A DNA stretch of 64,000 nt from Octopus vulgaris (taxonomy: Eukaryota). This document shows positions 1-64,000 of the stretch, piece after piece. The stretch's first letter is position 1, and each line of letters begins with the position of its first letter. The translations under genes and the position numbers were made by a program. Below the pieces are notes generated by a model. It saw only the letters and a program-made list of their open reading frames with translations. It was not told the DNA's origin and ran no database searches. The stretch covers positions 111,352,001 to 111,416,000 of the forward strand of contig OX597820.1 in assembly GCA_951406725.2 (NCBI GenBank). Direction: 5' to 3'.

Positions 1-145
1 ATATATACATATATATATGCATACATACATATATATATATACACATATACATACACACACACAATATAATACACACATACACATACATACATACATATAT
101 ATATATATACACATACATACACATGTACATACATATATGTATGCA

Positions 146-508
146 GGAGTGGCTGTGTGGTAAGTAGCTTGCTTACCAACCACATGGTTCTGGGTTCAGT
201 CCCACTGCATGGCACCTTGGGCAAGTGTCTTCTACTGTAGCCTTGGGCCGACCAAGGCCTTGTAAGTGAATTTGGTATGTATATATATATGTATATGTTT
301 GTGTGTCTGTGTTTGTCCCCCCAACATCGCTTGACAACCGATGCTGGTGTGTTTACGTCCCCGTCACTTAGCGGTTCAGCAAGAGAGACCGATAGAACAA
401 CTACTAGGCTTAGAAAGAATAAGTCCTGGGGGCGATTTGCTCGAATAAAGGCGGTGCTCCAGCATTGCTACAGTCAAATGACTGAAACAAATAAAAGAAT
501 GAAAGAAT
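146..508 (+). mobile_element. tRNA-derived SINE, family 1 (other copies near 15389-15960, 32119-32520, 34271-34530; minus-strand fragments near 4741-4860, 17590-17745, 19433-19540)
   Basis: A-box-like TGGCTGTGTGG and B-box-like GGTTCAGTCCC head, GGCACCTTGGGCAAGTG core and GCGGTGCTCCAGCAT..CTGAAAC tail; dispersed copies throughout the window. Confidence 0.85.
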
Positions 509-510
509 AT

Positions 511-972
511 ATCATCATCATCATCATCTTTTAACGTCTGCTTTCCATGCTAGCATGGGTTGGACGATTTGACTGAGGTCTGGCGAACTAGATAGCTGCA
601 CCAGGCTCCAATCTGACCTGGCAGAGTTTCTACAGCTGGATTCCCTTCCTAATGCCAACCACTCCGTGAGTGTAGTGGCACGTTGCCACTGGCATGAGGG
701 CCAGTCAGGGATACTGGCAGCGACCACGCTCAAATGGTACTTTTTATGTGCCACCTGCACAGGAGCCAGTCCAGCAGCACTGGCAATAAATGTTTTTTCA
801 CGTGCCACTAGCACAAGTGCCAGTAAGGCACCACAGGTAACAATCATGCTCAAATGGTGCTTTTTATGTGCCATCAGCATTGATGCCAGCTTGTTGCTCT
901 GGCAACGATCCTGCTCGTATGGTACTCTTAGCGCTCCACTAGCACAGATGCCAGTCATCAAATTTGATTTCT
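511..972 (-). mobile_element. RTE LINE 3' end fragment (similar + strand copies at about 17770-18145 and 18675-19145)
   Basis: Matches the 3' UTR of the RTE copy at 50435-51675, with (GAT)n tail and internal GCCAGTGGCACGTAAAAAGCACC-type repeats. Confidence 0.8.
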
Positions 973-977
973 ATTTC

Positions 978-1019
<42 letters not shown>

Positions 1020-1309
1020 ATACATATATATATATGTATACACATATATATATATTTATACATATATATATTTATACATGTATATATATATATATAGATA
1101 AACACACATACATGTATGGGTACAGGGTGTCACCAACAGTAAACATGAAATATGAAAATAATGAGTTGACTATGCAAACAACGATAGTAACAAATGGAAA
1201 ACAGGACGAGTAACATAAAGAACGACCCTTCATCAGTTTTCAGCTGTCTATTTACTCCTCATTTCGAGCATTGAATGACAACACATGCATATGCATACAT
1301 ACATACATA

Positions 1310-2012
1310 TGTCCTTGCACCGGGGCCATCTGGACACCCGTTTTCACCATGAGCAGGGATTAATCTCCACTCTTCGCTCCTTTGCACCACATGGGCTCAA
1401 CTCTCCTCCTCTCTTCCTCTCACACCTACTTCCTCCCACCCACCTCTCCTCTCTTGCTCTGGTACCTACTTCCTCTCTTCACTCCTACCCACTTTCTCCC
1501 TTCCACCCTCTCCCTTCATCATCAACCCCTCCCTCGCTACCACATCCCTACACATTCCAACCCCACCATCACTATACATCCCATCCCTTAGACGCCCCCA
1601 CCCTTGCTTCCCTCACTCTTGCCCCCCCACACGCCAACAACACACACTACACACCACACCACCCCACAAACACTAGCACTGACCACTTCCCAGCACCTAC
1701 AACATCATCCATACACCTACACATGCACACGCACACACGTCAATGTCACCAGCTCCCTTCCACACACACGCTCTCGCATACACATGCACCTTTGTTTTGA
1801 GACCACTACTACTCCTAGCCCTCCTGTATGACCCCATTAGAGATCGCTAGCCACTAAACCTTTTTCTATTTTCTCTCCCTGTTTATTCCTGTGTTTCTGT
1901 CGAAGAGCATAGGCTCAAAATGTAAAAGACTTTCTCACTTCCTGAGCATTAAACTAATACATCTGTTTGTTGTTTACACACTCGTCTTCATCATTTTTTT
2001 TTGTAAATTTTC
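1310..2012 (+). mobile_element. Penelope-like element 3' remnant (GIY-YIG C-terminus, C/A-rich spacer, terminal repeat)
   Basis: Peptide RGHLDTRFHHEQGLISTLRSFAPHGLN has the PxGLN ending typical of Penelope GIY-YIG endonucleases. The terminal part recurs inverted at about 19250-19430. Confidence 0.6.
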
Positions 2013-2261
2013 ACTATATGTATATATATTTATATATATATATGTATATATATAGGATGTAGAGGGGCTGGCACAGAACCACCAGTGATGGAGAGCACTG
2101 ATAGATCTGGCCAACTCTACACATGATAATGTCTCTGGGATCACTAACCTGGGATGACTCCAGCACCCATGAAGTAAGCAAACAAGCAATATATATATAT
2201 ATATATATATATAACAAAGTGGAGTTGTAAGGTACCGCACAAGTGGAAATATATATGAAAG

Positions 2262-2753
2262 AAGGTTTGAAAATGCAATTTTAAAAGATGTTTATTCACT
2301 TGACCGGTTTCACTTTTTTAGAAAAAAAATTGTCAAAAGTAAAATGTAAAAGCTTTGTAAAAACTTTGTTGTGTTAAGTACTTGTTTTCACAAAATATTA
2401 CAATATATATATATATACATTCTTTGATAATAATAAGAAAATGTTAAAAACAGTTTACAGGAAAAATCTTGAGAAAATATTAAAAATTATAATTTTCTGT
2501 GTATATATATATATATATAGATACTTACAAACAAACATTTTAATATTTTCTCAAGATTTTACCTGTAAATTGTTTTTAACATTTTCTTATTATTATCAAA
2601 GACTGTATATATGTATTGTAATATTTTGTGAAAACAAGTACTTAACACAACAAAGCTTTTACAAAACTTTTACATTTTACTTTTGACAATCTTTTTCTAA
2701 AACAGTGAAACTGGTCAAGTGAATAAACATCTTTTAAAATTGCATTTTCAAAC

Positions 2754-2756
<3 letters not shown>
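2262..2756. repeat. Long inverted repeat / hairpin element (arms about 2262-2485 and 2538-2756)
   Basis: The arms are near reverse complements (AAGGTTTGAAAATGCAATTTTAAAAGATG... and ...CATCTTTTAAAATTGCATTTTCAAACCTT) and are flanked by (TA)n. Confidence 0.9.
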
Positions 2757-2794
<38 letters not shown>

Positions 2795-3290
2795 ATATAT
2801 ATATATATATATGTACATATGTATATATATATATATATGTATGAATATATATAGGAGAAGGAAACTGGGATAACTCCGACATAAAACCTGTGGCTCAGTG
2901 GTTACCAATGATGTTGACTTGTTCTTCTTTTCGGATTATGACTGCTGTTGCTTAGTGAGTGGGATTGACTCAGTGCACAGCCTTTCCTCACTTTAAAAAA
3001 AAAATCTTCTTACACAGGCATTGCACGATAACAACATTGATTAAGCTTCATGCAATGGTCATACTCGATAACGAGGGGGCAGCCACCATGTATATATATA
3101 TATATATATGTGTATGTATATGTATATATATATATGTATGTATATGTATATATATATGTATGTATATGTATATATATATGTATGTGTATGTATATATATG
3201 TGTATGTATATATATATGTATGTATATATATATATATATGTATGTATGTATATGTATATGTATATATATGTATGTATATATATATGTATG

Positions 3291-3343
<53 letters not shown>

Positions 3344-3349
3344 ATATCC

Positions 3350-3712
3350 TTAAATCCTTAAAAATGTTTTAGCCCGAAGGCCACGGCCATGCTGAGGCAC
3401 CACCATTGAATGAGCTACACTAATATGTGAATCCACCTCTGATACGTGACACTTGATCAACAAGGCAGTTCTATGCCGCTGCCCGCATCTGTGTCTCCTG
3501 TCATGAGGTAGGTTCATCTGGGACCCCCGACAAGAAGAGATCCAATTTAGTTTTAAAGAAACCCACATCCACACCATTCAAGTCTCTCAGGCATTTAGGG
3601 AGGATGTTAAAGAGCTGTGGTCTTCTGAAACCCAAGCTGTTGCAGTATCTGGTCCTGTATTTTGATGGTGATGTTGGAATCTTTGGCACCATGCAGTGGC
3701 GCCCCGTTCTGC
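3350..3712 (-). mobile_element. LINE ORF2 C-terminus and 3' end (clade uncertain)
   Basis: ORF 3501..3692 reads [37 protein letters not shown], a non-LTR RT C-terminal pattern, followed by a short 3' tail. Confidence 0.7.
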
Positions 3713-4490
<778 letters not shown>

Positions 4491-4915
4491 ACATAGGGTA
4501 AATGTGTTTGGAAGTTGTGGTTTTTTTGGTTTGCTTGTTCCCAAACAACACTTCTTTTAGTGCTGTTGACACCGCCGGATTGAATGGTACTGCCCAGGTG
4601 TCAAAACCATAATGATATCCGTGGGGCAGCTGATGACTGAGGTATGTTGGATTGTTGGTATGGCTGTGAAATAGTATTATAATACATCCTTTTGATATAT
4701 ATATATATACATGCTAATATCATACTGTGAGAATATACAGACTTTTTTTAGTTTCTGTGTACCATAATTTCTCAGAAGGCTATAATTTCTCAGGGCTATA
4801 GTAGAAGACACTTGCCCAAGGTGATACAGTGGGAAACAAGCTTCTTAACCATACAGCCACATTATAATATATTGTATTATGTTATATTATATTATTTTCC
4901 TTCTCACCATTACAG

Positions 4916-5022
4916 CTGAAATTTTAGAATTATCTGGAAATGCTGCTCGTGACAATAAGAAAATCCGTATAGTGCCACGCCATATCTTATTGGCCATTGC
5001 TAATGATGAAGAACTTCACCTT
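4916..5022 (+). CDS. macroH2A: macroH2A coding exon, H2A histone fold core (first coding exon is upstream of the window)
   Basis: ccattacAG acceptor and GTGAGT donor; 107 nt, phase 1 to 0. Translates (A)[35 protein letters not shown], the H2A/macroH2A fold motif. Not in the ORF track. Confidence 0.95.
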
Positions 5023-7065
5023 GTGAGTAGTTTTTAATTTGTTTTAGCAACATGCTTGTGCATTTTTATGAGTTTTTTTGGTGACTGTCATTATAAAATG
5101 TGCATGTCATACTGCTAGTGCATGCATATACAGATACGTGTGTGTGCACATACATGCGAGTACTGTCCAAATCTCCGACCAATCACATACAGCTAGCTGG
5201 CATTCAATTGGTGTTTCAAGTTTTGAGCATTTTGATTGGGTTTTGGATAGAAAATTCACAAAAAAGTCACTTCTATTGATTTTTTAATGGCTTTGCAGGG
5301 TGACTGGTGAAATATAAAGATGTGCACGACCACCCTTGGATGGTTTTGAATGACCATAGAAAGTGCGAGCCCTCTAACGGAAAAATTGTGGATTTGTATA
5401 AAAGACACACACACAGACATTTTGCCGTTTATATATAGAGAGATTTGTGTGTGTATGTATATACTAGTTGAGTATCCTGTCATTGCCGGTCAATTTTCAC
5501 AATAGAATGCCTTTATTTCAATTTTTTTTAATACTATCAGACCATATCTTCCCCAGCAGATAGGCCACTTGATTAGGATGGATTTCTGCACTATTTGGGG
5601 CAATTTATAATGTCTCGATAAATGAAGTTTCATGTATTTCCATTTGGTTCATAGATGTAAAGATTTCTCTTAGTTCGTTGCTGATATTCTGTGAGGGTTT
5701 TTCAACTTTGTCAGCCTAATGAAATCCCATTCATGCATGCATATACACACACATACTGAGCTTGAGCATTATTATGTATGGAGAGTGAGAGAGACTGTGA
5801 TAAATATATAGAATGAGGAGGAAGTGTACAATGAGAAAAACATAAATGAAAGAGATAGACAAATAGTGAGAAAAATCTTTCCTGTTGTCACAGATTTTGA
5901 AATCTTAAAATAAGTTATAAAATTTGGTATATTGATGAACTTTTCATGCTGAATCTGATTTTATGATTCATTTATTCCAGAAAAATTTTAGAAAAATGTT
6001 AGAGATTTAAAGTTTGATCATTTTTAACCAATCAGAAAACAGGATTTGGAAGCTAGCATTTTCTGCATAATAGTTGTCTGTCATAAAATGAAAGTAAACA
6101 TTACCACAAAGTTTTAAACAAAATGAAAGAAATTACATGTCATATGAACAGAGAGAGATGAGGAGCAGTATGCCTGAGAGATATACATATACAGACAGAG
6201 AGTGATAAAGAATGGTAAATATATAGAGAAAGGAGAAAGGAAGAAAGCCTGTTGGAGACAGATAGAGAGTGGTAGATTTCTTGATATAAAAGTTGAATTA
6301 TTTCTCGTAGTAAATTATATTTTTTGATTAATTATAACATGTACTCATTCATTTTATAAGTGTGTATGAAAATGTGTGGCTTAATGGTTAAAATTTTTGA
6401 CTCACAATGATAATGTCATAGGTTCAATTCCTGGACTAAGTTTATTGCTCTGGTTTACTCAGCTGAAAATGAACGCCAGTCTAATGTTAATGCAACTCTC
6501 TCTTCTTCCTGCTGTCACATCTTCAATGTTCTGCTGGGTCAAGTGTGGAAGGGCCAAGAAGGTGTCTGTGTCTGCTCACAACTACTGAGGCCCCTAAGAT
6601 TATTAGCAGAAGTATGGTTCCTGTTATCAACTCATAGTCACTTGTGAGTGAAAGATATGGTTGTGTGTGTATCATCATTCTACATCCACTTTTCCATGTT
6701 TGCATGGGTCAGATTTCCTATGGCCAGATGCCCTCCCTGTTCATTGACCCTCACCTGTTTCCAAATAATGTAATATTTCACCATAGCTGCACATGTTTTC
6801 ACAGAAGACCCAAAATGAATGATCACTTGTGACACTCATTTACATCATGTGATGTCAGGACAGGGAGACAGTAACACACACACGCATGACAGGTTTGTTT
6901 CCCTTTCTGTCAACTAAATCCACCCACAAATCTTTGGTCAACCTTTGGGGCTGTTGTACAAGTTACATGTTTGATGTATAGTGCAGCAGGACAGAATCCA
7001 TGACTGCATAGTTTGTTAAAAAGTTTGCTTAAGAAGCAAGCTTCTTAACTAAACAACCACATTTA

Positions 7066-7111
<46 letters not shown>

Positions 7112-7727
7112 TCATGGGTGAAGCAGGGTAGAGATTTAAGCCTTGGTCAACTGAGTCCAGTACTTGGTTTCTTCTCCTAAATATATCTATTCTACTTCAC
7201 TGGCATTAATGCCTTTCATATTGTTTCCAAAGACTATTATTGACTTTTAAAATAAAGAAAGGCCAATACTTATCTGGCTGCAGAGACTATCTGCATGTAG
7301 CAATGCCCTGCTGACTGGTCAATGGCATTAGCAAGTTATCTAAACCAGGTTGAGGGGAGCTGATGAGTTTTAAATTCTTGGTGAAATTCTTTAGAGTTTG
7401 TCTCTCAATATAGTTGAAGACTGGGTTTCTGATGAACTGCATGGAGGAAACTTGTCCATTAATGATCAAGTTTCAAAAGGCAAAATGACGATATCCAAAG
7501 CAATTATTTTTGTTACTAGGCAGTGAGAGAATCAGAAAAAAATGCCTTGAGTATTTTTTCTGATTCTTTGCAATCAAAGTTCAATGGATAAAAATGAAGT
7601 TGACTTCTGTGTTACTAAAACCCAGAACCTAAGAAAAAGATGTAACTAAATACTGCATGGCATTTTGCGTGAAATTCTACAGATTCTTGTTAATACGTTT
7701 AATATTAATAATAATGATGATGATGAT

Positions 7728-7939
7728 TTCAATTTTTGGCACAAGGCCAGCAGTTTTGGGGTGGGGGTTAAGTCGATTACATTGACCCCCACCAGTGCTC
7801 AAAAGGATGAAAGGTAAAGTCAGCCTTGGTGGAATTTGAACTCAGAACGTAATGTTGGATGAAATGCCACTAAGCATTTTGCCTGGCATGCTAAAGATCT
7901 GGCCAGCTTGCCACCTGACGATGATGATGTTGTTGTTGT

Positions 7940-7985
<46 letters not shown>

Positions 7986-8716
7986 CCTTTCTAAAATAGG
8001 TACAAGGCCTGAAATTTGGGAAGGTGGGTAGTTAGTTACACCAATCCCAGAACTTGACTTCTTCTGAGCTCCAAATAAAAAGTGTCAGAACAAACACTGC
8101 AAAGTATTTTATCTGACACTCTAGCAATTGTACCAGCTCACCATCTTTAAATAATGGTACCCTATTTCAAGGCAAACTTGACCTCTGCAGGATTTGAACT
8201 CAAAACATAAAGAGCTATAAGAAATGCTGCTAGGCATTTTGTCTAACATACTAACTATTCTGCCAGCTCACCACCTTTAAATAATGGTTTCAAGTTTAGG
8301 TGCAAGGTCACCTATTTTGAGAGGAGGGGATTAGCCAATATTGTTGATCCCAGTACTTGACTCCAAAAGAGAGGCAAAGTGATATCAACAGTATTTAAAC
8401 TCAGAATGTAATGAGATAGAAGAAATGCTACATAGCATTTCGTCTGACACAATAACGATTCTGCCAACTCACTGCCTTAATCATCATCATCATCATCATC
8501 ATCATCTTCATCAATAATAATAATAACAATAATAATATTAATAATAACTCTTTCTACTATAAGCACAAGGCCTTAAATTTTGGGGGAAGGGGCTAGTCAA
8601 CCCCACAATAGGATAGAAGGTGTAATTGACCTCAACAGAATTTGGACAAAAAAACAGACAAAATGTCTCTAATCATTTTTTCTAGTGCATTAACGATTCT
8701 GCCAGCTCGCTGCCTT
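7728..8716 (-). mobile_element. Head-to-tail cluster of about 5 family-2 SINE copies
   Basis: Reverse complement of the GCTGGCAGAATCGTTAG...TCTGAGTTCAAATTCC..GTCGACTTTGCCTTTCATCC unit, separated by (AAT)/(GAT)/(CAT) runs. Confidence 0.8.
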
Positions 8717-8758
8717 AATAATAATAATAATGATTTTTGTTTTAATATTATTCCACAG

Positions 8759-9049
8759 TTACTTAAACATGTCACCATTCCTGCTGGTGGGGTACTGCCA
8801 AAGATCCACCCTGAATTGCTCAGCCAGCAGAAGAGAAGAGGAGGCAAGGCAATACAGCAAGGATCTACATCCACTGTGAGTGGTGCAAGTACCTCCAGAT
8901 CTGGAGCACAACCACCAACAACAAAAAAAGCCAAGTTGACCAATGCACAGAATAGCCATCCAGATACAACAACTGCTGCCAGAAAACCTGCTGCTGTTCC
9001 GGCAAATAAGGTTACTAAGACTGTTGATAGCAAACCAAAAGGTGTCAAA
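8759..9049 (+). CDS. macroH2A: macroH2A coding exon: H2A docking domain plus basic linker
   Basis: ttccacAG acceptor and GTAAGT donor; 291 nt, phase 0 to 0. LLKHVTIPAGGVLPKIHPELLSQQKRRGGK...KPKGVK (inside ORF 8642..9067). Confidence 0.95.
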
Positions 9050-9161
9050 GTAAGTACAGATTGCTAAATTCTTGCTGATTCTTGGTGCTGTCGTTTAGCC
9101 CCTAGGTGAGTCTTGAAACAGCCATGATCATCCTATATTCTTTTAGGGGTAGTTTATCCAG

Positions 9162-9394
9162 AGTGGTGGATCTCAACCATTTTGGCCTATGGACCTATTT
9201 AATTTCTGTTTTCCTCGAGTGGACCGCCATAGTTATTTGATGTTTTAAAAAATCTCATATTTTTATAATTAAATATTATTAGGAATTATATAAAAGAAAT
9301 TGTTAAAATATTTTGTGTCTTGTAGTAGTATAAGTGACTTATGGCACATTAATTTTAACAACAAAATCTTATATGGACCCTGGTTGAGAGCCAC
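9162..9394. mobile_element. Degenerate hAT-like MITE
   Basis: Ends GTGG..TCTCAACC and GGTTGAGAGCCAC form terminal inverted repeats resembling CAGTGGTTCTCAACC. Confidence 0.55.
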
Positions 9395-10179
9395 ATTATA
9401 TAATGTGTCCTTCCTTTTTGAAGGCAATAGCTATTTCTATCATGTCAAACAACCATAAAGAAGTTCCCTTATAGACTTATAGTAATGTTGTTGTTTTTCT
9501 TGTTTAGCCCAGGGTTAGCCCTAATCAAGCAAACCTATAATCAAGATGCCAGTCATGGTAATTATTTTTTTCATGCATAAGTGCATCTAGGACAACAATA
9601 TTTAATGTGTCTTTTCTGTGATTTAAGAGAGAATTTGGTTATTTCTAGCAGACTGCATAACATCTATGGAAATAACCACTACTATGACATCCATCACCAT
9701 TGCCACACTCACCAATATTACCACATCCACTGCCACCTCAACCATCAGCACACCCATGGCCACCACCACCTCCACTACTACAATCACCACACCCCAATAC
9801 TATGATTACACACACTACCATCACCACTCCCACCTTAGAGCCTCTACATTGTTGCTTTACCTACTATAAATAGTAACCAAATCACTCTCTGATCCACTCT
9901 GCTATCTTAAAATATAATGAATACACCAAATAATGTGATCTTGGGTTCTCAACACATAGGTAAAAGAGGGAATGGTCATGATTGGAACGACATTGACCAT
10001 GGAGCTAAACAACACCAACACTACACCCATGACAAACACTACTATTACCACTACCACCACCACCTTATTAAGTCCACTGGATGGTGGTGAATGGATTTGT
10101 GGAAACAGAGTCCAGATATTACTGCAATTTTTTTAGGGACCCTGTTATCACTTTATCAGTTATCATTCTCTTATTTCAG

Positions 10180-10281
10180 GCTCGAATATTAAAAGATGCT
10201 GAAAATGTAAACATGGCTGCTGCAGAGAATCTGGCTGGATTTTCAGTTTTATCTGAGAAGAAACTATTCCTAGGACAGAAG
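10180..10281 (+). CDS. macroH2A: macroH2A coding exon: linker end and macrodomain start
   Basis: ttatttcAG acceptor and GTGAGT donor; 102 nt, phase 0 to 0. ARILKDAENVNMAAAENLAGFSVLSEKKLFLGQK resembles vertebrate GFTVLSTKSLFLGQK. Confidence 0.93.
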
Positions 10282-10879
10282 GTGAGTTCTTCCACTGATG
10301 TTGATGTTGTGACCATTGTGATTTCCATTTAGTGAAGAAAGAAAGTACTACCCATGAGCCTTTACCAAAGTCTGCAAGACAAGTTGGAGGGAGGGAGGAA
10401 TGTATTTGCAAAGATGGAAACCTGGGCCAGATACTTGCAATAGAATGAACTCCACTAAAGACGTCTGAGTGTCAAGTATGAGTGCTAAGTTTATTGCCTA
10501 GGTATGCCAATGGTAGAATTTCAATTCCGAACACAAAGAATCAGAGCAAATACTACAAAGCATCCAGTTTCACGTTTTTACAGTCCTATTAGTCTACTGC
10601 CCTAGAACAGTATGTTTTTGATGAATCCCCTAAAAGATTAAAAGCAGTCTTAACCTTGGCATGATTTGAACTCAAAGTGTTGTAGAGAGTCAGAACAAAT
10701 ACTGTGAGATAATTGTGATGGTGGTGGTGGTGGTGACAGTAGCATTGTTGTTTCAAATCATAATTGAAGAAATATGAGATGGTCAAAGCCAAAATAATAT
10801 TGGTCATGGCTTAACTTCATCATGAACTGACCTGAGGTGAAACAACAACATCAGACAATGACCAACAAGATGCCCACAA

Positions 10880-11107
10880 ATCCACCCAACAAATTCCACG
10901 TATTATATGGGTGGTGAAGTGGATAAGTACTGATCTATAGCTTAAGAATAACAACAATAGCACCATAACATAAACAACAATAAAAATATGACTGGAAGAG
11001 CAAAACAGGGGTGAGTGACATGGTAGGACTGTCAGTTCAGTTCATATCTTGGGGATATTATTGGAGTGCTTTTGTGTGCTCTATTGAAATGACAGCATCA
11101 TTATGAT
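10880..11107 (+). pseudogene. Partial duplicate (pseudo-exon) of macroH2A exon 12338-12428 plus its downstream intron
   Basis: 228-bp direct repeat of 12386-12613 with 3 mismatches. The donor GTAAGT reads ATAAGT at 10923, and the acceptor and 5' half of the exon are absent. Confidence 0.9.
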
Positions 11108-12337
11108 CTGCATCTGGTTCAGTTTGTCTGTGTTGTGTGGTCAGCTTTCCAGCCTTGACCACATTGTCTCTGATGATGATGATATTGTTGTTAAGTGACC
11201 CCAGTCCCCTCTGCCACAACTAGGCTAAACACTGAGTTATCCCTGCAGAACTGTATCAATATATGGTACATCAAATACAGTCAGTCTTTATTGCATAATT
11301 TGACCATGCCTGTGTGGTCAGGCACAGCCATGGCTGTGTGGTTAAGAAGTTCCCTTTCCAACCACATAATCTCAAGTTCAGTCCCACTACATGGCTCATT
11401 GTACAAGTGTAGAACATCTGCCTCAACAAGGGTTCCATCTTACTCGTGCAAGAGTGGAAAAGTGAATGTTAAAATAATGATGATGATCAGATTTCCAGTG
11501 ATGACCACCTCATCTATAATAATGTTGTTGTTTAACTTCTGGTTAGTCCAGATTGAGCTGATCTATGAGTAAAGGTATTCTAGCCATGACCATCTCATCT
11601 TTTTAGAGATATTTAACATTACATTATCCCCTGTATTCTTCCTTTTTTGAAGAGAATAAGGTGTGATTTGAAAGAATTAACTATTTTTAGCAGTTCAAGC
11701 AACTATGTAGACTCATCATCTATGATGTAGTTGCTAATGGTTCTTGGGTAGCCTCTGCTGGGCCTTATTATAAAGATACACACTCATCTCTCCCTGATTT
11801 CTAAAATACAATGTTCCATATAGTTTGATCTCTCTTCATTGTCAGTTATTATATTCACTATTGGTGAAAAGCTGTTTCCAGACAGTACAACGGTTTCCAG
11901 CTCAAGAGGCTTCCTTATCAGCAAGTACATACTCCTATATTCTGTTCTCTTCCAGTACTTTTCTCATTAAATTCTCAACTTCAAAACAATGCCATTGATC
12001 TTGACTAATCTGGATGAAAATGTCTGCTCTTACCTATGAGTTTTGTTTTTCTCTATCCTTGTAAAGTCTTATACTAATCCATGGGATAATCTTCCTTCCA
12101 ATTCTAACTGTTATCCATAGACTTTGGTCAAACCTTAACCCTATCCACAACATTTTTGCCTCTTTCTGTTTTATTCTGTGTACTGTGTATATACTTCTAG
12201 TTTATGTTACTGTCTTTCTTTACTTGACTCATTGCTGCTTCTGTCTCCTCTTTTAACACTTTCTCACAAGTTGTGTGCATTACCACTTTATATAATAAGC
12301 TCATTATTATGTCTGTTATTATGTATTTTGTTCCCAG

Positions 12338-12428
12338 ATGACAGTATTGCAAGGAGACATAACCAAAATCAATGCTGATGCCATCATCCACCCAACAAAT
12401 TCCACGTATTATATGGGTGGTGAAGTGG
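12338..12428 (+). CDS. macroH2A: macroH2A macrodomain exon of the macroH2A1.1 (ADP-ribose-binding) type
   Basis: ttcccAG acceptor and GTAAGT donor; 91 nt, phase 0 to 1. MTVLQGDITKINADAIIHPTNSTYYMGGEV(G) carries the GDIT and GGEVG motifs. Confidence 0.95.
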
Positions 12429-13726
12429 GTAAGTACTGATCTATAGCTTAAGAATAACAACAATAGCACCATAACATAAACAACAATAAAAATATGACTG
12501 GAAGAGCAAAACAGGGGTGAGTGACATGGTAGGACTGTCAGTTCAGTTCATATCTTGGGGATATTATTGGAGTGCTTTCATGTGCTCTATTGAAATGACA
12601 GCATCATTATGATTACATCATTATCATCATCATCATTATTATCACCGTCATCCTTTCCATTGTCATCTTCATCATCATCATAATTATCATTGTCATAATT
12701 TTAACAGCCACTTTTCCATGCTTCCACGGTGAGCGGAATTATCGGCAGTTGTTGTTTAGCTTCAAGTCAGCCTTGGACTAGTGAGCCTATGACGAAAGTT
12801 TTCTTCTCGCCTGGGACGCATTACAATATTATAAGTTAACTCAACTACTTAAGTGGTACATAATTTCATTGAGCCGCCTGGAAGTTCGAAAGTCAAAATT
12901 GATCTCAACAGTTTCAACTCAAAGTATAGAAGGGCATAACTACCAAAAGGCATTTTGTCTCCTGCTATTACAATTTGGCCAGTTACAGCCAAGACCATCA
13001 CGTCATTTTCAAAATCTAGCATATTTAGGAGTACGTGCGTGCTTTCATTATAAAAAAATAAATAAATATTTCGCTACTATTTCTAGCAAAGCCAACACTT
13101 GGTAATTCTTCCCCTGAACTTTCAATGGACGAGAGCTGGAGATTGCTGATGTAAGGGGAGTAACTATTAAATCTAACAGCAGGAGTTAATTCTCTTGAAT
13201 ATAAGTCTTGCATCATTGTGGGTGCTGTACGTGGTAACTTATTTTTCTCAATTTTTGGCACATGACTAGCAATTTTATGAGGAGTGGGTTAATCGATTAC
13301 ACCGACTCCAGGATTTATCTGGTACTATATTTTATTGAGCCCGAACAGATGATATACAAAGTTAATTTCGCCAGGGTTTGAATTCTCAATCTAAAGTGCT
13401 GGAAGAAAAGTCACAAAGATTTTGCTCAACACACTAATGATACTGCCAGCTCACAGCCTTACAATAATAATAATAGTAATAAGCTAAATGCATGTTTTGA
13501 TATCAGTTTGTTCTAGAAGGATCTTTACGTACAGACATGATGGTATATTAAAACTAAACATATATGCACATTCACAATATTTGGGACTTGTTCAATATAC
13601 AGAATTGTTAGTTTATTGCATGTAGAAACACCTGTGGTGTGTTTAATATATTGACACTTAATGATGCATTTATTACTTAAAGACACTTAATGGTCTGTAG
13701 AATGTATATAATCACTATGATGTCTT

Positions 13727-13823
13727 ATATATACATACACACTACCATCTTAATCCCATATATACATACACACTACCATCTTAATCCCATATATACATAC
13801 ACTACTACCATCTTAATCCCATA
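13727..13823. repeat. Three tandem copies of a 31-bp minisatellite
   Basis: ATATATACATACACACTACCATCTTAATCCC repeated three times; the third copy has a 1-nt insertion. Confidence 0.9.
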
Positions 13824-14255
13824 CTCTTGGCTGTCTTTAGGATACCAAACTTCTTTCTAAAGTGACAGAAGTTCATATTCCAATAATATCATTTTGTTCT
13901 ATTTCTTGCTCAATTAAAGATCAGTCAAGTACTAGAGTCTGTTTATATTCCCATAATGCATCTTAGTTGTGAATGGAATTACAACAGAATATACATTACC
14001 ACCTGCACACCCCATCAACACCCCTCCATATTAATCATTACAACCATAACCTATCAATGTGCAAGACCTCACCACTTCTACATCTCTCAATTGTTCATGT
14101 TCTAAAACACTATAAATACTCCACTAACTATTTCTAGATCCTTAGTCTAGTTTTAGTGTCACAATAGGCTATTTTCACTTACATCACCATACTATTCAAT
14201 AACTTCACATTAATCCATTTAAACCAAACTCTTGATTATATCTTCTTATTTTTAG

Positions 14256-14342
14256 GATCAGCCCTTGAAAAAGCAGGTGGTAAGGATTTCACCGAAGAAG
14301 TAAAGGAGCTGGCAGCAAAAGGGACCTTAACGATATCTGCTG
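14256..14342 (+). CDS. macroH2A: macroH2A macrodomain exon
   Basis: ttatttttAG acceptor and GTAACT donor; 87 nt, phase 1 to 1. (G)SALEKAGGKDFTEEVKELAAKGTLTISA. Confidence 0.92.
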
Positions 14343-15248
14343 GTAACTTCATTTTTACAGAGATTATTCCTATTTTTTCTACCTACTTTTCTCTACATTC
14401 CGATCTCCCTCACCTCTGTTTCTCTCTCTCTCTCTTTCCACATCAGTAATGTTCTGTGCCTATCCATCTCTGTTATAAAAGTAATCTAATCTCTCCTAAA
14501 TTGTTGATGAATCCCTCAACTTGTATTATAGAACGTTTAGCAAGTCCATTATTAATCTCTCAATTCTTCCTTTATCTGTACTTAGACATTTTAGTGAGCC
14601 CATTTCAGTCTATAATTGAACACTGTAGAAAGTTCTCTGTAAGACTTCAATTATACTATCCATTAGGTGATTGTTAATCAATAATTAAATCCACCAATGA
14701 ACCGCTTATTATTACAAAATAAGTAAACTAGGAATTTTATTGAATAAATCACATTATACACTGAACTTTATAACATGTTTTTAATTCTTATTGATGTCTT
14801 TGGTGGAAGTAGGAATTTCACAAAATCCTGCTTCCTTTCTCCCACTCTACCCCACCTTAAAAATTTGTAGACTTTTATCCATGATAGATTTCAGTAAATG
14901 CTACAGAGTCCAAAACTTAAGTTCCCTGTTTCAATTTCTGGTCAAAGCAAGGTCACTAGTAAAGCCTTTGTGAGGGGTGGACATTTCAACAATCAATGAA
15001 ATCACAAGACCAGAGACTAGGTTTTCTCTCTAATTTTTACTATTTACTGTCCTATAATACATTGTAGGTGGGTTTGATGTTTCTGGACATTTATGCATAA
15101 TTTCTCTTTTACACTTTTTCTCTCTCATGAAGACACACATTTATACACTGTCCATGCCTTCCCACAATTCCACAGACCTTGTTGCTCAATTTCACTTTTC
15201 AATTGACTCTCATGCATTCATTTTTCTATTCCACTCTCTATATCACTT

Positions 15249-15301
<53 letters not shown>

Positions 15302-15734
15302 CCTCTCATATGTTCTATTTTCTTTTCTCACTTAGACCCCTATACACACACACACACTTGTGTGTGTATATCTATATATATCATCTGCAGGAGTGGCTGT
15401 GTGGTAAGTAGCTTGCTTACCAACCACACAGTTTCAGGTTCAGTCCTACTGCGTGGCACCTTGGGCAAGTATTTTCTGCTATAGCCCTGGGCCGACCAAT
15501 GCCTTGTGAGTGAATTTGGTAGATGGAAACTGAAAGCCATTGTGTGTATGTGTACCTCTGTCTTCCCTTCCTTGGACCGTTCCTTTTCCTATGTTTCTGA
15601 TTAAGAGCTCCGCTCGAATCGAAACATTAAATCCTCCTTTTGTCTTTTCTTTCCTGAGCATCCAATAACACTATACTTGTTCCACATCCTTGCGTTGTTG
15701 TGTTTTCTCTTTGTGTTTTCATGTTTGGATTAAC

Positions 15735-15765
<31 letters not shown>

Positions 15766-16575
15766 ATGTTTGTGTCTGTTTGTTCCCCCAACCCTCGCTT
15801 GACAACTGATGTTGGTGTGTTTATGTCCCCATAACTTAGCAGTTTAGCAAAAGAAGCCAATAGAATAAGTACTAGGCTTACAAAGAACAAGTCCTGGTGT
15901 CGATTTCTTTGACTAAATGTGGTGCTCCAGCATGGTTGCAGTCAAATGACTGAAACAAATTGAAGAATACGTGTGTGTCTGTGTTCATACACCCTTAAGA
16001 CATGCAGACAGTTCCTGAGACAGAGAAACTGGATCGTAAAGAACAATTCTTCATGACAGTAGACAAAACAGGAACATATGATTGGCTGACCAACTGAACG
16101 GTGAGAAGATGAACACTTCTTTTGTACGCACACACACAATCCAACTTACTTCTACCAGCTAGACATATTTTCTATCTCTAAGAATATAATTGATGTCACT
16201 TCACTATTCATCAATCATTCAGTCATTCATCAATCATTCATCAATCACTATTCATCAATCATTCCTGTCTTCATCCTGCATTTTCTGCTGACTCACAGCT
16301 CAAGTCCTCTGTATGTGTGTGTGTGTGTGTGTGTGTGCATGTGTGCGTGTGTACATACATTAGAAGGTTACTCAGTTGTAAGTCTCTATCTTCTCACCAT
16401 CCAATCAGTCAAATGTTACAGTATATAGTCTTCCCTTGCCTTCAAACTTTTTCTTTGTCTGAGTAACCAGCTTCATGTCAAGGAAATGACAAAATTATGG
16501 ACTACTAGGCCAACTGAAATAAATTGTACTATAGTATTTTTTCCTGTTCATTAATACCAATGAACTTAACTCATG

Positions 16576-16606
<31 letters not shown>

Positions 16607-16607
<1 letters not shown>

Positions 16608-16898
16608 GAGGCGCAATGGCCCAGTAGTTAGGGCAGCGGACTCGCAGTTGTAGGATCGCGGTTTCAATTCCCAGACTGGGCGGTGTGTGTGTTTATTGAG
16701 CGAAAACACCTAAATGCTCCACAAGGCTCTGGCAGGGAGTGGTGATCCCTGCTGTACTCCTTCACCACTCTTTCTTCTGTTGGCCTGCTCACTTAACCAG
16801 CAGGGTGGCATCATTCAAAGGCTAAAACAATGCGAATGCATTGTGACCAGCGATGTGTAGCAACATCTGATGGTCTGGTCGGTCACGTGATCACGTGA
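16607..16898 (+). mobile_element. tRNA-derived SINE, family 3 (minus-strand fragments at about 37514-37627 and 43480-43610)
   Basis: tRNA-like head GGCGCAATGGCCCAGTAGTTAGGGCAG...GGTTTCAATTCCC; the 3' part recurs inverted elsewhere in the window. Confidence 0.75.
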
Positions 16899-16921
16899 TA
16901 TATATATATATATATATATAT

Positions 16922-17261
16922 CTGAGACCCCCTTCGGTCACGACACAGACCATGGGATTGCACCTAGAAAGTTACCCTCCCAGGCACAAGTCCAGGCAAG
17001 GTTGTTTATGGAAGACCAGCAGTTGCCCATGCATGCTGGCCTCCCCTCTCCATGGCACCAGTGTTATCCAAGGGAAAGGCAAAGACCAATACAGCTTGGC
17101 ATGTGTGACGTCGCAACTCATTTCTACAGCTGAGTGAACTGGAGCAACGTGAAATAAAGTGTCTTGCTAAAGAACACAACACACAGCCTGGTCCAGGATT
17201 CGAACTCACAACCTCATGATCATGAGCTCGATGCTCCAACCACTGAGCCATGTGCCTTCAC
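16922..17261 (-). mobile_element. tRNA-derived SINE, family 4
   Basis: Minus strand reads GGCACATGGCTCAGTGG (A box) ... GAGTTCGAATCC (B box) ... GCAAGACACTTT core. Related relics lie near 6375-6480 and 43630-43757. Confidence 0.75.
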
Positions 17262-19146
17262 TATATATATCCTTGTCATCATCATTTAACATCTGATTCT
17301 CTATGCTTGCATTGATCAGATGGAATTCATTGAGGATGATTTTCTACAGCTAGATACCTTTCTTGTCACTAATACTCACCTGTTTCTAAGCATGGTAATA
17401 TTTCCCCAGAGTCAAACATGTTTTTCATAGAAGACTGGAAACAAGGAACATTGTTTGTATGATGTAAACCATCATATGATATCAAAACAAGGATAAGCAA
17501 ACACATACGATGCATGCACACACATACACACACACACATTTATACACATAAATATATACCAACATATGTATCTATTTATATATATACAACAGGCTTCTTT
17601 CAGTTTCTATCTACCAAATCCACTCACAAGGTTTTTGTTGGCACAGAGCTATAATAGAAGACACTGGACCAAGGTGCCACACAATGGGACTGAACCCAAG
17701 ACCACATGGTTAAGAAGCAAGCTTCTCAAACACACAGCTACACATGCACCAAAATATATATATATATTATGTGGCCAATGCCAGTGCCGCCTTGACTGGC
17801 TTCCATGTCGGTGGCACATAAAAGCCACCAACCGATCGTGGCCGTTGCCAGCCTCCCCTGGCACCTGTGCCAGTGGCACGTAAAAAGCACCATCCGTATG
17901 TGGTCGATGCCAGCGCCACTTTGACTGGCTTCCGTGCCAGTGGCACGTAAGAAGCACCAACCGTTCGTGGCACGTGAAAAGTACCCACTACACTCATGGA
18001 GTGGTTGGCGTTAGGAAGGGCATCCAGCTGTAGAAACACTGCCAGATCAGACTGGAGCCGGGTACAGCCTCCTGGCTTCCCAGACCCCTGTTGAACCGTC
18101 TAACCCATGCTAGCATGAAAAACAGATGTTAAACGATGATAATGATGATATATATATGCATGTATATTGAATTTGAAAAAGCTCTGTATAGTGGTTAGTG
18201 TTATGGAAGAGATCCAACCATATAAACCATGCCAAAACAGACATAGGAGCTCATTGGATCCTGTCAAACCTTCCAACCCATGCAAGCCTTTAAGACAGGT
18301 TTTAAATGATCATGAAGAAGATGTGTGTGTGTGTGTCATATATATTATATGCTATTTAGACATGGCTTAGGCGACTTCTGAGATGCAGGATGACGATCCA
18401 ATTTTTTCCAGATCATATGTACTCATGGCAGTAAAGTCCATGATTTTTTTTTTTGTCTTATTTCAGTCATTAGACTGTGGTCATGCTGGGGTACCAGCAT
18501 GAAGAATTTTAGTCAAACAAGTCAATCCCAGTATTTATTATTTTTCTGTAAAGCAGCCTACCAGTCTCTTTTACCAAACTGCTAAGTTACAGGGACATAA
18601 ACATACAAACACCAGTTGTCAAGCAGTGGTAGGGGCAAACACATACACAGTGACATGTATGTGTGTGTGTCCGGCAAATAAAGTGAGTCCACAGCTGTAG
18701 CCTACACGAGTGTCACATAACCAGCCCATTCAAAAGTACCTTGGATCGTAGGGCAACATGCCGTGCTTGAGGAGACCCATTGAGTCAAGTACATCAACAT
18801 CAGCAATATCAAAATCAAATCAAATCAAATGGAAATTGTAGTTGGGAGCCCCAACTGAATGTGACCGATGCCAGTGCCGCCTTGACTGGCTTCCATGCCG
18901 GTAGCATGTAAAAAGCACCATCTGATCATGGTCAATGCCACCTCCCCTGACCCCTTGTGCCAGTGGCAGGTAAAAAGCACCCACTACACTCTTGGAGTGG
19001 TTGGCATTAGGAAGGGCATCCAGCTGTAGAAACACTGCCGGATCAGATTGGGGCCTGATGCAGCCTCCTGGCTTCCCAGACCCCAGTCGAACTGTCCGAC
19101 CCATGCCAGCATGGAAAACGGGTGTTAAACGATGATGATGTTGATG

Positions 19147-19250
<104 letters not shown>

Positions 19251-21024
19251 GGAATTTACAAAAAAAACAAAAGATGGTGTGTAAACAACAAACAGATGTA
19301 TTAGTTTAACGCTCAGGAAGTGAGAAAGTCTTTTACATTTCAAGCCTACACTCTTCGACAGAAAGGAACACAGAAATAACAGGGAGAGAAAATAAAAAAT
19401 AGAAAAGGTTTAGTGGATAGCAATCTATCGTAGGCTTCTTTCAGTTTCTGTCTACCAAATTCACTCACAAGACTTTGGTCAGCCTCCCTCTATAGACGAA
19501 GACACTTGCCCAAGGTACACTACAATGGGACTGAACCTGGATCGAAAATGTATATTTATATATATATGCTTAGAGAGCAAAAATCAGTGTATATTGAGAT
19601 TTTATTCAGTTGTATTAAGTTATATGATCTTAAGCCGAGTTTATTTGGCCCTCTTATAGATTACTGTTTCCTGAGTTTAAAAAATTTACTAATAGTTCAA
19701 AGTATAGCAAAAATTGTATTTATATATTCTCTGTTGAAGAATTTTTGCATACAAGTAGAAAGACTGGATTCATTCTGCAAAGTTTCCCTAGTCTTTCCTC
19801 TTTTGTCTTTTTTTTTTCTTCCTTTAAATATCCTTTTTTTTTTCTTTTTCAACACTACATGGATTTACTGGCATGATTGCATATAATTTGGACAAATTCA
19901 AGTATTTGTTTATTTGCCTTGGCTAATGATACCTCTGGCCATACTTCTACAAAGTCAAATGGGGTAGAAAAAACACCTCGCATCCCAGTAAACTGAATAT
20001 ATTTTGCTATACTTAAGCCTTGAAATTCTTTTTTTTTATTTAGTTGGTCTATGCATTATATAATATTACTTACCACACACATACATATATAGCACTTATA
20101 TACAGTCTCACATAGGTTGCTATAATACTTAAACATATGTAATGTACATATTTATCCCCATTTATGTCCTCTACACAGGCCATTAGAATCAGGTGTTGTT
20201 CTTGTTATTTAGCCCCAGGACAGTAACAAGTGTCCTTTTTGTTTTGTATCTACATCAAATCAATCTTTTATTTCTGGAATCATCCCAACAACAAGAGGTT
20301 TTGATTGTTCTTTGTGAATCTAGAAAAACAGTTTTGAAAGGCTAAAAATAGTAGTCAACCCAATTCACTGACAATTTATAACAGGAGATCATGATGAAAC
20401 TGCTTTAGAGAGGACTCCCAGTAACGCTCTGATTAATTACATGCTTGGATTACCATACCTTCCTACTGTCAGTCATAGTATATCTAGGAGTACATTAACC
20501 AAAGCATCATTCCCTTTCCAATACATTAGTTGAGAGATATTTGTTTGCCAATATTGTAACAGGTCGAGTGAGCACAGAGGAGTATTTTTTAACTGAGATT
20601 AAGTCCTATTTTTACAGTTAGGTGTCATTTCCATTGTTATCTGCTTTTGTAATGATTTAGTCTCTTTCCTGTAGCAGCAATGTACCATTTTTAGAAGCTG
20701 TCTGGTATTTAGAGTTATGTCCCTTAGCTCGCTGAGAACTACATGGTATTTACAGCTAGGTTTCTTTCCCACTACATCACTAATGCTCTTCGGGAAGTTC
20801 TGAACATCACAACATCTTCCAACCTTAAAGTCACTCAACTCTGAGGGAAAGTAAAATATGTAACAGTCACCTGGTTGTTCTCTTTTTGAATAGTTTCTCC
20901 ATGCTAATGTATGAAATAATAATATTATTTTCATTAGTAGTATTATTGCATTTTGCCCGACTTTACGTTCTGAGTTCAAATGCTGCCAGGGTCGCCTATT
21001 GTAGAAAGGATTATTATTATTTCT

Positions 21025-21535
21025 TTTTATCACAGGTTTTGTTGGAACTCCCAGAGTCTTGCATACATAGTAGGCTTCATGTCTGCAGCCTAAAGTACCA
21101 TGCTATATGTTCTTTTCAACTAATACTTTCCTGATTATTCTGGCCATACCAAGGAGGCAAACCTTTTGTAACAGTTCTATTGGGCCCTTTATTCCAATTT
21201 CCTTTATATTCTTCTTGATGCATTCTGATACTGTCTCCAAAGACCCAACAATAGTTGGCACTATCTTCACCTTCTTCATTTTCTATAGCTGAGCTATTTT
21301 GTACTTAAGAGGGTTGTATTTATCTATTTTTTCACCTTCCTTCTTGAATATTGATGGGTCAAAGGGGCACACAAAATCAACTATATAGCACATGTGGTGC
21401 ATCTTGTCTACCACCACAAGGTCTGGTCTATTATGCTCTAGCACCTGATCTGTTTGGATTGGGAAATCCCAGGGGATTTTGCAAATCTCTGACTCTGCCA
21501 CTCTCTGCAGTTTGTGCTCATACTACATTTTGCCT
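21025..21535 (-). mobile_element. 3' fragment of a LINE with restriction-like endonuclease (R4/Dong-like)
   Basis: WDFPIQTDQVLEHNRPDLVVVD..IVDFVCPFD..KIDKY and LLQKVCLLGMARIIRKVL motifs; the 3' end abuts (TAA)n. Confidence 0.8.
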
Positions 21536-21557
21536 CTCTCTAGCTCTCTATTATTAG

Positions 21558-23080
<1,523 letters not shown>

Positions 23081-23188
23081 CATCATTATTATTATCTTTA
23101 CCATCATCATTATCAGAAAGTTATTACTCAACAAGTTCCAATACAGTAATAATAACAATAGCAATAGTAATAAATATAAGACAATGTC

Positions 23189-23235
<47 letters not shown>

Positions 23236-23292
23236 TATTATGACCATTCACTTTTTCTTGGCAAACGTTGTCAGCTGGTTAATTTATTGCAG

Positions 23293-23470
23293 TTGCAATG
23301 TCTCGCGGCTGGAATCTGCCTGCCAAGTCTGTCATCCACCTGAACAGTCCATCATGGGGTTGCCACAATGCCCAGAAGCTTCTCGAGAAGTCCGTGCAAA
23401 ATATATTTGCCACAGCCGATAAGAATCACATGCGCTCCTTGGCCATACCACTTCTTGCCGGCACAGTGAA
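23293..23470 (+). CDS. macroH2A: macroH2A alternative penultimate exon 'a', putatively mutually exclusive, with divergent ligand-binding loop
   Basis: ttattgcAG acceptor and GTAAGT donor; 178 nt, phase 1 to 2, no stops. (V)AMSRGWNLPAKSVIHLNSPSWGCHNAQKLLEKSVQNIFATADKNHMRSLAIPLLAGTV(N) aligns with exon 41691-41865 (about 21/59 identical residues by hand). Confidence 0.8.
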
Positions 23471-24471
23471 GTAAGTTCAACATAATGGTACAAATGTTCT
23501 GTGCCACGCCCCTTCGCACACACATGCATACACACTCATACACACACATATATGTATACACACAGACATGTGTATGTATGCAATTGTACCAAGTACATTT
23601 GCATGCATACAGTTTGTGAGCCTCATTTTGTCTTGCCATAATCTGTCTCTAACTCACATTCCTCTTTGTACATCTTTGATTTCTGCCTCTCTCTTATGGA
23701 ATTTGGGAATTTGGTTCCTTGTTGGTGTTGTGGGTATAGTTGTTACTGTTGTTGTTGTTCTTGTGATTGTTTTGTGGTTGTTTGGATATATGGTTGAGAT
23801 AGTTGTTCTGGATTGTCTTTTTTTTTTTTTTTTGAAACAGTGGATGTCCAACTTCTGTTGGTATGTTAAACAATCAATTAGAGGCTTCTACATGGTTGCT
23901 TAACATGCTAAAAATAAGACCTAGATCTCTCTGAAATTAAAAATGGAAGGTAACCTGTATATCCAAAATAACATAGTCTTGATTATGCTACACTCGAAAC
24001 TGTCACCTCATTTAACACCATTACCTTGTGTTCTAAGATGCCTGTAGCAGAGTTCATTCTATTGCCAGCATCCAGACAAAGTTTGTTTTGAGAATAGCTT
24101 CCTTCCCTCCCTCTTCTCTACCTTCCTTCCATTAGTGACAAGATCCCTGAAAAGTATCATGCTTATGCTGCTCTTCCTCTCAGACTATGCTGTAAAAATA
24201 AGAGAACAAAACAAAATGAAATACTCAAAGCTTGAAATCCTTCCATCACAATCTACTTGACTTGGGGGTGAAACAACAATAACAACTGCCAGGTGAGAGG
24301 TGAACAGTTCAATTCCTGTCACCAATTTTGTATTGTGTCTCTTACTCCTGTAACTCACTCAAAACACTTACCACCCAAAAACCTCCTTTAGCTGGCTGAA
24401 AGTAGTTTGTTACTCTGATGTAAGCAGTAGCAGCATTGTAGATTTGATGCATGTTTTGTTGGCCTCTACAA

Positions 24472-24523
<52 letters not shown>

Positions 24524-25429
24524 CAAAATGGGACAAGAACGCAAAACATTCAAATAGACGATACAAAGAACACGGACGGGTCATTCGAAGCCTCTAATCT
24601 TCAGTCAAGAACCGGATCATCCTCGCAATTTCGGCTGATTAATCTTGAGATTGCTCCAATCTGGCCAGCCCCAAGGAAAAACTAAGCTACGAGCATTAGA
24701 TTTCTTGGAAAAAGGATCAACTGTATACGAAACAAGGACAGAAAAACAGACAATGTTACACGAATATAAATACAAAAAACAATAATAATAATAATAACAG
24801 GACATAACAACAGGCGTCTTTCGACCAGAGACAAATTGAATTCAGCTAGCATATTTGAAAAATAAGGCATTACGGCAGACAAAGAAAGCGATTTTTATAT
24901 ATATATATAACAGCATACGTACTCCTTGTTCTCTTATATATATATATACACACACATATATATACATACACATATATATATATATATGCATATGTATATT
25001 TGCATATATGTGTGTGTGTGTGTGTGTATAGATAGATAGATGGATAGATGGACGGACGGACGGACAAATGTATTATGGCACATATAGGTGTTTCTGATAT
25101 AACATTATGGCTGAAAAAAGTATATAGGATTACTCATTACATATATATATGTTATTCAGGAAGTTTATTTTCCTTGAGTAGTTATAAATATGTCAAAGAA
25201 AAGAAGATAAAGGAGAAGTACTAAATTGAAATAAATATGGAAAACTAGAGTTGAAAATGTAAGCTAACAAAGAGTATACCATGATAGTGATCAGGAGTGT
25301 TTATTAGTGAAATAAAAGTGAAAAGGGGAAAAAGACAGTGTGTGATTGTTGTTGATAAATAGTTAACTGTTAATCTCTTCTATGATATTGAAATGAACAC
25401 AGATCATAAAGATTAAAGAGTTTATTTTT

Positions 25430-26830
25430 ATATACAGATATTTGAAGTATCTGTTAGGGACTAAAGCCTGAAGAAGGGTAAGAGAGTGTGTGCATGCATG
25501 CATGATTTTCTTGGTAAATAGTTAAGCTTTGATGTAGTCAATCAGATATTCTATAGTTTTAGAAGGTACTTGTTAAAATGGTGGCATTTAATCAAGATCT
25601 ATGACCTAGTATTCAGATTGTTTACTGATTTAAGTTTTTCAGTATGAGGCTTTTGTCAGCTATGTATAACCCACCATGTTTTGTCATATTTCTGCATGGT
25701 CTGCATGTCATCAGGATTTTCAACTTGTTGAAATCAATTGCATTTTTCTAAGTACACAAATGATTAGTTAATTTTGTTGTATTTTTTCTATGCTTCTTAA
25801 GGAAGATGTATTGTTGAAGTACTGCTGTTTTAAGTTTGTCCTCAACTATAGTTACATAGCATTTCTATATATTATTATTATTTGGTTTAACTGAGGTGAC
25901 TTCCACTTTCTATATAATTAATTTGATATTACATGACTAGTTGAGGATAAATGTGTGTATTCAAATACAAGTTAGGGTCAGTTAACATAGTTGGTTTACA
26001 TGTTTAGTTTTTATTGGTAATACAGTTGTGATTCAGTTTAAGGGTATTTCTATTGAATAGTTTTCTTCATTAATGGTTGAGGGGGAAATGCTTATTCATA
26101 AAAGTTAGTAAGTTTTGTTTTCATTACTATTAGATGGGAGGGATTAGGCATGCATATGATATTATTTTTGAATCCACTAGTTTCTAGTGTTTTATTCTAA
26201 TTGGGAATTGATGGGCAATCTCTTTACTCTATGACAGATTAGAGATTCTTCTACTAGTATCATTAATTACATTTTTCAAAATTATGGGTTGTTGCAAGAG
26301 TACATATTAATATATGTGAATTTTTTTATTAAATGTACTGTAAGGTTGGTGTTTGTGGTTAAATTGATGGTAACATCTAAGAAATGTTAAGGTTAGTGGT
26401 TATAATTATTTGTAGGTTGAAATTTTCGAAGGCTTTAAAGTTCTTTTCTAAATGTATGTTTATTGGCTTGTTGACATATATCTAACCCACCATCTCTATG
26501 CACATCAATATCTATTGAGGTAAATTTCTTCTTAAGTGTATCCAGGATATATAAGCATACAACATTATATATCCCAGTCCTGTCAAACAAACTCACAATG
26601 GCAGTGAATGCACTTATGAGATCTGACTTTTTACCTCGAGTAGAATTTTTATCAAATAGTGAAGTTTTCCCAGTTTGCATGATGATATCTATATCATTGT
26701 AATCTATATTGTTATATATTCTAGTAAATTCTAGAATGTTGTTAAGTATAGTCTTTGAGATCACAAGTTGAAGTTCAACAATATTGAAGAGTTCTTTTTA
26801 TTAATAATATTAATAAACCAGCAACAGAGG
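25430..26830 (-). mobile_element. Degenerate Penelope-like element (RT relic)
   Basis: ORF 26435..26764 ILDTLKKKFTSIDIDVHRDGGL resembles the GLYRDDGL catalytic region; FLDVTINL-like sequence follows. Many stops; boundaries approximate. Confidence 0.55.
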
Positions 26831-27094
26831 GACTCTACTACAACCATTCTCTTGCTGGAGATCATTTCACTTCCTTATCTTACTGCTGATATTACTTTGA
26901 AATTTTCTTAATAATACAGTCGCAGTTTTTATATAGATATATTTTAAATATATATGTGTATGTATAATATTTTTCATATTTATAGTCCTGTATGTGGATG
27001 CAAGTATCTATACCAAATTGCCTTTATGATCACGTGTGTGTATATGTGCACATAGGCATATGTTTGTGAGTGATTAAGCTGTTATATATGGATG

Positions 27095-27158
<64 letters not shown>

Positions 27159-28367
27159 GGCAGGCAGGCAGGCAGACAGACAGACAGACATATATCTAAT
27201 ATACTAAGTATTTCACAATTCACCAGTCAACTGAGTCAATTCCCCATCACAGCAATCTATATTTCGTTCTGGGCACTGTAATGTAGTCATAGTGTACCCA
27301 GCAACTTAACTTATTGAAGGATGTTCAACACCTGATAGGACTTGCTTCACATTTTAATTAAACTTGGAAAAGACATTAACACTATTGGTCCTCAGTTTAT
27401 TCTCCTGTTGAACTCTAAGGTTTCATGCCTATGTACAAATTCTGATGGAATTGATGGAGTGAGAAACAAAATACCTGGCAGTGTTTAGTTACATCTTTTA
27501 TATTCTAAGTTCACATCACACCAACATCAAATTTATTTTCTACCCTCTTTGGGTCAATTAAATATCTACAAGAAAATTTTAAAAAACAATAAAATGAATG
27601 CTATAAAATAAACCTAACCCTACCCTTAAATTTGTGACTGTATTCCAATGTTTGAAATCATTATTTCAATGTGTGCTGTATACATGTGCTTATGGTATGT
27701 CTATGTGTGAATATATATGTATAAATATGTTGTGTATATTATGTATATCTATCTGCATATAATCATATATACTTATGCATATAGTAACACACGTGATATG
27801 CATATAGTCATGCATGTGTATATCAGACATTTGTGTGCATCTAGTTACACATATATTTGCATGTAGATATGTACATCTATGCATGTAATTATACATGTGT
27901 GCATGTAGCTATGCATGTGGCATGTGGCTGTTGCTTGTTGTGAAGTGCTATACAGACAGACGCTATGGTATGTATGTGTGTGCATATATATGTATATATA
28001 TGTGTGTGCGTGTGTATATATATATATATATATATGTATTCATATTTATATAACACAGTATTATGAATCCATTTCACCTGATTTTACCAATCAGTTTCAC
28101 ACTCAAGAGTTAAGAAAACCTGGAAAATCCCAGCACTCGCCAGAAGGTCAGAAGGATGCATTTGTATGTGTGTATGTATTTGTTATGTGCAACAGAAACA
28201 GTATTAGTTTAAAATATGTGTATCATACTTAATGCTGATATATCATGGAAAGCCAAATTTATTGTGGTATCCATCCTGTGATAATATCTCTTATAAATTT
28301 ACAGTGTTAAATAACACAAAAATACATCTGTAGCAGGCAAAAATCATCCACCAGTGATAATGGTTAA

Positions 28368-28410
28368 TTCTAAACATGCATTTCTGCCTCTTTGGGCTTC
28401 ATCAGTAGAA
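28368..28410 (-). ncRNA. Degenerate minimal type-I hammerhead ribozyme motif
   Basis: Minus strand TTCTA-CTGATGA-AGCC-CAAAGA-GGCA-GAAA-TGCAT-GTT-TAGAA: core boxes, 5-bp stem I and GCC/GGC stem II. It sits between direct repeats at about 28183-28298 and 28496-28613. Confidence 0.5.
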
Positions 28411-28919
28411 AGTACCTACTATCAACTGCATACTAAAACAAAATCCATTGCCACTGATAAAGGAAAACTAGATGACTGGCTGAATAAAAATTCTTTATGT
28501 GCAACAGAAGCAGTATTAGTTTAAAATAGCAGTAGGTGTGTCCTACTTAATGCAGAAACATCGTGGAATGTCAAATTTACTATGGTATTCATCCTGAGAT
28601 ATCTCTTATAGATGTATTGTGTGTGTGTGCATGTGTTTGTGTCTCCTTGTCTTGACACCATGAGGAAGGTGTAAATGAGTGTTACTGACATACAAATAGT
28701 GTTTTTCATTTCTAGTATTCTGCAAAACCATGTCTGATTGTGGGGAAATATTACTTTGCTTGGAAACAAGTGAAAGTTGGCAACAAGAAGGTTATGCAAC
28801 CTTAGAAAATCAGCCTCAATAAAACTCCATCTAACTCATGCAAGTATGGAAAAGTGAACATTAAAACAATAAGATTGTACCAGGAAGCAATAATACCAAT
28901 GTTATCTTCTAAGTGAGAC

Positions 28920-29720
28920 AAGTACCAGAGAAGTATTTAGTTAGGAGTAATCAGCTGTCCATACCTTTTGTTCATCGAGAGAAGGCTTATGACAAGGTTC
29001 TACCTTCTGTAAACTGGTAGCCACTAAGGAAACTAGGGGTTGATGAATGACTAAAGGCTATGCACACTATATATAGATGTGTGATTAGGAAGGTGAGTGT
29101 CAGCAATGAGTTCAGTGACAAGTTTTAATGTGGAGACAGAATGCCACAGGGCTCAGTTGTTATCCTTCTTTTATTTATCATTGTCTTCTAGGCTATAACA
29201 GTAGTTTAAGAGCTGGCTGTCTGTAAGAATGCCTATATGCTGATGAACTCATTCAGGTAAAGATTTGGAGAAGAAATTTTAGACATGAAAGTAAAAGCTA
29301 AAATAAAAAGGCTTGAAAGTAAATATGATGAAAACTAAAATTTTAGTAAGTTGGAGAAAAATAAAAAAAAAAACAGAACCTTACTACTATCAGAGAAATG
29401 GCCGTGCTCAATATGCAGAATGGGACCAGGTAGAAATTCTGAATGCTACATGCTCTGCATCACTCTGAAGCAGTGTAGAGGAATTGCAGACAGGCTAATG
29501 GAAAATATAGACTTCATATGTAACAGATGGGCAGGTGCAGTAAGCACTAAGAGACACCCTTGAAATAGATTCTCTCAAATGCCTGAACATACTTTAGAGG
29601 AGGTCAATAGCTTTTGTTGCCTAAATTACCTCATTAGCTATAGAGGCAGGTAATCTAAAAGCATAAGAGCCAGAATAAGAGGTTAGAAAAATATCAATAT
29701 TACCTCTATTGGTAAAGATA
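28920..29720 (+). mobile_element. Highly degenerate RTE LINE RT/PHD-like fragment
   Basis: Collinear with 63120-63900 (EKAYDKV, QGSV, YADEL, KWPCSICR motifs) with many disruptions. Confidence 0.7.
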
Positions 29721-30039
29721 AAATGGGACTTCTCTCTCTCTCTCATTTCTTTATTGCTTATGCTCTTTGCATCATCCTCTTTCCTATTCACTCCATTATA
29801 CCATGTAACTAGAAATTGCATTAAATCTGCCCAAACCTCTCATCCTTTTCTCATCATCCTATCTCCACTCATCTTCTCCTATTCAGTGCACCATCCTGCC
29901 CATATAGCAAAGGAGAGCATTGAATCTTTGCATATTTTGCCACCACCCTCTACACTCTACCTCCCCATCCTTGCATCCATGGAAACACATCTGGCATTTG
30001 GATCTGTACACATCTGATATATCCTTTCTGACATACATC

Positions 30040-30111
<72 letters not shown>

Positions 30112-31611
30112 ACAAACACAGCTGCCATTACTGTCTCCCAGCACTATTTCGCTTCCATTGCTATTTCCTCCCATCATACCCATGCTCCTCTTGCCCACTC
30201 ACCTTATCCCTTCTGTCAGTACTCTTTGTTCTGCTCAGCCTTTGCTGCTCATGCTACCTTGAACAAATGGAGATGTTGCAGGGATAAGAGGAACTTTTAG
30301 TCTCCTTGGGAGCATGACAACCTCTCCAGACCTGGTTCCACAATTAAATGCATTTAATGCTCTCTGTAGAGGTTTTAGTGTTAGAGGGGTTCCAAAAATT
30401 GGAGCATCAAAATATGGTCTTTTGGTTTGGGGAGAGTGCACAAGATGTGAATAACAATTACTTTAAACCATAAAGAACTGTCACTACTATGCCTGTCTGG
30501 AAAGCAGACATAAGATTATAAAAATGAGATTTTGTGTGTGTGTGTGAGTGTGTGTGTGTGTGTGTGTTTGTGGATGTTGTGGACTCTCCGGTTGTAAATG
30601 ACAGATGAGATATGCAGTTTCTTACTGAACAACCTGTACAAATGACTTGTTTACAGTGATCAAATGTTTGTGCTGTACGCTAGCTCACTCCCTTCATCAA
30701 ATTGACATTGCCTGTACAGGTGCACAGCAAACTACATGTCAGATGTCAAAGTGATCACAGAGCCATGTCAGATGAAATATTTCCCAACCGATCCAGGAAT
30801 CAAGTCCATGGTCTCATGATCATGAGTGTATCATTCTAACAAGGTCACATGCCTGGTGTGTGTGTGTGTGTGTGTATTGAAGGTTGATCTCAAGATGTGG
30901 GGCATTGTTGTACTCAAGAAGACCCACCTACCACAGCAGAATTGAAATCCTAAAACCAAGGTGCCATGTGAAAGGCATTGGTGTGGATGTAAAAAGCACT
31001 GGTGATGGTGTCATATAAAAAACACCCAGTGCACTCTGTAAAGTGGTTGTCATTAGAAAAGGCATCCCGCCATAGAAACCAAGCCAGAGCAAACTGTGGA
31101 ACCTGCTGCAGGTTCCAGCATGGAAATAAGACATTAAATGTTAATGATGATGGTACTGTGTGTGTATGTATCTGTGATGTACATGTGGCTGTATGAAAGA
31201 CATTTGCTTCCCAACCACATGGTTCTGGGTTCAATCCCACTTCCCCAAGTTTACCAAAGCTTTTTGAGGGGTGGTGGATGATAAAAAGAAGCCCATCACA
31301 TATATATGCATGAGTGTGCTCGCACTTGTGCATATTTCTGTCTCCTTGTCTTGAATGTGTGTTATAGTTGCAAGCATCACTGTCATACAAATAATATCAT
31401 TCATTTCCAAAATTCTGCAAGAATATGTCTGACCATGAGGATAAATTACTTTGCTTGAAAACAGGTGAGGATTGGCAATAGAAAGGGCATCTAGCCATAG
31501 AAAATCTGCTTTGAATAAACTCCATTTGATCCATGCAAGCATTGAAAAGTGAAAGGCAAGTGATGATAATGATGTATGTGTGTGTGTATATATATATACA
31601 ATTGCAGTGTG

Positions 31612-31843
31612 GAAGCCATTTAAAAACACACAAAAACCATTTGAGTCACTTCAGCATTTAAATTTAATTTGTCAAAGTATTTTCGTCGCTTTGAAATCGC
31701 AACTTTTCCACTGACAAAATTCCATGTAGCACAGAATTTTGTCAGTCAACAGGTTACGGCTTCAAAGCAATGAAAATTCTTTGACAAATTAAATTTAAAT
31801 GCTGAAGTGAATCAAACGGTTTTTGTGTGTTTTTAAATGGCTT
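31612..31843. repeat. About 230-bp palindromic (foldback/MITE-like) element
   Basis: AAGCCATTTAAAAACACACAAAAACC... pairs with ...GGTTTTTGTGTGTTTTTAAATGGCTT around a centre near 31728. Confidence 0.88.
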
Positions 31844-31972
31844 ATAAACACCTTCCATGCTGCAATTGTTTTTGTTTTAGCACATAATCTAAGATCAAGT
31901 CACATGCTCTGCAATTACATCTCCATAATATTTATATATATATATATATGTATGTGTGTGCATGTGTATATA

Positions 31973-32022
<50 letters not shown>

Positions 32023-32040
32023 TGTGTGCATATATATGTA

Positions 32041-32071
<31 letters not shown>

Positions 32072-32573
32072 TGTGTACATATAAATATATATATGTACAT
32101 ATAAATATTACAAAAATAGGAGTGGCTGTGTGGTAAGTAGCTTGCATACGAACCACATGGTTCCGGGTTCAGTCCCAATGTGTGACACCTTGGGCAAGTG
32201 TCTTCTACTATAGCCTCGGGCCAACCAAAGCCTTGTGAGTGGATTTGGTAGACGGAAACTGAAATAAGCCCATCATATATATGCATATATATATATGTAT
32301 GTGTGTGTATATGTTTGTGTGTCTGTGTTTGTCCCCCCCGACACCACTTGACAACCGATGCTGGTGTGCTTACGTCCCCGTAACTTAGCAGTTCGGCAAA
32401 AGAGACCAATAGAATAAGTACTAGGCTTACAAAGAATAAGTCCTGGGGTTGATTTGCTCAACTAAAGGCGGTGCTCCAGCATGGCTTCAGTCAAACGACT
32501 GAAACAAGTAAAAGAGTAAAATAGAGTTGTCCAAAAAAACATGCTCTAAAAAGCAATTTGAGGCAGTTACATG

Positions 32574-33291
32574 TAGTTGAGTAGTTTATTATTGATTATA
32601 GCGTTGCCAGTCAGGAAGTTACTATTGGTTTTCCATCTATTATTGCATTTGACAATGCAGAGACCTGCTGGCCAGAGGCACATAACCTCTTTACTAATGG
32701 AGATAAAAATAAGTCATGGTCAGTTTGGTGGTGAAAAAACCCTGTTGTAACAGCAGTAGCAGCATGAACAATATAAGGATATGCACAGAAATATTTTGAG
32801 GCAATGGAGGGCCTCTTTAATTAAATGGAAGCTACTGGAACAACATGGACCATACTCAATAGAAGCAGTTGGTACAAACTTTACCTGGCCGAGAGGACAA
32901 TGATCCTAAAAACTTTGCATGATCTGGGTACCTTCTTGAATTCAAAGAGTGAAATTTTTAGTCAGTGCCCTTATGATAGAAAATTTATTTTGGAAACATT
33001 GTCTTCTTCATTGTGAATGTAAAACATATATATACTGACTGATTTCAGATACAGCTGGACTCATTCAGAGGGAAGTAACTTTGTCCCTTCCAGAATGGCT
33101 ATTTTTGTTTCAGGGATTTTTTTCCCCCACCAAACTGACCAAGACTGTATTTTATACTTCCATTAGTAAAGAGGTTATGTGCTTCTGTCCAGCAGGTCTA
33201 ATAAGTTGCCTTTATTACCAAGAGCAGTAATAGACATGAAACCAATGGTAATTTTCTGATCCTCCGTAACCAATGATATATTACTCAACTA
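32574..33291. mobile_element. Non-autonomous DNA transposon / MITE with about 170-bp imperfect terminal inverted repeats
   Basis: TAGTTGAGTA...GACCTGCTGG..CACATAACCTCTTTACTAATGG..GGTCAGTTTGGTGG is mirrored at about 33112-33291. Confidence 0.75.
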
Positions 33292-33780
33292 TGTAAAATA
33301 TATATGCATATATATGTGTGTATGTGTAATAAGTGAACTCAGACACTCCTATGAAAAGAAAAGGGCATTAAAATAAGTCAAGGTTTTAAAAAATATAAAA
33401 ACAAATTTAAAGCCATCTGTAGATTTGCAAAAGAGTCTGCTTCAATATGACACAAGATAGGGCCACTATTCAAAGAAAATGACTCTCTGACTGCAGACCC
33501 CAAATCTGCAATACAAAAGTGTTTTCACATCTTCATTGGGACACTTGCTAATAACTATGCTTGATGAGTTATTTGATACCACAGCTCTACTTGAAGGGAT
33601 GAAAATATGTTCTGGTCATGGGAAATATTACCTTCCTGAGAGTTGGTGACAGAAAGAGCATCAAGCTGAAGAAAAGCTGCCTCAGTAAATTCTGTTCAAC
33701 CTGTGCCAGCCAATTGGCTTTGCTTCAAGAATCTGTCTTGTGATTCTTTCCTGCAACACATATGTGTATATATACATATA

Positions 33781-33823
<43 letters not shown>

Positions 33824-33966
33824 AGAGAGAGAGAGGTTATGAGAGGTAATGGTGTCAATAAGTCCCAAAAGTGTCAGGTAATGCTGAGTAAGTGCTATGG
33901 ATAGACCATAGTTAAGCTCCAGGTTCAGTGATTATGCGAATAAGGAGTCTGAAAAAATTTTATATA

Positions 33967-34082
<116 letters not shown>

Positions 34083-35802
34083 AGTGGGCAAACAAAAGAA
34101 GAGGGCACATTTAGTAGGGGTTACATATATTATTTAAAACAGTTCAATTTGTTTCTCTGCTCCTTCAAGTTTCAGCATTTCTGAAGCCTGAAGGGGTTTG
34201 GCTCCTGTTACAGGCCTGTAAAATTTAAAGTAGCACAGAACCAAACTGTTTTAAATAATGTGGGTGTAGTCTTGGCTGTGTGGTAAGAAGTTTGCTTCCA
34301 ACCCACATGGTTCTGGGTTTAGTCCCACTGCATGGTGGAACTAAACCATGGTACTTGGAGTCTTCTGCATTAGCCTCACCCTGACCAAAGCTTTGTGAGT
34401 GGGTTTAGTTGATGGAAACTGAATGAATCTTGTCATGTGTGAGTGTGTTTATGTTTGTCCCCTCTCATCACTTGACAACCAGTGTTGTTGGTTTGTTTAC
34501 ATCCCCGTAACTTAGCAGTTTGGCAAAAAAAAAGATCAATTACCGATTCTATGGTAGAGAGATTTTGAACTCCTGAATGTGAGCTACCTAAAATATTTAT
34601 GTCAACCCTTCAATCTAATCATTTTAGCCCAGAATTCCACATGATCCAGCCTTTTTTGTCCAACCTGTCCACTTCACAATCCTTCTCTGATTCACTCTTC
34701 CACCTTAACCAAACTCATCAATCCACAATAACCAAACCAAACATAACTCCTCACCATGAAAAGCACATCTGAACTATTCTATGTTCCACCTCTGTAGGAC
34801 ATAGAGTGAAGTAAAGTACAGTATCTTAGAAATATAGTTTTTAGAAACATCTTAATGTAATGTTAGAGATGAGGCACATTTTTTTTTTACTCTTTTTCCT
34901 CCTACTTTTCTTCACATGTTTTCTATATCATATTTTTGATTTTTTTTTTAAATTCTATTTGTGCTTGTAATTTTAAATACATGTACACACTCCATGCATA
35001 CACACTTTTAAACATATGCATATAAATGTATACACATACATATACATACATGTATACTCATATACACCCACATACATACATACATTTACATGCACACACG
35101 TGCATACATATGCTTATATATATACACACACACATACCCATGTGTTTGTGATTGAAGATATTAATTTGTCTGAACAATTCTCTATCTCAGATCTTTCATA
35201 TTCCCTTCTCAATTTAGTTTAAATTTAGAAAGAATAATCTTCCAAACTACATTCACACTTCAGAACTTTCATGAGAACATACAAAACAATTTTATCAAGA
35301 GAAAGAAATCACCCAAACCTTGAATTGTAGTTTGGGAATTGTAAACTGTCTCTGAAAAGACATCATAGAGTACAACTGTTGGCCCTGGTTGTCTTTCATA
35401 CAAAATATGCCATTGGTGGAACTCAAACTTTCAATAAACATTTCACCAATTGACTGAAATCACAGGACACAACAAACATGAACCTAATATCATCCTTGTC
35501 ATCATTATCATCAAGGTTTATTGAGGAAGATTTTATACTGCTGGATGCCCTTCCTGTTGCCAACCCCTACATGTTTCAAATCAAGATAAATATATCCCAT
35601 GGCCAGACATGTTTTCATAGAATATTGTAAACGAAGGATACTGCTTGTAGGACAGTGACACTCATTTACAACTATCATGTAATGTCAAGACAAGGAGATA
35701 CAAACACATACACATACATATGTATATATATGCCTCAGCATGGCCACAGCTCGTGAGCTGAAACTAGATAAAATAAAATAAATAAAAAAAGAATAAAATA
35801 TA

Positions 35803-36741
35803 TATCAGGTCATTAAGAATGGAATGTCTGATTTTGAACTGAAAGTTTATTTTACTTTATTTATCTCAACAAAAAGCAATGCAGTTAATCAAAGTATGCT
35901 CCTAAATTATCAACACAATTTTGCCATTTTATCAGTAGCCTATTTATGCCAGCAGCAAAGAATTCTGGAGAGCAAGAGGTGATGAAATCATGAAAGGCTG
36001 TTTTTGCATCTTCAGATTTGAAGTTTTTTCCTTGCAAAAAGTTGTCTAATGTCTAGAAAATAACTGTAACTTGAGTAGCATTCTTTGTGCAACATGTGGT
36101 CAACCATTGTCTTGCAAGAGAATTGGCCTGTCTCTATTGACCAATCTCAGTTGTTTAATTGCAAGTTCACTCATCATTTCATCCAGTTGGTTGATGTATA
36201 CATCCGCTGTAATTGACTTGCCAGATCTCGTGAAGCTGTGGTGGATGACACTAGCGCTGGACCACCTTGCTGATCTGTTTCGGATGGTCCAATACAGTTA
36301 AAATCAAAACATCAAACCTTGCTGCTAACCCACATGTAATTTGAGATGTATCCGCTTCCACTACAGTTTCCAGCTCATCATTATCCACCTTGGTCTCAGG
36401 TTTACCATGGGGCTGATTTTCAAGAGTAAAGTCACCAGACCAGAACTTCTCAAACCATCAATGTACAGTGCACTCGTTCACCACATCATTGATGTTTCAA
36501 GCTGTTTGGGATGTGTTGGCTCCACGATGGAACTCATATTCATAAACAACACAAATTTTTTATCTCTCCATGGGTTCACAAAAATTGATTTACAAGAGAA
36601 AACTCACAATATAATCAGACACCATGGATTGCATTTCGAAAAGTGATGATGTTGTAAAACGAAGACTTGTCGGGATAAAACAGAGTTAAAGACTATCAAA
36701 CTTGGTGCATAAGAAAATTGAATGTTTCATTCTTAATGACC

Positions 36742-36746
<5 letters not shown>
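35803..36746 (-). mobile_element. Degenerate, internally deleted mariner element
   Basis: TIRs ATCAGGTCATTAAGAATG and CATTCTTAATGACCTGAT in TA context. Minus-strand remnants RPILLQDNG.PHVAQ and HLDNFLQGKNF. Confidence 0.75.
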
Positions 36747-36779
<33 letters not shown>

Positions 36780-37062
36780 ATAAATGACAGAGAAATACTT
36801 TGATGAAATTGTATTTAACAATAAGAAAATTCAAATATCACAACAAATTGTTTCGTAACTTAAAAACATGAAAATAATTTATATCATTATACTTAATAAT
36901 AAATAAATTACTTACATGTCTGCATTAATGCAAAATACAAAACATCTTTCAAAATAATGTATCGTACTATATAGTCTATATATTTTGCAGAATGATACAT
37001 TAAGGAGTTTTATTTATAAGTACTAGCAGAATACTTGAATCCATATATTACGACTTAAGTTT

Positions 37063-37119
<57 letters not shown>

Positions 37120-37153
37120 GTATACGTATATGTATGAACACACACACACACAC

Positions 37154-37396
37154 AAGTGGAATTGAGACCAGCTAGTTTATATTGATTGAATAATGAAGTA
37201 ATAATGAAGTCAAACCAAATATTTTGAAATCATTTGATATATATATTTCAGGTTTGCCTGATATATAATAGGAAATGCTACGCAAATCTGAACTCTATAC
37301 ATCAAATTATTTCAAAACATCACTATTTGATTTGACTTCATTATTACAAATAATACAACTTAATAACAGTACAGCTAACCAGCCTTGATTCCACTT
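37154..37396. repeat. Imperfect palindromic element
   Basis: AAGTGGAATTGAG..TAATAATGAAGTCAAA..TTTTGAAAT is mirrored by ATTTCAAAA..TTTGACTTCATTATTA..CTTGATTCCACTT. Confidence 0.7.
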
Positions 37397-39385
37397 ATTC
37401 AGATACTCTAACCACTATTTAGAGTAGTTTATTATATTTAACTCATGTTGCAAATTCTAGTACCATGTAGCACTTCTTAGTGTTACACAATATATATATA
37501 TATATATATATATCACCGTGACCGACCAGGCTATCAGATGTTGCTACACATCGCTAGTCACAATGCGCTTCACATTCTTTTAGCCTTCAAATGATGCCAC
37601 CCCGCTGGCTAAGCGAGCAGGCCAATATATATATATATATATATATATATCAGTCAGTAATTGATACATCTGAAAAAGAAGCACACTCTAAAACATTAGA
37701 GCAGTAGTATATTTAGAAGGTTCAAAGAGTGACCATTGGTTCCAGTTGTAGAGAAGTTATGTGCCTCCAGCCTTTTGAATTTAACAAATTGCCTATACAG
37801 GTAAGTGCTTCATAGGTGCAAAACCAATGGTCATTCTAACCAACCATGACCAACAACCTTCTAAATAGACACACACACACACAGTGTTTCCTTGGCCAAA
37901 TCAGTCAAAGAATTGGTGGAAAACATTGTGGAAGAAGAGGCCTAGAATTGAGTGGTCTAAATAGACCACTACTGTCAATGCATGTAAATAAAAGGGTGGA
38001 TATACCTTGTACCCAATGCAAACAATGGATACCTCCAAAAATGCAGTGGGATAGTAGGCAGGTTGACAGTGAAGAATTATTTTTTATGTAATAGATGTAC
38101 AGGATATAGCTTTTAGAGCTCTGAAAAGATGAAATATTTCAGCTGTCCAGGTGGGTTACTAGGAGTAATTGGTAGTTTCTCTAACTTAGATTCAGTTGTG
38201 AAGGTGGGTGTTGCAACAGTGTACAGGCCAGAGTAAAGGAGAGAACCAGATTCAGGTAGTTATTTGTTCTATTAGCAACAAAGAGATTATTTGTTTGAGT
38301 GAAGGGTCAACTGTGTGTTTGTATACAAAGTACTGTATAGCATGTTAGTGTGACAGGGTACTAATGTAGAGGATATGTGAAAGCTGGAAAGAAATGAGGT
38401 GCAAATGACAGATCACAGGTATCCTGAATGAAAAATTCAACTTTTGAGCTGTCAAACCTCCTTCCATTCAAACATGAAAGAGAGGAAACTGCAATCATAT
38501 GGATTTGCAATACTTGTGAAGAATGACAGTTGGGAAAAAAAGTACCAAACAATTCAAGCAAAAGAAATCTGCAGAAGAGGAAGACTGAAGATGTAACGAG
38601 TAGTGTTGACCTTGCAAAAGAGATGATGAAGCGCTGTGACTAATGGAAAGATATGGTGTTAAAACTGACTCTTCCAACCTATGCCAGCATGGAAAAGTGG
38701 ATGTAAAAATTGTGGTTATGAGTGTGTATACATACACACAAACACACACACACACATCTTTTGCCAAACCTTTATCATGGAAAAATATTGAGAACTAACT
38801 GCCAAACAATCAGGAATACTTTTGGTAATATGTTAGAAATCTGACATGGTCACCAATCTTAACCAAATTCCAACAGGAATTATGTAAAGAACTAACTATC
38901 TTTATGTGTCTCCTATTTCACCTTTGTTTTAATGCTGTAGTTCCAAACCAGTAGAAAACTATAACTACAACACCTGTCCTCTCAAATTACCAACATAATT
39001 ATAAACTATAATTAGCAAAATAGTACAGTCGGTGATTTGTAAACAATGGTTAAGATAACTGCTGCTATTTCTAAAAGACAATCTGGTGCAAAGCTATTTT
39101 AACAATACCCATGAAGGCCAAATGTTTCACATCCACATTCTGTTCTGTGACCAGTGTTCTATTTGTCCCACTAGATTCAATATTCATTCTAGTTCTGATC
39201 AAAGTTTCTAGATATGACATTGAAAGCTTAGAAAACAAACTGTAAATCATGGATGACATCTGCAATGAAATCACATGGTGAAAGTGACCTTTATACATAC
39301 ATATATATGTGTTTGTGTGTGTGTCTGTGTGTATACATACATACATACATACATACATACATACATACATACATACATACATACA

Positions 39386-39437
<52 letters not shown>

Positions 39438-40052
39438 GTTAATTTTAAAAAATAGAAAAAAGATAGAAGAAAAAACAACAATGTGGGGACATATTACATG
39501 CAAAGTATTAATAAGACACTCAGAGAAGGAAAGAAAGAGTGGGTGTTTTACATTTGAAGCAAAAATCTTCTTTGGAAACAGGAGACATAGGAAAGTCCAA
39601 AAGAAAAGGAAGAAGAAGGAGGACAAAAATCGTCAATAGTCTACTTAATCATATGTGTGTGTACAGACACACACACACATAAATATATATATATATACAT
39701 TTCAGTATAAGTGCATGCACCTATAATTTTATTATTTTATTAAATGTATTTTTATCTTTTTGTAAGTGCTTTCTAGAGTGTATAGGTATGTATGGATATC
39801 GTAAATATATATACACACACACATTAAGTAGTAGAAGATTTTTGGGCCATCACTGTTATGTGTAATTTAAGACACTTGTACAAATTGTAAACAAATATTT
39901 TTTTTATGTCTCTACAGACAAAACATGTTGGGGCTGACCTGGCTTCTCAGGTTAGTCAAATCTCTCCTTATAGGTATGTATATTTATAAATTTATCCATA
40001 CATACCTATATATATATATATATATATATAAGAAATTCAATTATGTATACAT

Positions 40053-41116
40053 GGACTGGGCAAAATAATGGAAACACTTTGTTAGATGAAAGTTTTATTA
40101 TTTAATAGAGAGTTGGTCTATTTTGGCATTAATCACAGTTTTATACATTGGGGAATTGATTTCTGCAAGTTCTGAAGTGTTGTTGGGGGAATTTCAAGCC
40201 ATTATTCTTATAAAACCTGCTTTAGCTATTTCAGCAATGATAACGGAGTGAAGTGGCTCCTTGCTTACTGCTTCAAAACACACCATAAATGTTCGATTGT
40301 ATTAAAATCTAGTGATTATGGGAACAATTCTAGCAGTTTTCTTCATTTTTGGGCTCTTTGTACCAATAGTGAATAACATTAGCCTCATGAGTCGGTGCAC
40401 TATTGTCCCTGAAAATTGTGCTACCTTCAATGTACTATAGGATAGATATGATCAGTCAAAATACTCAGAAAGTCCTTGGTGTTAACTCTGCAATAACTAA
40501 AGAACCAAAAGAATTCTGTGCTATGGCTACCCAAATCATCACAAAACCACCTCCATGCTTTTACAACAGGGATCAAACAGTTTGAGTTGACCACTTTGTG
40601 GCTGTATCCAGACATAAATTCAACTGAAGTGGGAAAAATGGTGAATGATGATTCATCAAATCAGATGACATTGTTCCATTGAACCACTGACCGCTTCTAG
40701 TAGATTAGATACCATTTTGGTGGGACAGGAGAGGTTTACCAGTTGCAGCCCTCCCTTGACAGCCAGTTTTATGGAGCTCATGACAAATGGTTTTTGGATG
40801 ACACAGGCTTGGCTAGGTGCTGATTGAATTCTGCTGCCACTTTTGCTGAGTAGTTGTATGTTTTTTTAGACACTATGTTTTACTGTTCTGTAATCCCTCT
40901 CTCTGAGCTTTGACTTCTTTTCATCCAGAATTATGCTTGCCAGAGTTGGTATTACCTTGGTTTTGGAATGCCAACATGCTTTTAGAGACTGCACCTCTTG
41001 AAACATAAACAATTTAACTGTTTTATTGACTGAAGCTCCAGCCATCCATGCTCCAATAATTTGTCTTGTTTGGAAATCACATGAGTTGTGCATTTTAACT
41101 CATTTAAATACAAATA

Positions 41117-41171
<55 letters not shown>

Positions 41172-41567
41172 TATATATAAAATGACACCACATTGGTGGA
41201 TAAAAATCCTATTTTGTGTATTAAGGCTGCCATTGGTTTGATGTTAAGAAATACTTCAATAATTATCAAGCCTTTCACTTGGAAACATTGGTGTTCCTCT
41301 CTATTTTGGATTAAAACACCAAAATGGAGATGAATACTGATGTTTCCATGTAATAGGCTTGATAATTTTTGAGATGTTCCAAAGGTAACTTTAATATACA
41401 AATAAAGTGTGTGTGTGTATATATATATATATATACATATGACAGAGCTATATCATGACGTACAAGACATACATAATACATACAGACTAGAACAGTTTTG
41501 AATTTAGTCATATTGCCAATAGAAAAATAGTCAAATAAAAAGTAGTGTTTCCATTATTCTGCCCAAC

Positions 41568-41570
<3 letters not shown>
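40053..41570 (-). mobile_element. Degenerate Tc1-like element
   Basis: TIRs GGGCAAAATAATGGAAACACT and AGTGTTTCCATTATTCTGCCC. Minus-strand transposase relics (DFQTRQIIGAWMAGASV, FDESSF, DNSAPTH, IEHLW) are interrupted by (TA)n. Confidence 0.75.
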
Positions 41571-41604
<34 letters not shown>

Positions 41605-41690
41605 TTCCAATGTATGTATATAGGCATTTTGTTAAAGGCTTAGCAGGGTAATTATGCATGCTGTTTGTACATGTGTTGGTTCTTTCACAG

Positions 41691-41865
41691 CAACATTGTC
41701 TGATGGTTGTAATCTTCCTGCAAAGTTTGTCATTCACTGCCACGGTCCCACATGGTCGACCAATAATAGTAAAGATTTACTAACAAAGACCATAAAAAAT
41801 TGTCTGTCTCTTGCTGAAAGGGAGAATCTTAAAAGTGTTGCCTTTCCTTCGGTAGGGAGTGGACG
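41691..41865 (+). CDS. macroH2A: macroH2A penultimate exon 'b', canonical, with GSG phosphate-binding loop
   Basis: ctttcacAG acceptor and GTAAGT donor; 175 nt, phase 1 to 2. (A)TLSDGCNLPAKFVIHCHGPTWSTNNSKDLLTKTIKNCLSLAERENLKSVAFPSVGSG(R). Confidence 0.96.
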
Positions 41866-42256
41866 GTAAGTATTTTATTGTTTTGCCTTTCTTTCATATG
41901 CTATCAGTTTTATGATAATGAGTTTGTGTGTATGTGTGTGTGCATTTTGTGTATCTATGAGGGTATGTTTGAATCTGGCTGTATATATGCATGCATGTGT
42001 GTGTGTAGAAGTCCCATTCTGTTTCAAGAGAAGAATTAACCATTATTGATGACAATTGCAACACTACTGCTATTGCTAAACATATATTGAACAGTTTTTC
42101 ACTTCAAAGCAAATACCCCATTACCACTCTAGTTATTTTACATAAGGATAAAATAATGCAAAATTAAAAGTTTCTCTACATCCCAGTGAGTGTTTGACTC
42201 TATCATGGGTGTTTATTTATGTGTTATCTGTTTGTGTAATGTATGGGTGTATATAC

Positions 42257-42308
<52 letters not shown>

Positions 42309-42361
42309 TTGTTGTTTGTACATGTATATATATGTGTATATGTCTGTGTTCTCTATGCTTT

Positions 42362-42392
<31 letters not shown>

Positions 42393-43281
42393 ATGTATGT
42401 TATCTGTAAGTAATGTATGTGTGTGTATAATATGTATATATGTAGATATCTGTGTTTTGTTTGTGTCTGTAATATGTGTAGAATATGGTTTTAGTATCAA
42501 GTATATATAATGTGTGTGTGTGTTTTGTGCATAACAAAATTATCACTTCACAGTGGTATTAAGAATTATTCTATGACACAAAAACAAATTAGCAACTATT
42601 CTCAATAAACATGAAAAATATGTTTAGAACAACCAATTAACTAAAACAGAGACGCTCTTAAAAAACAAAAACATTTGGTTCCATAGAAATAAGATATCTA
42701 CAATCAATAACCAGTCTCTGGACAATATAATTGTTTCAAACCAGTCAAGTACACTATAATGTGAAACAATGGTTTTATAAGAAGTTCTGAAAGGCTGTGT
42801 GAGGTTGTCCATACACAACCCAAATAGTCAATATTGTTTGGGAATAGCCTGAAATATTCGATATGGAGTTATGAGTATGAAAGCATTGAAAGTAGGGCAG
42901 CCAATGATAATGAACATAGAAGTCATATTGATGGTGGATATCATAATTCTAACAAGACCGTTTTTGTGTATCTGTTTTAGCTAATATGCATGCATGTGTG
43001 TGTGTGTGTGTGTATAATTAAATAAACAACCAAAAGAGCTACTAATAGTGTCATGCTATTATGATACTTGAACAGGCATAGTTATAAAATATGCCATACA
43101 TCTTAAAGCAATCTTTCAGGCTCTGTTTACGCACACACACACACACACACACATTTATATGATATCTTATATGATTATGTTTTATTTACTTATATATTAC
43201 TGTTTGTTTTTATGTTAAGTTATATAAAAAATAGTTTAACTTTAAACTGAAGAAATACTCAATAATTTTTGGTGGCATATC

Positions 43282-43430
43282 ATATTTATTAAACTTTTAC
43301 AAGGGTAAGTTTGAGGGTACCTTTGAAATTTTAGCTTTCTTGTTGTCATCAGATATTCTGATGAAGGTAAGCAAGCCAAAATTTCAAAGTGACTGTTAAC
43401 AATTTCCTCATGAAAGTTTAATAAATATAT
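43282..43430. repeat. Head-to-head inverted pair of short elements with CTGATGA cores
   Basis: ATATTTATTAAACTTT..CTTTGAAATTTT..TCATCAGA / TCTGATGA..AAAATTTCAAAG..AAAGTTTAATAAATAT. Confidence 0.7.
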
Positions 43431-44012
43431 ATCTGTTCACATTTGTATGCATTTATATGTATAGGTTTATATGTCACATGATCAGTCATGTGATCACATG
43501 ACCAACTGAACTATCAGATGCTGTTACACATCGCCAGCCACAATGTATGTTTGCATCGTTTTAGCCTTTAAATGATTCCACCATGCTGGCTTGGCAAGCA
43601 GGCCAACATTTTCCCCCTGATTGAAAGGGAGGAATGGAGCAACATGCAAGGAAGTGTTTTGCTCAAGAATGCAATGTGCTACCCAGTCAGGGAAATGAAC
43701 CCATGATCTAGCGATTATAAGTGTGACACCCTAACCACTCGGCCACATGCCTTCACATGTCTATATGTATATATATCTACATGCATGTTTTTCTATATAT
43801 GTATGTGTATGTCTGCACACACATACACAAGCATATGTTCATATATACAAATATGTATACACACATGTTTACATACACATACAATGCTTGAAAAAAATGC
43901 AGGAATAGACACAGTTGGATACCTTTGACCCTGGTTCTGTTCCTTGATTGAATGAACCTATAATCAAAGGTGAACAACTGTAAAATAATGATAAAGCATC
44001 ACGTTTCAATGA

Positions 44013-44204
<192 letters not shown>

Positions 44205-45102
44205 AGCCCTCAGCTGACCTGTTGCCTGCTCAACTTGCTCCTTATACTTCATTGAACTCCTTTGTTGTTGTTGTTGACAATGATTTTGTTATTTTGTTTT
44301 TTGTTTTTGTTTTCTTTTCTTGTTATCTTGATGCGGAAACAGGTCTTGAGAGCAGGTGTTGACTATAAACCTATCTTCCCTCACTCCAAGCTACAGTTGT
44401 GGTGTGGGAACATACAAGAATATACACATATATACACACACGTATATACTCACACATACACAGAGATCTACTATGTGTATACATAAGTGTGGTGTGTGTG
44501 TAATTAAAGATCAAGGAGATCAGAAATCCAAAGAGCTCTGTTTAGGAGTTAAAGATAACTATAGATTAAATAGTTATATTTGTATGTGGTGAGTATGTGT
44601 GTGTGTATGTTTATATATATTATATATACATATACACACACATACATACACATGCACACATATGTGTGTATTTATATGAATGTATATAGTAGATGAATAG
44701 ATGTACATACATAAATATACACACAGTCAACAATACTTGCATATCCAGATTCACCCACATATGTAAATGTTTAAAATGCTGACCATAATATATTATTTAT
44801 CTTTCTTGTTGTTGTTACTTTTGTTGTTATCATTATCATCATCATCACCACCACCGACATCATCCTCAACAGCAGCAGAATTACCATTCAATAAGCACAA
44901 GTCAACATTGCCAGCTAGTCTTTGATTCTTAGTCAAAATGTTGATTCACTTTTACTAGTGCTGTTTATAATTTTGAAAAAAAAGTCATGAATATCACATA
45001 ATCTCCATTTGTAGTTCTGAATCTAACAATGAAATTATCATCATCATCATTATCATCTTCATCAAAGCATTATTATTATTATTATTATTATTTTTATTAT
45101 TT

Positions 45103-45802
45103 AAGGCAATGAGCTGGCAGAACTGTTAACACACTTGATGATATGCTTAGCAGTATTTTGCCCATCGCTACATTCTGAGTTCAAATTCCACCAAGGTCAA
45201 CTATGCCTTTCATTCTTTTGGGGTCAATAAATTAAATACCAGTCAAGTACTGGGGTTGATGTTATCAACTTATCTCCTCCCCCAAAAAGGCTGCTCTTGT
45301 GAAAAAATTTGAAACCATTATTACTATTATTATTAAGGCAGCAAGCTGGCAAAATCATTAGCATGCCAGGTGAAATACTTAGCGATATTTCATCTGTCAC
45401 AACGTTCTGAGTTCAAATTCCACCGGGGTCGACTTTGCCTTTCATCCTTTCGAGGTCAATTAATTACATACCAATTGTGTACTGGAATCGATCTAATCAA
45501 CTGACCCCCTCCCCCAAAATTTCAGACCTTGTGCCTATAGTAGAAAGGATTATTATTATTAAGACAATGAGCTGACAGCATCATTAGAGCATCAAACAAA
45601 ATGCTCAGATGCATTTCTTCAACAGTATTCAGTTCAAATACTGCCAAGGTCAACTTTGATTTTCATCCTTCTGGGGTCACTATGATAAAGTATTGATCAA
45701 GTACTGGGGTTCTTATAATGGACTAATCTCCTTCCCTTAAAATTGCCGACCTTGTGCTAAAATTTGAAACCATTATTATTAAAGAAATTATTATTATTAT
45801 TA

Positions 45803-45838
<36 letters not shown>

Positions 45839-46386
45839 GGCATCAAGCTGGCAGAATCGTTAGGACACCGGGCAAAATGCTTAGCAGCATTTCATCTGAC
45901 CCTATGTTCTGAGTTCAAATTACACTGAGGTCACCTTTACTTTTCATTCTTTTGGGGTCAATGAAATAAGTACTAGTTACACACTGGGGTCAATGTAATA
46001 TCAATCAGTTCCCTCACCCAAAATTTCAAGCCTTGTGCTTATAGTAGAAAGGATTATTATTGTCGTTGTTGTTTTTGTTGATGTTAAGGTGATGAACTGG
46101 CAGAACTGTTAGCACACCTGGCAAAATGCTGAGTAACATTTCATCTAGCTTTATTTTCTGAGTTCAAATTAAGGTGTCAAGCTGGCAGAATTGTTAGCAT
46201 GCCATGGAAAATGCTTCACACAGCATTTCATCTGTCTTTAGGTTCTGAGTTCAAATTCCACCAAGGTTGACTTTGTCTTTCACCCTTCCTAGGTCAAGTA
46301 ACAGTTGTGCACTAGGGTCAATATAATCGACTTACCCTCTCCCATGAAATTGCTGGCTTTGTGCCAAAATTTGAAACCATTATTAC

Positions 46387-46442
<56 letters not shown>

Positions 46443-47469
46443 TGAGTTCAAATGTCTCTGAGGTCAACTTTGTCTTTCATCCTTTTGAACGTCGATGAAA
46501 TAAGTACCAATCAAGTACTGAGGTCAATGTAATTGACTAAACCCCTCTTAAAAGATTTCAGGCCTTGTGCCTATAGTAAAAAGGATTATTTCAATTATTC
46601 GGCCAGCTGGCAGAATTGTTAGCATGCCAGGCAAAATGCTTAGTGGCATTTTGTCCATCCTTATGTTCTAAAATCAAATTCCGCCAAGGTTGACTTTGCC
46701 TTTCATCCTTTCAGGGTCCATGAAATAAGTCCCAGTTACATGCTTGGGTTGATGGAATCAACTTGCCCCCTCCCCCAAAATTGCAGGCCTTGAATGCCTA
46801 TAGTAGAAAGGATTATCATTATTATTAGAAGTAGGAAATTGAATATTTGTGGTATTTAATTATGTCCTTTCATATCCTGCATTCAAATCCTACCAAAACT
46901 GACTCTATTTTATTTTTATTTTTCCTCATCCCTCTGGAGTGAATAAAATATGTATCAGTATTATATTAAGGATGATTATTTTCTTCAAAACTTAAGTCTT
47001 TGGAGGTCAGAGTTAAAAATCACCATCATTTTCATCATTATGTATATTATGACAAGTGTTTCTGAAGACTTTATATGCTCTTCACAAGCCATTTTAGCTT
47101 CAACACCATGTGGAACCCAGTTCACTTTCTTTTATACTGCTGATACCCTTAAGAAAAGCATGTTTGCCACCCAGTCTCATCCCCCCCCCCCCCCATCCCA
47201 ACAAGTTACTGGCTTTGTGCCTATCATAGAAAGCATTATTGGCAGTGGATTGGCAAAATTGAGAGACCGTCAACAAAATGTCTTAGAATATTTCTTGCAG
47301 CTCTTAGTATTTCAAGTTGAAGTCACACAAAAGTCCATTTCACCCATCTAGGGGCAATAAAATGAAGTACTGGTTAAGTTTCGGAGATTAATAGTATCAA
47401 TTAACACCTCATTCCTACAAAATTTGCTGGCTTTGTGCCTAAATTAGAAACTACTACTACTACTGCTAC

Positions 47470-47512
<43 letters not shown>

Positions 47513-48825
47513 AGTATTGAGCTGGCAGAATCATTAGCAAGCTGGACAAAATGCTCAAAATGCTTAGCAATATTTTTTCTAGCTTTACATTCTGAGTTCA
47601 ACTTCCACCAATGTCAACTTTGCCTTTCATCCTTTTGAGGGTTGATAAAATGAATACCAGTTGAGTACTGGGGTTGATGTAACTGACTAGCCACCTCCCT
47701 CAAAAACTTCAGGCCTTGTGCCAATAGTACAAAGAATTATCATTACTATTAGAACATTGAACAAAATGCTTAATGGTATTCCTTCCAGTTCTTTACATTC
47801 TAAGTTCAAATTCCATCAAGGTTGATTTTTACCTTTCATGCATCTGTAGTTGAATAAATACCAATCACATACTACAGTTGATACAGTTGACTTATAAAAT
47901 CCCCTTCTTCAAGCTAATGGCTTCGTGCCTGTGTTTGAAATAGTTATTATTAGGGCAGCAAGCTGGCAAATTCAGTATCATGTCAAACAAAATGCTTAGT
48001 GGCATTGCTTCTAGTTCTTAACATTCTGAATACAAATCAGACTTTGCTTTTCATCCTTTCAAGGTTGATAAAATAAGAACCACTTGAGCACAGGAAATGA
48101 TGTAATTAACCGCTCCTCCTAAAATTGCTGGCCTTGTACCAAAATTTGAAAAGAACTGTTATTATTAGTAGTAGTAGTACTAAGGTGATGAGCTGGTAGA
48201 ATTATTAGCCTGCCAGGCAAAATGCTTAGAAGCATTTCATCCACTTTTCTGTTCTGAGTTCAAATTCAGCTGAGATCAACTTTGCTTTTCATCCTTTCAG
48301 GGTCAATAAAACAAGTACCAGTTGAGCACTGGGATTGATGTTATCAACTTACCCCTCCTTCCCAATTTCAGGCCTTTATACCTATAGTAGAACAATTATT
48401 AATAGTTTTATTTAAGAGTGGCAGATTAAAGTTTTGAAAAAATGCTGTGTGGCATTTGTTCCAGCCTTTAACATTCTGAGTTCAAATCCTGCCATGGTCA
48501 ACTTTACCATTCATCTTTTGAAGGTCAAAAAATATGGTACCAGTCAACTACAGAGATCAAATGAATTGACTAACTCCCTCCCTCACTCTGCCCAAAACTG
48601 GTGGCCTAGTGCCTAAATTATAAACCATGATTATTATTATTAAGGCAGTGAGCTGAACAGCATTTCTTCCAGCTTTACATTCTGAGTTCAAATTCCACTG
48701 AAATATTTTTGCCTTTCATCCTTTTGGGGTTGATAAAGTAAAAATGCCAGTCAAATACTGAGATTGATGTAATTGACTTAGTCCTCTCCCCCAAAATTTT
48801 GGGCCTTGTACCTCTAGTAGAAAGA

Positions 48826-48865
<40 letters not shown>
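45103..48865 (+). mobile_element. Large head-to-tail array of about 15-16 family-2 SINE copies separated by (ATT)n
   Basis: About 230-bp units starting (A)AGGCAGCAAGCTGGCAGAAT with a GTCAACTTTGCCTTTCATCCTTT.GGGTC.ATAAA core, all in the same orientation. Confidence 0.9.
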
Positions 48866-48866
<1 letters not shown>

Positions 48867-50434
48867 ATATATATATATTAGCAAAATTATGCAAAAGTTT
48901 TCATTTTTACAGAAATAATCTGTAAATAATGACATGGAAAAAAAAAAAGAAGAAACATAAATATGTTAAAAAATGAAAATTAAAGAAAGAAAAGAGACAA
49001 AAACAAGAAAAGATATGGTTAAAATGTATAAAACAAAAGCATGTACACCGAATACAGTAAAGATGTGTCTAAACAATGACTTTTGTTATTGTTGTCTGTT
49101 TGCTGAATTTATTCATGTGAGGCTGTTTCTTCACTTCTTTCTCTCTCACTTAGAATCAGTTGTGAGCTAATGAATGAGAGGTGCTGCTCTAGGTATTCTG
49201 ATACCAAAACTTTGGTTTTTATCCAACCAGGCTTTTTGACAGAATCTGTGAAAGTGAGTATTAACAGCCCAAACAACAACTCTTGATGTTTACATATACA
49301 CACACACACACATCAGACATCAAAGTCGTCACAGAAGATGATGTGTTTGCTCAAGATCACAATGCACTACCTGGTCTAGCAGTTGAAGCCATGATCATGA
49401 GTACAACACCCGAAATATTATGCCATATGCCCTCACTATATATACTTTTAAAAAAATTACTAATATTTCTTTAAAAAATCTACCAAAACAAATTTTGTTG
49501 CCTTTTTTTTAAATTTGTCACTTTTAGTTTACAATGTATCTACATACTCTGCTACACACTACTATACTCCTTGAAATTAAAGAGAGTGAATTTGGTCAAG
49601 AAATTGCCAGTAGATTGAGGTCATTGCCAATAGTCAATCACTTGTATCAAATCACATTGAATATAATGAAAAAAGTTTGCAGAATAGATATACAGTGTAT
49701 AGGTTGACTTCAGCAAAGTTTAACCACTTAGTCATTTCAGTTAAATCATCATTTATTATTACTTTTCTTTGAATAATTATTTTTACTATTTTTATTTATT
49801 TTTAATTAAGCAAATTCTACTGTTAACTTCAAAATTAGATAAACTTCTTTTTTTTTTGTAATGATTGTGATTATAAATGTATATTTTGAAATAAGGAACA
49901 GAAGAGTGAAGTGAGTTCATATGAAGACTTGCACTATTCACTTTGAGTGGGCTGCTTCCTTTTCAAACTGATATGATCTACATATATACATATAAAAAAT
50001 AGCAATATGTACACTTATTTTTTATGCAATTAAATTATACAAGCTTATTTTATTTTATTAACTTTTAGTTTACTCTATGTAATATATGTTATATAAATTG
50101 AACTAAAAATGGACAGCCCACTCATTTTTGGTAAATTTAAGTCATTTTAGACTGTTTGACTTTACCTTTCTGCCCAATTAATTTATGTTGTATATATATT
50201 ACTGATACTTTATTACTACTTTCTAATTTTAATTATTATTTTAATTATAATGATCTAATTTTTTTTATAACAATAATATTGCACAGCAACTTTCAAAATT
50301 GAAATAATAAACTGAAATAATTACAAAGATTTAAAGGAATTAATTATAACATAAATGAAATAAAAAATAGTAAATATTTTTATCTCTTAATAATTTGCAA
50401 TTAAAAATCTTTTTACTGCTTGATAATTTCTATA

Positions 50435-51675
50435 CATCATCATCATCGTTTAATGTTCGTTTTCCATGCTGGCATGGGTTAGATGGTTTGACTGGGGTCT
50501 GGGAAGCCAGGAGGCTACACCAGGCCCCAATCTGATCTGACAGTTTCTACAACTGGATGCCCTTTCTAATGCCAACCTCTCCGAGAGTGTAGTGGGTACT
50601 TTTTACATGCCACTGGCACAGAAGCCAGTCAAAGCAGCACTGGCGTCGGCCACGTTTGGATGGTGCTTTTTACATGCTACTGGCATGGGGCTCACAACTA
50701 CAATTTCCATTCGATTTGATTTTGATATTGCTGACATTAATGTACTTGACTCTATAGGTCTCCTCAAGCATAGCATGTCGCCCCACGATCCAAGGTACTT
50801 TTGAGTGGGCTGGTTATGCAACACTGGTGTAGGTTACAGCTGTGGACTCACTTTATTTGCCAAGTCTTCTCAGTCACAGCATACCTCCAGAGGTCTCAGT
50901 CTTTTGTCATTACCTCTGTGAACCAACGTTCAATGGTCTTTTGTCATTGCCTCTGTGAGGCCCAACGGTCAATGGTTCACTACCTCATCCCATGTCTACC
51001 TCTACCCCGGATTCCTTCTACTGTTTGGGAATGGCACTTTTCACACAGCTCTCCTCGTCCATCCGCAGTACATGACCATACCAATGCAAACATCTCTTTT
51101 GCATGCCACATCCAATGCTTCTTATGTCTAACATTTCTCTCAGCGCTTACATTCTGGCATGTGTGCACACTGACATTACACATCCAGCAGATCATGCTAA
51201 CTTCATTTCTTTCAAGCCTACGCATGTCCTCTGCAGTCACAGCCCATGTTTCACTGCTGTGAAGCATGGCAGTTCACACACATGCGTCATACAATCTACC
51301 TTTCACTCTGAGCGGGAGGCCCTTTGTCACCAGTAGGGGTAGAAGCTTTCTGAACTTTGCCCAAGCCATTCTTATTCTAGTGGTCACACTCTCTGAGCAT
51401 CCACCCCCGCTGCAGACTTGGTCACCTAGGTAACGGAAGCTATCAACTACTTCTAGTTTCTCCCCCTGGCATGTGATGGAATCTGTTTTCTGAGCATCTG
51501 TGATGTTTATTGCTCCTGTGCATCTGCTGCACATGAAAACTATCTTCCCAGTTAATCTTCCTTTGATGTTGCTGCACCTCTCATGTGTCCATAGTTTACA
51601 CTGTGTACATCTTATGGAATTTCTACCTACCCCTTTTCTACAGATCAAGCAGGGCCACCTACCTGAAGGAGTGTT
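50435..51675 (-). mobile_element. 5'-truncated RTE-clade LINE (PHD-like finger, RT C-terminus, 3' UTR, (GAT)n tail)
   Basis: ORFs 51274..51741 (FRYLGD, RIRMAWAKF) and 50980..51267 (SETW). Highly similar to 63560-64000. Confidence 0.9.
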
Positions 51676-52486
51676 GCAATTCTTAATCTTTGTTTGATCA
51701 AATGTTTTTGCCATTTTGTTGTAACAGTAGTCACTTACCATCTTTCTTCTACCTTAAAATATTCATTAGTTTTGTATGTATTTAAGAATAAAATTATAAA
51801 TGATTTTAAATTTTTAAAAAAGTGCAACAAAATGTGTTTTAGTAATTTTTTTTAAGAAATACTTTTAAGAAATATTAGTAACTTTTTTTAAAGAAATACC
51901 AACTTGTTTCTTTCTTTTTAAAGTTTAATATTGGTTGATATTTTTTGAATAGAGCATTTTGTTGAATTCTTTATTTATTTTTCAAGAAAAAATGTCTTCC
52001 TTTCTAAGCATTAAATTTTCATCAAGACAAAGCAAGTACCAGTACCATCATTAGCCCATCATCATGTGGTTTACATCCACATGCCACGGTGATTTAATGG
52101 ATTTAATGGGGGAAAGGCTGCCAAATATTTAGTTTATTAGATAAAGAAATGCAATTTCATATCTTTTAATTCATTTAATTTTTTTAATTTGATTAAATAC
52201 ATTCAAAAAATAAGGCAACAATATTATTCATTTTAGAAGGGAAATTGAGATTATATGCAATAAATTGAGGGTCACTAATAATATTCCATTTCTCATTATT
52301 TTTAACTATGCAAGTGTAATGACCACTACTGACTTGATTCAATGTATGCATTATGCCAGCTTTTGATTTAAAGTTAGTGCCAAAAATATTTTGCTTTTTG
52401 GTATTAAAATATGTGATTTCTGCATTAATTCTGAAAATAATATTATTGTTGTGTTGGCAGTCGGTGTTGTGGGATGTGATGAGCTA

Positions 52487-52709
52487 TGTGGTGTTATTGG
52501 AGAGGATGACAGATGAGGCAGGCGGAAGTAGGGCTTGCAGGGGCTGGTGGAAGACTGCAGGGTGCATGCGTCACAGGAAGCAGAAGAGGTCAAGCAGGTC
52601 ACGTGTGATCATTGACGAAGGGACAGTTCGAGCATAGACGAGGAAGCGACAGGACGTGTCAAATTCGTAAGCTTCTCCATCTGTTGTCCTCTTCATCCAT
52701 CACACTACA
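52487..52709 (+). repeat. 5' LTR (223 bp; lacks about 49 bp present in the 3' LTR)
   Basis: TGTGGTGT...ACACTACA; direct repeat of 56319-56590. Confidence 0.88.
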
Positions 52710-52760
52710 AGTTATTTCGGCTCATAAAAAAAAAAAAAAAACGAACGATGAGCGAACGAA

Positions 52761-53393
52761 ATGATCAAACCGTTTTGCGGCGACACAGATGTAGTCGCTT
52801 GGTTGAAGAAGGTGAAGTTGGTGGCGAAGCTCCACGGTATAAGCGACCTAGCGAGTTTCATACCGCTGTACTTGGATGGTCTGGCATTGGCGCTGTATCT
52901 AGAGATGGAGGAGACGAACCAACTCAGCGCGGAGAAAGTAGAAATCCGGTTGATGGAGGCTTTTGCGGAGGGGATGTTCGAGGCATACACTCGCCTGGAG
53001 AAAACGTTGGTGTTCGTGACTGGCTTTACTGACAACATGTCGGTTGAGTTACAGCAGCTTCCGAACGTTCATTCAATGGCGATGGCAGACATCGTATCTT
53101 GGGCACACGTACTAGTTTCGTGCAGCAGAACGACATCGTTAGCAGTGACTGCAACAACGAAAAGTGGCCGAGCTAGGAGCAGCGGATAGGGGTCGAAGAA
53201 AGAACGTGTGCGACCGTTCAAAGGACAGTGTCTCCGGTGCCAGGGTCCGCACACGGTGCGTGACTGCGAGTCACCCAAGCCTGGGGTCATTTGCTACCGG
53301 TGTCGAGAAACGGGGCATATAGCCAGCGAATGTCTGAGGGGAAACAGACTGAGGGAGACTACTGCAACGGTAGTTGTCCCTTTGGATCAATAG
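52761..53393 (+). pseudogene. gag of the LTR element (in-frame TAG at 53187-53189)
   Basis: ORFs 52761..53189 and 53208..53393 share a frame; knuckles CLRCQGPHTVRDC and CYRCRETGHIASEC. Confidence 0.8.
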
Positions 53394-56252
53394 AGGCGCG
53401 TTTATTGTCACTACCTGTGGTCGACATTCTGGTGGAGGGGAAGATGTCGCGAGCCCTTGTGGACACAGGCTGTACGACAACCCTGATGACTCCAGAAGTG
53501 GTAGAGACGTGGAGAAAGCAGTGTAAGAGCAGTCAACGGAAGAGAAGTACACTGTGAAGGCATTACAGATGCGCGGATTGTAGTGCAGGGAATAAGGCTG
53601 ACACTGCGAGCAATTGTGGTTGGCCACTTGGTGGACGAGATTGACGTGGTGATAGGGATGGATGCAATCACCCGTTTGGGAGGTGTCACCATTAACGAGG
53701 CCGGTGTAATGTTCGGGTTTGCGGGGAAACCGTGTATGGCAAGACTGCATTGGTGACAACCATGAAGAAAAGCATGCTGCACACACCATTGAAGACCAGG
53801 ATTTTCATGCTGTCTTCGATGGCAAGAGGTGGACAGTGGAGTGGCACTGGAAGGGAGAGCCCCCGACGTTAAAGAATAAAGTGGGCTGCTATCAGCATAC
53901 TCTAAAAGGAGAGGCCAGAAGTGAGTTTGAGGGGGAGCGGTGGATTAAGGAGGACATATTGATCCCTTGGGAAGAAGTAGAGAGTGGATTCCTGCCACTG
54001 ATGGCAGTGGTACAGCCCACAAAGCATAAGGTCAGGTCAGTGCTTGACTTCCGAGAGCTGAATGATCACGTATCATGTCATACAAGCAGTGAGGGCACAG
54101 ATGTCTGCGGAGACAACTTGCGAGAGTGTAGGTAGATGACAGGGGCCTCCACGATCGTTGATTTGAAGTTGGCATACCTACAGGTGCATGTGGCTGAGAA
54201 ACTGTGGAAGTATCAGCTTTTCAGGTATAAGGGCCGGACGTACTGTCTGACCAGGTTGGGGTTCGGGCTGAATTCAGCGCCAAAGATTATGGCAACAATT
54301 CTCAAGGTCATCCTGGGAAAGGTGGACAGAGTAAAAAAGGCCACCAATTCGTACATTGATGATATTCTTGTGGATGAAACCATAATGCCAGCAATGGAGG
54401 TCATAGGCCACCGGAAGAGTTTTGGACTGATCGCCAAGCCACCAGAGGCAATGGAGGGAGGTGCTGCACTGGGCCTCAAGCTATGGAGAGACAAGGCTGG
54501 CGCGTTGGTGTTCCGGCTAGGGAATGAGATCCCTGAACTGGGCGCCAACATGAGTAGATGGGAACTGTTCTCTATGTGTGGGAAGCTGGTGGGACACTAT
54601 CCGATTGCAGGATGGCTCCGGACAGCATGTAGCTTCATCAAGAGACAAGCCGAAGGAGTGAAGTGGAATGATAGAGTGGGGGAGAAGACGACCGACATGA
54701 TACAGGAAGTCTTGGTCAGAGTAGGAGCAGAGGACCCAGTGAGGGGCAGTTGGTATGTTCCCAAATCAAAGAGCGGGATTGTATGGTGTGACGCCAGTAG
54801 CATCGCAATAGGGGTTGTCTTGGAAGTGGGAGGCATCATAGTGGAAGATGCAGCCTGGCTCAGGAAGATGGATGACTGTAATCATATCAATGTGGCGGAG
54901 TTGGATGCCATGTTGAAGGGGGTGAATCTAGCCTTGAAGTGGGGGTTGCACACCATAGAAATCAGGACTGATTCGGCCACTGTACTTGGTTGGGTGACAG
55001 CAGTCATCACCAATGAGCGGAGGGTGTGGACCAAAGGGGCTGCAGAGATGCTGGTAAAGCATCGATTAGGGATACTGCGTGAACTAGCCACTGAGTTCAA
55101 TCTGAAGCTGAGTGTGATCTTTGTGCCTTCCGAGAACAGGCGGACGTCCTGACCAGGGTAAAGCGAGCCTGGTTGCAGGTGCCAGAGGATGCGAAGCAGG
55201 CTGTAGCTGCAGTATGCCATCTGAGTGACTCGGAGTTGCAGAGATTGCATACCATGCATCACATGGGTGTGGACAGGACATTGTTCCTAGCCAGAAAAGT
55301 TGACTCCGATGTAACAAGACAAAGCGTGCAGAGAGTGGTTAGCAGTTGTGACAGGTGCCAGTCCATCGACCCTGCTCCGGGCGTACATGAGGCAGGAAGT
55401 ATTCCAGTGGACCACAACTGGAAATGACTGGCAGTGGACATAACACATTACTGGCAGGGGACATACCTCTCAATGGTTGACTACAGACTGGGGCGGTTGG
55501 CCATATGGAGGGAGATGAAGACGGGGACCACAGAGGAAATTGTGAAAGTATTGAATGAGACATTCCTGGAACGAGGCCTCGTGGATGAACTGCTTCTGGA
55601 TAATGGCACTGCATGTCGCTCGGAGGTGCTGAAAGAAATGCTAGATGGGTGGAAGGTCAACCGCTTCTTCAGGGCGGCATACCAGCCAAGTGGAAATGGG
55701 GTGGTGGAAAGGCATCATTGTACCATCAATACCATGGCAGAGAGGGGTCACATTTCACCAATCGAGGCTGTATTTTGATACAATATGTCACCCAGATCAG
55801 GACAGGCTGAGGAGTCGGTGCCACACAGGGCAATATTCAGGTATGAGTGGAGGCATCTGTGTACTGCATCAATACAACCTGGGACAGAGGAAGAGCACGC
55901 CTTCGTGCAGGTCGGGGAAGAAGTTTGGGTAAAACCCCCAAACGCACGGTGTACATCACGATGGGGAAAGGGAACAATAACCTCTATAAATTCGAAGAAC
56001 AACATCTCTGTCGATGGTATGCCACACCACGTTTTGGATATACGGAAGATTGTCCATGCCTCAGAGGATGGAACCAGCAGCAGTGGGCAAGAAGATAAAA
56101 ACAACAACAGTAGGCAAGAAGATGAAGACAACATCAGTAGACAGGATGATGAAGCCAGCAGCAACATGCCAGGAACCAGTCCTAGGGTCGCATTGCGACC
56201 ACAGAGGGAACGGCACCCTCCTCCCTGGTTGGCTGATTATGAAACCAGTTAA
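53345..56252 (+). pseudogene. Disrupted pol (protease, RT, RNase H, integrase) of the LTR element
   Basis: ORF pieces 53291..53557, 53719..54135, 54136..55152, 55173..55427, 55434..55778 and 55785..56252 carry the catalytic motifs. Confidence 0.88.
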
Positions 56253-56318
56253 GGTGTCAGTTCGGGAGCGGGGAGTGAGTGGGGAAAGCCGGTTCAGTGA
56301 TCTGTAGATCAGGGGGCG

Positions 56319-56590
56319 TGTGGTGTTGGTGGAGAGGATGACAGATGAGGCAGGAGGAAGTAGGGATTGCAGGGGCTGGCGGAAGACTGCAGGGTGCATG
56401 CGTCGCAGGAAGCGGAAGAGGTCAAGCAGAACGCACATGTGGTCATCGATGAAGGGACAGTTCGAGCATAGACGAGGAAGCGACAGTACATGTCGAATTC
56501 GTAAGAGACCTCTGATCTTCGCCGAGGTAAGGCCTGTTTGTATTTCTTTCTCCTTCTCCTTCTGTTGTCCTCTTCATCCATCACACTACA
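56319..56590 (+). repeat. 3' LTR (272 bp)
   Basis: TGTGGTGT...ACACTACA, preceded by a polypurine tract. Confidence 0.88.
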
Positions 56591-57184
56591 ATTATTATCA
56601 TTAGCATATGAAAATCTATTCAGAGAAATGCATAAATATGATGTATTGCTACCACTGCCTCCTCCTCTGTTGCTGCTTTTAGCAACACTTGAATATGTTA
56701 GTGTCATTTAATTTCTGAACTGTTTCGCTGCCGTTTGTTTATGTAGTTTGATCTCTTTATGCATCAGTTTGTATAAGATATGAGATAGATATGCGAGTGA
56801 AAGTACTAATAGAGAAAGAGAAATAAAACTTTTGAAACAACAATGCTACCATATGTTACTTGGAAACCATGTGTTTTCAAGGGAGATAATCAGAGAAAGA
56901 CTTGGAATGATGTAACATCATAGTACTTCGTGTAAAGTAAATATAACAAATGAAAAATCCTTCAAGAATCCATAACAATTCCTGAATCACTACCAAAATT
57001 TCATCATCTGTTTCTTGTGCCATTACCAACTTTTCCTGCAAGTTTCATCAAATACTGTTCACAACTTTTTGAGTTATTTTGCACACAGAGAGACAAACAA
57101 ACCAACAGCAATGGAAACAGAACCACCTTTGTTTGCGGAGGTAATAATTTATTATCATTCTTTATTGTTATTATTCTTTTAATT

Positions 57185-58460
57185 TATTATCGAAGGATGA
57201 GGTGGATTGCTTACCACCATGAGAACAAGAAGAAAAATGGAACTCCAGAAACATATGAGAAAAATTATTATAAGATATTCAAAAGTAGAAAAAATCCTCC
57301 ACCTAGTCCACTATTGGAAAATTTTGAAAAAGACTTATTTGATCTAATAGCAAATGTAAAATTTAAGGAACACCCTCTTATAAAAAAACTTACATCTGAG
57401 GAAACTAAAGGAATTTATTAATTCATTGCATAACAAACCAGGCATTCTGGTCCTAGCAGATAAAACTGGAAACTTATATAGACTTGACTATACCACCCAT
57501 AGGAAACTTGTAATGAAGGAACCCAATGCTAAATATAAAATAACATCAAAAAGGAATCTATTAGACATTAATTTGAGAATCAAAGAAGTTATGTTAGAAT
57601 ACAACTTTGCTGACAGAACAGAACCCTTAAAACCAAGTGAACCTAGGATTAACCTAAAGGACCACAAGAAGAACTTCCATGATAATCCTACTGTAAGCTA
57701 ATTTGCCCGATAAGTCTGATATTGGTCGGCTTAGAAAGTCTATTCTGGACAATATTCTACCCCTTATAATTCCCAACCTAACACTAAAATTATGGATTGA
57801 TACATAAACAGTATGGATAGTAGATCTGGTGCCGATACGGACATGAAATTATTGGTATGCCTGCTGATGTAGCGGTGGTTTTAAATGATACTACAATTGG
57901 AGTTAGATAACAACAGACATGAACATAAAATACTTGATAATAGTAATATTGATAGCAAAATATTAATAATAATAATAATAATAATGATAATTTGAATCTT
58001 AATAATACTAATATTAATAATAATAATTCTCCTAGTTGCAATTGTAGAGTTAAATCTTGCTGTCCATTATTAGGCTGATGTCTTACCCAGAATGTAATAT
58101 ATAAATGTTCACTAAAAACTACAACTAATAATTTTATATATATCGGTTGTTCAATTAATATGAAACAGCGTCTATACAACCACATGTCATCCTTTAAACT
58201 TAAACATAAAGCAAATTGTACGTCATTATCCAGTAAGATTTGGGAATTGAAGAAAAGTGGAATTAGGTTTAGTCTCAAATGGGAAATAATAAGAAAAGCA
58301 CAACCTTATAGAAATAGTAGATATGGGTGTGAGCTGTGCTCTATGGAAACATGAAATTTTTAAGCAAAAAGATAAAGGCAACCTGATTAATAATCGATTA
58401 GACCTTAGGATATCATATGTACATAGTGTCACCAATACCTTTAAATATTTTAGAAAGTAG
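57185..58460 (+). mobile_element. Internally deleted Penelope-like element (RT N-terminus plus GIY-YIG endonuclease)
   Basis: ADKTGNLY and LKDHKKNFHDNP motifs, then NVIYKC..YIG..KQRLYNHMSSF..LSSKIWELK..CELC (GIY-YIG). The RT core is missing. Confidence 0.85.
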
Positions 58461-58679
58461 CACTTTATTGATCTTGTGATTTAAAACCTGTAAGAAACCT
58501 CTTAGCTTAAAATTAGTAAATAGATAGCATATTCCATAACATCAATATTCCTTAGTTACTACAGGGTATCAGTCTTTATAGATACAAGCTAAATAAGCAA
58601 ATAAACAATTTTTAGTTTTAAATACTTGAATTAATATACATTTTCTATAAATCTTCTCTATTGGTGTTACTAAGTGGTA

Positions 58680-59961
58680 CGAGGGGCGTTCAATAAGTAA
58701 TGCTTCTGACCCACTTGTAGTTATTTTATCTAGCTGAAATTTTGCATGTACAATTATTTATATCTTTATAGATTAAGTGGCAAATTACAGCTCTAAACTA
58801 ATTGTGGTTTCTGATTTACAGGTGTTTGAACTGAGTCAAGTGTGAAATGGAGCCTGTTGAGTGTCGAGCAGTGATCCGGTTTTTGTATTTGAAAGGACGC
58901 ACACCACGGGAGACTTTTGATGAAATGAAAGTAACTTATGGTGATGATGCCCCATCATGTGACCTTGTAAAACGCTGGTATCATGAATTCAAACATGGTC
59001 GGAACTCTGTGGAAACAGCTCCCAGATCTGGTCGGCCCCTTCTACCATTGATGAGGCATCTGTCTGTCATGTTGAGGCTGCCATTTTGGAAGATCGACGC
59101 ATAACTATTCGCCAAATAGCCCATGAGGTCAAGATTAATACCGGGTCTGTGGAAACTATCATTCATGACCATTTGCATATGCAAAAGCTGCCTGCCAGAT
59201 GGATTCACAGGTTGCTCACATCTTTCCAGAAGCAAGAACGTGACGATTGCTCGAGGATGAATTTGGAGATGTGCCAAGAAGATGAGTCAAAATTTTTCAA
59301 AAGACTGATTACACAGGATGAAACCTGGGTCCATCACTATGATCCATAGACCAAAGCCCAGTCAATGCAGTGGACACACCTCCTCCAAAGAAGGCAAGGG
59401 TGCAGCCCTCTGCTGGCAAGGTCACGCTTACAGTCTTCTAGGACCAGGACGGAGTACTGATGACAGATTTCCTGGCAAAGGGTGCCACAATTACAGGAGC
59501 CTATTATGCTTCACTTTTGAGGAAATTAAGAGAAGCTATCAAAATCAAGAGGCGGGGCAAGATCAGCAAAGGCATCCTCCTCTTGCAGGACAATTCTCCG
59601 GTTCACAACTCACATGTCGCCAGATCAGAAGCACAGGCGTGCGACTATGAACTCATCTCCCATCCCCCCTACTCTCCTGCCCTTGCACCCTCTGATTTTC
59701 ACCTCTTCCTAGCCATGAAGTTGTTTTTGAAAGGAAAGCGTTTTCCAGATGATGCAGCCTTGATTTTTGAAGTCACGTCGTGGTTGGAGGACCAAGCTGG
59801 GGTCTTCTACAAAAATGGTCTTCAGAGCTGCATCAAACGATGTGAGAAATGCGTAATTCTGGGTGGTTCCTATGTAGAAAAAGACTAATAACTGTGCCAA
59901 GTTTCGTTGCTCTACTGCTATGAGAAGTGGGTCAGGGGCATTACTTATTGAACGCCCCTCG
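58680..59961 (+). mobile_element. Full-length (1282 bp) mariner DD34D element with pseudogenised transposase at 58847-59888
   Basis: 37-bp TIRs CGAGGGGCGTTCAATAAGTAATGC..CTGACCCACTT (2 mismatches) with TA on both sides. QDETW, QDNSPVH and YSPALAPSD give 34-residue D-D spacing; frameshifts and stops present. Confidence 0.95.
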
Positions 59962-60230
59962 TATATATACTTCATCATGGTTTTTAGTGATTAAGCTATT
60001 TTATATCCTTTTTCTATGGTATTCTACCCTACCTGATCATTTTATTACTTTTTAATACTTTATAATTGCCTTTAGATAAACCTAAATTTTTGTACCCCTA
60101 TAAATTCATACTTACCTTATATGTAAAACAATATGGGTATCTTCACAACTTAAAATTAAATTGCTTAGATTATAATTAAATTACTATATAGTTAATTTTG
60201 TTCTTTTGCCTCAATGCTAAATCTTCTTGA

Positions 60231-60837
60231 TAAATGGAGGAGCCAAGATGATAAAATATATAAGAAGTTTATTTGTTGTTGATGATGATTGTTTCGTACA
60301 GAGATATAAATAAAAATAATGCAAATTCATGATTGAATTAAGTTACATTAGATGAATTAAATTAATTAGATATATCGGTGTACTCGTCAGTGCTGGAAGT
60401 ATAAACAGAAATACAACTAACTTGAGAAGGAAAATAGCAGAATAATTGAATATAGGAAATTTATATTTTTATCCGTGTGAGAAAGAGATCTGAAATTTCT
60501 AAATTCCATACTCATCTCTGATACCTCTTTACTTATATCTTCAAATAGCCATTATAGCCCTTAGTTATGGCTAAATATCCATCATAATTCACAACTCTTT
60601 CTCACAAGGATAAAAATATGAATCTCCTAGATTCAATTTTCCTGCTATTTTCCTTCTCAAGTTCATCATATTTTTGTTTATACTTCTTGCACTGAAGAGT
60701 ACATTGATATATCTAATTAATCTAATTTAATTTAATTCAATCATGAATTTGCATTATTATTTTTATATCTCCATAGAAAACGATCGTTTGCAAGAATTAA
60801 ACTTTTTATATATTTTAACAACTTGTCTCCTCCATTT
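60231..60837. repeat. Foldback-like element with about 250-bp imperfect inverted arms
   Basis: About 60231-60487 mirrors 60594-60837 (e.g. ATAATGCAAATTCATGATTGAATTA and TAATTCAATCATGAATTTGCATTAT); a small inner hairpin reads TAGCCAT..ATGGCTA. Confidence 0.85.
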
Positions 60838-61029
60838 TTAAATAAATTGATGAGTTTTATGGGACTTCCTGCCATAAGTTCACCATACATTATATACAAT
60901 TATTACTTCCATATTTTCACAAATTTACACCTGCAAACTACCAGCAAAGTATGAAGAATCAACATTAGAAATCTCCAAAATTTAAGGACGAATCTACATT
61001 CAACCTTTTTACACCTATATTGCTATATG

Positions 61030-61772
61030 TATGTGTGTTACACACACACATATATGTACATATCCATGAACGCACATATACCTCCCACACACCACACACA
61101 TACATATACATATACACACACACACATACACCCATGCGCACACACATATACGCGTACACACATGTGCACAAACGTACACACACACATGCACAGATACCCA
61201 TCCCACACAACTCCACACACACACAGACACACATAAACATACACACACATACTCAAGTACACGCGCATACACACAACACAATGCACACATAACCCGACAC
61301 ACATCTCCACGTTCACACACATGCACACACATATACACACGTACATACACACACACACACTAGCACAGGTTCACACTTATACCTCCAACACAATACACGT
61401 ACAGACACACACACAATTATACACACATGGGCACAAACACACGCACATACACACATAAGCACACACAAGCACACGCACACACACACAAGCACACGCACAC
61501 ACACACACAGGTACGCCTACACAAACCCCACAAAAAACCCCACACAACCTGCGTACACACGCATATACAAATTCACATACACACCCATACAAATACATAC
61601 ACACACTATATGCATACATACACACATGCACACACAAACATGCACACACGCACCCGAATGCACACATACCTAACACTCACAACCCCACACATACACGTAT
61701 ATACACCCACATACACATGCACAGATACACGCACACACAACTACACGCATACACACACAAATGAACCCACAC
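61030..61772. repeat. Degenerate (CA)n microsatellite tract
   Basis: Read directly from the sequence. Confidence 0.95.
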
Positions 61773-61774
61773 AT

Positions 61775-64000
61775 TTTCAATGGACATGTTGGACAATGTG
61801 CAGGAGGCTTCCATGGAATACATGGAGGCTATGGTTTTCGTTCCCGCAATGAGGAGGAACCAGACTGCTGGAGTTCTGCGATGCAAATGATCTTATGGTT
61901 TGCAATACCAACTTCAGGAAACCCACCCGTCACCAAGTCACCTATCATTCTGGCACACACTCTAGCCAAATTGACTATATCCTCACCAGAAAAAGGGAAA
62001 GAGGGCTGCTTATAAATGCCAAAACCTTCCCAGGCAAAGAATGTACCCCTCAACATAGATTAGTAGTTAGCGACTTCAGGATCAGGGCTAAATGGATGTC
62101 CAGAAGAAGACCTGCTTGGAGGAGAAGGGTCTGGAAACTTAAGGATCCTGCAAATGGGCAGAGATTTAGAAACGTATTACTCAAAGCCTATGATGAAATA
62201 GAAGGGGATATAGCATCACATAATGTGGAAGGCAACTGGAGGTTTCTACGGGACAATCTGCTGAGAGCCACTGACCAGATCTGTGGATGGTGCAAAGTCC
62301 CCTCTCGACCCAAGGTGACGTGGTGGTGGAACAATGTGGTTGACAGGGCTATTAGACAAAAGAAACAGGCTTGGAAGGACTGGAAGAACAGAGGTAGCAC
62401 TACTGTATCAGACTGCCAGAAGGGAAGCTAGGAGACAGGTGTATTTAGCCACAGGGGAAGCAGATAAGAAAAAATTTGCCAATGTTCTGCGCCGTGAGGA
62501 CCAAAGACTTGAGGTATTTCGTGTTGCAAGACAGTGTGTGAGAGAGAATCGTGATGTGGTAGGAGAGAAATGTGTTCGCATGGATGATGGTTCACTTGCA
62601 CTAAATGAGGATGCAAAGAGAGAAGTTTGGAGACGCCACTATGAAAGGTTGCTGAATAAAGAAAATGAATGGGATAAAGATAGTCTGCCGAATGTCAACC
62701 AAACAGAGGGACCAGCTATCCAAGTTAACAGTTCTTTGGTAGTTAAGGCAATTAGAAGCATGAAGACAGGGAAAGCCCCATGCCCATCAGGAATTACTGC
62801 AGAGATGCTCAAAATATCTGGCAGTGTCGGCTATAGCCTAAGTCACCTGTATAGTTAACCAGTCACCTGTATAGTTAACACGAAGAAGTCATGCCAAATG
62901 ACTGGTGTAGCAGCATAATAGTCAACTGCTACAAAGGTAAAGGTGACGCCCTAGATACAAATAACTACAGGGGTATCAAGCTGTTGGATCAGGTAATGAA
63001 GGTTACGGAGAGGGTCATAGCCCAACTAATTAGAGAGAGAGTTAGTTTAGATGAGATGCAGTTTGGGTTCATGCCAGGGAAAAGCACCACTGATGCCATA
63101 TTTCTGGTGAGACAGCTGCAGGAGAAATACCTAGCCAAAGATAAGCACCTGTACCTGGCTTTCGTTGACATGGAGAAAGCCTTTGACAGGGTCCCTTATC
63201 TGGTGGTCAATGAGGAAAGTAGGGATAGATGAATGGTTAGTGAGAGCTGTGCAAGCCATGTACAGGGACGCTGTAAGGATTGGCAACAGGTACACTGAAG
63301 AATTCAAGGTAGAGGTTGGGGTCCACCAAGGTTCAGTCCTCAGCCCCCTCCTATTTATCATAGTTCTCCAGGCAACAACGGAGGAATTCAAGACAGGATG
63401 CCCCTGGGAGCTCTTCTATGCTGACGACCTTACTCTAATTGCTGAGTCACTATCAGAACTGGAGGAGAAGTTTCAGGTGTGGAAGCAAGGATTAGAATCG
63501 AAGGGCCCTAGAGTCAACCTAGCTAAAACAAAGGTCCCAATAAGTAGGAAGGAAGACAAACCACAAACGCCTTCAGGCAGATGGCCCTGCTTGATTTGTA
63601 GAAGAGGCCTTGGTAGAAACTCTATAAGATGCACCAAGTGTAAGCTATGGACACATAAGTGATGCAGCAATGTCAAGGGAAGGCTAACTGGGAAAATAGT
63701 TTTTGTATGTGGCAGATGCTCAAGAGCAATAAACACTGAAAATCTGCAGAAAACAACTTCCGTCACTTTCCAGGGGGGAAAAACTAGAAGTAGTTGATAG
63801 CTCCCGTTACCTAGGTGACCAAGTCAGTAGCGGGGGTGGGTGTGCTGCAAGTGTAACTGCTTAGCCTGGGCAAAGTTCAGGGAGCTCTTACCTCTGCTGG
63901 TGACTAAAGGCCTCTCGCTCAGAGTAAAAGGCAGACTGTATGATGCATGTGTACGAACAGCCATGCTACATGGCAGTGAAACATGGGCCGTGACTGCTGA
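61775..64000 (+). mobile_element. RTE-clade LINE ORF (APE endonuclease C-half, RT, PHD-like finger), frameshifted, continuing past the window end
   Basis: FNGHVG, SQIDYIL, QHRLVV, YKGKGD..NYRGIKLL, QFGF, FVDMEKAFDRV, GVHQGSVLSPLLF and YADDL motifs. Confidence 0.93.

Follow-up and report, generated by a model that had tools for sequence, protein, structure and literature searches.

The macroH2A gene of Octopus vulgaris carries two versions of its penultimate coding exon, 7a and 7b, which are probably a mutually exclusive pair descended from a duplication older than the divergence of molluscs, brachiopods, nemerteans and annelids, with the 7a version remodelled in Octopus. The exon anatomy, the reading frames, the fact that public gene models include each of the two exons and, outside cephalopods, the age of the split between the two exon types (A and B) are read directly from the data. 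The A/B exon pair is real, old and apparently undescribed, and predates four invertebrate phyla.

Two penultimate exons in one macroH2A gene

The window, that is, the whole 64-kb stretch of DNA analysed, carries coding exons 2-8 of one macroH2A gene on its forward strand, and coding exon 1 (G000:C7:111344173-111344349) lies about 7.7 kb 5' of it. Exon 2 (4916-5022) encodes histone fold, exon 3 (8759-9049) the end of the histone fold and the basic linker, and exon 4 (10180-10281) the end of the linker and the start of the macrodomain, all three being joined-exon matches to the protein model P0001. Exon 5 (12338-12428) corresponds to the exon that alternates between vertebrate 1.1 and 1.2, and exon 6 (14256-14342), with a phase-1 donor GTAACT, is the common upstream exon for the two alternatives, the diverged type-A exon 7a (23293-23470, 178 nt) and the type-B exon 7b (41691-41865, 175 nt). 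The last coding exon (44045-44204) has a phase-2 acceptor and ends with a TAG stop at 44202-44204. Joined with exon 7a, the exons of the window give the last 337 residues of P0001, which contains PF00125, PF16211 and PF01661, corresponding to an H2A histone fold, a basic linker and, at the C-terminus, a macrodomain, all on a single chain. Candidate-limited genome searches found no second macroH2A locus, and within their reach the locus is this octopus's single macroH2A gene. Among 35 genome matches to a macroH2A macrodomain piece (28-40% identity), 30 lie on contig C1, near 5-9 Mb and 206-216 Mb, which suggests that other macrodomain genes, perhaps PARP14-like ones, have expanded greatly.

A prior sequence-only reading had described 7a as an intact, stop-free exon of 178 nt that is flanked by AG and GTAAGT and passes from phase 1 to phase 2. 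This is what we find: ...TTTATTGCAG lies directly 5' and GTAAGT directly 3' of 23293-23470, and the exon is open in frame from the exon ending at 14342. Exon 7b, with AG and GTAAGT as well, has identical phases (1 in, 2 out). The frame check also agrees with that reading in that either exon alone restores the frame from 14342 to 44045, whereas both together lead to a TGA at 41701-41703 and skipping both causes a frameshift. The two exons are paralogous, with 21 of 59 residues identical (36%, matching the earlier estimate) and 38 residues different, and exon 7a has retained CpG unlike its surroundings, as had been noted (observed/expected 0.60, compared with 0.54 in exon 7b and 0.23 over 14343-41690). 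A whole-genome search with exon 7a returned only itself and exon 7b (E 8.6e-8; 15 candidates scored); with exon 7b as the sole other genome match, borrowing of exon 7a from another macrodomain gene is ruled out. Together, tandem homologous exons with equal phases, each of which alone restores a frame that both or neither would break, are the anatomy expected of a mutually exclusive pair.

How exclusivity would be enforced can be narrowed down. A distance of 18.2 kb separates exon 7a from exon 7b, and the two are of the GT-AG type, which excludes steric and mixed-spliceosome devices, and an inverted-repeat search for docking/selector pairing gave 891 pairs, swamped by repeats, and singled out no RNA pairing. 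An early stop more than 50-55 nt before the last exon junction generally makes a transcript a substrate for decay; by this rule the premature TGA of 7a-7b splicing, 162 nt 5' of the last exon junction, would mark these transcripts for decay. In the case of double skipping, the stop would fall in the last exon and escape the rule, so that something must favour inclusion of one exon. Exclusivity would presumably arise through splice-site competition, backed by nonsense-mediated decay of transcripts carrying both exons. The choice appears leaky, since products with both exons are found among the models of O. sinensis (X4, P0007, which terminates at the predicted TGA) and Pomacea (P0152, with an early stop, judged by its shifted-frame tail NHLSGS).

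Exon 7a is used in seven of the nine Octopus models retrieved, including all four from O. bimaculoides, and its presence in public gene models means that it is not "hidden", as had been claimed. Five of these seven continue in frame to the last exon, one continues into exon 7b out of frame and one into another ending. Exon 7b is joined in frame to the last exon in two of the nine, both from O. sinensis. RefSeq models are usually built on RNA alignments. P0001 is both the O. vulgaris GenBank model and O. sinensis RefSeq X3; the GenBank model may derive from this same assembly and does not count as independent evidence. Judging by the public gene models, each exon is probably used singly in Octopus.

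Several other features of the locus were observed. A 228-nt stretch at 10880-11107, 1.5 kb upstream of the real exon 5, is a 99% identical copy of 12386-12613 and comprises the 3' half of exon 5, its donor and the following intron; it arose either by partial duplication, recently, or through an error of assembly, and it concerns the exon that vertebrates duplicated. Because it consists of the 3' half and donor only, without an acceptor, a vertebrate-like duplicate of exon 5 is ruled out. In several O. sinensis and O. bimaculoides models the histone fold has four extra residues, GTYV, at the exon 1/2 junction (acceptor 4916), probably originating from an alternative splice site. In O. bimaculoides model X3 an alternative ending matches the window segment 36285-36341 at 13 of 19 residues; the segment has no AG at the corresponding place and is probably a cryptic terminal exon. 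The window also contains a hairpin at 31613-31843 (110-nt arms, 89% complementary, 11-nt loop), a 244-nt tandem duplicate at 21549-22051, upstream of exon 7a, and a GC-rich stretch (0.46-0.51) at 52001-56000, downstream of the macroH2A gene.

Age and spread of the two exon types

The same pair is found in Mollusca, Brachiopoda, Nemertea and Annelida, so that the proposal that this lineage evolved the duplication is unsupported, and the pair probably did not originate in octopuses. Homolog searches (best 120 of 265 and best 120 of 342, plus 20 cluster look-ups) yielded, among the matches listed, same-species isoform pairs that differ solely in the 7a/7b exon from 13 named non-cephalopod species: the nemerteans Lineus and Tubulanus, the brachiopod Lingula, the chiton Liolophura, three Haliotis, and the molluscs Pomacea, Gigantopelta, Biomphalaria glabrata, Littorina, Pecten and Mya. 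In all, 22 pairs were compared, two more being from O. sinensis and the other seven being cross-record pairs or controls. Furthermore, four of four read-through models (Tegillarca, Magallana, Biomphalaria pfeifferi and the annelid Paralvinella) contain both copies, A then B, which is the order in the octopus window. Type A follows the pattern VNSP..WG...N[IV]...PS[IV][SG]SG-N and type B the pattern CNGP..W...NC...PS[IVL]GSG-R. The lophotrochozoan isoform pairs (Lingula XP_013383980/81, Lineus XP_064624762/70, Liolophura, Haliotis, Pecten, Littorina) concern the same exon, with the same types in the same order as in Octopus, and are very probably the same system, although they come from automatic gene models and not from a described system. 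Among the members listed, only type A is seen in the Patella cluster, and a single type in each of the clusters from scorpion, tick, termite, urchin, sea cucumber and coral. In the centipede Strigamia, one model (P0038) has a tandem, partly duplicated exon copy, ...GTGN followed by ...GSGR.

Types A and B are separated by a single branch, with support of 95/98 under LG+G4 and 93/99 under a mixture model (59 columns, 32 rows); without cephalopods (28 rows) this branch has 91/99, the bootstrap being not fully settled. With cephalopods excluded, the AU test rejects separate duplications in molluscs (0.008), nemerteans (0.010), Lingula (0.006) and the annelid (0.022). Rejection of phylum-specific duplications dates the event to before the split of molluscs, brachiopods, nemerteans and annelids, which were already separate by the Cambrian; the earlier suggestion of an old duplication is thereby upheld, with an A/B branch that spans phyla and AU p values of 0.006-0.022. 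Leave-one-species-out scoring sorted 28 of 28 exons correctly to A or B. By the same score amphioxus, vertebrates, horseshoe crabs and termites are B-like, and hemichordate, echinoderm, scorpion, spider and coral rows are A-like, a scatter that, if the pair were of bilaterian age, would imply reciprocal losses. A metagenome scan for the genomic loci of relatives returned only three loci at 30-33% identity and was uninformative.

Octopus exon 7b is a plain type B, with -43.4 bits and the A state at none of seven diagnostic columns. Exon 7a scores on the A side (+11.3 bits, compared with 17-58 for held-out type-A exons) and has the A state at five of the seven columns (V18, S20, G26, I/V42, I/L56, S60, N64). 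It is grouped with type A in both ML trees (LG+G4 and mixture), and it was probably inherited from the old type A. It is the weakest member of that type, with 29 of 59 residues identical to the A consensus and 26 of 59 to the B consensus, and its loop is remodelled, whereas type A in other lophotrochozoans has 42-53 of 59 and keeps the loop. Its end branch is 0.77-1.27 long against a median of about 0.15, that is, five to eight times the median.

This long branch would also be expected if type A had been lost in coleoids and exon 7a were a new, octopod-specific and fast-diverged duplicate of exon 7b, which we consider unlikely. A tree that forces the two Octopus exons together is not rejected (p-AU 0.070 and, with the mixture model, 0.112; 0.050 with the other cephalopod-like B rows), and 13 of 13 further cephalopod-like rows carry type B only. 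The A-like states of exon 7a are common outgroup states too, so that reversion to them is cheap, and a simulated diverging B copy reached its A-likeness with P of 0.03-0.36 (0.009-0.81 in conditioned nulls). Such an origin, however, requires the loss of type A and, on top of it, a renewed duplication of this exon, and it has to contend with the grouping of exon 7a with type A in both trees, with its position upstream of exon 7b, like that of A in the four tandem models, with the complete lack of B-majority residues at columns 18, 20, 26, 42, 56, 60 and 64, and with the split Asn codon, typical of type A, in which it ends. Inheritance from the old type A, the reading that we prefer, would entail fast evolution of the Octopus exon, with one residue gained and the in-register glycine of the loop lost.

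Having the longest branch of the set, exon 7a might instead be an ancient exon on which selection is now relaxed in Octopus, or it might chiefly serve as a poison exon, reducing macroH2A levels via the transcripts with both exons seen as early-stop models in O. sinensis and Pomacea. This is improbable: O. bimaculoides and O. sinensis/vulgaris share the frame, the two splice sites and 59 of 60 residues, the retrieved O. bimaculoides models all include the exon, and a poison exon has no need of a fold-compatible reading frame.

The phosphate loop and ADP-ribose binding

The motifs QGDI, GGEVG and VLYD, which we take to be the adenine-side, binding-type motifs of the macrodomain pocket, lie in shared exons and are identical in isoforms a and b. 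The swapped exon encodes a strand, a helix and the phosphate-holding loop; the role of this loop, and G224 as a pocket residue, are given in the available part of PMC8232725.

Both A and B have an intact loop in ordinary pairs, and the constant difference is its last residue, which is R in 14 of 14 type-B exons and N in 10 of 14 type-A exons (T, S or K in the rest). Outside Octopus, type A retains PS[IV][SG]SG, and its sixth loop residue is still glycine. A fall in affinity was reportedly traced by Guberovic in 2021 to this same N/R position and a Q/E position. That affinity fell in evolution is stated in PMC12551714. The macroH2A of Capsaspora (PDB 7NY6; HVHSP...FPSIGSGN) is type-A-like, human 1.1 has FPSIGSGR, and Capsaspora has Q where the octopus isoforms have E in GGEVG; 7NY7 is, per its structure title, Capsaspora macroH2A solved with ADP-ribose. 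The intact loop of type A elsewhere, together with its likeness to the ADP-ribose-binding Capsaspora protein, argues for the old pair being a tuner rather than an on/off switch, and most likely it tunes ADP-ribose affinity or specificity. Tuning of the pocket would come from a change in the residue that follows the glycine loop, which is N in type A and in Capsaspora and R in type B and in human 1.1, and the strand and helix before the loop would be swapped along with it.

Octopus exon 7a departs from this pattern. Its loop codons (23448-23470) encode P-L-L-A-G-T-V-(N), whereas exon 7b has the canonical PSVGSGR (41846-41865); as the sequence-only reading had stated, the 7a loop is one residue longer and lacks GSG. 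PLLAGTVN is found in five Octopus rows and does not match PS[IV][SG]SG. In a loop survey of 250 homolog rows over 290 residues, 11 without the last-exon motif were dropped, and in the remaining 239, which include many similar fish sequences, the sixth loop position (five after the loop proline) is Gly in 231. The eight exceptions are the five Octopus 7a rows, with Thr (or Val, depending on the alignment) at this position and the conserved Ser after Pro changed to Leu, and three tick-type rows. In tick macroH2A (P0114, P0183, P0082) the loop, PALGTHS, represents an independent loss of the glycine. In the coral Porites lutea, isoforms X1 and X2 (P0158/P0155) differ by one residue in the phosphate loop, possibly a third way to vary this loop by splicing.

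Vertebrate macroH2A2 (6FY5, 2XD7) also has an altered phosphate loop (FPPFPSGR), and it does not bind ADP-ribose according to the available part of PMC8232725. Unlike isoform a, macroH2A2 is the product of a separate gene, has prolines in the loop and a changed G224, and keeps the sixth-position glycine. The remodelled loop, with the same loop altered in this non-binder, makes weak or lost binding by isoform a a fair inference, and given the rest we think it somewhat more likely than not that Octopus isoform a would be a weak binder or non-binder of ADP-ribose, functionally like vertebrate 1.2 or macroH2A2.

We give less credence, though still some, to isoform a binding ADP-ribose, with the switch altering only affinity, ligand preference or a protein-contact surface (e.g., for PARP1), so that Octopus would behave as other lophotrochozoans do. 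The adenine-side motifs are the same in both isoforms, type A elsewhere has an intact loop, and most of the 38 differences between 7a and 7b lie outside it. Small residues are still present in the 7a loop, as is a glycine (G-T-V-N), shifted by one place from the usual register, and a loop longer by one residue is also found in eight coral-type rows. The macro fold is kept in the AlphaFold model of isoform a (built on 102 sequences; Z 31.4 and rmsd 1.0 Å over 185 residues to 2fxk, macroH2A1.1), although such an alignment-based model is biased to the family fold and silent on binding, and a single-sequence prediction gave a pLDDT of 40. The loop is the least certain part of the modelled domain, with block means of 86 and 74 compared with 89-95 nearby. 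Against continued binding stand the near-invariant glycine, replaced by Thr or Val, the Ser-to-Leu change, and the alteration of the same loop in the non-binding macroH2A2. In the reading that we favour, isoform a would have a normal fold and a preserved adenine site but would bind the diphosphate poorly. The ligand on/off switch put forward earlier fits the Octopus exon 7a loop only and does not extend to type A elsewhere, with its intact loop and glycine; the Octopus-specific loop change may make the exon pair an on/off switch.

Relation to vertebrate macroH2A splicing

As described in the available part of PMC8232725, vertebrate MACROH2A1 (H2AFY) resembles the octopus pair in that one gene, by either/or splicing of a tandem duplicate exon, alters the pocket in its 1.1 and 1.2 forms. 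The vertebrate gene, however, swaps an earlier exon (adenine side and G224), whereas Octopus swaps the penultimate exon (phosphate loop), two exons later. Indeed, PDB 1zr3 and 1zr5 (1.1/1.2) differ in the stretch that matches the window exon 12338-12428, in agreement with the earlier statement that the vertebrate switch uses a different exon. In Octopus this exon has one intact copy, of the 1.1 (binding) type by its sequence, with QGDI and GGEVG. Judged by the exons involved, the vertebrate and the octopus/lophotrochozoan duplications are independent.

No description of the invertebrate exon pair was found in the full-text literature, where "macroH2A + mutually exclusive + mollusc" returned nothing; specialist papers or supplements may mention invertebrate isoforms. 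The pair is undescribed in the available parts of PMC12153100, PMC12210499, PMC5550673, PMC12551714, PMC8232725, PMC7050489, PMC6189284 and bioRxiv 2021.11.30.470311. PMC12551714, from 2025, sets the alternatively spliced exon of macroH2A within the evolution of vertebrates, and the main text of PMC12210499, on mollusc macroH2A expression, contains none of "isoform", "splic" and "alternative". Isoform-blind expression studies of mollusc macroH2A average two proteins.

An older, separate exon pair in four invertebrate phyla changes the vertebrate-centred picture of macroH2A splicing. The A/B pairs are natural matched macrodomains, 13-38 residues apart, for asking what purpose ligand binding by a histone serves; they toggle the position that distinguishes Capsaspora (N) from human (R), and Octopus exon 7a is a natural loop-broken variant. 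A broader picture, which we hold only tentatively, is that the macroH2A pocket came under splicing control on two separate occasions and through different exons. The invertebrate version would be the older one, with an N/R toggle at the lid of the pocket that was retained from before the lophotrochozoan phyla diverged, perhaps from early bilaterians onward. In Octopus, exon A, of the high-affinity type, would then have become an exon that truly switches binding off, possibly the main form there, and this would have re-created the logic of vertebrate 1.1/1.2 for the control of nuclear NAD+ and PARP1.
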